Below, piece by piece: positions 1 to 59,822 of a stretch of 59,822 nucleotides of DNA. A program made the translations under genes and the position numbers. The stretch is taken from assembly GCA_016219355.1 (NCBI GenBank), contig JACRNF010000019.1, positions 1 to 59,822 of the forward strand, given 5' to 3'. The stretch is from Chlamydiota bacterium. Lineage in GTDB: Bacteria; Chlamydiota; Chlamydiia; Chlamydiales; SM23-39. Under the pieces are notes generated by a model. It was not told the origin of the DNA, searched no databases, and saw only the letters and a program-made list of their open reading frames with translations. Numbering within the stretch: position 1 is the first letter of the stretch; each line of letters begins with the position of its first letter.

Positions 1-755
1 AATACTGAGGCCGACATATGTTCATAGCCTTGAGGTAAAAATTTATCGGATACTTTGGCAAAAACAGTTCGAATATGTAAGGGAGCTGTTTTGACAAGTA
101 AAATATCGTTTTTATTTACAATTCTTTTTTTTCCTTCTTCCCATTTTTGATAGAGCTGTAAAAGTTCTCTAGTTTTAAAATTTTTATGTTTTAAAACTTT
201 GCCAATGGTGGGTAAAAAGGTTTTTATTTCAGGGTCGTAGGTTACAATTCCCTGTTTTAATGGAAGAAAAGCAATTGTATGCCCCTCTATTTTTTCTAAA
301 ATAAGGTCTTCTCGGTCTTTAGAGCCAAAAGATAAAAGGGGCTTGCCGAACCGATCGCATCTTCCGAACATACGCATTAAATACTCGGGATCTCTAACTT
401 TTCTTGTTTCATCGCAGGCAAACAGTTTTCCGATGTAGCATCCTTCCGATAAATATTTAATAAAATATGCTGCAATAGCGTTAAGAGCTTTTATTTCTAT
501 TTTGACTTCGGCAGAGTTTTTGGCTTTATTTAGCTCAAAGTCAAGAGTTGTTCCGTTGATTCCGATTTGGGCAAGTGTGCTCTTGATATTAAAAAAAACT
601 TGGTTTTTATCTAAATGATAGCCTACAAACACAGGAGAAATGTTTTTAATTTTTACAATAGCCTCGGTGGTTTTGTCATTAATAATCTTTAGCTTTTCAA
701 TATATCCATCAGGGGTCGTTAAATCAAAATGAGCTGAAATTAAATAACTTTCCAT
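1..755 (-). CDS. hypothetical protein; N-terminus in window, C-terminal part runs off the left edge
   Basis: ATG at 755..753 (reverse strand) preceded by AGGAAA. I checked every codon in this frame down to position 3 and found no stop. It is absent from the ORF track only because it has no stop in the window. No family recognised. Confidence 0.6.
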   Translation of the reverse strand, partial: MESYLISAHFDLTTPDGYIEKLKIINDKTTEAIVKIKNISPVFVGYHLDKNQVFFNIKSTLAQIGINGTTLDFELNKAKNSAEVKIEIKALNAIAAYFIKYLSEGCYIGKLFACDETRKVRDPEYLMRMFGRCDRFGKPLLSFGSKDREDLILEKIEGHTIAFLPLKQGIVTYDPEIKTFLPTIGKVLKHKNFKTRELLQLYQKWEEGKKRIVNKNDILLVKTAPLHIRTVFAKVSDKFLPQGYEHMSASV

Positions 756-894
756 TTGGGTTTTCCTAGTATTTAATCGAATGATAGCTATTTGCCATAA
801 AAATTTAAATTGTTTTTCTTTAGGTGATTTTCCATTGCCATATTTCAAGTGAAGAAGTTTAATGCTTTGTTAGAAAAATTAAGGAAGTGATTTT

Positions 895-1344
895 ATGACA
901 GTCGGAGTAACAGGATTAACAGAAAGTATAGATCTTTCTTCATTTACAAAAGTCGAATCAATGGATGCTCTCTCTGCTTTTGCAGGAAAAGTTGTCGCTT
1001 TTGTATGCTATAATCCTAATTTTAGGTTGGGCTATTGTTATACTATTGGAAATGTGCATTTTGGATATATTGGAAAAAAGCGTGAATATTATTTTAATGT
1101 GTATAATATTTTCATTCAAACATACGGATATGTTTTTCAAATGTTGATGAATAAATACAGTGATATTCAATATTTTGGATTTTCGGATGAAAATATTGAA
1201 AGAGAAAATTTGTGGATGAGAAAAGCCACATCAGAAGAAATCGATGAAATTAGAAGAGCAATTTTGGACAAAAAGGCAAGATTTTGTGATGATGCACCAA
1301 ATTCCTGTTTACAACTTAAAACACTAAGCTGCGTATTAATTTAA
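895..1344 (+). CDS. orphan hypothetical protein ending in a canonical CaaX box (CVLI)
   Basis: 149-aa ORF with AAGGAAG 8 nt upstream of the ATG. C-terminus is ...LKTLSCVLI*. No family recognised. Confidence 0.6.
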   Translation: MTVGVTGLTESIDLSSFTKVESMDALSAFAGKVVAFVCYNPNFRLGYCYTIGNVHFGYIGKKREYYFNVYNIFIQTYGYVFQMLMNKYSDIQYFGFSDENIERENLWMRKATSEEIDEIRRAILDKKARFCDDAPNSCLQLKTLSCVLI

Positions 1345-1443
1345 AAAAGATTAAATGTTTAGCTATCCATTTTTATTTCTTAGATCTTGAGGATAATTTT
1401 CACTATGCATAAACTTCTATATTTATAAAGCTCAAGGTTTTTT

Positions 1444-2230
1444 ATGTCTAACGAATTTATTTTAAGAAGCTTTGCCACGCATGACGGTTCTTTTCATGCC
1501 GATGAAGTCACTTCGTGCTCTTTATTGCTTTTGTATGACCGTATTGATCGAGATAAAATTTATCGTACAAGAGATCCTGCTATATTGGAGAGATGCGAAT
1601 ACGTTTGCGATGTTGGGGGTATTTACGATCCTAAAAAAAAGAGGTTTGACCATCATCAAAAAGATTATACCGGAGATTTCAGCAGCGCCGGCATGGTGTT
1701 ACTTTATTTAAAATCGATAGGTATTATCGATAGCGCGCTGCATGATTATTTTTACCAAACCTTGGTCAAACGAGGCATTTCAAGAAGCTTTAGATTTTGT
1801 AGTGAGCCATTTAGATAGAATGCAAAAAAGATTTTTTTATACTGCCAGGTGCAAAGAAAAAGTAAGAGTTCATATGGGATCTAAAGATAAATATATTATT
1901 TTTGATGAGTCCTTTCCCTGGATGGAGAGTTTTTTTGAGCTTGGGGGCAAATTCCATCCGGCATTGTTTATAATTATGCCGACTGAAAAACATTGGAAAT
2001 TAAGGGGCATTCCTCCAGATAGTGATAATAAAATGCAGGTTAGGCTTCCATTACCTTTAGAATGGGCCGGCCTGCATGATGATGATCTAAAGAAAGTATG
2101 CAATCTTGATGGGGCTGTTTTTTGTCATAAAGGAAGGTTTATTTCTATTTGGGAGACCAAAGAAGATGCTATCAGAGCTTTAAAATTCGTATTGCAAAAA
2201 GCAGGTATAAAACATGAAGACAATTTTTGA
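1444..2230 (+). pseudogene. MYG1/UPF0160-family metal-dependent hydrolase, split by a frame change near 1757-1770
   Basis: ORF 1444..1818 has the family N-terminus (HDGSFHADE...FDHHQ). ORF 1742..2230, in the +1 frame, continues with the family C-terminal half (KPW...RLPLPLEWAGL...FCHKGRFI). The central DAxDNG-type segment is missing. Confidence 0.75.
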
Positions 2231-2549
2231 AAGAATCATCGATAAAGAACTTCCGGCCGAAGTGCTTTTTGAAAATGAGAGGATTATAGCAATTAAGGAT
2301 AAATATCCGATAGCACCGGTTCATATTCTGATTATTTCTAAAAAAGTGATCAAATCAATCCAAGATATTAAGAAAGAAGATCTTGGGCTCATTCCGGAAA
2401 TGATAGAAGTTGCTCAAAATTTGGCCGATGAATTTCATATAGCAAATGGTTATCGGCTATTAACAAATACTGGCCCAAGCTCGGGTCAGACTATCTTTCA
2501 TTTACACTTTCATCTGATCGGCGGAAGAGAGCTTGGAACAATGGGATAA
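2214..2549 (+). CDS. HIT-family (histidine triad) nucleotide hydrolase
   Basis: 111 aa with the HLHFHLIGG histidine-triad motif. It overlaps the end of the MYG1-like gene, as in an operon. Confidence 0.9.
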   Translation: MKTIFERIIDKELPAEVLFENERIIAIKDKYPIAPVHILIISKKVIKSIQDIKKEDLGLIPEMIEVAQNLADEFHIANGYRLLTNTGPSSGQTIFHLHFHLIGGRELGTMG

Positions 2550-2606
2550 TTTTTTTGCTAGGTGATCTTTTATATTTTCGCTATAGTGAAAAAAAATAGG
2601 TTAATC

Positions 2607-4334
2607 ATGAGACTTCTTGTATTTTTTTTATTCCCCATTTTTTTGTTTGCAGAAATTTCTGAAGAAAAGCTTTTGCAAAGGATAAATTATCATTTAGTGA
2701 TTGAAGATTATAAATCGGCAGTTTTGGAATCTAGAGAAGCCCTGGATCATTTTCCAACATCTAAAGAAATTTGGATCTCATATATAAATGCGCTATCAAA
2801 AGATCACCAAGAAGCGTTGGCAATCGAGACTGTAAAAAACTTTTTTTCAGAATTTAAAGAAGAAGCACTTAACCGGGAAGTTTTAGAGGACCTCGGTTGG
2901 GGTATATTAAATAAAGGGTCTCAATCAATGCAGTATTCGATTAGGCTCATTAGCCTTGTTGGATCTTATTTAACCAATGATGTTAGGGCAGTTTCCATTT
3001 TATCTAACTTGATGAAAGATTCTAACGCTATTTTAAGATCGGTGGCTTTGCAACTTGCTTGCAGATATCCCGATGAGCCGTTAAGAAGACAGGTTGCCAA
3101 GCTTTTAGATGATGAGAAAGTGTGGCTTGTGCGCCTTGAAGTGATAAATACGGTTGGAGCAATGAGAATTAAAGAAAAGGACTCAAAATTAAAGGAGATC
3201 ATTGCTTCGGAAAAGTCTACGTTTGAAGAAAAGGCAAATGCTATTAAAGCCATAATAAATATTTATGACAAAGCAAGTATAGAAGAGATTAAAGTGCTAG
3301 CCAAAAGTCCAAAAGCCGGCTTAAGGCAGCTTTCAAGCGAGCTAGCGTCTCATTTTAGGGTCAAAGAGGCCAAAGAAGATATTTTATCTCTTGTGCAAGA
3401 TCCGATTGCCGATGTCAGGATTTCGGCTTTAAATGCCATTGGTTTATTTTATATTGATTTTTGTAGTCTTAAGGAAATTGAACAGATTGTAAGTTTATGT
3501 GAAAAAGATTCTGATGCGGCGGTCAGTATTACTGCTAGCTGGCTAGCTACTGTTGCCAATTTAAAAACTGGGCCTCAAAAACTCAAAGAATGGCTGTTTA
3601 ATGATTTTCCTGATAATCGAAGGCTTGCAGCCGGGGCTTTAGCAAAATGTGTGAATAGAGCGATGCCTCTTGCTAAAGAGATAATCAAAGATAGCCTAGA
3701 TCCGTTTGTCAAGGCCAATGTTGCCATAGGACTAATTGGGCAAAGAGTAAACGTTAAAGAGTGTTGTGATATAATTTTTGATCTTTTACAAAATGAAAAA
3801 CAGCTTTGGATGATAGACAATCGCAAAAATTCTTTATTTGAAGTTTTATGTCCTTCTCAGTTAAGGCATATAGATCAGATCCCTCATTATCCGGAAGCCA
3901 TCGATCAGATGACGAGGCTAAACCTATTTTCAATTTTAGCTGTTATGGAAGATACTAGGTCTTATGATGCAATTAAAAGCTTTTTAAAACAAAAGTCTTG
4001 GGGCATTACCGGTGTTGCAGCGGCAACTCTTCTTCAAGAGGGGGATTCAGAAGCTCTGCAAATTGTCAGACAGCTTTTAAAAGAAGACGATAAGGTTGTT
4101 AGAGTACAAGCGGCCCTAGTATTAGCCTTTCTTGGAAAAGATGAAACGGTAATTCCAATTTTAGAAAATGCCTATTTTGAGGCCGAAAGGGATATGAAAC
4201 TTTATATATTGGAAGCCTTAGGTCACATTGCCGAAATCGAGTCCTATCCTTTTTTTGTTAAAGTCTTAAACGAGCCTTTTCAAGCTTTAAGAGTTGTTGA
4301 CGCCTCATCGATTGTCCAAGCCATCAATAGATAA
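2607..4334 (+). CDS. secreted HEAT/PBS-lyase-like repeat protein
   Basis: The ATG at 2607 gives the signal-peptide-like start MRLLVFFLFPIFLFAE. Repeated xVRxxAxxALGxxG-type HEAT units run through the protein. The track start at 2562 is a GTG extension. Confidence 0.7.
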   Translation: MRLLVFFLFPIFLFAEISEEKLLQRINYHLVIEDYKSAVLESREALDHFPTSKEIWISYINALSKDHQEALAIETVKNFFSEFKEEALNREVLEDLGWGILNKGSQSMQYSIRLISLVGSYLTNDVRAVSILSNLMKDSNAILRSVALQLACRYPDEPLRRQVAKLLDDEKVWLVRLEVINTVGAMRIKEKDSKLKEIIASEKSTFEEKANAIKAIINIYDKASIEEIKVLAKSPKAGLRQLSSELASHFRVKEAKEDILSLVQDPIADVRISALNAIGLFYIDFCSLKEIEQIVSLCEKDSDAAVSITASWLATVANLKTGPQKLKEWLFNDFPDNRRLAAGALAKCVNRAMPLAKEIIKDSLDPFVKANVAIGLIGQRVNVKECCDIIFDLLQNEKQLWMIDNRKNSLFEVLCPSQLRHIDQIPHYPEAIDQMTRLNLFSILAVMEDTRSYDAIKSFLKQKSWGITGVAAATLLQEGDSEALQIVRQLLKEDDKVVRVQAALVLAFLGKDETVIPILENAYFEAERDMKLYILEALGHIAEIESYPFFVKVLNEPFQALRVVDASSIVQAINR

Positions 4335-4336
4335 GT

Positions 4337-4762
4337 TTAACTTGGACAACATTCGTCGTCGCAATCACAATCGCAAATATCATCCGTGTTTGCCGGGAAA
4401 ACTTGTGCTGTTTTTGGTTTGGTGCAGTTGTTAATTGCTTGGCCGATCACTACAATAGGTAAGAGAATTGGAAGAAGCGGTAAAAATGGAATTAAAACAA
4501 CAAACATTGTAAATAATGCAAAGATTTCAATTGTTATTTGTAAAATCTTTAGGGCAATTCCAATCATGGACAAAGTCAATGTCACAGAAGCGATGATGAG
4601 CGCTGCCGTAGTTCCTAATAAAGATAAAGTTAATACACTTAACAGAGCTAAGGCAACCACAGTAATTGTGATCTCTTTATTAACTTTTGAAAAAAGCTTA
4701 TCTGTATTAACAAGCCTAACATGAGCCATCTCAGGCAAAGGAGTTGATACTGCAAATGCCAT
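4337..4762 (-). CDS. Inc-like multi-pass membrane protein with an acidic Cys-rich tail
   Basis: 141 aa with long hydrophobic blocks (residues about 30-110). The tail is DDICDCDCDDECCPS*. AAAGGA lies upstream of the ATG. Confidence 0.55.
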   Translation of the reverse strand: MAFAVSTPLPEMAHVRLVNTDKLFSKVNKEITITVVALALLSVLTLSLLGTTAALIIASVTLTLSMIGIALKILQITIEIFALFTMFVVLIPFLPLLPILLPIVVIGQAINNCTKPKTAQVFPANTDDICDCDCDDECCPS

Positions 4763-4780
4763 AAAATATCCTTTTGTTAA

Positions 4781-4953
4781 TATTAACCTCAGTTTTGAGT
4801 TTAATCCTCTCAGAATCAGCTATCTTTTTGTAATTTTGTTTTCTTTTTTCCTCGAAAATAGAACCTTTGTCTATTTTCCTTGGAAAAAAGAAAACAAACT
4901 CCTCAAAAATCTTAGCAGATTCTGAGGGAAGAAACCCAAAGCTGAGGTTATTA
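4781..4953. repeat. MITE-like 173-bp palindromic element, copy 1
   Basis: 157/173 positions identical (manual ungapped alignment) to 24292..24464. Termini are TATTAACCTCAG...CTGAGGTTATTA. The left half is an imperfect reverse complement of the right half. Confidence 0.75.
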
Positions 4954-5036
4954 ATGTCTTCTTGTAAATAAATAGCCGCTCTTAAGTTTACAGAGTGTTT
5001 TTGTAACATATAAGCAACCATAAAAAGCTTCCTAAA

Positions 5037-5063
5037 ATTTTTGTAATTCAAGATTACAAAAAT
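5037..5063 (-). terminator. candidate intrinsic terminator downstream of nrdB
   Basis: Perfect 11-bp stem ATTTTTGTAAT / ATTACAAAAAT with a 5-nt loop, 65 nt after the nrdB stop. The stem is AT-only, so it is weak. Confidence 0.35.
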
Positions 5064-5127
5064 ATTTGTTTCTTTCCAATAAAAATTAAAATATTTTTTT
5101 ATAGGATTAAAAAAAAGAAAAAATAAT

Positions 5128-6147
5128 CTAAAAGTCCCAACCTTCAATTGCTGATGATTGATTATAAGAGGTCACTGTGGCTTCAAAGAAATTAGCTTTG
5201 ACATCTCCTTTGCCTTCAGTATCGGCAATCTTTTCCAAATGTTTATACGGGTGTTCCATATGACTCGGAAAAAGTGGCTTGAATTTGATTTTTTCCAATA
5301 ACTTGTTGGCAAGGTATTTGGTATATTTTTCTGTAGCGTCATTAGACATGCCTAAAATATTGTTGCCGATTATATGATTTGTCCATTGGATTTCTTGATT
5401 GACCGCTTCCATGAACATTTCATTGATCCAAGGAGTGTCGTTCTCGTCGATTATCTCGGGAATGATCTTTCTAAAAATGGAAACATGCAAAAGTTCATCT
5501 CGGTTGATATATCTTATAATGTCGGAGGTCCCATGCATTTTATGCCTGGAGGCTAGATTATAAAAGAAAACAAAGCCGTTATAAAAATAGAGCCCTTCTA
5601 AAAGATAATTGGCAATCAGCACTCTTTTAAAGTTGGCGGTGGAAGGGGAATCTAAAAATTGTTGAAAAATTTCAGCTATGTATTTGTTGCGAGTAAAAAG
5701 AACTTCGTCATCTTTCCAAAAGTCATAGATGTAGTTCCTGGTCTCTTTAGGAAGAATGGTCTCTATTATATATTGATAAGACTGTGAATGAATAGCCTCC
5801 TGATAGGTCTGAATGGCCAAAATGAGGTTTATTTCAGGTGCCGTAATATAATCTGATATATGAGGAACGTTGTTGGTTTGGACGCTATCTAAAAAGATTA
5901 AAAAACTTAAAATGCCATCAAAAGCTTTTTTCTCATCTGTTGTCAGGTTCTTATAATCGTTGATATCAGATGTTAGATCTACTTTTTCAGGGATCCAAAA
6001 ATTTTCCATCATGGACCGATAAAGTTTATTGGCCCAGTTATATTTGACATTGTTTAAATTGAAGATATTGGTAGTGTTGCCTTGTATAACTTTGCGCTCT
6101 TGGATCGAGTCATTTCCAAACGGATTAAATAGTTTTTTTGGTTTCAT
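5128..6147 (-). CDS. nrdB: ribonucleoside-diphosphate reductase beta subunit (class Ia-type, Tyr radical site present)
   Basis: 339 aa with FLDSVQ (Asp ligand), EAIHSQSY (Glu-x-x-His-x-x-x-Tyr) and later EGxxF/ExxH-type motifs typical of R2. Confidence 0.95.
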   Translation of the reverse strand: MKPKKLFNPFGNDSIQERKVIQGNTTNIFNLNNVKYNWANKLYRSMMENFWIPEKVDLTSDINDYKNLTTDEKKAFDGILSFLIFLDSVQTNNVPHISDYITAPEINLILAIQTYQEAIHSQSYQYIIETILPKETRNYIYDFWKDDEVLFTRNKYIAEIFQQFLDSPSTANFKRVLIANYLLEGLYFYNGFVFFYNLASRHKMHGTSDIIRYINRDELLHVSIFRKIIPEIIDENDTPWINEMFMEAVNQEIQWTNHIIGNNILGMSNDATEKYTKYLANKLLEKIKFKPLFPSHMEHPYKHLEKIADTEGKGDVKANFFEATVTSYNQSSAIEGWDF

Positions 6148-6156
6148 TTTTTCTCC

Positions 6157-8253
6157 TTAACTGCTGCAAGATATGCATTCTTCTTTATCTAAAGAAGAGC
6201 CGTCTTTCTGGATTGTTCTTATGTAATATATGGTTTTAATCTTTTTTTCCCATGCGTCAAGCAAGGTTTCAAAGATGTATTTGGCATTAATGTGAGGTAA
6301 ATTAAGATTAAATATTAGTTCATAGCTGATGCCGGTATCGATCCATTTTTGGATTTCTCCAATAACGGCATTAATTGCTTTAGAGTCCATGTGCTTATAT
6401 TCTTTGTAATACCAAAAACGATCTTTGATGAAAGGGGGACATACGGGTACTGATCCTTTTGAGTTCTTATCCATGTAAAATTTAGAAAAAATGGGAAGGA
6501 CCGATGGAGTGCAGCCTTGGACTAAAGCCGAAGAAGTATTGGGGGCGATGGCTAAAATTTGAGAGTTTCTGATCCCATGCTTATCAATTTTATCTTGCAG
6601 CTCTAACCATTTTTTAGGATTTTGAGAAAAAGTGGCAAAATTATTTATTCTTTCTTTATTGTCCCATTTAGAATTTTTAAAAGCTTTGAAGGGGCCTCTT
6701 TTTTTGGATAATTCGATGGAAGAGTCAATGGAGTAAAAAGCGATATTTTCAAATAGTATTCCAACTTCTTTTTGAGCCTGTTCATATTTGAGGTTGTTTT
6801 TGGCTAAATAATCGGCAAGTCCCATAGCTCCAAGGCCAATAGTGCGGTATTTATTGTTGTGAAACGAGCTTTGCTGGTCGGGAGTAGTTGTTAGATCGAT
6901 TGCATTATCTAAGATCCGAAATGGGATATACCCTTCATGAGAATTGGGATTGACTGAGTTGGCGGTGTCTTTAAAGAAAATATAGGGCATTCCGGTTTCT
7001 AACTGTGTTTTCATGATCTGTTTGAAAAGTTCTTTAGAGCTAACTTTTTTTACTAATTTAAGCTTATTATCTTGATAGGCGAGAATACATTTTTGGTAGC
7101 TCTCTTCAAATTTTTTTGAATAACATTCGGCTAGATCAATTTTCAATTTGGTTTTAACTTCATAGGGATCGAAGAGGAAAAAATCTTTATTTTCTTTGAC
7201 ACAGTTCATAAAAAGATCGGGGATGACAACTTGCGGGAATATATCATACGCTTTTCTTCTTTGGTCCCCATTTTCCGTTTGGAGCTCTAAAAATTCTTCA
7301 AAATCCAAATGCCAAACATCTAATGAAACGGTGACGGCTCCGGCCCTTTTGCCCATTTGATTTACTGCTACGGCGGTATCATTGATGATTTTGATCCAGG
7401 GGATGACTCCGCCTGAAGCATTAGGATGTTTTTTTACCCAAGATCCTTTGGCTCTAATTTTAGATAAATTGATCCCGACTCCGCCGCCATTTTTGGAAAT
7501 TTTGGCAATTTTGGTCACGGTATCAAATATGGAATTGATATCATCGTCAATAGCTATGATAAAACAAGAAGATAAATTACCACTCGGTCTTCTTAAGTTT
7601 AATAAAATAGGTGTGGCCAAAGAGATTTTTCTCGAAGCGATTAAATTGTAAAATTTTTTGGCAAAGATGAGTCTTTCATTTTTTTCTTCAACGCTGGCCA
7701 AAAGAAGAGCTATGGTCAAATAAGCTTCTTGGGGTAGTTCATCTTGTATAAGATAGCGGGTGCTAAGAAGTACAATCCCGGCATAATCATAGTCCAAATC
7801 TTTGCGGTTATCAATCCAGCTTCCTGCTTCTTCTAGCTCTACTTTTGAATAGAGTTTTAAAATTTTAGGGTCGTATTTTTTTTGTTTGACCATACTTTGG
7901 ATATGTTTTAAATAGTCTTCGTATAGGTAGCCTCGGTTTCTTTGAGTGTCTTTCCACATGTTCATAGTGAGTAACCTTCCGGCGACTATTCTCCAATCTG
8001 GCTCTTTTACCGAGGTCAAAGAAAGGGCGTGATAGATCAAATTTTCTTGAATTTGAGTGGTTTTGATTTTATCATGAAAAATTATGTCTATGGAGGCTTC
8101 TAATTTTAAAGGATTTATTTCTAATCCTTGTGTAGCCCAGGCAATAACCTTTTTGACCTTCTCAATGTCAAAATTAGCTATGGTTCCGTCTCGTTTGATA
8201 ACCGATTTTAAAAGATCTTTATGTATAGGAGGATTTTGAGTTTTAATCGACAT
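6157..8253 (-). CDS. nrdA: ribonucleoside-diphosphate reductase alpha subunit; ORF intact but apparently missing the catalytic SNLCxEI loop
   Basis: 698 aa with an ATP-cone-like N-terminus (VIKRDGT..F) and LSSCFII (the C225 region). The sequence reads FFKDTANSVNPNSHEGYIP then directly FRILDNAIDL...RTIGLGAMGLADYL. The C-terminus is Cys-rich (CISCSS). Confidence 0.85.
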   Translation of the reverse strand: MSIKTQNPPIHKDLLKSVIKRDGTIANFDIEKVKKVIAWATQGLEINPLKLEASIDIIFHDKIKTTQIQENLIYHALSLTSVKEPDWRIVAGRLLTMNMWKDTQRNRGYLYEDYLKHIQSMVKQKKYDPKILKLYSKVELEEAGSWIDNRKDLDYDYAGIVLLSTRYLIQDELPQEAYLTIALLLASVEEKNERLIFAKKFYNLIASRKISLATPILLNLRRPSGNLSSCFIIAIDDDINSIFDTVTKIAKISKNGGGVGINLSKIRAKGSWVKKHPNASGGVIPWIKIINDTAVAVNQMGKRAGAVTVSLDVWHLDFEEFLELQTENGDQRRKAYDIFPQVVIPDLFMNCVKENKDFFLFDPYEVKTKLKIDLAECYSKKFEESYQKCILAYQDNKLKLVKKVSSKELFKQIMKTQLETGMPYIFFKDTANSVNPNSHEGYIPFRILDNAIDLTTTPDQQSSFHNNKYRTIGLGAMGLADYLAKNNLKYEQAQKEVGILFENIAFYSIDSSIELSKKRGPFKAFKNSKWDNKERINNFATFSQNPKKWLELQDKIDKHGIRNSQILAIAPNTSSALVQGCTPSVLPIFSKFYMDKNSKGSVPVCPPFIKDRFWYYKEYKHMDSKAINAVIGEIQKWIDTGISYELIFNLNLPHINAKYIFETLLDAWEKKIKTIYYIRTIQKDGSSLDKEECISCSS

Positions 8254-8359
8254 ATAGCACCTTTTGTTTTCAACCTAATATTTCAATTTAGAATATAACT
8301 AATTTTTATCCAATGAAGAAAAGAAAAATGATGCAAACAACTTAGAATCAAAGCAATGA

Positions 8360-8782
8360 TTATTTAACTAAATATTTTAATGCATCTTTTTTAAGTCTTA
8401 CATACATGCTGGCAAGGCCGTTCGCCCGATTTGGGGAAATAGCGTTTTGAAGCCCGATCTCTTCAAAAAAGATGGGGGGATTTTTTAAAATGGTCTCAGG
8501 GGTTTCTTGATTGTAGACAAAAACTAAAATGGCGCTTAAGCCGGCAGAAATTAAAGCGTCCGATTCGGCCTGAATATTTATGAGCCCCTCTTTTAAGAAG
8601 GTATGTACATAGGTTGTGCTTTGACATCCTTCTATAATATTTTCTTCGGTTTTGAATTCAGGGGAAAGATGGGGGGCTTTTTTGCCCCAATCCATGATCA
8701 GCATATATTTTGCTTCAACGTCAATAGCTGAAGAAAATAGCGATTTTAATCTTTCTACTTTTTCAAAAAAAACTTTTGTCAT
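8360..8782 (-). CDS. sufE: SufE/CsdE-family cysteine desulfuration (sulfur acceptor) protein
   Basis: 140 aa with the GCQSTTYV motif and a conserved SufE-like C-terminal half (SPNRANGL). Confidence 0.8.
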   Translation of the reverse strand: MTKVFFEKVERLKSLFSSAIDVEAKYMLIMDWGKKAPHLSPEFKTEENIIEGCQSTTYVHTFLKEGLINIQAESDALISAGLSAILVFVYNQETPETILKNPPIFFEEIGLQNAISPNRANGLASMYVRLKKDALKYLVK

Positions 8783-8849
8783 ATACTATCTCTTTATTAG
8801 ATTTTATATCTTTGGGAAATAAATTTTAAGAAAAATTTTATTTTCGTTG

Positions 8850-8879
8850 TTGACAAGAATAAAAAAATGTTGTTTTATT
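8850..8879 (+). promoter_or_regulatory. candidate sigma70-type promoter upstream of infA
   Basis: Perfect TTGACA at 8850..8855 with AT-rich -10-like hexamers (TTTTAT/TTTATT) 17-18 nt downstream. Sequence pattern only. Confidence 0.3.
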
Positions 8880-8903
8880 GTAACGTTTCTATTCAGAGAT
8901 GGC

Positions 8904-9122
8904 ATGACAAAAGAAGAGACTATTAAAATTGACGGTAAAGTGGAAGAATTGCTCCCAAATATGACATTTAGGGTGCTTTTGGATAATGGTATGACAGTTA
9001 ATGCACATCTTTGTGGAAAAATGAGGATGAGGAATATTAGAGTTTATGCCGGTGATAAAGTAACAGTTGAAATGTCACCATATGATTTGTCAAAAGCACG
9101 AATTACCTATCGGCATAAATAA
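8904..9122 (+). CDS. infA: translation initiation factor IF-1
   Basis: From the ATG at 8904 the product is [24 protein letters not shown]...[15 protein letters not shown], a typical 72-aa IF-1 S1 fold. The track start at 8847 is a spurious extension. Confidence 0.95.
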
Positions 9123-9192
9123 AGGTGTTGATTTTTATTACATAAAGTACTAAGCTGGGACTCTTTCGAATAAAATAGGTATTTATTCAAAA

Positions 9193-9264
9193 GCCCAGAT
9201 AGCTCAGAGGTAGAGCACTTGCATGGTAAGCAAGCGGTCGTAGGTTCAATTCCTATTCTGGGCA
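9193..9264 (+). tRNA. tRNA-Thr (anticodon GGU)
   Basis: Folded by hand: acceptor GCCCAGA/TCTGGGC, D arm GCTC-AGAGGTA-GAGC, anticodon arm CTTGC-ATGGTAA-GCAAG, T arm GTAGG-TTCAATT-CCTAT. 72 nt with no encoded CCA. Confidence 0.9.
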
Positions 9265-9308
9265 AGAGTCACAACAAATTTTACGGAGCCTAATGGAGGA
9301 TCATAAGA

Positions 9309-10493
9309 ATGGCAAAAGAAGCGTTTAAGAGAACAAAACCACACGTTAACATTGGTACTATCGGTCACGTCGACCATGGCAAAACCACTTTAACTGCCGC
9401 TATCACTAAAGTTTTAGCAGGTGAAGGAAAGGCAGCTTACAGAGATTATGCTTCAATCGACAATACACCGGAAGAAAAAGCAAGAGGAATCACTATTAAC
9501 TCCTCTCACGTAGAATACGAAACAGAAAAGCGACACTATGCCCACGTTGACTGCCCTGGCCACGCTGACTATGTTAAAAACATGATCACCGGAGCTGCGC
9601 AGATGGACGGAGCCATATTGGTTGTTGCAGCAACCGACGGTCCTATGCCCCAAACTAAAGAACATATCTTGCTTGCTCGCCAAGTAGGGGTTCCTTCAAT
9701 CGTTGTTTTCTTAAATAAAATGGATATGATCGGCAAAGGTGATGAAGAGCTTGTTGATCTCGTCGAAGTAGAATTGCATGAGCTTTTAGCTGCCAAAGGA
9801 TATAAAGATGCTCCTATTGTTAGAGGATCAGCTTTAAAAGCCTTGGAAGGGGATCCTCAATATGTAGCATCTATTAAAGAGCTTATCAAAGTGGTTGATG
9901 AAAAGATTCCTGAACCTGTAAGAGAAATTGATAAACCTTTCTTAATGCCGATTGAAGACGTCTTCTCTATTTCGGGAAGAGGAACCGTTGTTACCGGTAG
10001 AGTTGAAAGAGGTATTGTTAAGCTTAACGATAAGTTGCAAATTGTTGGTATCAAACCTACAAGAGAAACCGTTGCAACCGGTCTTGAAATGTTTAATAAG
10101 CTCTTAGAAGAAGCTAGGGCCGGAGAAAACGTTGGTATCCTATTAAGGGGTATTGAAAAAAATGATGTGGAAAGAGGAATGGTGCTAGTTGCGCCCGGTA
10201 CTTGTACACCTCATAAGAAATTCAAAGGCGCAATTTATGTATTGAATAAAGATGAAGGTGGACGTCATAAGCCTTTCTTTACAGGATACAGACCTCAGTT
10301 TTTCTTTAGAACGACCGATGTGACTGGAACTGTGACCCTTCCGCAAGGAACCGAGATGGTCATGCCTGGCGATAACGTAGAAATTACTGCTGAACTTCTT
10401 TGTCCGGTTGCGATGGAAGAAGGAATGCGTTTTGCTATTCGAGAGGGTGGTAGGACTATTGGAGCTGGTACAGTATCTAAGATACTGGAATAG
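9309..10493 (+). CDS. tuf: elongation factor Tu
   Basis: 394 aa with [18 protein letters not shown] and NKMD GTPase motifs. Full-length EF-Tu. Confidence 0.99.
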
Positions 10494-10529
10494 CAGGCTA
10501 AAAAAAACATGGTCTGAATAGGCCATGTT

Positions 10530-10602
10530 GGGTGTGTAGCTCAGTTGGTAGAGCAGCGATCTCCAAAGTCGTCGGTCGGGGGTTCGAATCCCTCCGCACT
10601 CG
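10530..10602 (+). tRNA. tRNA-Trp (anticodon CCA)
   Basis: Folded by hand: acceptor GGGTGTG/CGCACTC, D arm GCTC-AGTTGGTA-GAGC, anticodon arm GCGAT-CTCCAAA-GTCGT, T arm GGGGG-TTCGAAT-CCCTC. 73 nt. Confidence 0.9.
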
Positions 10603-10627
10603 TATAAAAAATTGAAGAGATAAAAAA

Positions 10628-10867
10628 ATGACGTTTGATACTAAGGTTTCAGCAATTCCGACAAAAGAAAAAAAACTAAATTTTTTGCGTCAGTTGCAGC
10701 AGGAGTTGTATAAAGTTAATTGGACGACAAAAGAAGAGCTCTTAGTATGTACAAAGATTGTATTGGGGGCAACTTTTACTCTTGCAATTGGAATTTATAT
10801 TGCCGAGATTGTTATTAGAGCAGTACTTGGTTCGATTGGATATATTGTAAGATTGATTGGCGGATAA
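10628..10867 (+). CDS. secE: preprotein translocase subunit SecE
   Basis: 79 aa with KVNWTTKEEL followed by a single TM helix. It occupies the canonical position upstream of nusG. Confidence 0.85.
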   Translation: MTFDTKVSAIPTKEKKLNFLRQLQQELYKVNWTTKEELLVCTKIVLGATFTLAIGIYIAEIVIRAVLGSIGYIVRLIGG

Positions 10868-10870
10868 ACT

Positions 10871-11407
10871 ATGTTCAAGTGGTATGTTATTCAAGTAATG
10901 TCTGGGCAAGAAAAAAAGGTTAAAAAAGCTCTTGAGGAAAATCTTGAGAAATCGGGAATGAAAGAGCAAATTATTGAAGTTTTAGTTCCTACTGAAAATG
11001 TATCTGAAGTAAAAAAGGGGCAGCATAGGATAACCGAAAAGAAAATTTGGCCCGGATATATTTTAATAAAGATGCATTTTACCGAAGAGTCTTGGGCTTA
11101 TGTTAAAGACACTAGCGGTGTATTAGATTTTTTAGGCGGAGAAAAGCCAACTTCTCTTAGTGATAATGAAGTTGCAAATATTTTGCAAGAATTGGAAGAA
11201 AAGAAAAAGGGAGTGGTTCAAAAACATAAAATTGAAATTGGAGACACGGTTAAGATTACTGAAGGTGTGTTCGTCAATTTTTTAGGAACCGTTGTCGAGG
11301 TCTTTCATGATAAAGGCCGTTTAAGTGTTTTAGTATCTATTTTTGGAAGAGATACAAGAGTTGATGATCTTGAGTTTTGGCAAGTAGAAAAAGTATCTCA
11401 AGAATAA
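10871..11407 (+). CDS. nusG: transcription termination/antitermination factor NusG
   Basis: 178 aa with an NGN domain (WYVIQVMSGQEKKV) and a C-terminal KOW motif (GDTVKITEGVFVNFLGTV). Confidence 0.95.
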   Translation: MFKWYVIQVMSGQEKKVKKALEENLEKSGMKEQIIEVLVPTENVSEVKKGQHRITEKKIWPGYILIKMHFTEESWAYVKDTSGVLDFLGGEKPTSLSDNEVANILQELEEKKKGVVQKHKIEIGDTVKITEGVFVNFLGTVVEVFHDKGRLSVLVSIFGRDTRVDDLEFWQVEKVSQE

Positions 11408-11435
11408 GAAAAATATAAAAGGAAGATATTGAGCA

Positions 11436-11864
11436 ATGGCAAAGAAAAAAGTATTAAAAATCATTAAGTTACAAATTCCTGCTGGGAAGGCCAATCCGGC
11501 TCCACCAATAGGTCCTGCTTTAGGCGCAGCTGGTGTGAACATCATGAATTTTTGCAAAGATTTCAATGCAAGGACCCAAAAGCAAGCGGGAGAAATATTA
11601 CCTGTAATTATTGAAGTATATGTAGACAAAACATTTACATTTGTCACCTTGCAGCCTCCGGTATCTCGATTGATTTTGCAAGAGCTTGGGATAGAGAGTG
11701 GATCAAAAATGCCCAATAGAGAAAAAGTGGGCAAACTTACAATAGTTCAAATCAAAAAGATTGTTGAAAGAAAAAAACAAGATATGCGTATAACTTCAGT
11801 TGACGCCGGAATTAAAATGGTTATAGGAACTGCCCGTTCAATGGGAATAGATGTGGAAGGTTAA
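11436..11864 (+). CDS. rplK: 50S ribosomal protein L11
   Basis: 142 aa with [20 protein letters not shown], characteristic of L11. Confidence 0.97.
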
Positions 11865-11867
11865 AAT

Positions 11868-12581
11868 ATGACAAAACTTACCAAAAGACGAAAGAAAATT
11901 GTTGAAGTGATTAAAGACTTTACTAAAGTCCGAACAATTGAAGAAGCAATTGATTTATTAAAAAATTGCCCCGCTTTAAAATTTGACCAATCGGTTGAAA
12001 TTGCGGTTAAACTTGGTGTCGATCCTAAAAGATCCGATCAACAAGTTCGAGGAACTGTAACGCTTCCTCATGGTACAGGTAAATCGGTAACTTTAGTTGT
12101 TTTTGCAAAAGGGGATAAAATTAAAGAGGCAAAAGATGCAGGCGCCGACTATGTTGGCAATGAAGATTTATTGCAAAAGATAAATGAAGGATGGACCGAT
12201 TTTAGCGCAGTAATTTCAACTCCTGATATGATGAGAGAAGTTGGAAAGCTAGGAAAAATTTTAGGTCCAAGAGGCTTGATGCCTACTCCTAAAGCCGGCA
12301 CGGTTACTAATGATATTGCAACTGCGGTCAAAGAAGCGAAAGCGGGTAAAATTGAATTTAAGATTGATAAGGCAGCCGGTGTAAATAATTCAGTTGGTAA
12401 ACTATAATTTAAAAAAGAAGATTTAATTGAGAATATTAAAGTTTTGATGTCGGCGATTTCTAAAGCTAAACCGACATCGGCAAAAGGGATCTATATTGAA
12501 TCATTATATATTTCTTCAACTATGGGGCCCGGCATACAAATAGATTTACAATCAGTGCTTGCAACAGCAGCAGCAGCATAA
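11868..12581 (+). pseudogene. rplA: 50S ribosomal protein L1 interrupted by an in-frame TAA at 12405..12407
   Basis: ORF 11868..12407 is the L1 N-terminal 179 aa. The same frame continues after the TAA as FKKEDLIENIKVLMSAISKAKPTSAKGIYIESLYISSTMGPGIQIDL...AAAA* (stop at 12579..12581), which is the conserved L1 C-terminus. Confidence 0.85.
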
Positions 12582-12591
12582 AGGATGATAT

Positions 12592-13110
12592 ATGAGAGCA
12601 GAAAAGCAATTTCTTTTGGATGAAATTAAAGAAAAAATTGAAAATTCCGATACTTTTGTCATTACTAGTTATGAAAAGTTTACTCCGATTATGTCTTGGA
12701 GCTTGGGCTCTGTATTGGCAAAATCAGGCAGTGAGTTTGAGGTCGTTAAAAAGCGAGTTTTGATCAAGGCTCTTGAGAAGTGCGGACTAACATTTAAAAT
12801 TGATGAATTTCCCGGACATATCGGTGTAGTGTTTGTTAAAGGTGATCCTGCTGCATCGATTAAATTGGTTTTTAATTTCTGTAAAGAGAATGAAGAGATA
12901 TTTAAAGTTATTGCCGGAAAATTTGAAGGATCAAAATATAATGCTAAGGACTTAGAAGCTATTTCTAAACTTCCATCGCTTAATGAAATGAGAGCTCAAT
13001 TCTTAAGTACACTGGAAGCTCCTATGAGCCAAACTCTAGCAGTTATGGAAAGCATCATGACCAGCATTATGCATTGTTTAGAAAATAAAATTAAAAAAGA
13101 TGAAAATTAA
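12592..13110 (+). CDS. rplJ: 50S ribosomal protein L10
   Basis: 172 aa at the position between rplA and rplL, with L10-like sequence. Confidence 0.9.
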   Translation: MRAEKQFLLDEIKEKIENSDTFVITSYEKFTPIMSWSLGSVLAKSGSEFEVVKKRVLIKALEKCGLTFKIDEFPGHIGVVFVKGDPAASIKLVFNFCKENEEIFKVIAGKFEGSKYNAKDLEAISKLPSLNEMRAQFLSTLEAPMSQTLAVMESIMTSIMHCLENKIKKDEN

Positions 13111-13124
13111 AGAGAGGTACACAC

Positions 13125-13517
13125 GTGGCCACAGTAAATATCGATGAAATAGTAGAAACATTAAGCAAAATGCCAGTTCTCGAGTTAGCTAAATTGAAAA
13201 CAGCTCTTGAAGAAAAATGGGGCGTTAAAGCAATGGCGGCAGCTCCCATGATGGCTGCAGCTCCGGCAGCGGCAGCTGCTGCTGAAGTTTCAGAAGCTAC
13301 AGAATTTAATGTAACTTTGGAAGAAGCTCCTGCAGATAAGAGAATTGCAATTATCAAAGTTGCAAGAGAAGTAACCGGACTTGGTTTGAAAGAAGCAAAA
13401 GACTTAGTCGAAGCTGCTCCAAAGCCATTAAAATTAAATGCTGCAAAAGCTGAAGCTGAAGAAATTCTTAAAAAGGTACAAGCAGCCGGCGGAAAAGCTT
13501 CTATGAAAGGGGTTTAA
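13125..13517 (+). CDS. rplL: 50S ribosomal protein L7/L12
   Basis: 130 aa with a GTG start, an Ala-rich hinge, and the C-terminal domain IKVAREVTGLGLKEAKDLVE. Confidence 0.95.
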   Translation: MATVNIDEIVETLSKMPVLELAKLKTALEEKWGVKAMAAAPMMAAAPAAAAAAEVSEATEFNVTLEEAPADKRIAIIKVAREVTGLGLKEAKDLVEAAPKPLKLNAAKAEAEEILKKVQAAGGKASMKGV

Positions 13518-13547
13518 TCCGGGTGATTTTCAGAAATAAATTGAGCT

Positions 13548-13585
13548 AAGATCCTATAAATAGGATCTTGCTCTTTTGTTTTGTA
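13548..13585 (+). terminator. rplL-rpoB intergenic hairpin (attenuator/terminator)
   Basis: AAGATCCTA-TAAA-TAGGATCTT stem-loop followed by GCTCTTTTGTTTTG. It sits at the classical attenuator position. Confidence 0.5.
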
Positions 13586-13647
13586 GTTTTTTGGTATAAA
13601 AGAAGTTTTAAACTTCATTGATAAATTTTAATCAGGAGCCAGGTACA

Positions 13648-16600
13648 ATGCTGAAAAAACCGCCTAAAAGGGTGAGTTTTCGTGATAGGGAAGAGATAAT
13701 CGATCTTCCGAACCTCATTGAGATTCAAATCAAATCCTATAATAAGTTTTTACAAGCTGATCTACTTCCACATGAAAGAACAACAGAAGGTTTAGAAGAA
13801 GTTTTCAGAGAAATTTTTCCTATCAAATCCTATGATGAGAAAACTGTTTTAGAGTATTTAGCTTATAGTTTGGGAGTTCCAAAATATAATCCGGAAGAAT
13901 GTATTCGTAGGGGGATTACTTATAATGTAACCTTAAAAGTTAAGTTTAGACTAATCGATGAAACCGGTATCAAAGAAGAAGAAGTCTATATGGGCACTTT
14001 ACCTATAATGACTGAGAATGGGACTTTTGTTATCAATGGGGCCGAAAGGGTTATTGTATCTCAGTTACATAGATCTCCCGGTATATCTTTTGAAAAAGAA
14101 AGACATCCTAAAGGAACCATTTTATATTCATTCAGAATGATCCCTTATAGAGGCAGCTGGCTTGAGGCATCATTTGACAATAACGATTTAATTTACATTT
14201 ATATTGATAGAAAAAAACGAAGAAAAAAAATCTTAGCAACTTCATTTATTCGAACTCTTGGTTATTCTACAGATGCCGATATTATTGAAGAATTTTTTGA
14301 GACCAGAAGAGTCAAAATTAAAAATGAGTCAGATTTTGTCAAGTTGGTTGGTAAAATTTTGGCCGAAGATGTAGTTGATGAAAAAACCGGTTTAGTGTTT
14401 GGTAAAGCTGCCGAAAAACTAACTACCGCCATGTTAAAGAGAATGGTCGATGAAGGGGTGGCCAACATCCGCATAGCGGAAAATGTTGATGAAACTCATC
14501 CTATCATCAAAATGCTTGAGAAAGACACTACAGATTCATATGAATCTGCTCTTAAAGAATTTTATAGAAAGCTAAGACCTGGCGAACCTGCGACATTATC
14601 TAATGCTAGATCGGCTATCATGAGACTCTTTTTTGATCCCAAACGTTATAATTTGGGACGAGTTGGAAGGTACAAATTGAATCGTAAGCTTGGTCTCTCC
14701 ATCAGTGATGAAGCATTAGAAGTTGTAACTTTAAAAAAAGAAGATGTCATTGCATCGATCAAATATCTAATGCGTCTTAGATCCGGTGATGAAGGGGTAT
14801 CGGTTGATGATATCGATCACTTAGGCAATAGAAGGGTCAGATCTGTTGGTGAATTGATTCAAAATCAATGCCGGATCGGTCTTGCCAGAATGGAAAAATT
14901 AGTCAAAGAAAGAATGAATCTTTTTGATTTTTCATCTGATACCATGACTCCGGGAAAGATTGTTTCTGCTAAAGGGCTTGCCGGTGTATTAAAGGATTTC
15001 TTTGGAAGATCTCAGTTATCTCAATTTATGGACCAAACGAATCCAATATCAGAACTGACGCATAAACGAAGGCTATCATGCCTCGGGCCAGGCGGTCTTA
15101 ATCGAGAAAGAGCCGGCTTTGAAGTACGTGACGTTCATACTTCTCACTATGGAAGGATTTGTCCGATTGAAACTCCGGAAGGTCAAAACATTGGTTTGAT
15201 CACTTCATTATCATCTTATGGTAAAATCAACGAATTTGGTTTTATTGAAACTCCTTATCGTATTGTAAAAGATGGAATAGTAACAGATCAAATCGAATAC
15301 ATGACAGCTGACATGGAAGAAAACTGCGTTATAGCGCAGGCTTCTGCAGAGCTGGATGAATTTAACATGTTCAAAGATCCAATTTGTTGGGCTAGACATA
15401 AAGGGGATTCATTAGAAATCGATACTAAAAAAGTTACCCATATGGACGTTTCTCCAAAACAGCTAGTTTCGATTGTTGCGGGACTCATTCCTTTTCTAGA
15501 GCATGATGATGCTAACCGGGCACTCATGGGTTCTAACATGCAAAGACAAGCGGTCCCTCTATTACAATCGGAGAGCCCTCTTGTTGGAACAGGTCTAGAA
15601 GAGCGCTCTGCAAGAGACTCCGGCTCTGTTGTAATCGTAGAAGAAGATGGAATTGTTGAATATGTCGATGGTTTTAAAATTATTATCGCGCCTAAAAATA
15701 ATCCAGTGGATAAAAAGACCTATTTATTGAAAAAATTCATGAGGTCCAATTCTGGTTCTTGCATTAATCAAACTCCTATTTGTTGTGTTAATGACAAAGT
15801 GAAAGCCGGGGATGTAATTGCTGACGGCCCTGCAACCGAAAATGGGGAGCTGGCCCTTGGCAAAAACGTTTTAGTGGCCTTTATGCCATGGTGTGGTTAT
15901 AACTATGAAGATGCGATCATTATTTCCGAAAGATTGATCTGCAAAGATACATACACTTCCATTTATTTGGAAGAATTTGAGCTAACAGCCAGGGAAACAA
16001 AGCTTGGAAAAGAAGAAATTACCAAAGATATTCCTAATGTTTCCGAGGAAGCTTTAAAAGATCTAAAAGAAGATGGGATTATTAGAATTGGCGCCGAGGT
16101 CAAGCCCGGCGATATTCTTGTAGGGAAGATTACACCCAAATCGGAAACCGAGCTCTCTCCTGAAGAAAGGCTTCTTAGAGCTATATTTGGAGAAAAAGCT
16201 GCCGATGTTAAAGATGCATCTTTGATCGTGCCTCCCGGCGTGTATGGCTTTGTCATGGATGTGAAGGTATTTTCAATCAAGGATCGTTTGTCAAAAACCG
16301 ATGATCAGCTTGTTGAAGAGGCTTCACGATTGAAAGATGTCCATCAAGAGTTTAAGACAAAAGAATCTGAGCTGCAACTAGAGTTTCATGAAAAGCTGGG
16401 CGCTTTACTTTTAAATGAAGCTTGCCCATCTGCTATTATGCATAGAAAAACAGGAGAAGTGATAATTGATAAAGATGCAGTTATTACTCAAGAGATGTTA
16501 GAAACTCTAGAGGATGAAAAGTTAGAAGATCTGATGATGGAAGATAATGCACTATTTTCCGAGCTTAAGAAAGTATTGAGAGAATATGACCTTGCCAAAC

Positions 16601-17418
16601 AGACCTTGATTTCTCAACATAAGAGTGAAATTGAGTTTATGAGAAAGGGGGACGTGGACTTAGATCCAGGCGTTATTAGGCAGGTTAAAGTTTATATTGC
16701 ATGCAAACGTACCCTGCAGGTCGGCGACAAAATGGCAGGTCGACATGGAAATAAAGGGGTAGTTGCTAAGATTGTTCCTGAGGCTGATTTACCTTATTTG
16801 GCTAATGGCGAGAGCGTTGAAATCATTTTAAATCCTCTTGGTGTGCCATCTCGTATGAACATGGGCCAACTTTTAGAAACCCATCTTGGCTATGCGGCCA
16901 AGAAGGCCGGTATTTATATAAAATCGCCGGTATTTGAGGGCTTTCATGAAAGTAAAATTTGGGAAATGATGAAAGCCCAAGGATTGTCTGAAGATGGCAA
17001 GTTTGTGCTTTATGATGGCAGGACCGGAGAAAGATTTGATTCTCGAGTAGTCGTTGGCTATATCTATATCTTAAAGCTTAGCCATCTGGTTGCTGATAAA
17101 ATCCATGCACGTTCAATCGGTCCTTATTCACTTGTTACTCAGCAACCGCTGGGAGGCAAGGCTCAAATGGGGGGACAACGTTTTGGGGAAATGGAAGTGT
17201 GGGCACTGGAAGCTTATGGTGCAGCCCATCTTTTATTAGAAATGTTAACCGTTAAATCGGACGATGTTGATGGAAGGACCCGTATATATGAATCAATTGT
17301 CAAGGGCGATAATTCATTAGTAGCAGGAACACCGGAATCTTTCAATGTATTAATGAAAGAAATGCAGGGGCTTTGCCTTGATGTAAGGACAGAGTCTGTA
17401 GAAGGGATAGATTTTTAA
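13648..17418 (+). CDS. rpoB: DNA-directed RNA polymerase beta subunit
   Basis: About 1256 aa from the ATG at 13648 (AGGAG 9 nt upstream). Conserved blocks are present throughout (e.g. [19 protein letters not shown]). The track start at 13618 is a TTG extension. Confidence 0.98.
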
Positions 17419-17434
17419 TTTTTAGGAGATATTC

Positions 17435-20400
17435 ATGCAGGACAGTGAGGATTTCAAACGTTCTCAATTTGATAAGTTGACTATTAAAATTGCATCGGAT
17501 GATGTGATCAGAAATAGTTGGTCTCGAGGGGAAATTAAAAAACCTGAGACTATCAACTATCGAACATTTAAGCCGGAAAAGGGTGGCCTTTTTTGCGAAA
17601 AGATATTTGGCCCTATGCGCGATTGGGAATGTGCCTGTGGAAAATACAAGAAGATCAAGCATAAAGGGATTGTATGCGATCGATGCGGAGTGGAAGTTAC
17701 CATTTCCAAAGTTAGACGTGAGCGTATGGCCCATATTGATCTAGCTGTTCCGGTGGTTCATATTTGGTTTTTCAAAACTATGCCTTCTCGCATTGGCAAT
17801 ATTTTAGGTATGTCGATTACCGATTTGGAAAGAGTGATCTATTATGAAGAATTTGTAGTTACCGATCCAGGCAATACCGAGCTACAGAAAAAACAGCTTT
17901 TAAATGACAATGAATATCGAGAAGCCCAAGAAAAATGGGGTTTGGATGGTTTTAAGGCAAAAATGGGTGGAGAAGCGATCATCGACTTATTAAAAACGGA
18001 AGATTTAGCATCCCTTGTTTTAGATTTAAAAGAAAAGCTTAGAAAGACCAAATCAATGCAAGCCAGAATGAAGATAGCTAAACGGCTAAAGATTGTCGAA
18101 GGGCTAGCCTCTTCTCCAAATACACCTCATTGGATGGTGCTATCATGCGTTCCGGTAATTCCTCCCGATCTAAGGCCGCTTGTGCCTTTAGATGGCGGAA
18201 GGTTTGCCACATCTGATTTAAATGATTTATATCGCAGGGTAATCAACAGAAATAATCGTCTTAAATCGATTTTAAAACTTAAAACTCCTGATGTCATTAT
18301 CCGAAATGAAAAGAGAATGCTGCAAGAGGCGGTCGATGCTCTTTTTGACAATGGTCGCCATGGCCATCCGGTAATGGGAGCGGGCAATAGGCCTCTAAAG
18401 GCTCTTTCGGAGATGTTGAAAGGAAAACAAGGTAGATTTAGACAAAATTTACTTGGTAAAAGGGTTGATTATTCAGGCCGATCTGTAATCGTGATTGGGC
18501 CAGAACTGAAATTTAATCAATGCGGTCTTCCAAAAGAGATGGCATTGGAGCTTTTTGAGCCGTTTATTGTAAAAAGGCTTAAAGATCTTGGTATTGTTTA
18601 TACCATTAGATCGGCTAAAAAAATGATTCAGAAACAAGCCCCTGAAGTATGGGATGTTTTGGATGAAATTATTAAAGGGCATCCGGTCTTATTGAACCGA
18701 GCTCCAACTCTTCATAGATTGGGTATTCAAGCTTTTGAACCGGTCCTTATCGAAGGAAAAGCTATCAGGATCCATCCTCTGGTGACAACTGCATTTAACG
18801 CCGACTTTGACGGCGACCAGATGGCTGTCCATATTCCACTTTCTATTGAAGCTCAGCTTGAGGCCAAGTTGTTAATGATGGCGCCGGATAATATCTTTTT
18901 GCCCTCATCTGGTAAGCCGGTCACTATACCGACGCAAGATATGATTTTGGGTCTTTACTATTTGATGCTCGATCCTATTTATACTGCGGAAGAGCAAGGT
19001 AGAAAAACTAAAATTTTTAGAAATACAGAAGAAGTGCTTTTGGCGCTTGGAGCTAGCGTAAGTCATAATAGGTTTGATCCCAAAAAACAGGGTAGGGCTC
19101 AAATGGATGATACCGGCAGAGGTCTTCGCCTGCATGAAAAGATCAAAGTTAAAATTGATGTCGGCATTATTGAGACCACTCCGGGTAGGGTAATTTTTAA
19201 TACAATTGTTCCAGCGCATCTTGGTTTTCAAAATTATGCGCTTCGTAAGAAAAAACTCTCCGAGCTTGTATTAGAGTGTTATAAAAAGGTTGGTCTAGAA
19301 GCTACTGTTAAGTTTTTGGACAACATGAAAAACTTAGGGTTTGCTGAAGCTACTAAAGCCTCTCTTTCCATGGGAGTTATTGATGTTCGGGTTCCCCAAA
19401 ATAAAAAGAAAGTTATCGATGAAGCCCACAAGAAAGTTGAAAAAGTTAAAAAACAATATGAAGATGGTATTATTACCGATGGGGAAAAGCATTCCAAGAT
19501 TATTAGTATATGGACTGAAGTTACCGACTTTTTATCTGAAGAGTTGTTCAAGTTAGTTGCAGAAATTAGAGAAGGGGAGCTTAATCCTTTATATTTAATG
19601 ATGGATTCTGGCGCAAGAGGTAACAAGTCCCAGGTTAAACAGCTTGGAGCATTGAGAGGTCTTATGGCAAAACCCTCCGGCGAAATTATTGAATCTCCAA
19701 TCACTTCTAATTTCCGTGAAGGGTTGACGGTTTTGGAGTATTTCATATCAACTCACGGAGCGAGAAAAGGTCTTGCCGATACTGCTTTAAAAACTGCTGA
19801 CTCCGGTTATTTGACAAGAAGGCTTGTTGACGTTGCGCAAGATTTAATTATCACAGAGCTAGATTGTGGTACGTTAAATGGAGTTGAAGTATCTGGTATC
19901 AAGCAAGGGCAAGAAGAGCTTCTTCCTTTGAAAGATAGAATTTTTGGCAGAACGGTCTGCGATGATATTCTTTTACCAGGGGACTCAACTCAATATTTAG
20001 CCAAATCGCAAGATATTTTAACCTTCCAAAAAGCGGAAGCTATTGATGATGCTGGTATAGAGTCTGTAAAATTAAGATCACCTCTTACTTGTGAAAGTAC
20101 CCGAGGTATTTGCGCAAAATGTTATGGACTCAACTTGGCGACCGGTAATCTGGTAGGCCTTGGCGAAGCTATAGGTATTATTGCAGCGCAGTCTATCGGG
20201 GAACCGGGAACTCAGCTTACGATGAGGACTTTCCATATCGGGGGTATTGCCTCTGCAGGAGCTACGCCTCAACTGATAGCAGATCACTCTGGAATTTTAA
20301 TTTACAAAGATTTGCGTACTGTAAAAAATGATGAAGGGCAATGGCTTACACTCAACAAAAACGGAACTCTTCATATTGTAAGAGATGAAGGAAGATCGAT

Positions 20401-21628
20401 TGAAGAGTACAAGAAACTCTTAAGTACTAAATCAATTGAACCACTTCAAGTATTTACCGTTGAGCTTGGTACTAAGATTTTAGTTGCCGATGGCAGCAAA
20501 GTAGATAAAAAAATCAAGATTGGTGAATGGGAGCAGCATAGCAGTCCGATCATTTGCGAAAAAGGTGGCTATGTCAAATACGAAGATTTAGTTGAAGGGA
20601 TTTCCATTCAAGGTGAAGTTAATAAGCAAACCGGACAGATTGAGCATATTGTTAAACAGCATAGAGGAGAATTACATCCTCAGATTATCATTTTTGCTGA
20701 TGATAAATATAAAGAACTGATTGGAACCTATGCTATTCCAGCCGGCGCTGTTATAGTAGTCAAAGAGGGACAAAAAATTACCTCGGGCACTATTATAGCC
20801 AAGCTTCCACGTGAGACGATCAAGACTAAGGATATCACCGGCGGGCTTCCTCGGGTTGCCGAGCTTTTTGAAGCAAGAGCCCCTAAAGAAGTGGCAGAGA
20901 TTGCCAAGATTGATGGTATTATAGACTTTAAAGGGGTGCAAAAAAACAACCGTATTGTGGTCATCCGCGATGAAGAGACCGGTATGGAAGAAGAGCATCA
21001 AATTCCGCTTAACAAGCACTTGATTGTCCAAAAAGAAGATATAGTATTCAAGGGACAGCAGTTGACCGACGGTCTGGTTGATCCTAAAGAAATTCTGGAA
21101 GTTTGCGGAGTCCGCGAGCTACAAAAATATTTGGTAAACGAAGTACAAGCGGTATATCGTTTACAAGGGGTTGACATCAATGACAAGCATATTGAGATCA
21201 TTGTTCGTCAAATGCTGCAAAAAATTGTTGTTACAGACCCAGGCGATACAACTTTCTTATTTGGAGAAGTTGTAGATAAAAGACATTTCCATACTCAGAA
21301 TAAAAAGACTAAAGAAGAGGGTGGAAAACCGGCCCAAGCGTCGCCGGATCTTTTGGGGATTACCAAATCCTCACTCGGAGCAGAGTCTTTTGTATCGGCC
21401 GCCTCATTCCAAGAGACGACTAAAGTGTTAACATGCGCTGCAACTGATGGCGCAATCGATTATCTTAGAGACTTTAAGTCTAACCTTATTATGGGACATA
21501 TTATTCCGGGAGGAACCGGATTTGCGTATCATCGCAAAGCAAGAAAATTTGTTGATGAGGCTAGAAAAGAAGAAGAGCTCTATGATTTTAGTGATAAGCC
21601 GATCAGTCTTGAAGTGATGATGGCCTAA
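17435..21628 (+). CDS. rpoC: DNA-directed RNA polymerase beta-prime subunit
   Basis: 1397 aa with a zinc-binding Cys cluster (CACGKYKK..CDRCGVEV) and the catalytic NADFDGD motif. Confidence 0.99.
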   Translation: MQDSEDFKRSQFDKLTIKIASDDVIRNSWSRGEIKKPETINYRTFKPEKGGLFCEKIFGPMRDWECACGKYKKIKHKGIVCDRCGVEVTISKVRRERMAHIDLAVPVVHIWFFKTMPSRIGNILGMSITDLERVIYYEEFVVTDPGNTELQKKQLLNDNEYREAQEKWGLDGFKAKMGGEAIIDLLKTEDLASLVLDLKEKLRKTKSMQARMKIAKRLKIVEGLASSPNTPHWMVLSCVPVIPPDLRPLVPLDGGRFATSDLNDLYRRVINRNNRLKSILKLKTPDVIIRNEKRMLQEAVDALFDNGRHGHPVMGAGNRPLKALSEMLKGKQGRFRQNLLGKRVDYSGRSVIVIGPELKFNQCGLPKEMALELFEPFIVKRLKDLGIVYTIRSAKKMIQKQAPEVWDVLDEIIKGHPVLLNRAPTLHRLGIQAFEPVLIEGKAIRIHPLVTTAFNADFDGDQMAVHIPLSIEAQLEAKLLMMAPDNIFLPSSGKPVTIPTQDMILGLYYLMLDPIYTAEEQGRKTKIFRNTEEVLLALGASVSHNRFDPKKQGRAQMDDTGRGLRLHEKIKVKIDVGIIETTPGRVIFNTIVPAHLGFQNYALRKKKLSELVLECYKKVGLEATVKFLDNMKNLGFAEATKASLSMGVIDVRVPQNKKKVIDEAHKKVEKVKKQYEDGIITDGEKHSKIISIWTEVTDFLSEELFKLVAEIREGELNPLYLMMDSGARGNKSQVKQLGALRGLMAKPSGEIIESPITSNFREGLTVLEYFISTHGARKGLADTALKTADSGYLTRRLVDVAQDLIITELDCGTLNGVEVSGIKQGQEELLPLKDRIFGRTVCDDILLPGDSTQYLAKSQDILTFQKAEAIDDAGIESVKLRSPLTCESTRGICAKCYGLNLATGNLVGLGEAIGIIAAQSIGEPGTQLTMRTFHIGGIASAGATPQLIADHSGILIYKDLRTVKNDEGQWLTLNKNGTLHIVRDEGRSIEEYKKLLSTKSIEPLQVFTVELGTKILVADGSKVDKKIKIGEWEQHSSPIICEKGGYVKYEDLVEGISIQGEVNKQTGQIEHIVKQHRGELHPQIIIFADDKYKELIGTYAIPAGAVIVVKEGQKITSGTIIAKLPRETIKTKDITGGLPRVAELFEARAPKEVAEIAKIDGIIDFKGVQKNNRIVVIRDEETGMEEEHQIPLNKHLIVQKEDIVFKGQQLTDGLVDPKEILEVCGVRELQKYLVNEVQAVYRLQGVDINDKHIEIIVRQMLQKIVVTDPGDTTFLFGEVVDKRHFHTQNKKTKEEGGKPAQASPDLLGITKSSLGAESFVSAASFQETTKVLTCAATDGAIDYLRDFKSNLIMGHIIPGGTGFAYHRKARKFVDEARKEEELYDFSDKPISLEVMMA

Positions 21629-21635
21629 ATCAATT

Positions 21636-21665
21636 AAGCCCTGCTTTTGGCAGGGCTTTTTTTTC
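21636..21665. terminator. intrinsic terminator after rpoC (possibly bidirectional)
   Basis: AAGCCCTGC-TTTTG-GCAGGGCTT followed by T9. It lies between the convergent rpoC and LRR genes. Confidence 0.75.
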
Positions 21666-21690
21666 TAGAAAAAAACTATTTTTTTTATAC

Positions 21691-22638
21691 TTAAAGTTGC
21701 TGACATTTTTCATTTTGTTCTCTAATTAATCGATCGAAAATTATATTATCACCTTTTATCCAGTCTGCGTTTTTCTCACATGATGCTGAATAGTTGCCTT
21801 TCATAAATTGATTATCCATCATGTTACAAAAATCTTGCTGAAAATATAGCGGATTGTTAGAAACATAAAAATTTGTTAATGAAGATAATTTTTCAAAACA
21901 AGACTGTGAAAATCCATGCAGTTTATTATTACGAAGATCTAAGTTTGTTAATTCATTCATTTTACTAATAAATGTGGGTATTGCTCTGATGTTATTGTTC
22001 GAAAGATCAATCCAGGATGCATGTGTAAAATATTGCAATTCTTCAGGAAATTGAGTTAAATTAAGATTAGTTAACTGAAGCTTCCAAATGGCTTGCATTT
22101 CCACAGGATGTTCAATTATCCATTCGCGCAGTAATTTAGCTTTCTCAATATTATTAGTTAAATCCCTTCTTCGATTAAGAATATCAACGAGCCCTTGATA
22201 GGAGCCTATGGGCAAACTTGAAGGACTGCCATTACTAGCTATATCCGCGGGATCACTATCTATATCTCGGATTATTGAAGTTAGCATAATTATCAAATTA
22301 TTAGCTTTTTCAAGTTCTAATTTTCTTTTAATCTCTCCAAATGTTTTCATTATTAGCTCTTCATAATGAGAGTGTGTTTCTGGAAATTCATATAAACTTC
22401 TCAGTGCTTCGAATGTAATAATAAGATTTTGTTCGCTTGGATTAAACTCATTAAATTTGGTCGAACACTCTACTAAAGATTTTGCGGAATAATATTCCGC
22501 AGGAGCATATTGTTCAAAGAAACTTGTTGCCAATTCTCCCACAGCAGCAGATTTTGAAAAATCCTGATCTACTTGTTCAAACGTACACAATTCTATAGCT
22601 TTGCTTTTTAATGAATCTACAGTTCTTGTTGCTGACAT
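21691..22638 (-). CDS. leucine-rich-repeat protein (candidate secreted effector), ends ...EKCQQL
   Basis: 315 aa. The C-terminal third has about 4 LxxLxLxxNxL repeats (LTNLNLTQFP, WIDLSNNNIRAIP, LTNLDLRNNKL, LTNFYVSNNPL). The N-terminal part is orphan. Confidence 0.7.
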   Translation of the reverse strand: MSATRTVDSLKSKAIELCTFEQVDQDFSKSAAVGELATSFFEQYAPAEYYSAKSLVECSTKFNEFNPSEQNLIITFEALRSLYEFPETHSHYEELIMKTFGEIKRKLELEKANNLIIMLTSIIRDIDSDPADIASNGSPSSLPIGSYQGLVDILNRRRDLTNNIEKAKLLREWIIEHPVEMQAIWKLQLTNLNLTQFPEELQYFTHASWIDLSNNNIRAIPTFISKMNELTNLDLRNNKLHGFSQSCFEKLSSLTNFYVSNNPLYFQQDFCNMMDNQFMKGNYSASCEKNADWIKGDNIIFDRLIREQNEKCQQL

Positions 22639-23071
22639 TTTTTCTCCTTGTTTTTATCAATATTATTAATAATAAAGTGTTGTTATATAATTATACTATA
22701 ATTTTTAATTACAAACAAGTTATTAATTTAATATTGTTATTTAAAATAATTATTAATAATTGTAAGTTTTTATTTTAAAGTAGATCAAAAATATTCGAGA
22801 TTTCATGTATATTAAAAAAATTGATATTTAAAATATTATTTATGAGTTTATATTTTTAATTATAAACTATTTAAGATTAAGTGATTTAAAATCTTAAATA
22901 TTTAGTAATAGTGAAGTAAAAAACTATTTTTCATAAAACAATTAATGTATTTAAAAAATTATCACTAACTAGTTAACTAAGGGTGCGTAAAAACATAGTA
23001 ATTGATATTTAATTCAAAATGTAATACAATTATTTAAGATACATTGCAAATAATAAACTAACGAAGTAGTT

Positions 23072-23788
23072 ATGTGTAATTTTTTAAAATCAGTGCTTTT
23101 GGGAAGTATAGGAACTTATTGCATTTTAGGGACGCCCATTGAATTTAAAAAGGAATATCTTCCTTTTAGCCGTAAGGTTTATTCACCTGAAGAATTAAAA
23201 TTTTACAATAGCAATGCAGGTCGCTTAATTACTCAAGGCTTTTTCTTGATTACTACTCAAGGTTATGCTAAAGTATTTGTTCATGAAGTGTGTCATGCCA
23301 TAGCAGTTAAACTGCTTCTTAAGCAAAATACCAAAATTACTATTTTTACTAAAGGTTATAGTGGCATGACTGAATCCACTACTGGTTTGCAAGAGGTTTC
23401 TGATTGGAAAAAATCTATTATAAGTGTAGCAGGCCCAATGGGAAGTATGGCTTTTTCCACATGTAAATTGGTTGCTTTGACGGCCTTAAAAAGTTACATT
23501 CCTAGACATGTTGCTTTAACTTTGGGTGGTGGAGCTATCATTTCGATGTCTTTAGATCTTGAAAAAGCATATCTTGGAGCTTCTTCCAAGTGCAAGGATG
23601 ATATTAGAGATTTTGCTAGAATCAAACGACATGGAGCTAATCATCTTGCGGTTGCTAGCTCAGTATTAGTTGCGCAATATGCTTTAGGAATATTTGTAGC
23701 GAATAAATTGCAAAGAAATTTAGCGATTTTTCCCGTTGCTTGTCTAAGCCTGATAGCGGTGGCGATAAAAGATGAATTAGGTTGGTAG
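23072..23788 (+). CDS. membrane protein with an HExxH motif (M50B-like putative zinc metalloprotease)
   Basis: 238 aa. HEVCHA lies in a hydrophobic context and is followed by VAGPMGS, with several further TM segments. Assignment by motif only. Confidence 0.5.
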   Translation: MCNFLKSVLLGSIGTYCILGTPIEFKKEYLPFSRKVYSPEELKFYNSNAGRLITQGFFLITTQGYAKVFVHEVCHAIAVKLLLKQNTKITIFTKGYSGMTESTTGLQEVSDWKKSIISVAGPMGSMAFSTCKLVALTALKSYIPRHVALTLGGGAIISMSLDLEKAYLGASSKCKDDIRDFARIKRHGANHLAVASSVLVAQYALGIFVANKLQRNLAIFPVACLSLIAVAIKDELGW

Positions 23789-23800
23789 AGAAAAACGCAT

Positions 23801-24292
23801 TCATTCTTCAGCTGGATATAGTATGGCATCTTTGATACCGCAAAGCTCTTCTAAAGTCATCTGCAAGATTATCTTTTTAATCTCTTCAGTTACATTAAAA
23901 TTTAAAATGTTCTTTAGACTAACCCAAGCAAAAGAATCATGCTCAGATAATTTAATTTTAAAAGGCGCTTCCACTTCAATATGATAATTAAATTGCCGCG
24001 TCTTTTTTTTAGAGGAGGAGAGATAATCAAACGAGGATATATAAGAGTAAATTTTTTTAAGCTTAAGATTAGTCTCTTCTAAAACTTCCCGTTTTAAGGC
24101 TTGATCTAATGTTTCAGAGGTTTCAACTTTTCCGCTGGGAAGCTCATGTATTCCCCCCATAAAATCATCTTTTTTTCGTCTGAGAAGTAAAACCTCATTT
24201 TTTTTGTTGGTAATCACACCTCCAACAACAAATCTTTCAATACCTTCAGATTTTGCTGTAGCAATTAACCTTAAAAAAAAATCTTTGTCCAT
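23801..24292 (-). CDS. Nudix hydrolase
   Basis: From the ATG at 24292 the product starts MDKDFF. The Nudix box is GGIHELPSGKVETSETLDQALKREVLEETNL. The track extension to 24478 is a translation of the MITE-like repeat. Confidence 0.85.
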   Translation of the reverse strand: MDKDFFLRLIATAKSEGIERFVVGGVITNKKNEVLLLRRKKDDFMGGIHELPSGKVETSETLDQALKREVLEETNLKLKKIYSYISSFDYLSSSKKKTRQFNYHIEVEAPFKIKLSEHDSFAWVSLKNILNFNVTEEIKKIILQMTLEELCGIKDAILYPAEE

Positions 24293-24464
24293 ATTAACCT
24301 CAGTTTTGGGTCTAATCCACTCAGAATCAGCAATCTTTTTGCAATTTTGATTTCTTTTTTTCTCGAAAAGAGAGCCTTTGGCTATTTTCCTCGAAAAAAA
24401 GAAATCAAACTCCTCAAAAATCTTAGCAGATTCAGAGGGAAGAAACCCAATACTGAGGTTATTA
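24292..24464. repeat. MITE-like 173-bp palindromic element, copy 2
   Basis: Same orientation and length as 4781..4953, with 157/173 identical. It exactly fills the gap between the tal stop (24462..24464) and the Nudix start (24290..24292). Confidence 0.75.
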
Positions 24465-25436
24465 GAACATTTTAGCAAAAATTAATTTTTCCAAAGCAAT
24501 TGTATCTTTGATAAAAAGCCTAATCCCTTCAGATAGTTTTTCAGTTGCCATTTGATCTTCGTTGAGCATAAAACGAAAACCTTTTTCATCTAAGCTCTTC
24601 TTGTCTAAAGATTGTGCTTTGGCTACTTGAAAATCTAGTTTTTTATAAAGCTCTCCTTCAGTTTTTTGGAGCTCATCTAAAAGCTGGGGAGAAATAGTCA
24701 ATAGATCGCAGCCGGCAAGCTCTATAATTTCATCGATATTTCTAAAACTGGCCCCCATGATCTGGGTTGTATAATCAAATTTCTTATAGTAGTTATAAAT
24801 GGCTGTGACCGATTTTACCCCAGGATCATCGCTTGGAGCATACTTGTCTTTATTTTCAAATTTCTTAAACCAATCCAATATTCTGCCAACAAAAGGGGAG
24901 ATCAAGGTTGCTTTAACGTCTGCGGCTTTAATAGCTTGGGCTAGGCTAAAAATAAGGGTCATGTTGCAATGGATTTTTTCTTTTTCAAGCTTTTCGGCAG
25001 CTAATAGCCCTTCCCAAGTTGAAGCTAACTTTATTAAAATTCTTTCCCTGGGTATTTGTTTTTCTTCAAAAAGAGCAATAATTTGTTTGGCTTTTTTGAC
25101 GCTGGCATCGGTGTCAAATGAGAGCCTGGCATCCACTTCAATTGAGACTCTTCCGGGGACCTGTTTTAAAATTTCCGATGCAAAATTTACCAAAAGCTTA
25201 TCTAATATTGTGGGCATTTTTTCTTTTTCAGGTTTATTTTTGGCAAAACTAATCGCTTCATCAATTAAAAAACTGTATTTGGGGTCTTGAGATGCTTTAT
25301 AGATTAAAGAAGGGTTGGTGGTGGCATCGGTCGGCTTATACTTGGCAATCGAAAGAAAATCGGAAGTGTCAGCCACTACCGTGGTCATTTTTTTTAATTG
25401 GTCTAACTTGTTTTTTTGTAATGTTTGCAGAGTCAT
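24462..25436 (-). CDS. tal: transaldolase
   Basis: 324 aa with TTVVADTSDF, DATTNPSLI and the active-site Lys context ILIKLASTWEG. Confidence 0.95.
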   Translation of the reverse strand: MTLQTLQKNKLDQLKKMTTVVADTSDFLSIAKYKPTDATTNPSLIYKASQDPKYSFLIDEAISFAKNKPEKEKMPTILDKLLVNFASEILKQVPGRVSIEVDARLSFDTDASVKKAKQIIALFEEKQIPRERILIKLASTWEGLLAAEKLEKEKIHCNMTLIFSLAQAIKAADVKATLISPFVGRILDWFKKFENKDKYAPSDDPGVKSVTAIYNYYKKFDYTTQIMGASFRNIDEIIELAGCDLLTISPQLLDELQKTEGELYKKLDFQVAKAQSLDKKSLDEKGFRFMLNEDQMATEKLSEGIRLFIKDTIALEKLIFAKMF

Positions 25437-25445
25437 ATTTTTAAC

Positions 25446-25955
25446 CTATTGCGGCAATGTTTTAAATGAGTGGAATAAATTTTCTAAAGTATGATTTTTA
25501 GATTTTAAATTGTCAAATTTATTTGCAAAATCTTTAGGCTCTAATGTGGTCTCATAACCATCTAACATAATGGTAACTTCATGGTTGTTCTTAAGACTTG
25601 TGATTATTAAATCGGTAGTTTCTGAAGATAATGCAATTTTTTGCCCACCTTTTAACCGAGATTCTATTTTTTCAAAAGTTTGATCATTTATTTTTATCGT
25701 GACCTTGGCCTTTTTTTCATTATCTATAATTGGTGTAGTAGTTTGAAAAAAGACATTTAAGTATCCATACAGCTCATTTTTAGTTTGTATGAATTCTACC
25801 TCAAGACCGCTTATCTGGTTAGAGTTGTTCGTTAGCTTGCAAGAATTAAAATCGGCCTCGCATTGAGATAAACTATCGAGCTTCCATGTTTCATTTTTGG
25901 AACATGAAATTAAAAGGAGAAAAAAAACAATCAGTTTAATGTTTGTGATGCTCAT
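25446..25955 (-). CDS. putative lipoprotein
   Basis: From Met-9 of the track ORF the product starts MSITNIKLIVFFLLLISC, a signal peptide plus lipobox. Orphan sequence. Confidence 0.55.
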   Translation of the reverse strand: MSITNIKLIVFFLLLISCSKNETWKLDSLSQCEADFNSCKLTNNSNQISGLEVEFIQTKNELYGYLNVFFQTTTPIIDNEKKAKVTIKINDQTFEKIESRLKGGQKIALSSETTDLIITSLKNNHEVTIMLDGYETTLEPKDFANKFDNLKSKNHTLENLFHSFKTLPQ

Positions 25956-26148
25956 GATTTTTATAAGCCCATGTTCCACCTAATGCAGCTGCGATGAGGG
26001 TCCCAATAATAAGGGAATATTTTTCTATCTTTCTATAATTTTGAGCTTGATAATATTTGATATCAGGTTTTTCTATATATTTTACATCCGCAAAACAATT
26101 GGAGATCATAAACATAGCGAATACTGAGAATAAAACAAGACGTTTCAT
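25936..26148 (-). CDS. small exported protein with a C-terminal TM segment and His-rich end
   Basis: 70 aa with signal peptide MKRLVLFSVFAMFMISNC, TM segment LIIGTLIAAALGG and tail NHEHHKH. Confidence 0.45.
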   Translation of the reverse strand: MKRLVLFSVFAMFMISNCFADVKYIEKPDIKYYQAQNYRKIEKYSLIIGTLIAAALGGTWAYKNHEHHKH

Positions 26149-26191
26149 AATTTTTCCTTAGTCGTTTTACTATTATTATGAACTAAACAGC

Positions 26192-26689
26192 CTATTTAAC
26201 TGAAGTAAGATTTAATGATTCGAAAGAACTTACAAATTCTTTGTAATGAAGCATAAACTCTTCTTTTAAACAAGCTCCGGTCATAACATAAACAATCTTA
26301 TCTTTATGCCAAATAGCTTGGAGTAGGCTCATATCACCCGAAGTCGTTTTGATGCAGATTTCGCTAAGGTTGGCCTTTCCAAAAGGGGTTTGTAAAATGC
26401 CCAGTTTTTTCCAAGAAGAGTTAGGGTCCGCGTCCCTTTGCGAGTCCACAATTTTTAAATATTCATCAAAAGGAATCGAGATCTCTTCATAGGTTAAGTT
26501 AATGGAGGGCCTTATTCCATTTTTGGCCTTACCGACATAGCCCATGGTGTTTTTTTGGAAAATTGGCAAAGTTTTAGGATCGATCGCGCTCCAATTTTTT
26601 GGAGGAGTAAAAGAGAGCTCATTTTGCGCCGAAAATCCTTTTGAAAAAAGGGTGAAGCAGGCTACAAAAATTAGAATATATTTAATCAT
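26192..26689 (-). CDS. secreted hypothetical protein
   Basis: 165 aa with signal peptide MIKYILIFVACFTLFSKGFSA. It overlaps the upstream gene by 8 nt, suggesting translational coupling. Confidence 0.6.
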   Translation of the reverse strand: MIKYILIFVACFTLFSKGFSAQNELSFTPPKNWSAIDPKTLPIFQKNTMGYVGKAKNGIRPSINLTYEEISIPFDEYLKIVDSQRDADPNSSWKKLGILQTPFGKANLSEICIKTTSGDMSLLQAIWHKDKIVYVMTGACLKEEFMLHYKEFVSSFESLNLTSVK

Positions 26690-26900
26690 CTGAATGGGCC
26701 GATGATGAAGATGAAGGGATTATAAAAAATACTAAAGCAGCGATACCAAGGCCCAATAATATACCCCATGTGACAATAGACATGGAAACGCCGTTATGAG
26801 AACTTGCCATTGCAGCGGTTGGTTTTGAAGATTCAGCATAAGTTGTTGAAGTCAATGTACAGCTAAACAATATAAGAATTAATAGAAGTGTTTTTTTCAT
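26682..26900 (-). CDS. small lipoprotein/membrane protein
   Basis: The internal Met gives MKKTLLLILILFSC (lipobox), followed by TM segment WGILLGLGIAALVFFII and tail SSSSSAHSDD. Confidence 0.45.
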   Translation of the reverse strand: MKKTLLLILILFSCTLTSTTYAESSKPTAAMASSHNGVSMSIVTWGILLGLGIAALVFFIIPSSSSSAHSDD

Positions 26901-27093
26901 AAATTCCTTTATTTGTTGAAGAAATACTTTACAGTCTTTTTGAATTTTGGTCAATTGTCATTTTTTCAAAATAAATTTTATAGATTATTAAATAAAATAC
27001 ACTTTGATTTTGGAGGTTTTTTAATATAAAGTTACATAACTTTTATCACCAAAATTTTAACTGATAATACTCATTTTTTTTGAAAAGAACTGT

Positions 27094-27121
27094 TTGCTTA
27101 AAATCAAAGTAGGTATAGAAT
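27094..27121 (+). promoter_or_regulatory. candidate sigma70-type promoter of the V-ATPase operon
   Basis: TTGCTT (27094..27099), a 16-nt spacer, then TAGAAT (27116..27121), about 30 nt upstream of the preferred atpE start. Pattern only. Confidence 0.3.
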
Positions 27122-27153
27122 CCAAATTGCTATCCTTACGAAGAGGTGTCTTA

Positions 27154-27681
27154 ATGAAAGAAAATGAAACTACTGGTAAAGATAAGATTCAAAAAATATG
27201 TGATATCTTAAAAAAAGAAACCATCGATCCGGCCAAACAAGAGGCTAAAGAGATAATCGAAAATGCTAATATGCAAGCCTTGGAAATCATCAATATCTCT
27301 AAAAGAGATGCTGCTAAATTGATCGAAGAGGCTAAAAAAACTCAAGAAGAAGAAAAAAAGATTTTTAAAGCGTCCTTAGACCTTGCTGCTAAAAAAGGGA
27401 TAGATGCTTTTGTCATGGCTATTGGAAAAGAGGGTATCGATTCTGATCTAACGGCCTCTGTTGCCAAAGAGATAAACCCAAAAGATGTTATTCACCTATT
27501 AGTAAGTCAAGCTGCAAAAAAATTGACGGAGAAAGATATTGTTTTATCCGATATTGCAGGTGGAGTTAAAGTTAAAATTAAAGATATGCAACTAACATTA
27601 GACGTATCAGCCGAAGCCATCAAAGATCTTTTAGCCGGATATATCCGCAAAGATTTTCAAGACATTATTTTTAAAGTTTAA
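27154..27681 (+). CDS. atpE: V-type ATP synthase subunit E
   Basis: Charged, helical, E-subunit-like sequence (KIQKICD..AKQEAKEIIENA..). The ATG at 27154 has AAGAGG 7 nt upstream. The TTG at 27094 is an alternative start. Confidence 0.7.
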   Translation: MKENETTGKDKIQKICDILKKETIDPAKQEAKEIIENANMQALEIINISKRDAAKLIEEAKKTQEEEKKIFKASLDLAAKKGIDAFVMAIGKEGIDSDLTASVAKEINPKDVIHLLVSQAAKKLTEKDIVLSDIAGGVKVKIKDMQLTLDVSAEAIKDLLAGYIRKDFQDIIFKV

Positions 27682-27690
27682 TAGTTTTGT

Positions 27691-28461
27691 ATGAAAAAAT
27701 ATTATTTTGTCCTTTGTTCTTTGCCGGAGTTATTTATTGAAGGAGAACTTCCTGTCTCTTTTGATAGTTTTCAAGGCATGCTTCAAATTAACCTTAAAAA
27801 AAATGACCTTAAGCAAAGTATTTTGATGCGTAAATATATAGATATCTTGAATTTACGTCTTTTTTGGCAAAATAAGATGATAGATCCACGAGGCAATTTG
27901 ACTGCAAGAGGCTTAGAAGAAGAGAGTTTAACTGGGGAATTTTTGCCATCCTTTGTTGTCGAATTTGTTAATCTGTATGAAGAATTGCAAGACAAATTAA
28001 AACATTTCCCATCCTTATTATCTCAATTTTTTTTAAGTGTTCTGTCTGAGAATAAAAAAGGATTTCTGTCTGACTTCTTTAAAATGGAAAGAGAGACTGG
28101 GTTGGTATTAACTGCTATCAGATCAAAAACATTAAGAAGAGACATCGTTAAAGAACTTCAATATGAAGATCCAAAAGATGATTTTGTGGCTTATATTTTA
28201 GCTCAAAAAGATATGGAAGATTTTGAGCCGCCGATGGAGTATCGTTCTTTAAAAGAGCTCTATAATAAACACTATCTTGATCCTAAGGAATTAAACAAGG
28301 CTTTTGCCAAATACAAGTTTGACAAAATTGATAAAATGATGAAGAAAAAAATCTTTACAATTGATGAAATTTTGGGATATCAGGCCAAGCTTATGATGGT
28401 AGAAAACTTTAATAAATTAGATAAAAATAAAGGTAGAGAAATAATAGATAGTATTGCGTAA
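27691..28461 (+). CDS. conserved chlamydial V-ATPase-operon protein of unknown function
   Basis: 256 aa located between atpE and atpA, the same slot as the hypothetical gene in the Chlamydia trachomatis operon (recalled gene order). Confidence 0.6.
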   Translation: MKKYYFVLCSLPELFIEGELPVSFDSFQGMLQINLKKNDLKQSILMRKYIDILNLRLFWQNKMIDPRGNLTARGLEEESLTGEFLPSFVVEFVNLYEELQDKLKHFPSLLSQFFLSVLSENKKGFLSDFFKMERETGLVLTAIRSKTLRRDIVKELQYEDPKDDFVAYILAQKDMEDFEPPMEYRSLKELYNKHYLDPKELNKAFAKYKFDKIDKMMKKKIFTIDEILGYQAKLMMVENFNKLDKNKGREIIDSIA

Positions 28462-28511
28462 GTTTTAGCTTTGTTCATTTTATAATGTACAAAGCAGAGG
28501 AAAGGTAAAAA

Positions 28512-49350: not shown

Positions 49351-50091
49351 ATGTCAGTATGTTGTGTTCAAAATAATTTTTTTACTTCTCTTAAACTTAA
49401 AATTCAAAATCTAGATTCAGCACAAGTAGAAAAAATCATTAAAATTGTGTCTATAATTGCTTCAATAGCAATAGGAATATTCTTTTCGCAAGCAATGTCG
49501 TTTGATGCGATATTTTCCGCTTTGGCTGGATTGGGATCAGGACTTGGGATTCTAGGGGCAGGGAAAGTAACCATTGCTCACTATAAGAAAAAAACAGAAG
49601 CTGCAATGATAGGGGCTTTTAAGGAAACTGAAAAAACTGTCTTGGCTGCATTTAATTCCTTAAAGCTTGACTTGACAGAATTAGATCGAAAAAAGAAAGA
49701 ATTCAAAAATCTTATTACCCAAACTCATGCTAAAGGTAAAAAAGAGATGCAGGGTCTATTAAATCAGATTCAAGAAGCAACAAAACATGAAATTAAAGAT
49801 CTTAAGGCATTTGGTAATAGAATAGTTTCTGAACTACAGTTGGATCATTTAAAATCAAGTTTTGAACATGTTGAATCGACTATAAATTCACTTATACAAA
49901 AAGGTTTTAAACTAGATAGCAATAATTTAATCGATCTAAAGGCAATACCTAGAACAATTACCACTATGGAAGAGTTAGCAAAAGAAAAATTACATCTTGA
50001 AGCTCTTCAAGCTCAATTGAACCAAGCAAGAAGTGCCTTTGAACAAACAAAGAAAGAGCTCCATGAGCTTGGCTGTGTTATTATCAAATAA
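49351..50091 (+). CDS. Inc-like protein (bilobed hydrophobic domain plus long coiled coil)
   Basis: 246 aa with IVSIIASIAIGIFF..IFSALAGLGSGLGILGAG, followed by heptad-rich, Lys/Glu/Leu-rich sequence. Confidence 0.6.
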   Translation: MSVCCVQNNFFTSLKLKIQNLDSAQVEKIIKIVSIIASIAIGIFFSQAMSFDAIFSALAGLGSGLGILGAGKVTIAHYKKKTEAAMIGAFKETEKTVLAAFNSLKLDLTELDRKKKEFKNLITQTHAKGKKEMQGLLNQIQEATKHEIKDLKAFGNRIVSELQLDHLKSSFEHVESTINSLIQKGFKLDSNNLIDLKAIPRTITTMEELAKEKLHLEALQAQLNQARSAFEQTKKELHELGCVIIK

Positions 50092-50110
50092 TTAGTTTTG
50101 TTCTTTATTG

Positions 50111-50152
50111 ATAACCATTTTCTAAACTTTTTTAGGAAATGGTTATTTTATT
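50111..50152 (+). terminator. intrinsic terminator
   Basis: 16-bp hairpin ATAACCATTTTCTAAA-CTTT-TTTAGGAAATGGTTAT (one G-U pair) followed by TTTTATT. Confidence 0.6.
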
Positions 50153-50279
50153 ATTATATTAAAATACTAATATCTTTAATTAACCTTTATAATATAATTG
50201 TTTTTTTTATTGATAATTATCTAATTGTTTGCTATAATAAATTAATAATAATAAAACATTTAAATAAGAGTTATTAATT

Positions 50280-50813
50280 ATGGCTGCAATAGCTAAAGTT
50301 CAAGGAAGTTCATTTTTTCAAGCTCATATAAGAGTCATTAACACTCTGGCGATAATGGCTGCTTTGAGTGCTCTTGTAACTTTAGGGATTTATTTGTCGC
50401 CGCTAGCTTTCGCTGCTGGACCGGTGGCTCATCTGATATTAGTTTATAGCGGAGTATTAGGTGTTGGGACTGTTGGGGTAACTGCAACTCTAATTATTAA
50501 AAATTATCTTAAAGAATTACAAGAAAAAAACCAATTTTTCAACTTGTATGAAACCGAGCTTAAAAAACAAATTCAACTTCTTGAGGATGCAATAGAAAAT
50601 TTCTATAATAAAGAAATAGAAAACATTGGGCAATTAATTGCTCATCATAAAAATATAGACAAATTAATCGAAAGTCTAGGGACTTTCGAAGGATTTTTGA
50701 CCTCTTTTCTAAAAGATAAAAATAAAATTATTGATGAACAACAACTAAAAATTAATAGGGATAGATTTGAAGAGTTGAAAAAAATGGTCTCAAAATCCAA
50801 AGAAGAAAATTAA
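50280..50813 (+). CDS. Inc-like paralog 1 (hydrophobic hairpin plus coiled coil)
   Basis: 177 aa. It shares AIMAALSALVTLGIYL, IENFYN and RFEELK with the next two genes. Confidence 0.62.
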   Translation: MAAIAKVQGSSFFQAHIRVINTLAIMAALSALVTLGIYLSPLAFAAGPVAHLILVYSGVLGVGTVGVTATLIIKNYLKELQEKNQFFNLYETELKKQIQLLEDAIENFYNKEIENIGQLIAHHKNIDKLIESLGTFEGFLTSFLKDKNKIIDEQQLKINRDRFEELKKMVSKSKEEN

Positions 50814-50841
50814 ATAATAATTTAAAATGTGAGGATAAAAT

Positions 50842-51408
50842 ATGCCAGCTCCAATTAGACCTCAAAGTGCTTTTTCTGCTGAACACAAGCTAGCAGTTAG
50901 GGTTACTACGATTGCAGCAATAATGGTTGCAATAACTGCGATTATTGCTTTAGGAATTTATTTAGGCCCGGCAAGTTTATTAGCCGGAATAACCTTTGTT
51001 GCAGTTAAGATATCGGCCCTTCCGATATTAGTCTGCATTGGTGGATTAGGTGTTGCAGCCGTTGGGTTAGCTGCCATAAGTATTAGTAAAAAAGAGGATC
51101 CTAATGAGTTGCACGACAAAAGGGAAAATATCGATTTGGAATCTGAAGATAATGGCATTGAAAATAAAACAAAGGTGCTTGCCGCATCGATAGAGGATTT
51201 CTATAATACAGAAGTAAAAGGCGTTGCGTTAGTTCACAGGCCTGAAGATGCCATAAACAAAATTTTAGGAGAATTTGAACGATTTAGAATCTCTTTTATA
51301 AACGATAAAAATCAAATTGAAGATGCTATGACACTAAAATTTTATGAAGATAGGTTTAATGAGTTAAAGGCTGAGGTTTTAAATGCCAAAGAAAAAGTTA
51401 AAAAATAA
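50842..51408 (+). CDS. Inc-like paralog 2
   Basis: 188 aa with AAIMVAITAIIALGIYL, IEDFYN and RFNELK. GAGGA lies upstream of the ATG. Confidence 0.62.
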   Translation: MPAPIRPQSAFSAEHKLAVRVTTIAAIMVAITAIIALGIYLGPASLLAGITFVAVKISALPILVCIGGLGVAAVGLAAISISKKEDPNELHDKRENIDLESEDNGIENKTKVLAASIEDFYNTEVKGVALVHRPEDAINKILGEFERFRISFINDKNQIEDAMTLKFYEDRFNELKAEVLNAKEKVKK

Positions 51409-51429
51409 ATTTTTAAATAGAGGTTAAAT

Positions 51430-51870
51430 ATGAGTGATGTTAGTGGAATTCAAAACTATTTTTCCGAGCATAAACAAGCTATTAAATATGCTAAAGTTGC
51501 AGCAATAATGGTTGCTATAACTACTATCGTAGTTTTAGGAATTTATCTAGCTGGGGTACCAGGAGGATTAGTTTTATCGGCATGTATAATCGGAGCAAGT
51601 GTTTATGGGGTGTCATTGTTGAATAAAAAGGAAAAGGAAGGAATAGATTCTTTTCGTAAAGAAGTTAATGGCTATTTTTGTCAGATACAAAATTTAGAAA
51701 AATCAACTAATCCACAATTAAGAGAAAATATTACTTTACTCAGACATCGTAGAAACTTCATCAACTCAAACAATTTAACTATTCGAGAGCAAAGAGAATA
51801 TAGAAAAGAATTTGAACAGTTAAGAAAAAATATTGAGGATGCTAGATTTGGTATTATCTTGGAATCCTAG
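51430..51870 (+). CDS. Inc-like paralog 3
   Basis: 146 aa with AAIMVAITTIVVLGIYL and FEQLRK. AGAGG lies upstream of the ATG. Confidence 0.6.
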   Translation: MSDVSGIQNYFSEHKQAIKYAKVAAIMVAITTIVVLGIYLAGVPGGLVLSACIIGASVYGVSLLNKKEKEGIDSFRKEVNGYFCQIQNLEKSTNPQLRENITLLRHRRNFINSNNLTIREQREYRKEFEQLRKNIEDARFGIILES

Positions 51871-54602
51871 GGATAGGCTTTTGGTAATTTTCTTAACAAA
51901 CTTTCAAAGTGCTTTTGTTTTTTGAACTCTTTTTTGCAAAAATAATATAAGGCCAAATGCTCAAATAACTGCTTTTTTTCCCATAAAAATAAGCGGCTAA
52001 TAAATTTTTCTTGTTCCGACGATGTTAAATAATGAGCGGCTAAGGCATAGCTCCATGGATAGTGAGTGTGTAATATTGAAGAAAAATATTTTTTAGCCTT
52101 TATTTTTCCTTTTGTGGCTAAAAGATAACAGCCAAAAAGAAAATGTAGGGGTCCCTTTTCTTCTAAAAGATTTCCTTGGTATTTATCAAAATAACGTTTA
52201 GCCATTGAATGTTTTTTTTCTAAAAGTATTTTCCAAATAAAGAAACTATCTATTAATAACTTATCATCACTTGGTATAGATAGCTTTTGAACTTTTGTAA
52301 AGATATCGTTCATCAGCACAAAGTCTTTATTAAAAAGAGCTTTTTTTAATAGGTAAATAAGAGCTCTAACCTCCTTTTTATTTAAATTTTTATGGCAGAT
52401 CAAGAAAAATGAAGAAACACTATTTTTAAGACTCTTTTGAGAGCTCAAGACAATTTCAAATAAAGGGCTTTTTTTCTTTTTAATTTGTTTAATGGTTGCG
52501 AAGTCGTTTAGCTCTAAAAGAGCAAATAAGCCGTTTTCAAAATTGATTTCATCTAAATCTTGAAGCATTTCCAAAATGAAGCTTGACTTGTTCAATCTAA
52601 AACTTAAATCGATGGCTAGCATTTCTTTAAGATTGTCCGATTTTTCTATAAAATAGAGGGGCTCTAAATGATCCTGAAAATTTTTTAAAAGGTTTTTTGT
52701 GTTTTTATTTTCTAAAATATTATCAATGTGCCGAAGAGCAATTAAAATCATAAGATAGGCCGGTTCCCTATTTTGAAGAGAGCTCTCGTGCATTCTATAA
52801 ATGATCCTCTCTTCAATAACTTTTACCAAAGGGTGGTTAGCAAATTTTCTAATTGCAAGCTCTAAACATTTGGCCTCTTCTTCAAAATCTTGCATTTTAG
52901 CGTAAGCTAAAGACTTGCCAAGATATTCTAGAGGGGCGCTATTAGTTGTATGAAGCTTTTCAAACTCTAAAAGAGCTTCATTAAAAAGGTTTTTTTTCTT
53001 CTTAACTCCGGCCATATCCAAAAGGGCCACTCCTGATCTAAAAATAGCTTCTCTTCCTTCCGATCTTCCAAAAAACGAAAATCCGATTTTTCGATATTCT
53101 TGGATAGCTTGCTCAAAATTTTCATGGGCATATAAAAAATCGGGGATAGCAAGGCAATTTATCATGAAATTATGGCTAGAAGAATAGATTTTAATATTGC
53201 TCAAGGTAAAGTTAGTGTCTTGATAAATAAGACCAATTTTATTTCCTTTTAATGGCAAATGGCTCATGTGGGAAAAAATTAATTTTCCGTCTAAATAAAA
53301 AGATAGCTCATCTTGCACTTTTTCAATACGAATAAGGTGCCTGACATTTTCATTTAATGATGCCTCTTTAGATTCCATTACTAAGACATTTGAGAAAAAA
53401 AGCTGGGAAGAGCCATCTTTTTTATTTTTTAGCCATATTCGATACCCTTCTTCAATCATCGGATGCTGTTGAAAAAATGAGCTGCTAATTAAAAATCCGA
53501 GCCCTTTGCTTTTTTTATGTAAAATAAGATCGGCTTCAATTTTGATATTTGATGCAAAACCTTCTTTGGACAGCATCATGCTGACCCATTCAGATGAACT
53601 GATTTGATTGGTTATGGCTACATGTTGTGGCAACAAAAAATTTTCTTGAAACGCCCAGTCTTCTTGTTTTTCTATGTCTAGTTCTTTGACCAGCACCCAA
53701 GTGGGCTTACCATTGATATAATCATTAAGGTCATCAATTAGCTTGCCGATTGAGAGATATCTGTTTAAAGGGTTGGGGTCCAATGCTTTTTTAGCAATTT
53801 TTGCCAGTTCTAAAGGTATATCTCTATGAGGGGCCCTTTCTAAAGGATCAATTAGCCTTTCAAGTTTTAAGTTCTTTTTAAAAGTTGCAAGATCGGGTCT
53901 TTTAAAAGGCATTTCAAGTGTTAAAATTTGATATAAAATAGCTCCAAGAGAATAAATATCGCAGGCAAAAGTTGATTTGCAGCTAATAGCTCTTTCTGGG
54001 GCCATGTATGCAAGTGTTCCGGAGATTTTTCCGGGTCTTGTTAAATTAAAATCCTCTCCGGCAAATATTTCTTTATACTCTTCTTCTTTTTCACTCGCAA
54101 ATTTTGCTATGCCCCAATCTAAAATCAAGACTTCACCAAATTTTCCCAAGATAATATTGTCGGGTTTAAGGTCTCTATGGATGATCCCTTTGGAATGGGT
54201 GTAAGCGGCAGCTTCACAAACATTAATAAAAATTCTAGTTAAATTAAAAATTGATGATGCAAAAGGGGGCGATTTTTCAAGTTTTTCATCTTTGGTTTTT
54301 TGCAAAATAGTTTTAAGGGTTTCACCTTCGACATAAGGCATGGTATAAAAAAGCTCATTTTCATAGATGTCATAAATGGGGATAATGGCAGGATGAGAAA
54401 GTTGCGAGGCAATTTTTGCCTCTCTTAAAAATCTTTTTTTTAAAAGATCATTTGTCCTTAAGGTCTCTTTGAGCTGTTTTAAAGCGACATTTCTCTTACA
54501 AAGCTTATCATAAGCAAGATATACCTCTCCCATCCCTCCCGATCCTAAGGTTTTTTTAATTAAGTAGCGGTTTAAAATTAAGGTACTTTCTTGATGTATC
54601 AT
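51867..54602 (-). CDS. pknD: Ser/Thr protein kinase with a large C-terminal helical-repeat domain (PknD-type)
   Basis: 911 aa with GSGGMGEVY...VALK, HRDLKPDNIIL, DWGIA and GTLAYMAPE. The long non-kinase C-terminus matches chlamydial PknD. Confidence 0.88.
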   Translation of the reverse strand: MIHQESTLILNRYLIKKTLGSGGMGEVYLAYDKLCKRNVALKQLKETLRTNDLLKKRFLREAKIASQLSHPAIIPIYDIYENELFYTMPYVEGETLKTILQKTKDEKLEKSPPFASSIFNLTRIFINVCEAAAYTHSKGIIHRDLKPDNIILGKFGEVLILDWGIAKFASEKEEEYKEIFAGEDFNLTRPGKISGTLAYMAPERAISCKSTFACDIYSLGAILYQILTLEMPFKRPDLATFKKNLKLERLIDPLERAPHRDIPLELAKIAKKALDPNPLNRYLSIGKLIDDLNDYINGKPTWVLVKELDIEKQEDWAFQENFLLPQHVAITNQISSSEWVSMMLSKEGFASNIKIEADLILHKKSKGLGFLISSSFFQQHPMIEEGYRIWLKNKKDGSSQLFFSNVLVMESKEASLNENVRHLIRIEKVQDELSFYLDGKLIFSHMSHLPLKGNKIGLIYQDTNFTLSNIKIYSSSHNFMINCLAIPDFLYAHENFEQAIQEYRKIGFSFFGRSEGREAIFRSGVALLDMAGVKKKKNLFNEALLEFEKLHTTNSAPLEYLGKSLAYAKMQDFEEEAKCLELAIRKFANHPLVKVIEERIIYRMHESSLQNREPAYLMILIALRHIDNILENKNTKNLLKNFQDHLEPLYFIEKSDNLKEMLAIDLSFRLNKSSFILEMLQDLDEINFENGLFALLELNDFATIKQIKKKKSPLFEIVLSSQKSLKNSVSSFFLICHKNLNKKEVRALIYLLKKALFNKDFVLMNDIFTKVQKLSIPSDDKLLIDSFFIWKILLEKKHSMAKRYFDKYQGNLLEEKGPLHFLFGCYLLATKGKIKAKKYFSSILHTHYPWSYALAAHYLTSSEQEKFISRLFLWEKKQLFEHLALYYFCKKEFKKQKHFESLLRKLPKAYP

Positions 54603-54717
54603 TAAAAAAATGTTTTATAGTTAGGTTAATAAAAAAAAGCTACTCCATGGATAATTTTTCGTCCAGTAAAAAGAGTTCTTGTAGTATTCTAATAGCTATA
54701 TTTCATTAAGGAAGATA

Positions 54718-55920
54718 ATGGTCTCTATTATATTTGCGCCACATGTATGCACTGGGGCATTTTTAAAAGTAAGAGAAATATCCAAATATCCTAAGATCTT
54801 GGAAATTAGTTGTAGTAAAATTGAGAATGAAGGTACAGATTTTTCAAAAATAAGACAAATTTTTGAAAGTCAGCAAGAATCATTGATTAGAATTAAAATG
54901 GAAGTTGATAGGGACTTTCCCTATCATAGAGATTTAAATTTCATTGTTTTTATATTAGGTCTTAATGAGGTAATAGATTCGATAGAAAGAAAGATATGGG
55001 ATGAGAAAAGGATCAATGATTTAATTACTTCTCTTTATAGTGAGGTAAATTTTGATGAAATTGATATTATGGATGAAGAAGGATGTTATTTTTATCAACC
55101 GGACATTTTGTTAAAACGGCTAATAGAATTCAATAAATTAAATCTTTTTATTTTAAACTATTTACGAAAGTTAAATCAGTTCTATGACCAAGAGAAGGGA
55201 CGATATCCTGTAGATGCTTTTATTCATTTTTGCGCTCTTTTAAATAGAAATGAGCTCCATTTATTATTTGACAGTCTTTTTAACTCTTCATTCAATGAGG
55301 AATTTGTCAATGCGATAGTTTTAGATTTGTTTCATCGAGTTCCTCAGGCTGAAAATGTTATAAAAAATTTTAATTTAGTTAAGCATAAATGGCAAAAGTC
55401 ATTAACCCAATCAATATTTTTGGGTTTATCAAAAAAACAGGCAGGTCATAATTTAGATCGGTTAATTGAGGATGTTACTCTTTTTAACGTCTCACCTGAT
55501 CAAGATAAAGTTCATTTTAGGCTTCAAATAAAGCTAGACAGGCTCATGATTAATTCGGCTATTTTATCCATGGAAAGATTCTATTGCTTTTTGGATCCTG
55601 TTTTGAGAAATGATTTGTTTAACCAATTAAATGAAAAGACTCATTATTTGCTTTTGGCTCTTTTGTTGAAAAATCGAGGCGATGCTAAAGTAAAAGTGGA
55701 TTTTAAAAAACTAGTTTTGGCTCATTCTTCATGCATAGCTCCTCTGTTTTTTCCACATCTGACATCTGAAGAACAGGGCTGGATTATTCGTAATCTTTTA
55801 ATAGAGGCGGACTCTGAAGATATTTTTGTCAAAAAAAGAGCTAGCGCGATGCTTAATAGTTTAAATGTTTTATTAACTCCTGAAGAAAAAGCCTCTTTTT
55901 CTTTCGCCTTAGTACTCTAA
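54718..55920 (+). CDS. hypothetical protein
   Basis: 400-aa ORF, Leu/Asn/Phe-rich and helical. No family recognised. Confidence 0.5.
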   Translation: MVSIIFAPHVCTGAFLKVREISKYPKILEISCSKIENEGTDFSKIRQIFESQQESLIRIKMEVDRDFPYHRDLNFIVFILGLNEVIDSIERKIWDEKRINDLITSLYSEVNFDEIDIMDEEGCYFYQPDILLKRLIEFNKLNLFILNYLRKLNQFYDQEKGRYPVDAFIHFCALLNRNELHLLFDSLFNSSFNEEFVNAIVLDLFHRVPQAENVIKNFNLVKHKWQKSLTQSIFLGLSKKQAGHNLDRLIEDVTLFNVSPDQDKVHFRLQIKLDRLMINSAILSMERFYCFLDPVLRNDLFNQLNEKTHYLLLALLLKNRGDAKVKVDFKKLVLAHSSCIAPLFFPHLTSEEQGWIIRNLLIEADSEDIFVKKRASAMLNSLNVLLTPEEKASFSFALVL

Positions 55921-55986
55921 CAAACTTAAAAACCGTTTGATTCTCTATTCTGTCCGTGTTATTTTATTATTAAAAAAGCATAAAAT

Positions 55987-57000
55987 ATGACAAAAAAAAT
56001 TGTATTGACAGGTGATCGTACATCAGGGCCTCTTCATTTAGGTCACTATGTTGGATCTTTAGCAAATCGATTAAAATTACAAGATGATTATCAGCAATTC
56101 ATTATGCTTGCCGATATGCAAGCTCTGACTGATCACGCTAGCGAACCTGATAGAATTGTCAAAAGCATTTTGGAAGTTGCTCTTGATTATTTAGCTGTAG
56201 GTATAGATCCTAAAAAATCTACTATTTTCATACAGTCTTTGATACCGGCTTTATCTGAACTTACTATGTATTATTTAAATTTGATTACTTGGAACAGGCT
56301 CAAGCACAATCCAACGGTCAAAGCAGAAATTGTCCAAAAAGGATTTGGGGAAAATGTCCCCGCTGGTTTTATGATTTATCCCATATCTCAAGCGGCTGAT
56401 ATCACCGCTTTTAAAGCTAATATTGTTCCCGTTGGTGATGATCAACTCCCGATGATTGAGCAAACGGTAGAAATTGTCAGAAAATTTAACCGGACGTACA
56501 ACACCTCTGTTTTAATTGAGCCTGAGGCTATGATCCCAGCGATAGCAAGGCTTCCCGGCATTGATGGCCAGGCTAAAATGAGTAAAACATTAAACAACGC
56601 AATTTATTTATCCGATCCAGCCGATATAGTAGCTAAAAAAGTTAAGGGGATGTACACCGACCCTAATCATTTAAGAGTTGAAGATCCTGGCAAAGTAGAA
56701 GGAAATCCTGTCTTTACCTATTTAGATGTTTTTTATCCCGACAAGAAAAAGCTTCAAGAGCTAAAAGAGCACTATCAAAGAGGTGGTCTTGGGGATTCAA
56801 TAGTAAAAAAAGAGCTATTAGAGGCTCTGCAAGCCTTTTTAGATCCTGTTAGAAAAAAAAGAGAAGAACTTAAAAAAGATCTAAAAGAAGTAATGAAAAT
56901 ATTAAAAGAAGGGTCTGACAAGGCCAATGCTTTTGCTGAAAATACTTTAAAAGAGGTAAAACAAGCAATGCACTTAGATATTATGCATCGCTTGTTCTGA
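55987..57000 (+). CDS. trpS: tryptophanyl-tRNA synthetase
   Basis: 337 aa with [15 protein letters not shown] (HIGH-type), KMSKT and GDDQ. Length and motifs fit TrpRS. Confidence 0.92.
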
Positions 57001-57003
57001 AAA

Positions 57004-57303
57004 TTATTTTTTTTCTTTTAAGCCCATAAAGTTTTTTAAGAATACATAGATAGCAGCGATTACAAAAATTGCTGGAATCAAAAGTTGCGCCGACACGCCT
57101 ACCGAAGCGATTACAAACGCTCCAACAAATACTATTAGACCGGTAACCATATCAGAATATTTTTTCATCATAAAATTACGCACTGCCATAGGCACGCCGA
57201 TGACTAACAATATTCCAGGCCACCAATAGTTGAAATAGGCTATAAAAGCCATACCGATTAAAAAAATGGTTAAAGATAAAGCTTGCGCCTTTTTTTTGTT
57301 CAT
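57004..57303 (-). CDS. small 3-TM membrane protein, paralog B of a tandem pair
   Basis: From MNKKKAQ the alignment is clear with the neighbouring gene (WPGILLVIGVPMAVR vs WPSILLVIGIPLALR; FVGAFV vs FIGAFI). Confidence 0.58.
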   Translation of the reverse strand: MNKKKAQALSLTIFLIGMAFIAYFNYWWPGILLVIGVPMAVRNFMMKKYSDMVTGLIVFVGAFVIASVGVSAQLLIPAIFVIAAIYVFLKNFMGLKEKK

Positions 57304-57325
57304 AGAACACTCCTTGTTAAAAATT

Positions 57326-57694
57326 CTATTTTTTAGTCTCTTCCTCAATTTCTTTTTCTTGATCGATCTCTTTTTCTACTTCGTCGATTTCTTTGGGACC
57401 AAAAAATTCTCTAAATAAAATATAAAGCCCACCGATAGTAAAAATGACAGGTAAAACTATTTCCCAGGCTATATCAAACTGAGCGGTTATAAATGCGCCG
57501 ATAAAAACAAACAAAGAAACAGCCATATCATAGCGATTACCGACCAAGTATTGTCTTAAGGCAAGGGGTATTCCGATTACCAGCAAAATTGATGGCCAAA
57601 AGGTTTTAAAATATCCAAGCGCTAACAATCCTACTAAAAATAGCAGGGTAGATAGGATATGAGATTTTCTTGTTGATAAAATGGGCTCTTTCAT
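57326..57694 (-). CDS. small 3-TM membrane protein, paralog A of a tandem pair, with an acidic tail
   Basis: 122 aa, paralogous to 57004..57303. It carries an extra EIDEVEKEIDQEKEIEEE tail. Confidence 0.58.
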   Translation of the reverse strand: MKEPILSTRKSHILSTLLFLVGLLALGYFKTFWPSILLVIGIPLALRQYLVGNRYDMAVSLFVFIGAFITAQFDIAWEIVLPVIFTIGGLYILFREFFGPKEIDEVEKEIDQEKEIEEETKK

Positions 57695-58012
57695 GGGTTT
57701 TCTCCAGTAGTTATATTTGTCATATAAGAAATTTCAATTTTTTTAGCAAACGATTTTAAACATTTCGTTATAAGTTTAAAATATTATTTTACACATCGGT
57801 AGTTTTATGTGATTTTTAAATTAAAATAGATTTTACATAATAAATTTGAAAAAAAGCAGGGGTTATTATTATAAACTCCTCATTGTTAAATGCTTATCTA
57901 GTTAAAGTCTGTTAGTTGCAATAATGGTAAATTAGTTAAAACTAATTGAATTTAATTGAAATTAATTAATATTTGTAATAATATTTATATAAACAACTAA
58001 TAATAAACATCT

Positions 58013-58636
58013 GTGGCTATATCGTTAAAAAAATTATGTGAAAATAAATTATTTGAAGCTCCACCTGAAAGGCAAATATTAGACTTTGCCCGTGAAAATT
58101 ATAAAGATCCGGAGAAATTTAAAAAAATTGAAAAAATAGTGGAAGCTTTTATTCTACTAGGGACTTTTGCTAATTATTCTGGTAAAAAAGTAAATCCAAA
58201 ATTACTCATTTTAGATCAGGCAAGTGAGGTGGAATATTTCGATATTGAGACAAGAAGCAGATTCAGAATTACTATTGTCTCTAAAAATGATAAAATATAT
58301 TTATTTAAGCCAAATGGAGAGCCTTTTTATCGTGAGGATAATAAGCCTTCGCTGTTTATAATAGATTTTTTGGGACATATATACACATTGTATGATCGTC
58401 CTCATGGGGCCAAAATTCGGCATTCCAGTTTTGTATGTGGCCTTCCGGTATATTGCGCTGGATGTGTTTTTACTAAGCCGGATGGAGAATTAATTTTAGT
58501 AAATAATAATAGCGGTCACTATGGAGAGCCTTTATTTACTTTTCAACTCAAAATGTGGAACTATTTCCAACGTTTAGGAATTCCTAAACAGGCTATTTCC
58601 AGCATCGAATTTAGAGATTATAGTGTTCCAGTTTAA
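58013..58636 (+). CDS. hypothetical protein (orphan, candidate effector/enzyme)
   Basis: 207 aa with a GTG start after a roughly 320-bp extremely AT-rich region. It contains IRHSSFVCGLPVYCAGCVF...NNNSGHYGEP, which looks like a catalytic-type motif that I cannot place. Confidence 0.5.
   Translation: MAISLKKLCENKLFEAPPERQILDFARENYKDPEKFKKIEKIVEAFILLGTFANYSGKKVNPKLLILDQASEVEYFDIETRSRFRITIVSKNDKIYLFKPNGEPFYREDNKPSLFIIDFLGHIYTLYDRPHGAKIRHSSFVCGLPVYCAGCVFTKPDGELILVNNNSGHYGEPLFTFQLKMWNYFQRLGIPKQAISSIEFRDYSVPV

Positions 58637-59822: not shown

What the first reader, a model, noticed from the sequence alone, without database searches (positions are those of the whole stretch)
4781..4953. 173-bp palindromic MITE-like element present twice in the window
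4781..4953 and 24292..24464 align without gaps at 157/173 positions, in the same orientation.
- The termini are inverted repeats: TATTAACCTCAG ... CTGAGGTTATTA.
- The whole left half is an imperfect reverse complement of the right half, for example CTCAGAATCAGC vs GCAGATTCTGAG and TTTTCTTTTTTCCTCGAAAATAGA vs TCTATTTTCCTTGGAAAAAAGAAAA.
- DNA or RNA could therefore fold into a hairpin of about 80 bp centred near 4867.
- There is no transposase in the window, so it is a non-autonomous element or a structured regulatory repeat.
- Both copies lie between two co-directional minus-strand genes, directly upstream of the second gene (nrdB then Inc-like gene; tal then Nudix gene).
- The copies generate spurious ORFs sharing the peptide GFLPSESAKIFEEF.
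Basis: seen in the sequence. Interest (0 to 1): 0.7.

Follow-up and report, generated by a model that had tools for sequence, protein, structure and literature searches.

The report
Chlamydial MITE mobilised by IS982-type transposase
The 173-bp palindromic repeat is a real miniature non-autonomous transposon (MITE) whose ends match ISPasp-like IS982-family insertion sequences of environmental chlamydiae: a well-defined example, apparently not yet described, of an ordinary kind of mobile DNA.

Summary
The two copies (4781-4953 and 24292-24464) are 157/173 identical without gaps, their flanks are unrelated, and each folds into a hairpin of about 80 bp (dG about -81 kcal/mol, z = -12.4).

Each copy is a 163-bp element, ACCTCAG...CTGAGGT, flanked by a 5-bp direct repeat TATTA. 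This repeat is a target-site duplication, not part of the inverted repeat.

At least 36 full or near-full relatives (65-77% identical to the window copies) were found, and about 50 loci hold at least a partial copy. They come from Chlamydiae MAGs and metagenome contigs. In 22 of 34 relatives with both flanks, the 5-bp duplication is perfect, and its sequence varies between copies.

The same 16-18-nt termini bound 1.0-kb insertion sequences that encode an IS982-family transposase (NF033520, 251 bits). This protein is 68% identical to that of ISPasp2 of Protochlamydia amoebophila, and both ISPasp2 copies examined also make 5-bp duplications.

The element is therefore an IS982-type MITE. The window holds no IS982-type transposase.

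Copy B sits exactly between the tal stop codon and the Nudix start codon, both kept by the duplication, and places a GAGG 5 nt before the ATG.

The hairpin covaries strongly across the family and one strand folds better. This is unexplained.

Verdict: a new member of a known kind, of modest interest.

The parts
4781..4785 (.). 5-bp target-site duplication TATTA, left copy, of MITE copy A
   Evidence: The same pentamer on the same strand flanks both ends. Relatives have perfect 5-bp direct repeats of varying sequence.
4786..4948 (.). MITE copy A, 163 bp, ACCTCAG...CTGAGGT. It is a near-perfect palindrome centred near 4867. The strand that folds better is the minus strand.
   Evidence: 98 bits against the family HMM. 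The first 18 nt are identical to the end of an IS982-type deletion derivative, L068.
4786..4801 (+). Left terminal inverted repeat ACCTCAGTTTTGAGTT
   Evidence: It matches the termini of the autonomous IS copies L059, L118 and L080 and resembles those of ISPasp2.
4933..4948 (-). Right terminal inverted repeat (reads ACCTCAGCTTTGGGTT on the minus strand)
4949..4953 (.). 5-bp target-site duplication TATTA, right copy, of copy A
4337..4762 (-). 141-aa hydrophobic ORF downstream of copy A. Its ATG is 18 nt from the duplication, and its own AGGA Shine-Dalgarno lies between the two.
   Evidence: No NCBIfam match.
5128..6147 (-). nrdB, upstream of copy A. Its stop codon is 174 nt from the element.
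   Evidence: NF007184, 404 bits
24292..24296 (.). 5-bp target-site duplication TATTA of copy B. On the minus strand it reads TAATA, and its last A is the A of the Nudix ATG (24292-24290).
24297..24459 (.). MITE copy B, 163 bp
   Evidence: 99 bits against the family HMM
24297..24312 (+). Left terminal inverted repeat ACCTCAGTTTTGGGTC. On the minus strand its end reads CTGAGGT, which puts GAGG 5 nt before the Nudix ATG.
24444..24459 (-). Right terminal inverted repeat (reads ACCTCAGTATTGGGTT on the minus strand)
24460..24464 (.). 5-bp target-site duplication TATTA of copy B. On the minus strand it reads TAATA, and its TAA (24464-24462) is the tal stop codon.
   Evidence: The tal protein aligns to the very end of the TIGR00874 profile.
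24462..25436 (-). tal (transaldolase), complete. Its stop codon lies in the duplicated target.
   Evidence: 467 bits; residues 9-323 against profile positions 1-317 of 317
23801..24292 (-). Nudix hydrolase gene (163 aa from the ATG at 24292). The 225-aa ORF from the TTG at 24478 is an artefact that reads through the MITE.

Best explanation
Each copy is a 163-bp non-autonomous transposon (MITE) of the IS982 family.

Shown:
- Its 16-18-bp terminal inverted repeats (ACCTCAGTTTTGRGTT, with the family's 'AC' ends) match the ends of 1.0-kb ISPasp-like insertion sequences.
- Those insertion sequences encode a DDE transposase.
- Both the insertion sequences and the MITEs are flanked by 5-bp duplications of an A+T-rich target.

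Inferred:
- A transposase made elsewhere in the genome, or formerly present, binds the two ends.
- It inserts the element with staggered cuts 5 bp apart, which produces the duplication.

The rest of the element shares nothing with the insertion sequence and is one long palindrome.

In a compact chlamydial genome, the copies that survive are those in A+T-rich pentamers at gene boundaries. Copy B landed in the TAATA of a ...TTC TAA T ATG... junction. The duplication therefore left tal its TAA stop and the Nudix gene its ATG. The outward-facing end of the element now supplies a GAGG 5 nt before that ATG. Copy A sits in the nrdB / membrane-protein spacer, just upstream of that gene's own Shine-Dalgarno.

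Any effect of the 80-bp hairpin on the transcripts is a by-product, not the reason the repeat exists (inferred).
For: (1) Anatomy. The flanks are unrelated, the ends are sharp, and TATTA flanks both sides on the same strand in both copies.

(2) The pentamer is a duplication, not part of the inverted repeat.
- In 10 of 10 complete hits from the genome collection, both flanks read TATTA on one strand. An inverted repeat would give TAATA.
- The closest relative, L018, was found through its translation and so was not biased by my DNA pattern. It has CAATA|ACCTGAG...CTCAGGT|CAATA.
- 22 of 34 relatives with both flanks have perfect 5-bp direct repeats of different sequence: TCTTA, TTTTA, CAATA, TACTA, TTGTA, AAATA, TAATA.
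- In L013 a truncated copy and a full copy share a single TATTA.

(3) Multicopy and widespread.
- Eight loci lie in seven Chlamydiae MAGs, three of them in one MAG.
- About 50 metagenome loci match a family HMM, several within one assembly. Ga0206825, for example, has 7 copies on 6 contigs.
- 34 elements form one family at >=65% identity.

(4) Autonomous partner.
- L059 holds a 1022-bp element with ends ACCTCAGTTTTGAGTTC / ACCTGAATTTTGGGTTC and one ORF of 293 aa.
- That ORF is an IS982-family transposase (NF033520, 251 bits against a cutoff of 130; Pfam DDE_Tnp_1_3, 245 bits).
- Further IS copies are L118 and L080. L068 is a 654-bp internally deleted copy.

(5) Named relative.
- The transposase is 68% identical to that of ISPasp2 of Candidatus Protochlamydia amoebophila.
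- In that genome, two ISPasp2 copies (1023 bp) have ends ACCTGAACTTTGGGTT / ACCTGAATTTTGGGTT and perfect 5-bp duplications, TAAGA and TAATA.
- A published review lists IS982 ends as 5'-AC, ISPasp1 with a 5-bp direct repeat and ISPasp2 as 1023 bp / 292 aa (PMC7335449).

(6) MITE-to-IS similarity is confined to the terminal 17-21 nt, as is usual for MITEs.

(7) No coding role. tal ends at the end of its profile and Nudix homologues start near the ATG at 24292. Only one database protein matches the element's translation, and it is an ORF called across another copy.

(8) Gene-boundary habit. Among 72 element sides, 10 have the stop codon of a >=80-codon ORF inside the duplication. About 7 have a start codon overlapping it.
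Against: - No empty (pre-insertion) site could be examined for either window copy. The window's genome has no close relative in the collections: Nudix homologues reach at most 61% identity, and exact look-ups of tal and nrdB find nothing.
- The genome-wide copy number in this organism is unknown, as is whether it carries an intact ISPasp-like transposase. The window holds none.
- The closest copy elsewhere is only 77% identical, so recent activity in this lineage is not shown. The two window copies differ at 9% of positions.
- Flanks of the assembled IS copies in short metagenome contigs are not clean duplications: TAATA/TATTA in L059 and TAATA/TAGTA in L118. Chimeric assembly of repeats could explain this.
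- 12 of 34 MITE copies have imperfect duplications.
- The strong covariation of the whole hairpin, and the fact that one strand folds better in 30 of 34 members, are not predicted by a plain 'selfish MITE' model.
Confidence: 0.9

Rival explanations
1. The repeat is primarily a structured cis-regulatory or small RNA element, such as a terminator/attenuator, an RNase III site or an sRNA gene. On this view it is conserved for that function, and its resemblance to a transposon is secondary or has been exapted.
For: - The hairpin is very stable.
- Covariation is strong across 34 relatives: 27 of 42 consensus pairs show changes on both sides, and 92% of cells pair against 77% when shuffled and 50% when slid.
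- One strand, the sense strand of the flanking genes in the window, folds better in 30 of 34 members because it carries about 3.6 times more G.U pairs.
- Both window copies are in the same orientation relative to their genes.
- The outward end provides a GAGG before the Nudix ATG.
Against: - No Rfam family matches at gathering threshold.
- No terminator-like T-run is found, and promoter-like sites are no more frequent than in shuffles.
- Across the family, the better-folding strand has no consistent orientation relative to neighbouring ORFs. The upstream gene is in the same sense 12 times against 7, the downstream gene 5 against 10, and the commonest setting is between convergent genes.
- The variable 5-bp duplications, the shared ends with transposase-bearing insertion sequences, and tandem or truncated copies are transposon properties that a regulatory motif does not explain.
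Confidence: 0.06
2. The two copies result from a local segmental duplication or gene conversion within this genome, not from a mobile element.
For: Only two copies are visible in the window, and they are in the same orientation.
Against: - The flanks are unrelated right up to the pentamer.
- The same element, with the same ends, occurs at unrelated loci in many other genomes and metagenomes with different duplicated pentamers.
Confidence: 0.01
3. The shared ORF (…GFLPSESAKIFEEF…) is a real protein-coding module, such as an N-terminal extension of the Nudix protein or a small gene.
For: Open frames of 138 and 225 aa run through both copies. The net insert is 168 bp, or 56 codons.
Against: - A search of 5.8 billion proteins found a single relative, a 93-aa ORF called across another copy of the element in L018.
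- Family members differ in length by amounts that are not multiples of 3: 161-170 bp.
- Nudix homologues are 142-172 aa and cover the 163-aa version.
- The copy A frame lies in the nrdB / membrane-gene spacer and starts with TTG.
Confidence: 0.01
4. It is a MITE of a different transposon family, for example a TA-targeting IS630/Tc1-mariner ('Stowaway-like') element, or a Rickettsia-palindromic-element-like repeat.
For: The outermost bases are TA...TA, and the organism is an intracellular bacterium with palindromic repeats.
Against: - The duplication is 5 bp, not 2 bp.
- The ends begin with AC and match IS982-type insertion sequences over 16-18 nt.
- The elements lie between genes, not in frame within them.
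Confidence: 0.02

Closest known systems
ISPasp2 / ISPasp1 (IS982 family) of Candidatus Protochlamydia amoebophila UWE25, and the ISPasp-like copies found here in metagenomes (L059, L118, L080)
   Same: - The terminal inverted repeats are nearly the same: ACCT(C/G)A(G/A)(T/C)TTTGGGTT, starting with 'AC'.
- Both make a 5-bp duplication of an A+T-rich target. TAAGA and TAATA were seen at the two ISPasp2 copies.
- Both occur in chlamydial hosts.
   Different: The insertion sequences are 1012-1023 bp and encode a 292-293-aa DDE transposase. The window element is 163 bp, encodes nothing and shares only the terminal 17-21 nt with them. Its interior is one long palindrome.
[quoted passage not shown] 2022, PMC9769881)
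   Same: They are non-autonomous derivatives of an IS982-family insertion sequence (ISCca4) in an intracellular bacterium. Their inverted repeats match the parental insertion sequence, and they lie mostly in intergenic DNA.
   Different: They are about 240 bp, are reported as restricted to one Cardinium strain, and keep short stretches of the parental insertion sequence beyond the repeats. The present family is 161-170 bp and fully palindromic. It has an unrelated sequence and occurs across many chlamydial lineages.
Correia elements (CREE/NEMIS) of Neisseria
   Same: They are short (about 100-155 bp) MITEs with long inverted repeats that fold as hairpins in mRNA and sit next to genes. They can affect expression of neighbouring genes (my own knowledge, not tested here).
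   Different: They duplicate TA, no partner transposase is known for them, and they are restricted to Neisseria. They show no sequence similarity to this element.
Rickettsia palindromic elements (RPE)
   Same: They are palindromic repeats of about 100-150 bp in obligate intracellular bacteria (my own knowledge).
   Different: RPEs are typically inserted in frame within protein-coding genes and lack a defined transposase partner. The elements here lie between genes, have terminal inverted repeats and target duplications, and have a partner insertion sequence.
QMITE1 / QMITE2 of Coxiella burnetii (PMC5896051)
   Same: They are MITE families in an intracellular bacterium that form stable stem-loops and overlap gene ends.
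   Different: They are 300-400 bp with 2-3-nt direct repeats, or about 190 bp with 7-9-bp direct repeats. Their sequences are unrelated and no IS982 link is reported.

Membership tests
MITE (miniature inverted-repeat transposable element) | Small size (below about 300-400 bp) with no coding capacity | tested here: met
   The element is 163 bp. The only protein relative of its translation is an ORF called across another copy. Member lengths vary by amounts that are not multiples of 3.
MITE (miniature inverted-repeat transposable element) | Terminal inverted repeats | tested here: met
   The ends read ACCTCAGTTTTGRGTT on both sides, and these columns are invariant or nearly so across 34 members.
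MITE (miniature inverted-repeat transposable element) | Target-site duplication of fixed length and variable sequence | tested here: met
   Both window copies are flanked by the 5-bp repeat TATTA. 22 of 34 relatives have perfect 5-bp repeats, of at least 7 different sequences.
MITE (miniature inverted-repeat transposable element) | Multiple dispersed copies within a genome | tested here: inconclusive
   Two copies lie in the 60-kb window. Related assemblies hold 3 to 7 copies each. The rest of this organism's genome is not available.
MITE (miniature inverted-repeat transposable element) | An autonomous element with matching ends that could supply the transposase | tested here: met
   L059, L118 and L080, and ISPasp2 in P. 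amoebophila, have matching ends. None lies in the window.
MITE (miniature inverted-repeat transposable element) | Presence/absence polymorphism (empty sites) or observed transposition | not testable with these tools
   No close relative of the window genome is in the collections.
IS982 family (as the source of the ends) | [quoted passage not shown] | tested here: met
   The element proper begins with ACC at both ends.
IS982 family (as the source of the ends) | Partner encodes an IS982-type DDE transposase | tested here: met
   The L059 ORF scores 251 bits on NF033520 (cutoff 130) and 245 bits on PF13612. It is 68% identical to the ISPasp2 transposase.
IS982 family (as the source of the ends) | Same duplication length as the partner insertion sequence | tested here: met
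   Both ISPasp2 copies in BX908798.2 have 5-bp duplications. ISfinder data quoted in PMC7335449 give a direct repeat of 5 for ISPasp1 and 4 for ISPasp2.
Rfam structured RNA families | Match to a curated covariance model at gathering score | tested here: not met
   Only two tRNAs matched in the whole window.
Intrinsic terminator | G+C-rich stem followed by a run of T | tested here: not met
   No terminator-like site was found in 4300-5400 or 23800-24900.
Rickettsia palindromic elements | In-frame insertion inside protein-coding genes | tested here: not met
   Copies lie between genes or exactly at stop/start codons. tal and Nudix are intact.
IS630/Tc1-mariner-derived (Stowaway-like) MITE | TA dinucleotide target duplication | tested here: not met
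   The duplication is 5 bp, for example CAATA, TCTTA and TTGTA.

The most novel reading that the evidence does not exclude
The element may be more than selfish DNA. Its full-length hairpin is kept by compensatory changes across lineages, and one particular strand folds better in 30 of 34 members through G.U pairs.

Its ends carry stop codons facing inward (TAA in the duplicated target plus the first A of the element) and a GAGG ribosome-binding motif facing outward.

It could therefore act as a portable intercistronic module. Such a module would be tolerated, or even selected, at chlamydial gene junctions. It would uncouple or re-tune translation and mRNA stability of the downstream gene.

Alternatively, the strand bias could reflect a strand-specific single-stranded hairpin intermediate in IS982-type transposition, whose mechanism is not known.
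Probability: 0.12. Interest if true: 0.6.

Novelty: new member of a known kind. Interest (0 to 1): 0.35.

Why it matters
- **Annotation.** The result explains two spurious ORFs: the 138-aa ORF at 4731-5147 and the 62-aa N-terminal 'extension' of the Nudix gene. It also explains a class of contig breaks in chlamydial MAGs, because many copies sit at contig ends.
- **Biology.** No MITE of the phylum Chlamydiae turned up in the searchable literature, and the IS982 review does not mention MITEs. This family is therefore probably undescribed. It links to a named insertion sequence (ISPasp2) of a cultivable chlamydia, so mobilisation can be tested.
- **Insertion sites.** Its habit of landing in the pentamer that holds a stop or start codon, while leaving both genes intact, shows how a transposon can persist in a gene-dense genome.
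- **Limits.** None of this changes a major concept. IS982-derived MITEs are already known from Cardinium.

Tried and rejected
- **Exact-protein look-ups** of the window's tal and nrdB, to find the source genome or sister strains, found nothing on record. The Nudix homologue search reached at most 61% identity. An empty-site test for the window copies was therefore impossible.
- **Plasmid collection** blastn with the element gave no match.
- **Viral contigs** scanned with an 18-nt two-ended pattern gave 11 hits. All are chance matches with no hairpin and no duplication.
- **L070**, with two termini 2.1 kb apart, looked like an autonomous copy. It is a large inverted duplication in a G+C-rich contig with no transposase.
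- **Cardinium MITECca01** (PMC9769881) and **Coxiella QMITE1/2** (PMC5896051) were read as candidate identities. They are different elements.
- **Integron attC, REP/RAYT, piggyBac-like TTAA and IS1380 'CC' ends** were considered from the terminal sequence. They were rejected because the duplication is 5 bp directly abutting ACC...GGT, and because the partner is an IS982-type element.
- **Derivation of the interior from the partner insertion sequence** was tested. No similarity exists beyond 17-21 terminal nt.
- **Orientation of the better-folding strand** relative to neighbouring genes was tested. No consistent orientation was found.
- **Promoter and terminator scans** gave nothing above the shuffled expectation.

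Full report
**Observation**

The two stretches are as described. 4781-4953 and 24292-24464 align without gaps at 157 of 173 positions, in the same orientation. The repeat finder reports a 181-nt direct repeat at 90% identity. Similarity stops abruptly at both ends and the flanks do not align.

Each copy folds into a single hairpin of about 80 bp. The MFE is -80.8 and -81.9 kcal/mol for the minus strand. Shuffles average -34 and -39, giving z = -12.4. The terminal 17-mer occurs four times in the window against 0.33 expected.

Of the 16 differences between the copies, two pairs are compensatory within the hairpin: T.A to A.T at 59/114 and C.G to T.A at 70/103. A profile HMM of the family finds only these two copies in the window, even at E <= 10.

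The gene context is confirmed. nrdA-nrdB precede copy A, followed by a 141-aa hydrophobic ORF. tal precedes copy B, followed by a Nudix gene. All lie on the minus strand.

**Anatomy: where the element really ends**

It is not quite one. The reverse complement of the left end would be ...GGTTAATA, but the right end reads ...GGTTATTA. Both ends therefore carry TATTA on the same strand, which is a 5-bp direct repeat abutting a true inverted repeat, ACCTCAG...CTGAGGT.

The genome-collection scan used TAACCTCAGN{135,165}CTGAGGTTAWTA and gave 17 loci.
- Eight loci lie in seven Chlamydiae/Rhabdochlamydiaceae MAGs.
- Three more hits carry the same ends: Pedobacter and a Legionellales MAG, which are strong palindromes, and Saccharicrinis, which folds only weakly.
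- The remaining six are the chance hits expected for that pattern.

In 10 of 10 complete hits, the position my pattern did not fix shows the direct-repeat arrangement.

The deciding case is L018, which was found through the element's translation rather than a DNA pattern. It reads CAATA|ACCTGAG...CTCAGGT|CAATA. That is a perfect direct repeat with a different sequence, and the inverted repeat has changed on both sides.

The metagenome scan with one terminus returned 93 stretches.
- Among 34 elements from the two scans and L018 with both flanks present, 22 have perfect 5-bp direct repeats.
- The repeat sequences vary: TCTTA, TTTTA, CAATA, TACTA, TTGTA, AAATA and TAATA.
- In L013, a truncated copy and a full copy share one TATTA.

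The element proper is therefore 163 bp (4786-4948 and 24297-24459), and TATTA is a target-site duplication.

**The family**

Thirty-four full-length elements, including the two in the window, form one family at >=65% identity. The window copies are closest to L018 at 77%.

The HMM built from their alignment matches about 50 of the fetched loci. Many of these matches are copies cut off by contig ends, as expected for a repeat that breaks assemblies. Several assemblies hold multiple copies. One MAG has three (L004, L008, L009), and Ga0206825 has seven on six contigs.

Internally deleted versions of 73-81 and 151 bp also occur. L047, L066 and L102 have perfect 5-bp duplications and L090 an imperfect one.

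**The autonomous partner**

One 'solo' terminus, in L059, turned out to be the end of a 1022-bp element.
- Its ends are ACCTCAGTTTTGAGTTC and ACCTGAATTTTGGGTTC.
- It carries a single ORF of 293 aa.
- That ORF is an IS982-family transposase: NCBIfam NF033520 at 251 bits against a cutoff of 130, and Pfam DDE_Tnp_1_3 at 245 bits.

tblastn found further copies with the same ends (L118, 1012 bp; L080, 1015 bp). It also found a 654-bp copy that keeps only the first 159 codons (L068) and fragments in L096 and L078. It found nothing in the window.

The protein has thousands of relatives. The named ones are the 'IS982-like element ISPasp2 family transposase' of Candidatus Protochlamydia amoebophila, at 68% identity.

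In that complete genome, two ISPasp2 copies are 1023 bp long. Their ends are ACCTGAACTTTGGGTT / ACCTGAATTTTGGGTT. They are flanked by perfect 5-bp duplications, TAAGA and TAATA.

The published review of the family gives 5'-AC ends, variable direct repeats, ISPasp1 with a 5-bp repeat and ISPasp2 at 1023 bp / 292 aa. It does not mention MITEs (PMC7335449).

Similarity between the small elements and the insertion sequences is confined to the terminal 17-21 nt. The first 18 nt of copy A are identical to the end of L068.

**Mechanism**

*Shown.* The small elements and the ISPasp-like insertion sequences share their ends and their 5-bp duplications. The insertion sequences encode a DDE transposase.

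*Inferred.* The transposase, supplied in trans, recognises the two ACCTCAGTTTTGRGTT ends and integrates the element with 5-bp staggered cuts at A+T-rich pentamers.

Most observed targets look like T-N-N-T-A. However, my patterns fixed the last two bases, so only the first three positions are informative.

*Copy B.* Removing the element and one pentamer restores ...AAA ATG TTC TAA T ATG GAC... on the minus strand. That is the tal stop, one base, then the Nudix start. After insertion:
- tal still ends in TAA. Its protein aligns to the last position of the TIGR00874 profile.
- Nudix keeps its ATG, whose A comes from the duplicated pentamer.
- The outward end of the element places GAGG 5 nt upstream of that ATG.

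*Copy A.* It lies 174 nt after nrdB and 18 nt before the ATG of the 141-aa ORF, just upstream of that gene's own AGGA.

The same habit recurs across the family. Of 72 element sides, 10 have the stop codon of a >=80-codon ORF inside the duplication, and about 7 have a start codon overlapping it.

I cannot tell whether this reflects target choice (TAA-containing pentamers) or survival of harmless insertions.

**What is not explained**

The whole hairpin, not only the ends, is maintained.
- 27 of 42 consensus pairs show changes on both sides.
- 92.4% of cells pair, against 77% after shuffling and at most 55% when the partner is slid.
- The covariation score is 0.38 against 0.11.

The element also has a polarity. 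The HMM scores each copy about twice as high in one orientation. The strand equivalent to the window's minus strand folds better in 30 of 34 members, by 13 kcal/mol on average. It carries 163 G.U pairs at 62 different positions, against about 45 on the other strand.

That strand is the sense strand of the flanking genes in both window copies. Across the family, though, its orientation relative to neighbouring ORFs is not consistent, and the commonest setting is between convergent genes.

Inheritance from a master copy, correction within the hairpin, a strand-specific single-stranded intermediate and an RNA-level role all remain possible.

No Rfam family matches. No terminator-like or above-chance promoter-like signal is present.

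**Rivals**

- *Segmental duplication* is excluded by the unrelated flanks and by copies at unrelated loci in many genomes.
- *A real coding domain* is excluded. Only one protein in 5.8 billion resembles the translation, and it is an ORF called across another copy. Member lengths differ by amounts that are not multiples of three.
- *A TA-duplicating or RPE-like element* is excluded by the 5-bp duplication, the AC ends and the intergenic position.
- *A primarily regulatory RNA* cannot be fully excluded. It explains none of the transposon features.

**Comparison with what is known**

The element works like, and passes the structural tests for, a MITE. It meets the criteria for size, inverted repeats, duplication, lack of coding capacity and a partner insertion sequence. 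The one untested criterion is direct evidence of movement.

The closest described relatives in kind are MITECca01/02 of Cardinium. These derive from the IS982-family element ISCca4, are 240 bp and are strain-specific (PMC9769881).

I found no description of a MITE in Chlamydiae in the searchable literature. That search does not cover ISfinder or subscription journals.

The host assignment rests on two points. A full-length match to the chlamydial-type PknD model scores 751 bits, just under its cutoff of 839. The element's relatives lie in Chlamydiae MAGs. The assignment is an inference.

**Verdict**

The finding is real, its ends are now exactly defined, and its origin is identified. It is a new member of a known kind. 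Interest is modest (0.35), raised slightly by the gene-junction insertions and the unexplained strand-biased hairpin conservation.

Noticed in passing
window 6157-8253 (minus strand), around 6915-6935: The nrdA ORF (698 aa) lacks, in frame, about 50-60 residues. In the solved homologue 7agj_A these hold the catalytic 'SSNLCHEI' loop. The protein jumps from ...NPNSHEGYI straight to PFRILDNAIDL (chain residue 545). It could be an inactive NrdA, an assembly artefact or an unusual enzyme. nrdB next to it looks complete.
   Followed up: partly
alignment A2 (34 elements); window copies 4786-4948 and 24297-24459: The MITE family has a conserved polarity. The strand equivalent to the window's minus strand folds better in 30 of 34 members, by 13 kcal/mol on average. 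It carries about 3.6 times more G.U pairs than the other strand. The polarity does not track the orientation of neighbouring genes.
   Followed up: partly
L004 6248-6431, and the right flank of the element in L008 (from 6548): The same Chlamydiae MAG holds a second, different palindromic element with similar-looking ends: TATATATAACCTCGACTTATGTCATTTTTTGA ... TCAAAAAATGACATAAGTCGAGATAACTTATA. It may be another MITE family with ACCTC-type ends.
   Followed up: no
L124 about 2700-4000 (Protochlamydia amoebophila BX908798.2, 1596802-1603680): This ISPasp2 copy appears to be inserted into another IS982-type element. The upstream flank resembles the insertion sequence's own leader, and the downstream flank starts like a transposase gene. 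The insertion is at a TAATA directly before that gene's ATG, the same kind of site as copy B in the window.
   Followed up: no
L001 1500-1680 (Pedobacter sp. BS3), L012 5121-5302 (Legionellales MAG), L014 4477-4648 (Saccharicrinis MAG): Elements of 172-182 bp with the same ACCTCAG...CTGAGGT ends, but with interiors unlike the chlamydial family, occur outside the Chlamydiae. L001 and L012 fold into strong hairpins, L014 only weakly (-29 kcal/mol). L001 and L014 are flanked by TATTA. L012 seems to have a 7-bp repeat, TATTATA.
   Followed up: partly
window 50280-51870 (plus strand): Three adjacent ORFs (50280-50813, 50842-51408, 51430-51870) share 71-73% identical DNA segments spaced about 585 bp apart (repeats D4 and D5). 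They look like a tandem array of paralogous small membrane-protein genes.
   Followed up: no
L068 834-1487: This is a 654-bp IS982-type element with intact ends that keeps only the first 159 codons of the transposase. It is a plausible intermediate between an insertion sequence and a MITE. Its 18-nt end is identical to that of window copy A.
   Followed up: partly

Follow-up and report, generated by a model that had tools for sequence, protein, structure and literature searches.

The window, by which we mean the whole stretch of DNA that was analysed (59,822 nt), is contig C20, the longest of the 100 contigs in a genome of 1.55 Mb, with an N50 of 23 kb, a GC content of 35% and a completeness of 85%. 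Adjacent nrdA and nrdB genes in this window encode the two subunits of a class I ribonucleotide reductase (RNR). Both genes are listed in Table 1 together with the sites at which the contig departs from independently assembled sequence.

Table 1. Coordinates of the RNR genes and of the sites in the window that are contradicted by contigs of public sequencing runs (X1, X2, X3).
Feature	Position	Strand	Evidence
nrdB, RNR small subunit, 339 aa, intact	5128..6147	minus	PF00268, 262.8 bits, profile 2-280 of 281
nrdA, class I RNR alpha subunit, 698 aa	6157..8253	minus	ORF open throughout, Pfam, phmmer, alignment
Junction in nrdA, 43 codons absent (finger loop NLCME and HTCNL second-Cys strand)	6920..6921	minus	Comparison with run contigs
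Second missing stretch, ~110 nt, frame-shifting, in the MYG1/UPF0160 gene (parts 1444-1770 and 1769-2230)	1768..1769	plus	X1, X2 and X3 contigs
In-frame TAA in rplA (L1)	12405..12407	plus	X1 contig has C at 12406, giving TCA (Ser) and restoring L1

The genome contains two N-runs and is therefore a scaffolded short-read metagenome-assembled genome (MAG), with low coverage. These N-runs, the only ones in the MAG, lie at C37:8421-8460 (40 nt) and C46:4087-4134 (48 nt) and mark a scaffolding step with estimated gap sizes. The sequencing runs that contain window sequence are groundwater metagenomes, and the source organism is an environmental chlamydia from groundwater.

The nrdA frame contains no stop in its 698 codons and reads ...NSHEGYIP, followed by FRILDNAIDLTT. 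An ATP-cone (PF03477, residues 17-101, 45.3 bits) and an all-alpha domain (PF00317, residues 154-225, 57.4 bits) were assigned to the product. The barrel domain PF02867, a profile of 523 positions, was incomplete in the contig: its match was split into profile positions 1-206 and 257-523, and the 50 positions 207-256 were absent. The best match among the PDB chains was 7agj_A (E = 9.7e-144), and in this phmmer comparison the alignment broke at residue 444/445. NrdA up to residue 444 (...HEGYIP) aligned to 7agj_A as far as SSNLCHEI, the SSNLCHEI...VCNL segment was skipped, and from residue 445 (FRILDN...) the alignment resumed at 7agj_A residue 545 (VRMLDN...).

Compared to its ten closest relatives (738-741 aa, ~70% identity), which come from Parachlamydiales and Anoxychlamydiales MAGs, nrdA lacks exactly 43 residues, or 129 nt, between P444 and F445. 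All ten carry xGNLCMESFSNV..EIHTCNLVSLNLANIE... at the gap site, and their consensus for the absent segment is xGNLCMESFSNVxANxEIHTCNLVSLNLANIEDxELxxxCxxS. In alignments with solved class I and class II RNRs, this segment matches the SNLCxE finger loop and the xCNL strand; following the literature, we take these to hold the thiyl-radical Cys and its accompanying Asn and Glu (N437, C439 and E441 in E. coli), and the second redox Cys (C462, which pairs with C225 in the E. coli active site). P444 is encoded by 6922-6924 and F445 by 6919-6921, and the breakpoint relative to the read-derived contigs falls between 6920 and 6921. The junction thus fuses t with tt into the Phe codon of F445; in the run contigs, the upstream codon at this point is Ser (tCA) and the downstream one is Ile (Att).

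A previous reading made from the sequence only had reported that nrdA reads through in frame without the catalytic Cys loop. The open frame, the split PF02867 match, the phmmer break and the alignment to the ten relatives all agree with this, and the alignment to PF02867 and NrdA homologues that it had proposed showed the gap, with the finger-loop Cys absent from the contig. Its estimate of a loss of about 50 residues and 150 nt was right as to the loss but too large, the size being 43 residues and 129 nt. Likewise, the junction that it had placed at 6921/6922 was located to within one base, but the run contigs put it at 6920|6921. As it had also stated, no NLC-type motif occurs anywhere else in the 698-aa product, and nrdB is intact.

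The remaining functional residues were retained. C230, presumably the equivalent of E. coli C225, was present and invariant across the aligned relatives, as were Y676 and Y677 of the radical-transfer dyad (KTIYYIRT) and C693 and C696 of the C-terminal shuttle Cys pair (EECISCSS). NrdB has a Tyr at the radical position, in QEAIHSQSY, four residues past a His. Among the near homologues of NrdA, P0012-P0014, P0040, P0042 and P0087 carry the intein domains PF14890 and PF14528.

The rest of the MAG was searched for a second RNR, for the missing loop and for nucleotide transporters, the first and last of which the sequence-only reading had suggested looking for. Compensation by a second RNR was rejected, with no other PF02867 gene and no class III (PF13597) gene found in the MAG. 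A loop encoded elsewhere was rejected as well: the loop peptide in tblastn and the two overhang 30-mers described below, searched for as exact strings, had no other match in the 1.55-Mb MAG. Nucleotide transporter genes of the NTT/TLC type (PF03219, 550-721 bits) were present in three full-length copies, at C6:4266-5735, C88:5043-6500 and C50:1943-3424. NTT transporters are expected in a chlamydia.

Logan contigs of public runs, and not raw reads, served as independent data. Such contigs drop rare variants and can therefore prove that an intact allele is present, not that a deletion allele is absent. X1 and X2 are two samples of the same groundwater study, to which X5 also belongs, and X3 is from another study. 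The k-mer depth was ~3-6 and the Logan contigs were 0.2-1.4 kb long. Of the words of another 10-kb stretch, 72% were found in X1 and 41% in X2. A further run search found no deeper source run. At 18677-19343 of the window the summed depth of X1 contigs was ~147, compared to 3-10 in other bins; this jump likely reflects conserved rpoC-region sequence common to abundant other organisms.

The run contigs were compared with window positions 6300-7600. Between 6223/6300 and 6920 (698 nt), an X1 contig of 790 nt showed 100% identity to the window, after which it continued for 92 nt that are absent from the window. From the other side, an X2 contig of 324 nt was 100% identical over 6921-7134 (214 nt) and carried 110 nt before 6921 that are likewise absent. 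In the gene frame, the printed 30-nt end of the X2 overhang reads ANSVNPNSHEGYIP-SGNLCMESFS (context ...NSHEGYIP-SGNLCMESFS), and that of the X1 overhang reads DLKDVCESS-IRILDNAIDLTTTPD (context DLKDVCESS-IRILDNAIDL). These two ends are exactly both ends of the segment present in all relatives. The corresponding loop anchor sequences, in gene sense, are CAGGCAACCTTTGCATGGAGTCTTTTAGCA and ATGATCTTAAAGATGTGTGCGAAAGCTCCA. Furthermore, one contig of the X3 strain, which is ~93% identical, spans the site and has 131 nt in place of window positions 6921-6925 (5 nt), a surplus of 126 nt (42 codons).

The finger loop N-x-C-x-E, though absent from the contig, is therefore counted as present in the organism, since N-L-C-M-E was read directly in X2, contiguous with window-identical sequence. 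The overhangs of 92 and 110 nt add up to 202 nt against the 129 nt expected, and together they should therefore cover the whole segment. The letters actually read from the contigs amount to 60 of the 129 missing nt, at the two ends of the stretch. The HTCNL Cys falls within the missing stretch, at a position that the 92-nt X1 and 110-nt X2 overhangs should span, going by their length. The incomplete PF02867 barrel is ascribed to the assembly, the absent part being present in X1, X2 and X3 contigs. As a trait of the organism, a class I RNR lacking its catalytic Cys is not borne out, since the X1 and X2 contigs, whose flanks are 100% identical to the window, contain the loop. The sequence-only reading had named, as the outcome that would refute its biological explanations, reads showing about 150 nt missing from the assembly; the result came close to this, contigs rather than raw reads from two runs having the loop.

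Further searches addressed the same site. When the runs were compared with the homologous gene of genome G017 at 80% likeness, only the flanks aligned, with a spacing that agrees with the geometry of the gap; on the homologous locus of G023, at the same likeness, nothing aligned. The 30-mer encoding GNLCMESFS had no exact match in JGI metagenome contigs, and a protein search with residues 395-640 as the query yielded no gene call among the short Logan contigs. No contig crossing 6920|6921 as written in the window was found in X1, X2, X3, X4 or X5, and X4 and X5 had no contig at the gap site. When the indexed runs were searched for a 60-nt stretch with the junction at its centre, none was found to contain it, a weak result in that only 2 words were sampled.

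The nrdA gap is not the only lesion in this contig. The Pfam profile of the MYG1/UPF0160 gene is interrupted at 1768|1769, where three relatives have 36 more codons; therefore ~110 nt are missing there, consistent with the frame shift. Contigs from X1, X2 and X3 match the window from 1769 on and extend before that position by 98, 67 and 119 letters that the window lacks, all ending in one shared 30-mer, ATTGAATATGAGGCTTCTTTTGAAGAATAT. X3 contigs coming from the other side of 1768|1769 continue into GGGGTTGATGCCCATGATACCGGAA (G-V-D-A-H-D-T-G). The split MYG1/UPF0160 gene is an assembly error, not a pseudogene. In addition, a consensus error is the probable cause of the in-frame stop in rplA.

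Over 20 kb, the window differed from the X1 and X2 contigs at five places, which included the two losses of 110-129 nt and the rplA stop. The other two differences, both in the first 20 kb, were an Asn/Ser missense change in rpoB at 15698 and a synonymous change in rpoC at 17785. Three of the five differences inactivate a gene; therefore they do not resemble natural polymorphism but are like consensus errors in thin data. Both missing stretches adjoin breaks in the X1 and X2 contigs, which indicates locally poor coverage.

We conclude that the 129-nt gap in nrdA very probably arose as a local error of assembly or consensus in a scaffolded MAG of low coverage. This was judged from independent run contigs and not from raw reads, the consensus of the window being unsupported and another sequence being supported. 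Because contigs of the same study with window-identical flanks contain the loop, the gap is most likely an assembly error rather than biology, and the missing catalytic loop is most likely no real biological feature. The real nrdA would most likely be an ordinary, intact class Ia-type alpha subunit of ~741 aa with an N-L-C-x-E finger loop, paired with an intact Tyr-radical NrdB.

With very few reads over the stretch, dead-end branches were probably clipped, and the flanks would then have been joined via a chimeric or singleton read, or contig ends abutted in scaffolding. Repeat-mediated collapse was rejected as the cause, with no repeat or usable microhomology at the breakpoints. ATGG occurs near both ends of the lost stretch, but recombination through it would delete 130 nt, not 129. 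Thus, among the three explanations offered by the sequence-only reading, assembly error held up, with same-study contigs that have the loop, while the word "collapse" did not, in view of the missing flanking repeat. Local assembly errors without support from any read are documented in MAG scaffolds, for example 13 in a 1.13-Mb genome (PMC7111523).

Some observations speak against an assembly error. The loss is in frame, which a random artefact would achieve with a chance of 1 in 3, and it is bounded by conserved blocks. The breakpoints have no repeat or microhomology to account for a collapse, and de Bruijn assemblers normally require at least one read for a junction. RNR loss is plausible in the group, with 10 of the 40 relatives searched having no match to NrdA and three NTT transporters in this genome. 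These points would suit a real and very recent in-frame deletion allele of 129 nt that segregates beside the intact allele, the MAG assembler having taken the deletion path; cells with this allele would have a dead RNR and depend on imported nucleotides. Several relatives of the same family without any RNR match would fit it too, as would the read support that assemblers usually want for a junction, and Logan contigs cannot show the absence of a rare variant. We nevertheless consider such an allele improbable, since the junction was seen in no contig or indexed run, and the intact allele was found in both runs that contain the strain. The ~110-nt deletion and the rplA stop of the same contig, both contradicted by the runs, indicate an error process over variation tolerated by selection, and neither the remainder of nrdA nor nrdB shows decay. 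Still less probable is that the deletion is a genuine allele of a lineage caught discarding its only RNR in favour of host deoxynucleotides imported via NTT, as some RNR-less relatives seem to have done.

A fixed, evolved non-catalytic NrdA derivative, for instance a paralogue with a regulatory or scaffolding role in a lineage that has given up ribonucleotide reduction, has next to no probability. In its favour, the gene as assembled is full length except for the loop and is the sole RNR alpha gene in the MAG. Against this, the loop occurs in contigs with 100% identical flanks, in the ~93% identical X3 strain and in all relatives at ~70-76% identity, and the other catalytic and radical-transfer residues as well as NrdB are conserved, with no relaxed selection seen. 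A fixed non-catalytic RNR is effectively refuted. The intein domains of the near homologues mentioned above would favour a loop supplied from elsewhere, by a split gene, by trans-splicing or with the gap as the scar of an imprecise intein or intron loss at the catalytic site. This is just as remote: the tblastn and 30-mer searches of the MAG gave no other match, and the run contigs show the loop joined to both flanks with no intervening element.

The reading of the gap as an assembly error has practical consequences. The 698-aa product is a cluster representative in public protein collections, and metabolic reconstructions of environmental chlamydiae would treat it as a catalytically dead RNR. 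The MYG1 break and the rplA stop resemble pseudogenes, yet the sequencing runs contradict both. Apparent pseudogenes or marks of genome decay in this MAG are not to be trusted without read-level checks. A deletion allele, if real, would capture an intracellular bacterium in the course of losing its RNR, which would be of modest interest.

The present case is similar to those described by Chen, Anantharaman, Shaiber, Eren and Banfield (2020, Genome Res 30:315; PMC7111523), in which read-unsupported consensus corrupts genes entering public databases. This MAG, too, is scaffolded with N-runs and has several errors per contig. In contrast to those errors, which were found by raw-read support, the comparison here was made with independent run contigs, and we infer the assembler step.

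The enzyme itself resembles class Ia NrdA/R1, as represented by E. coli R1 (PDB 2r1r), human RRM1 (3hnc) and the best PDB match 7agj_A, in its domains: a single ATP-cone, an all-alpha domain and a ten-stranded barrel. Further shared features are C230, the YY dyad, the Cys pair at the C-terminus and a Tyr-radical NrdB encoded next to it, and the SNLCxE segment, in the run contigs and in all relatives, aligns with that of solved structures, as does the xCNL segment of the relatives. Unlike class Ia NrdA, the contig lacks barrel profile positions 207-256, with the finger-loop Asn, Cys and Glu and the second redox Cys, a difference that is ascribed to assembly.

The canonical chlamydial class Ic RNR has the same role, and its host is also a chlamydia. 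Class Ic enzymes have a long NrdA of ~1050 aa with several ATP-cones, and the R2c of Chlamydia trachomatis contains Phe. In contrast, the NrdA described here contains just one ATP-cone and would measure ~741 aa if intact, and its R2 has a Tyr at the radical position. Most other relatives of the same order have a gene of ~1000-1100 aa that is only 32-36% identical to this NrdA. The nrdAB pair (5128-8253) is common to only three of the 40 relatives searched (G017, G010 and G023, 68-79% identity, loci L004-L014). In the genome search, the nrdA homologue of G010 (L005, G010:C95:4743-6743) fell within an open frame of 1043 aa that one in-frame TAA interrupts; either a further MAG error or a gene that is fused or extended may lie behind this. 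Among sequences from outside the chlamydiae, cyanobacterial NrdA proteins came closest, with 52-57% identity. The distribution of nrdAB suggests replacement by horizontal transfer. By these sequence comparisons, the interest of the nrdAB pair would seem to lie in its not being the canonical long chlamydial NrdA and in its being closest, beyond the chlamydiae, to cyanobacterial enzymes.
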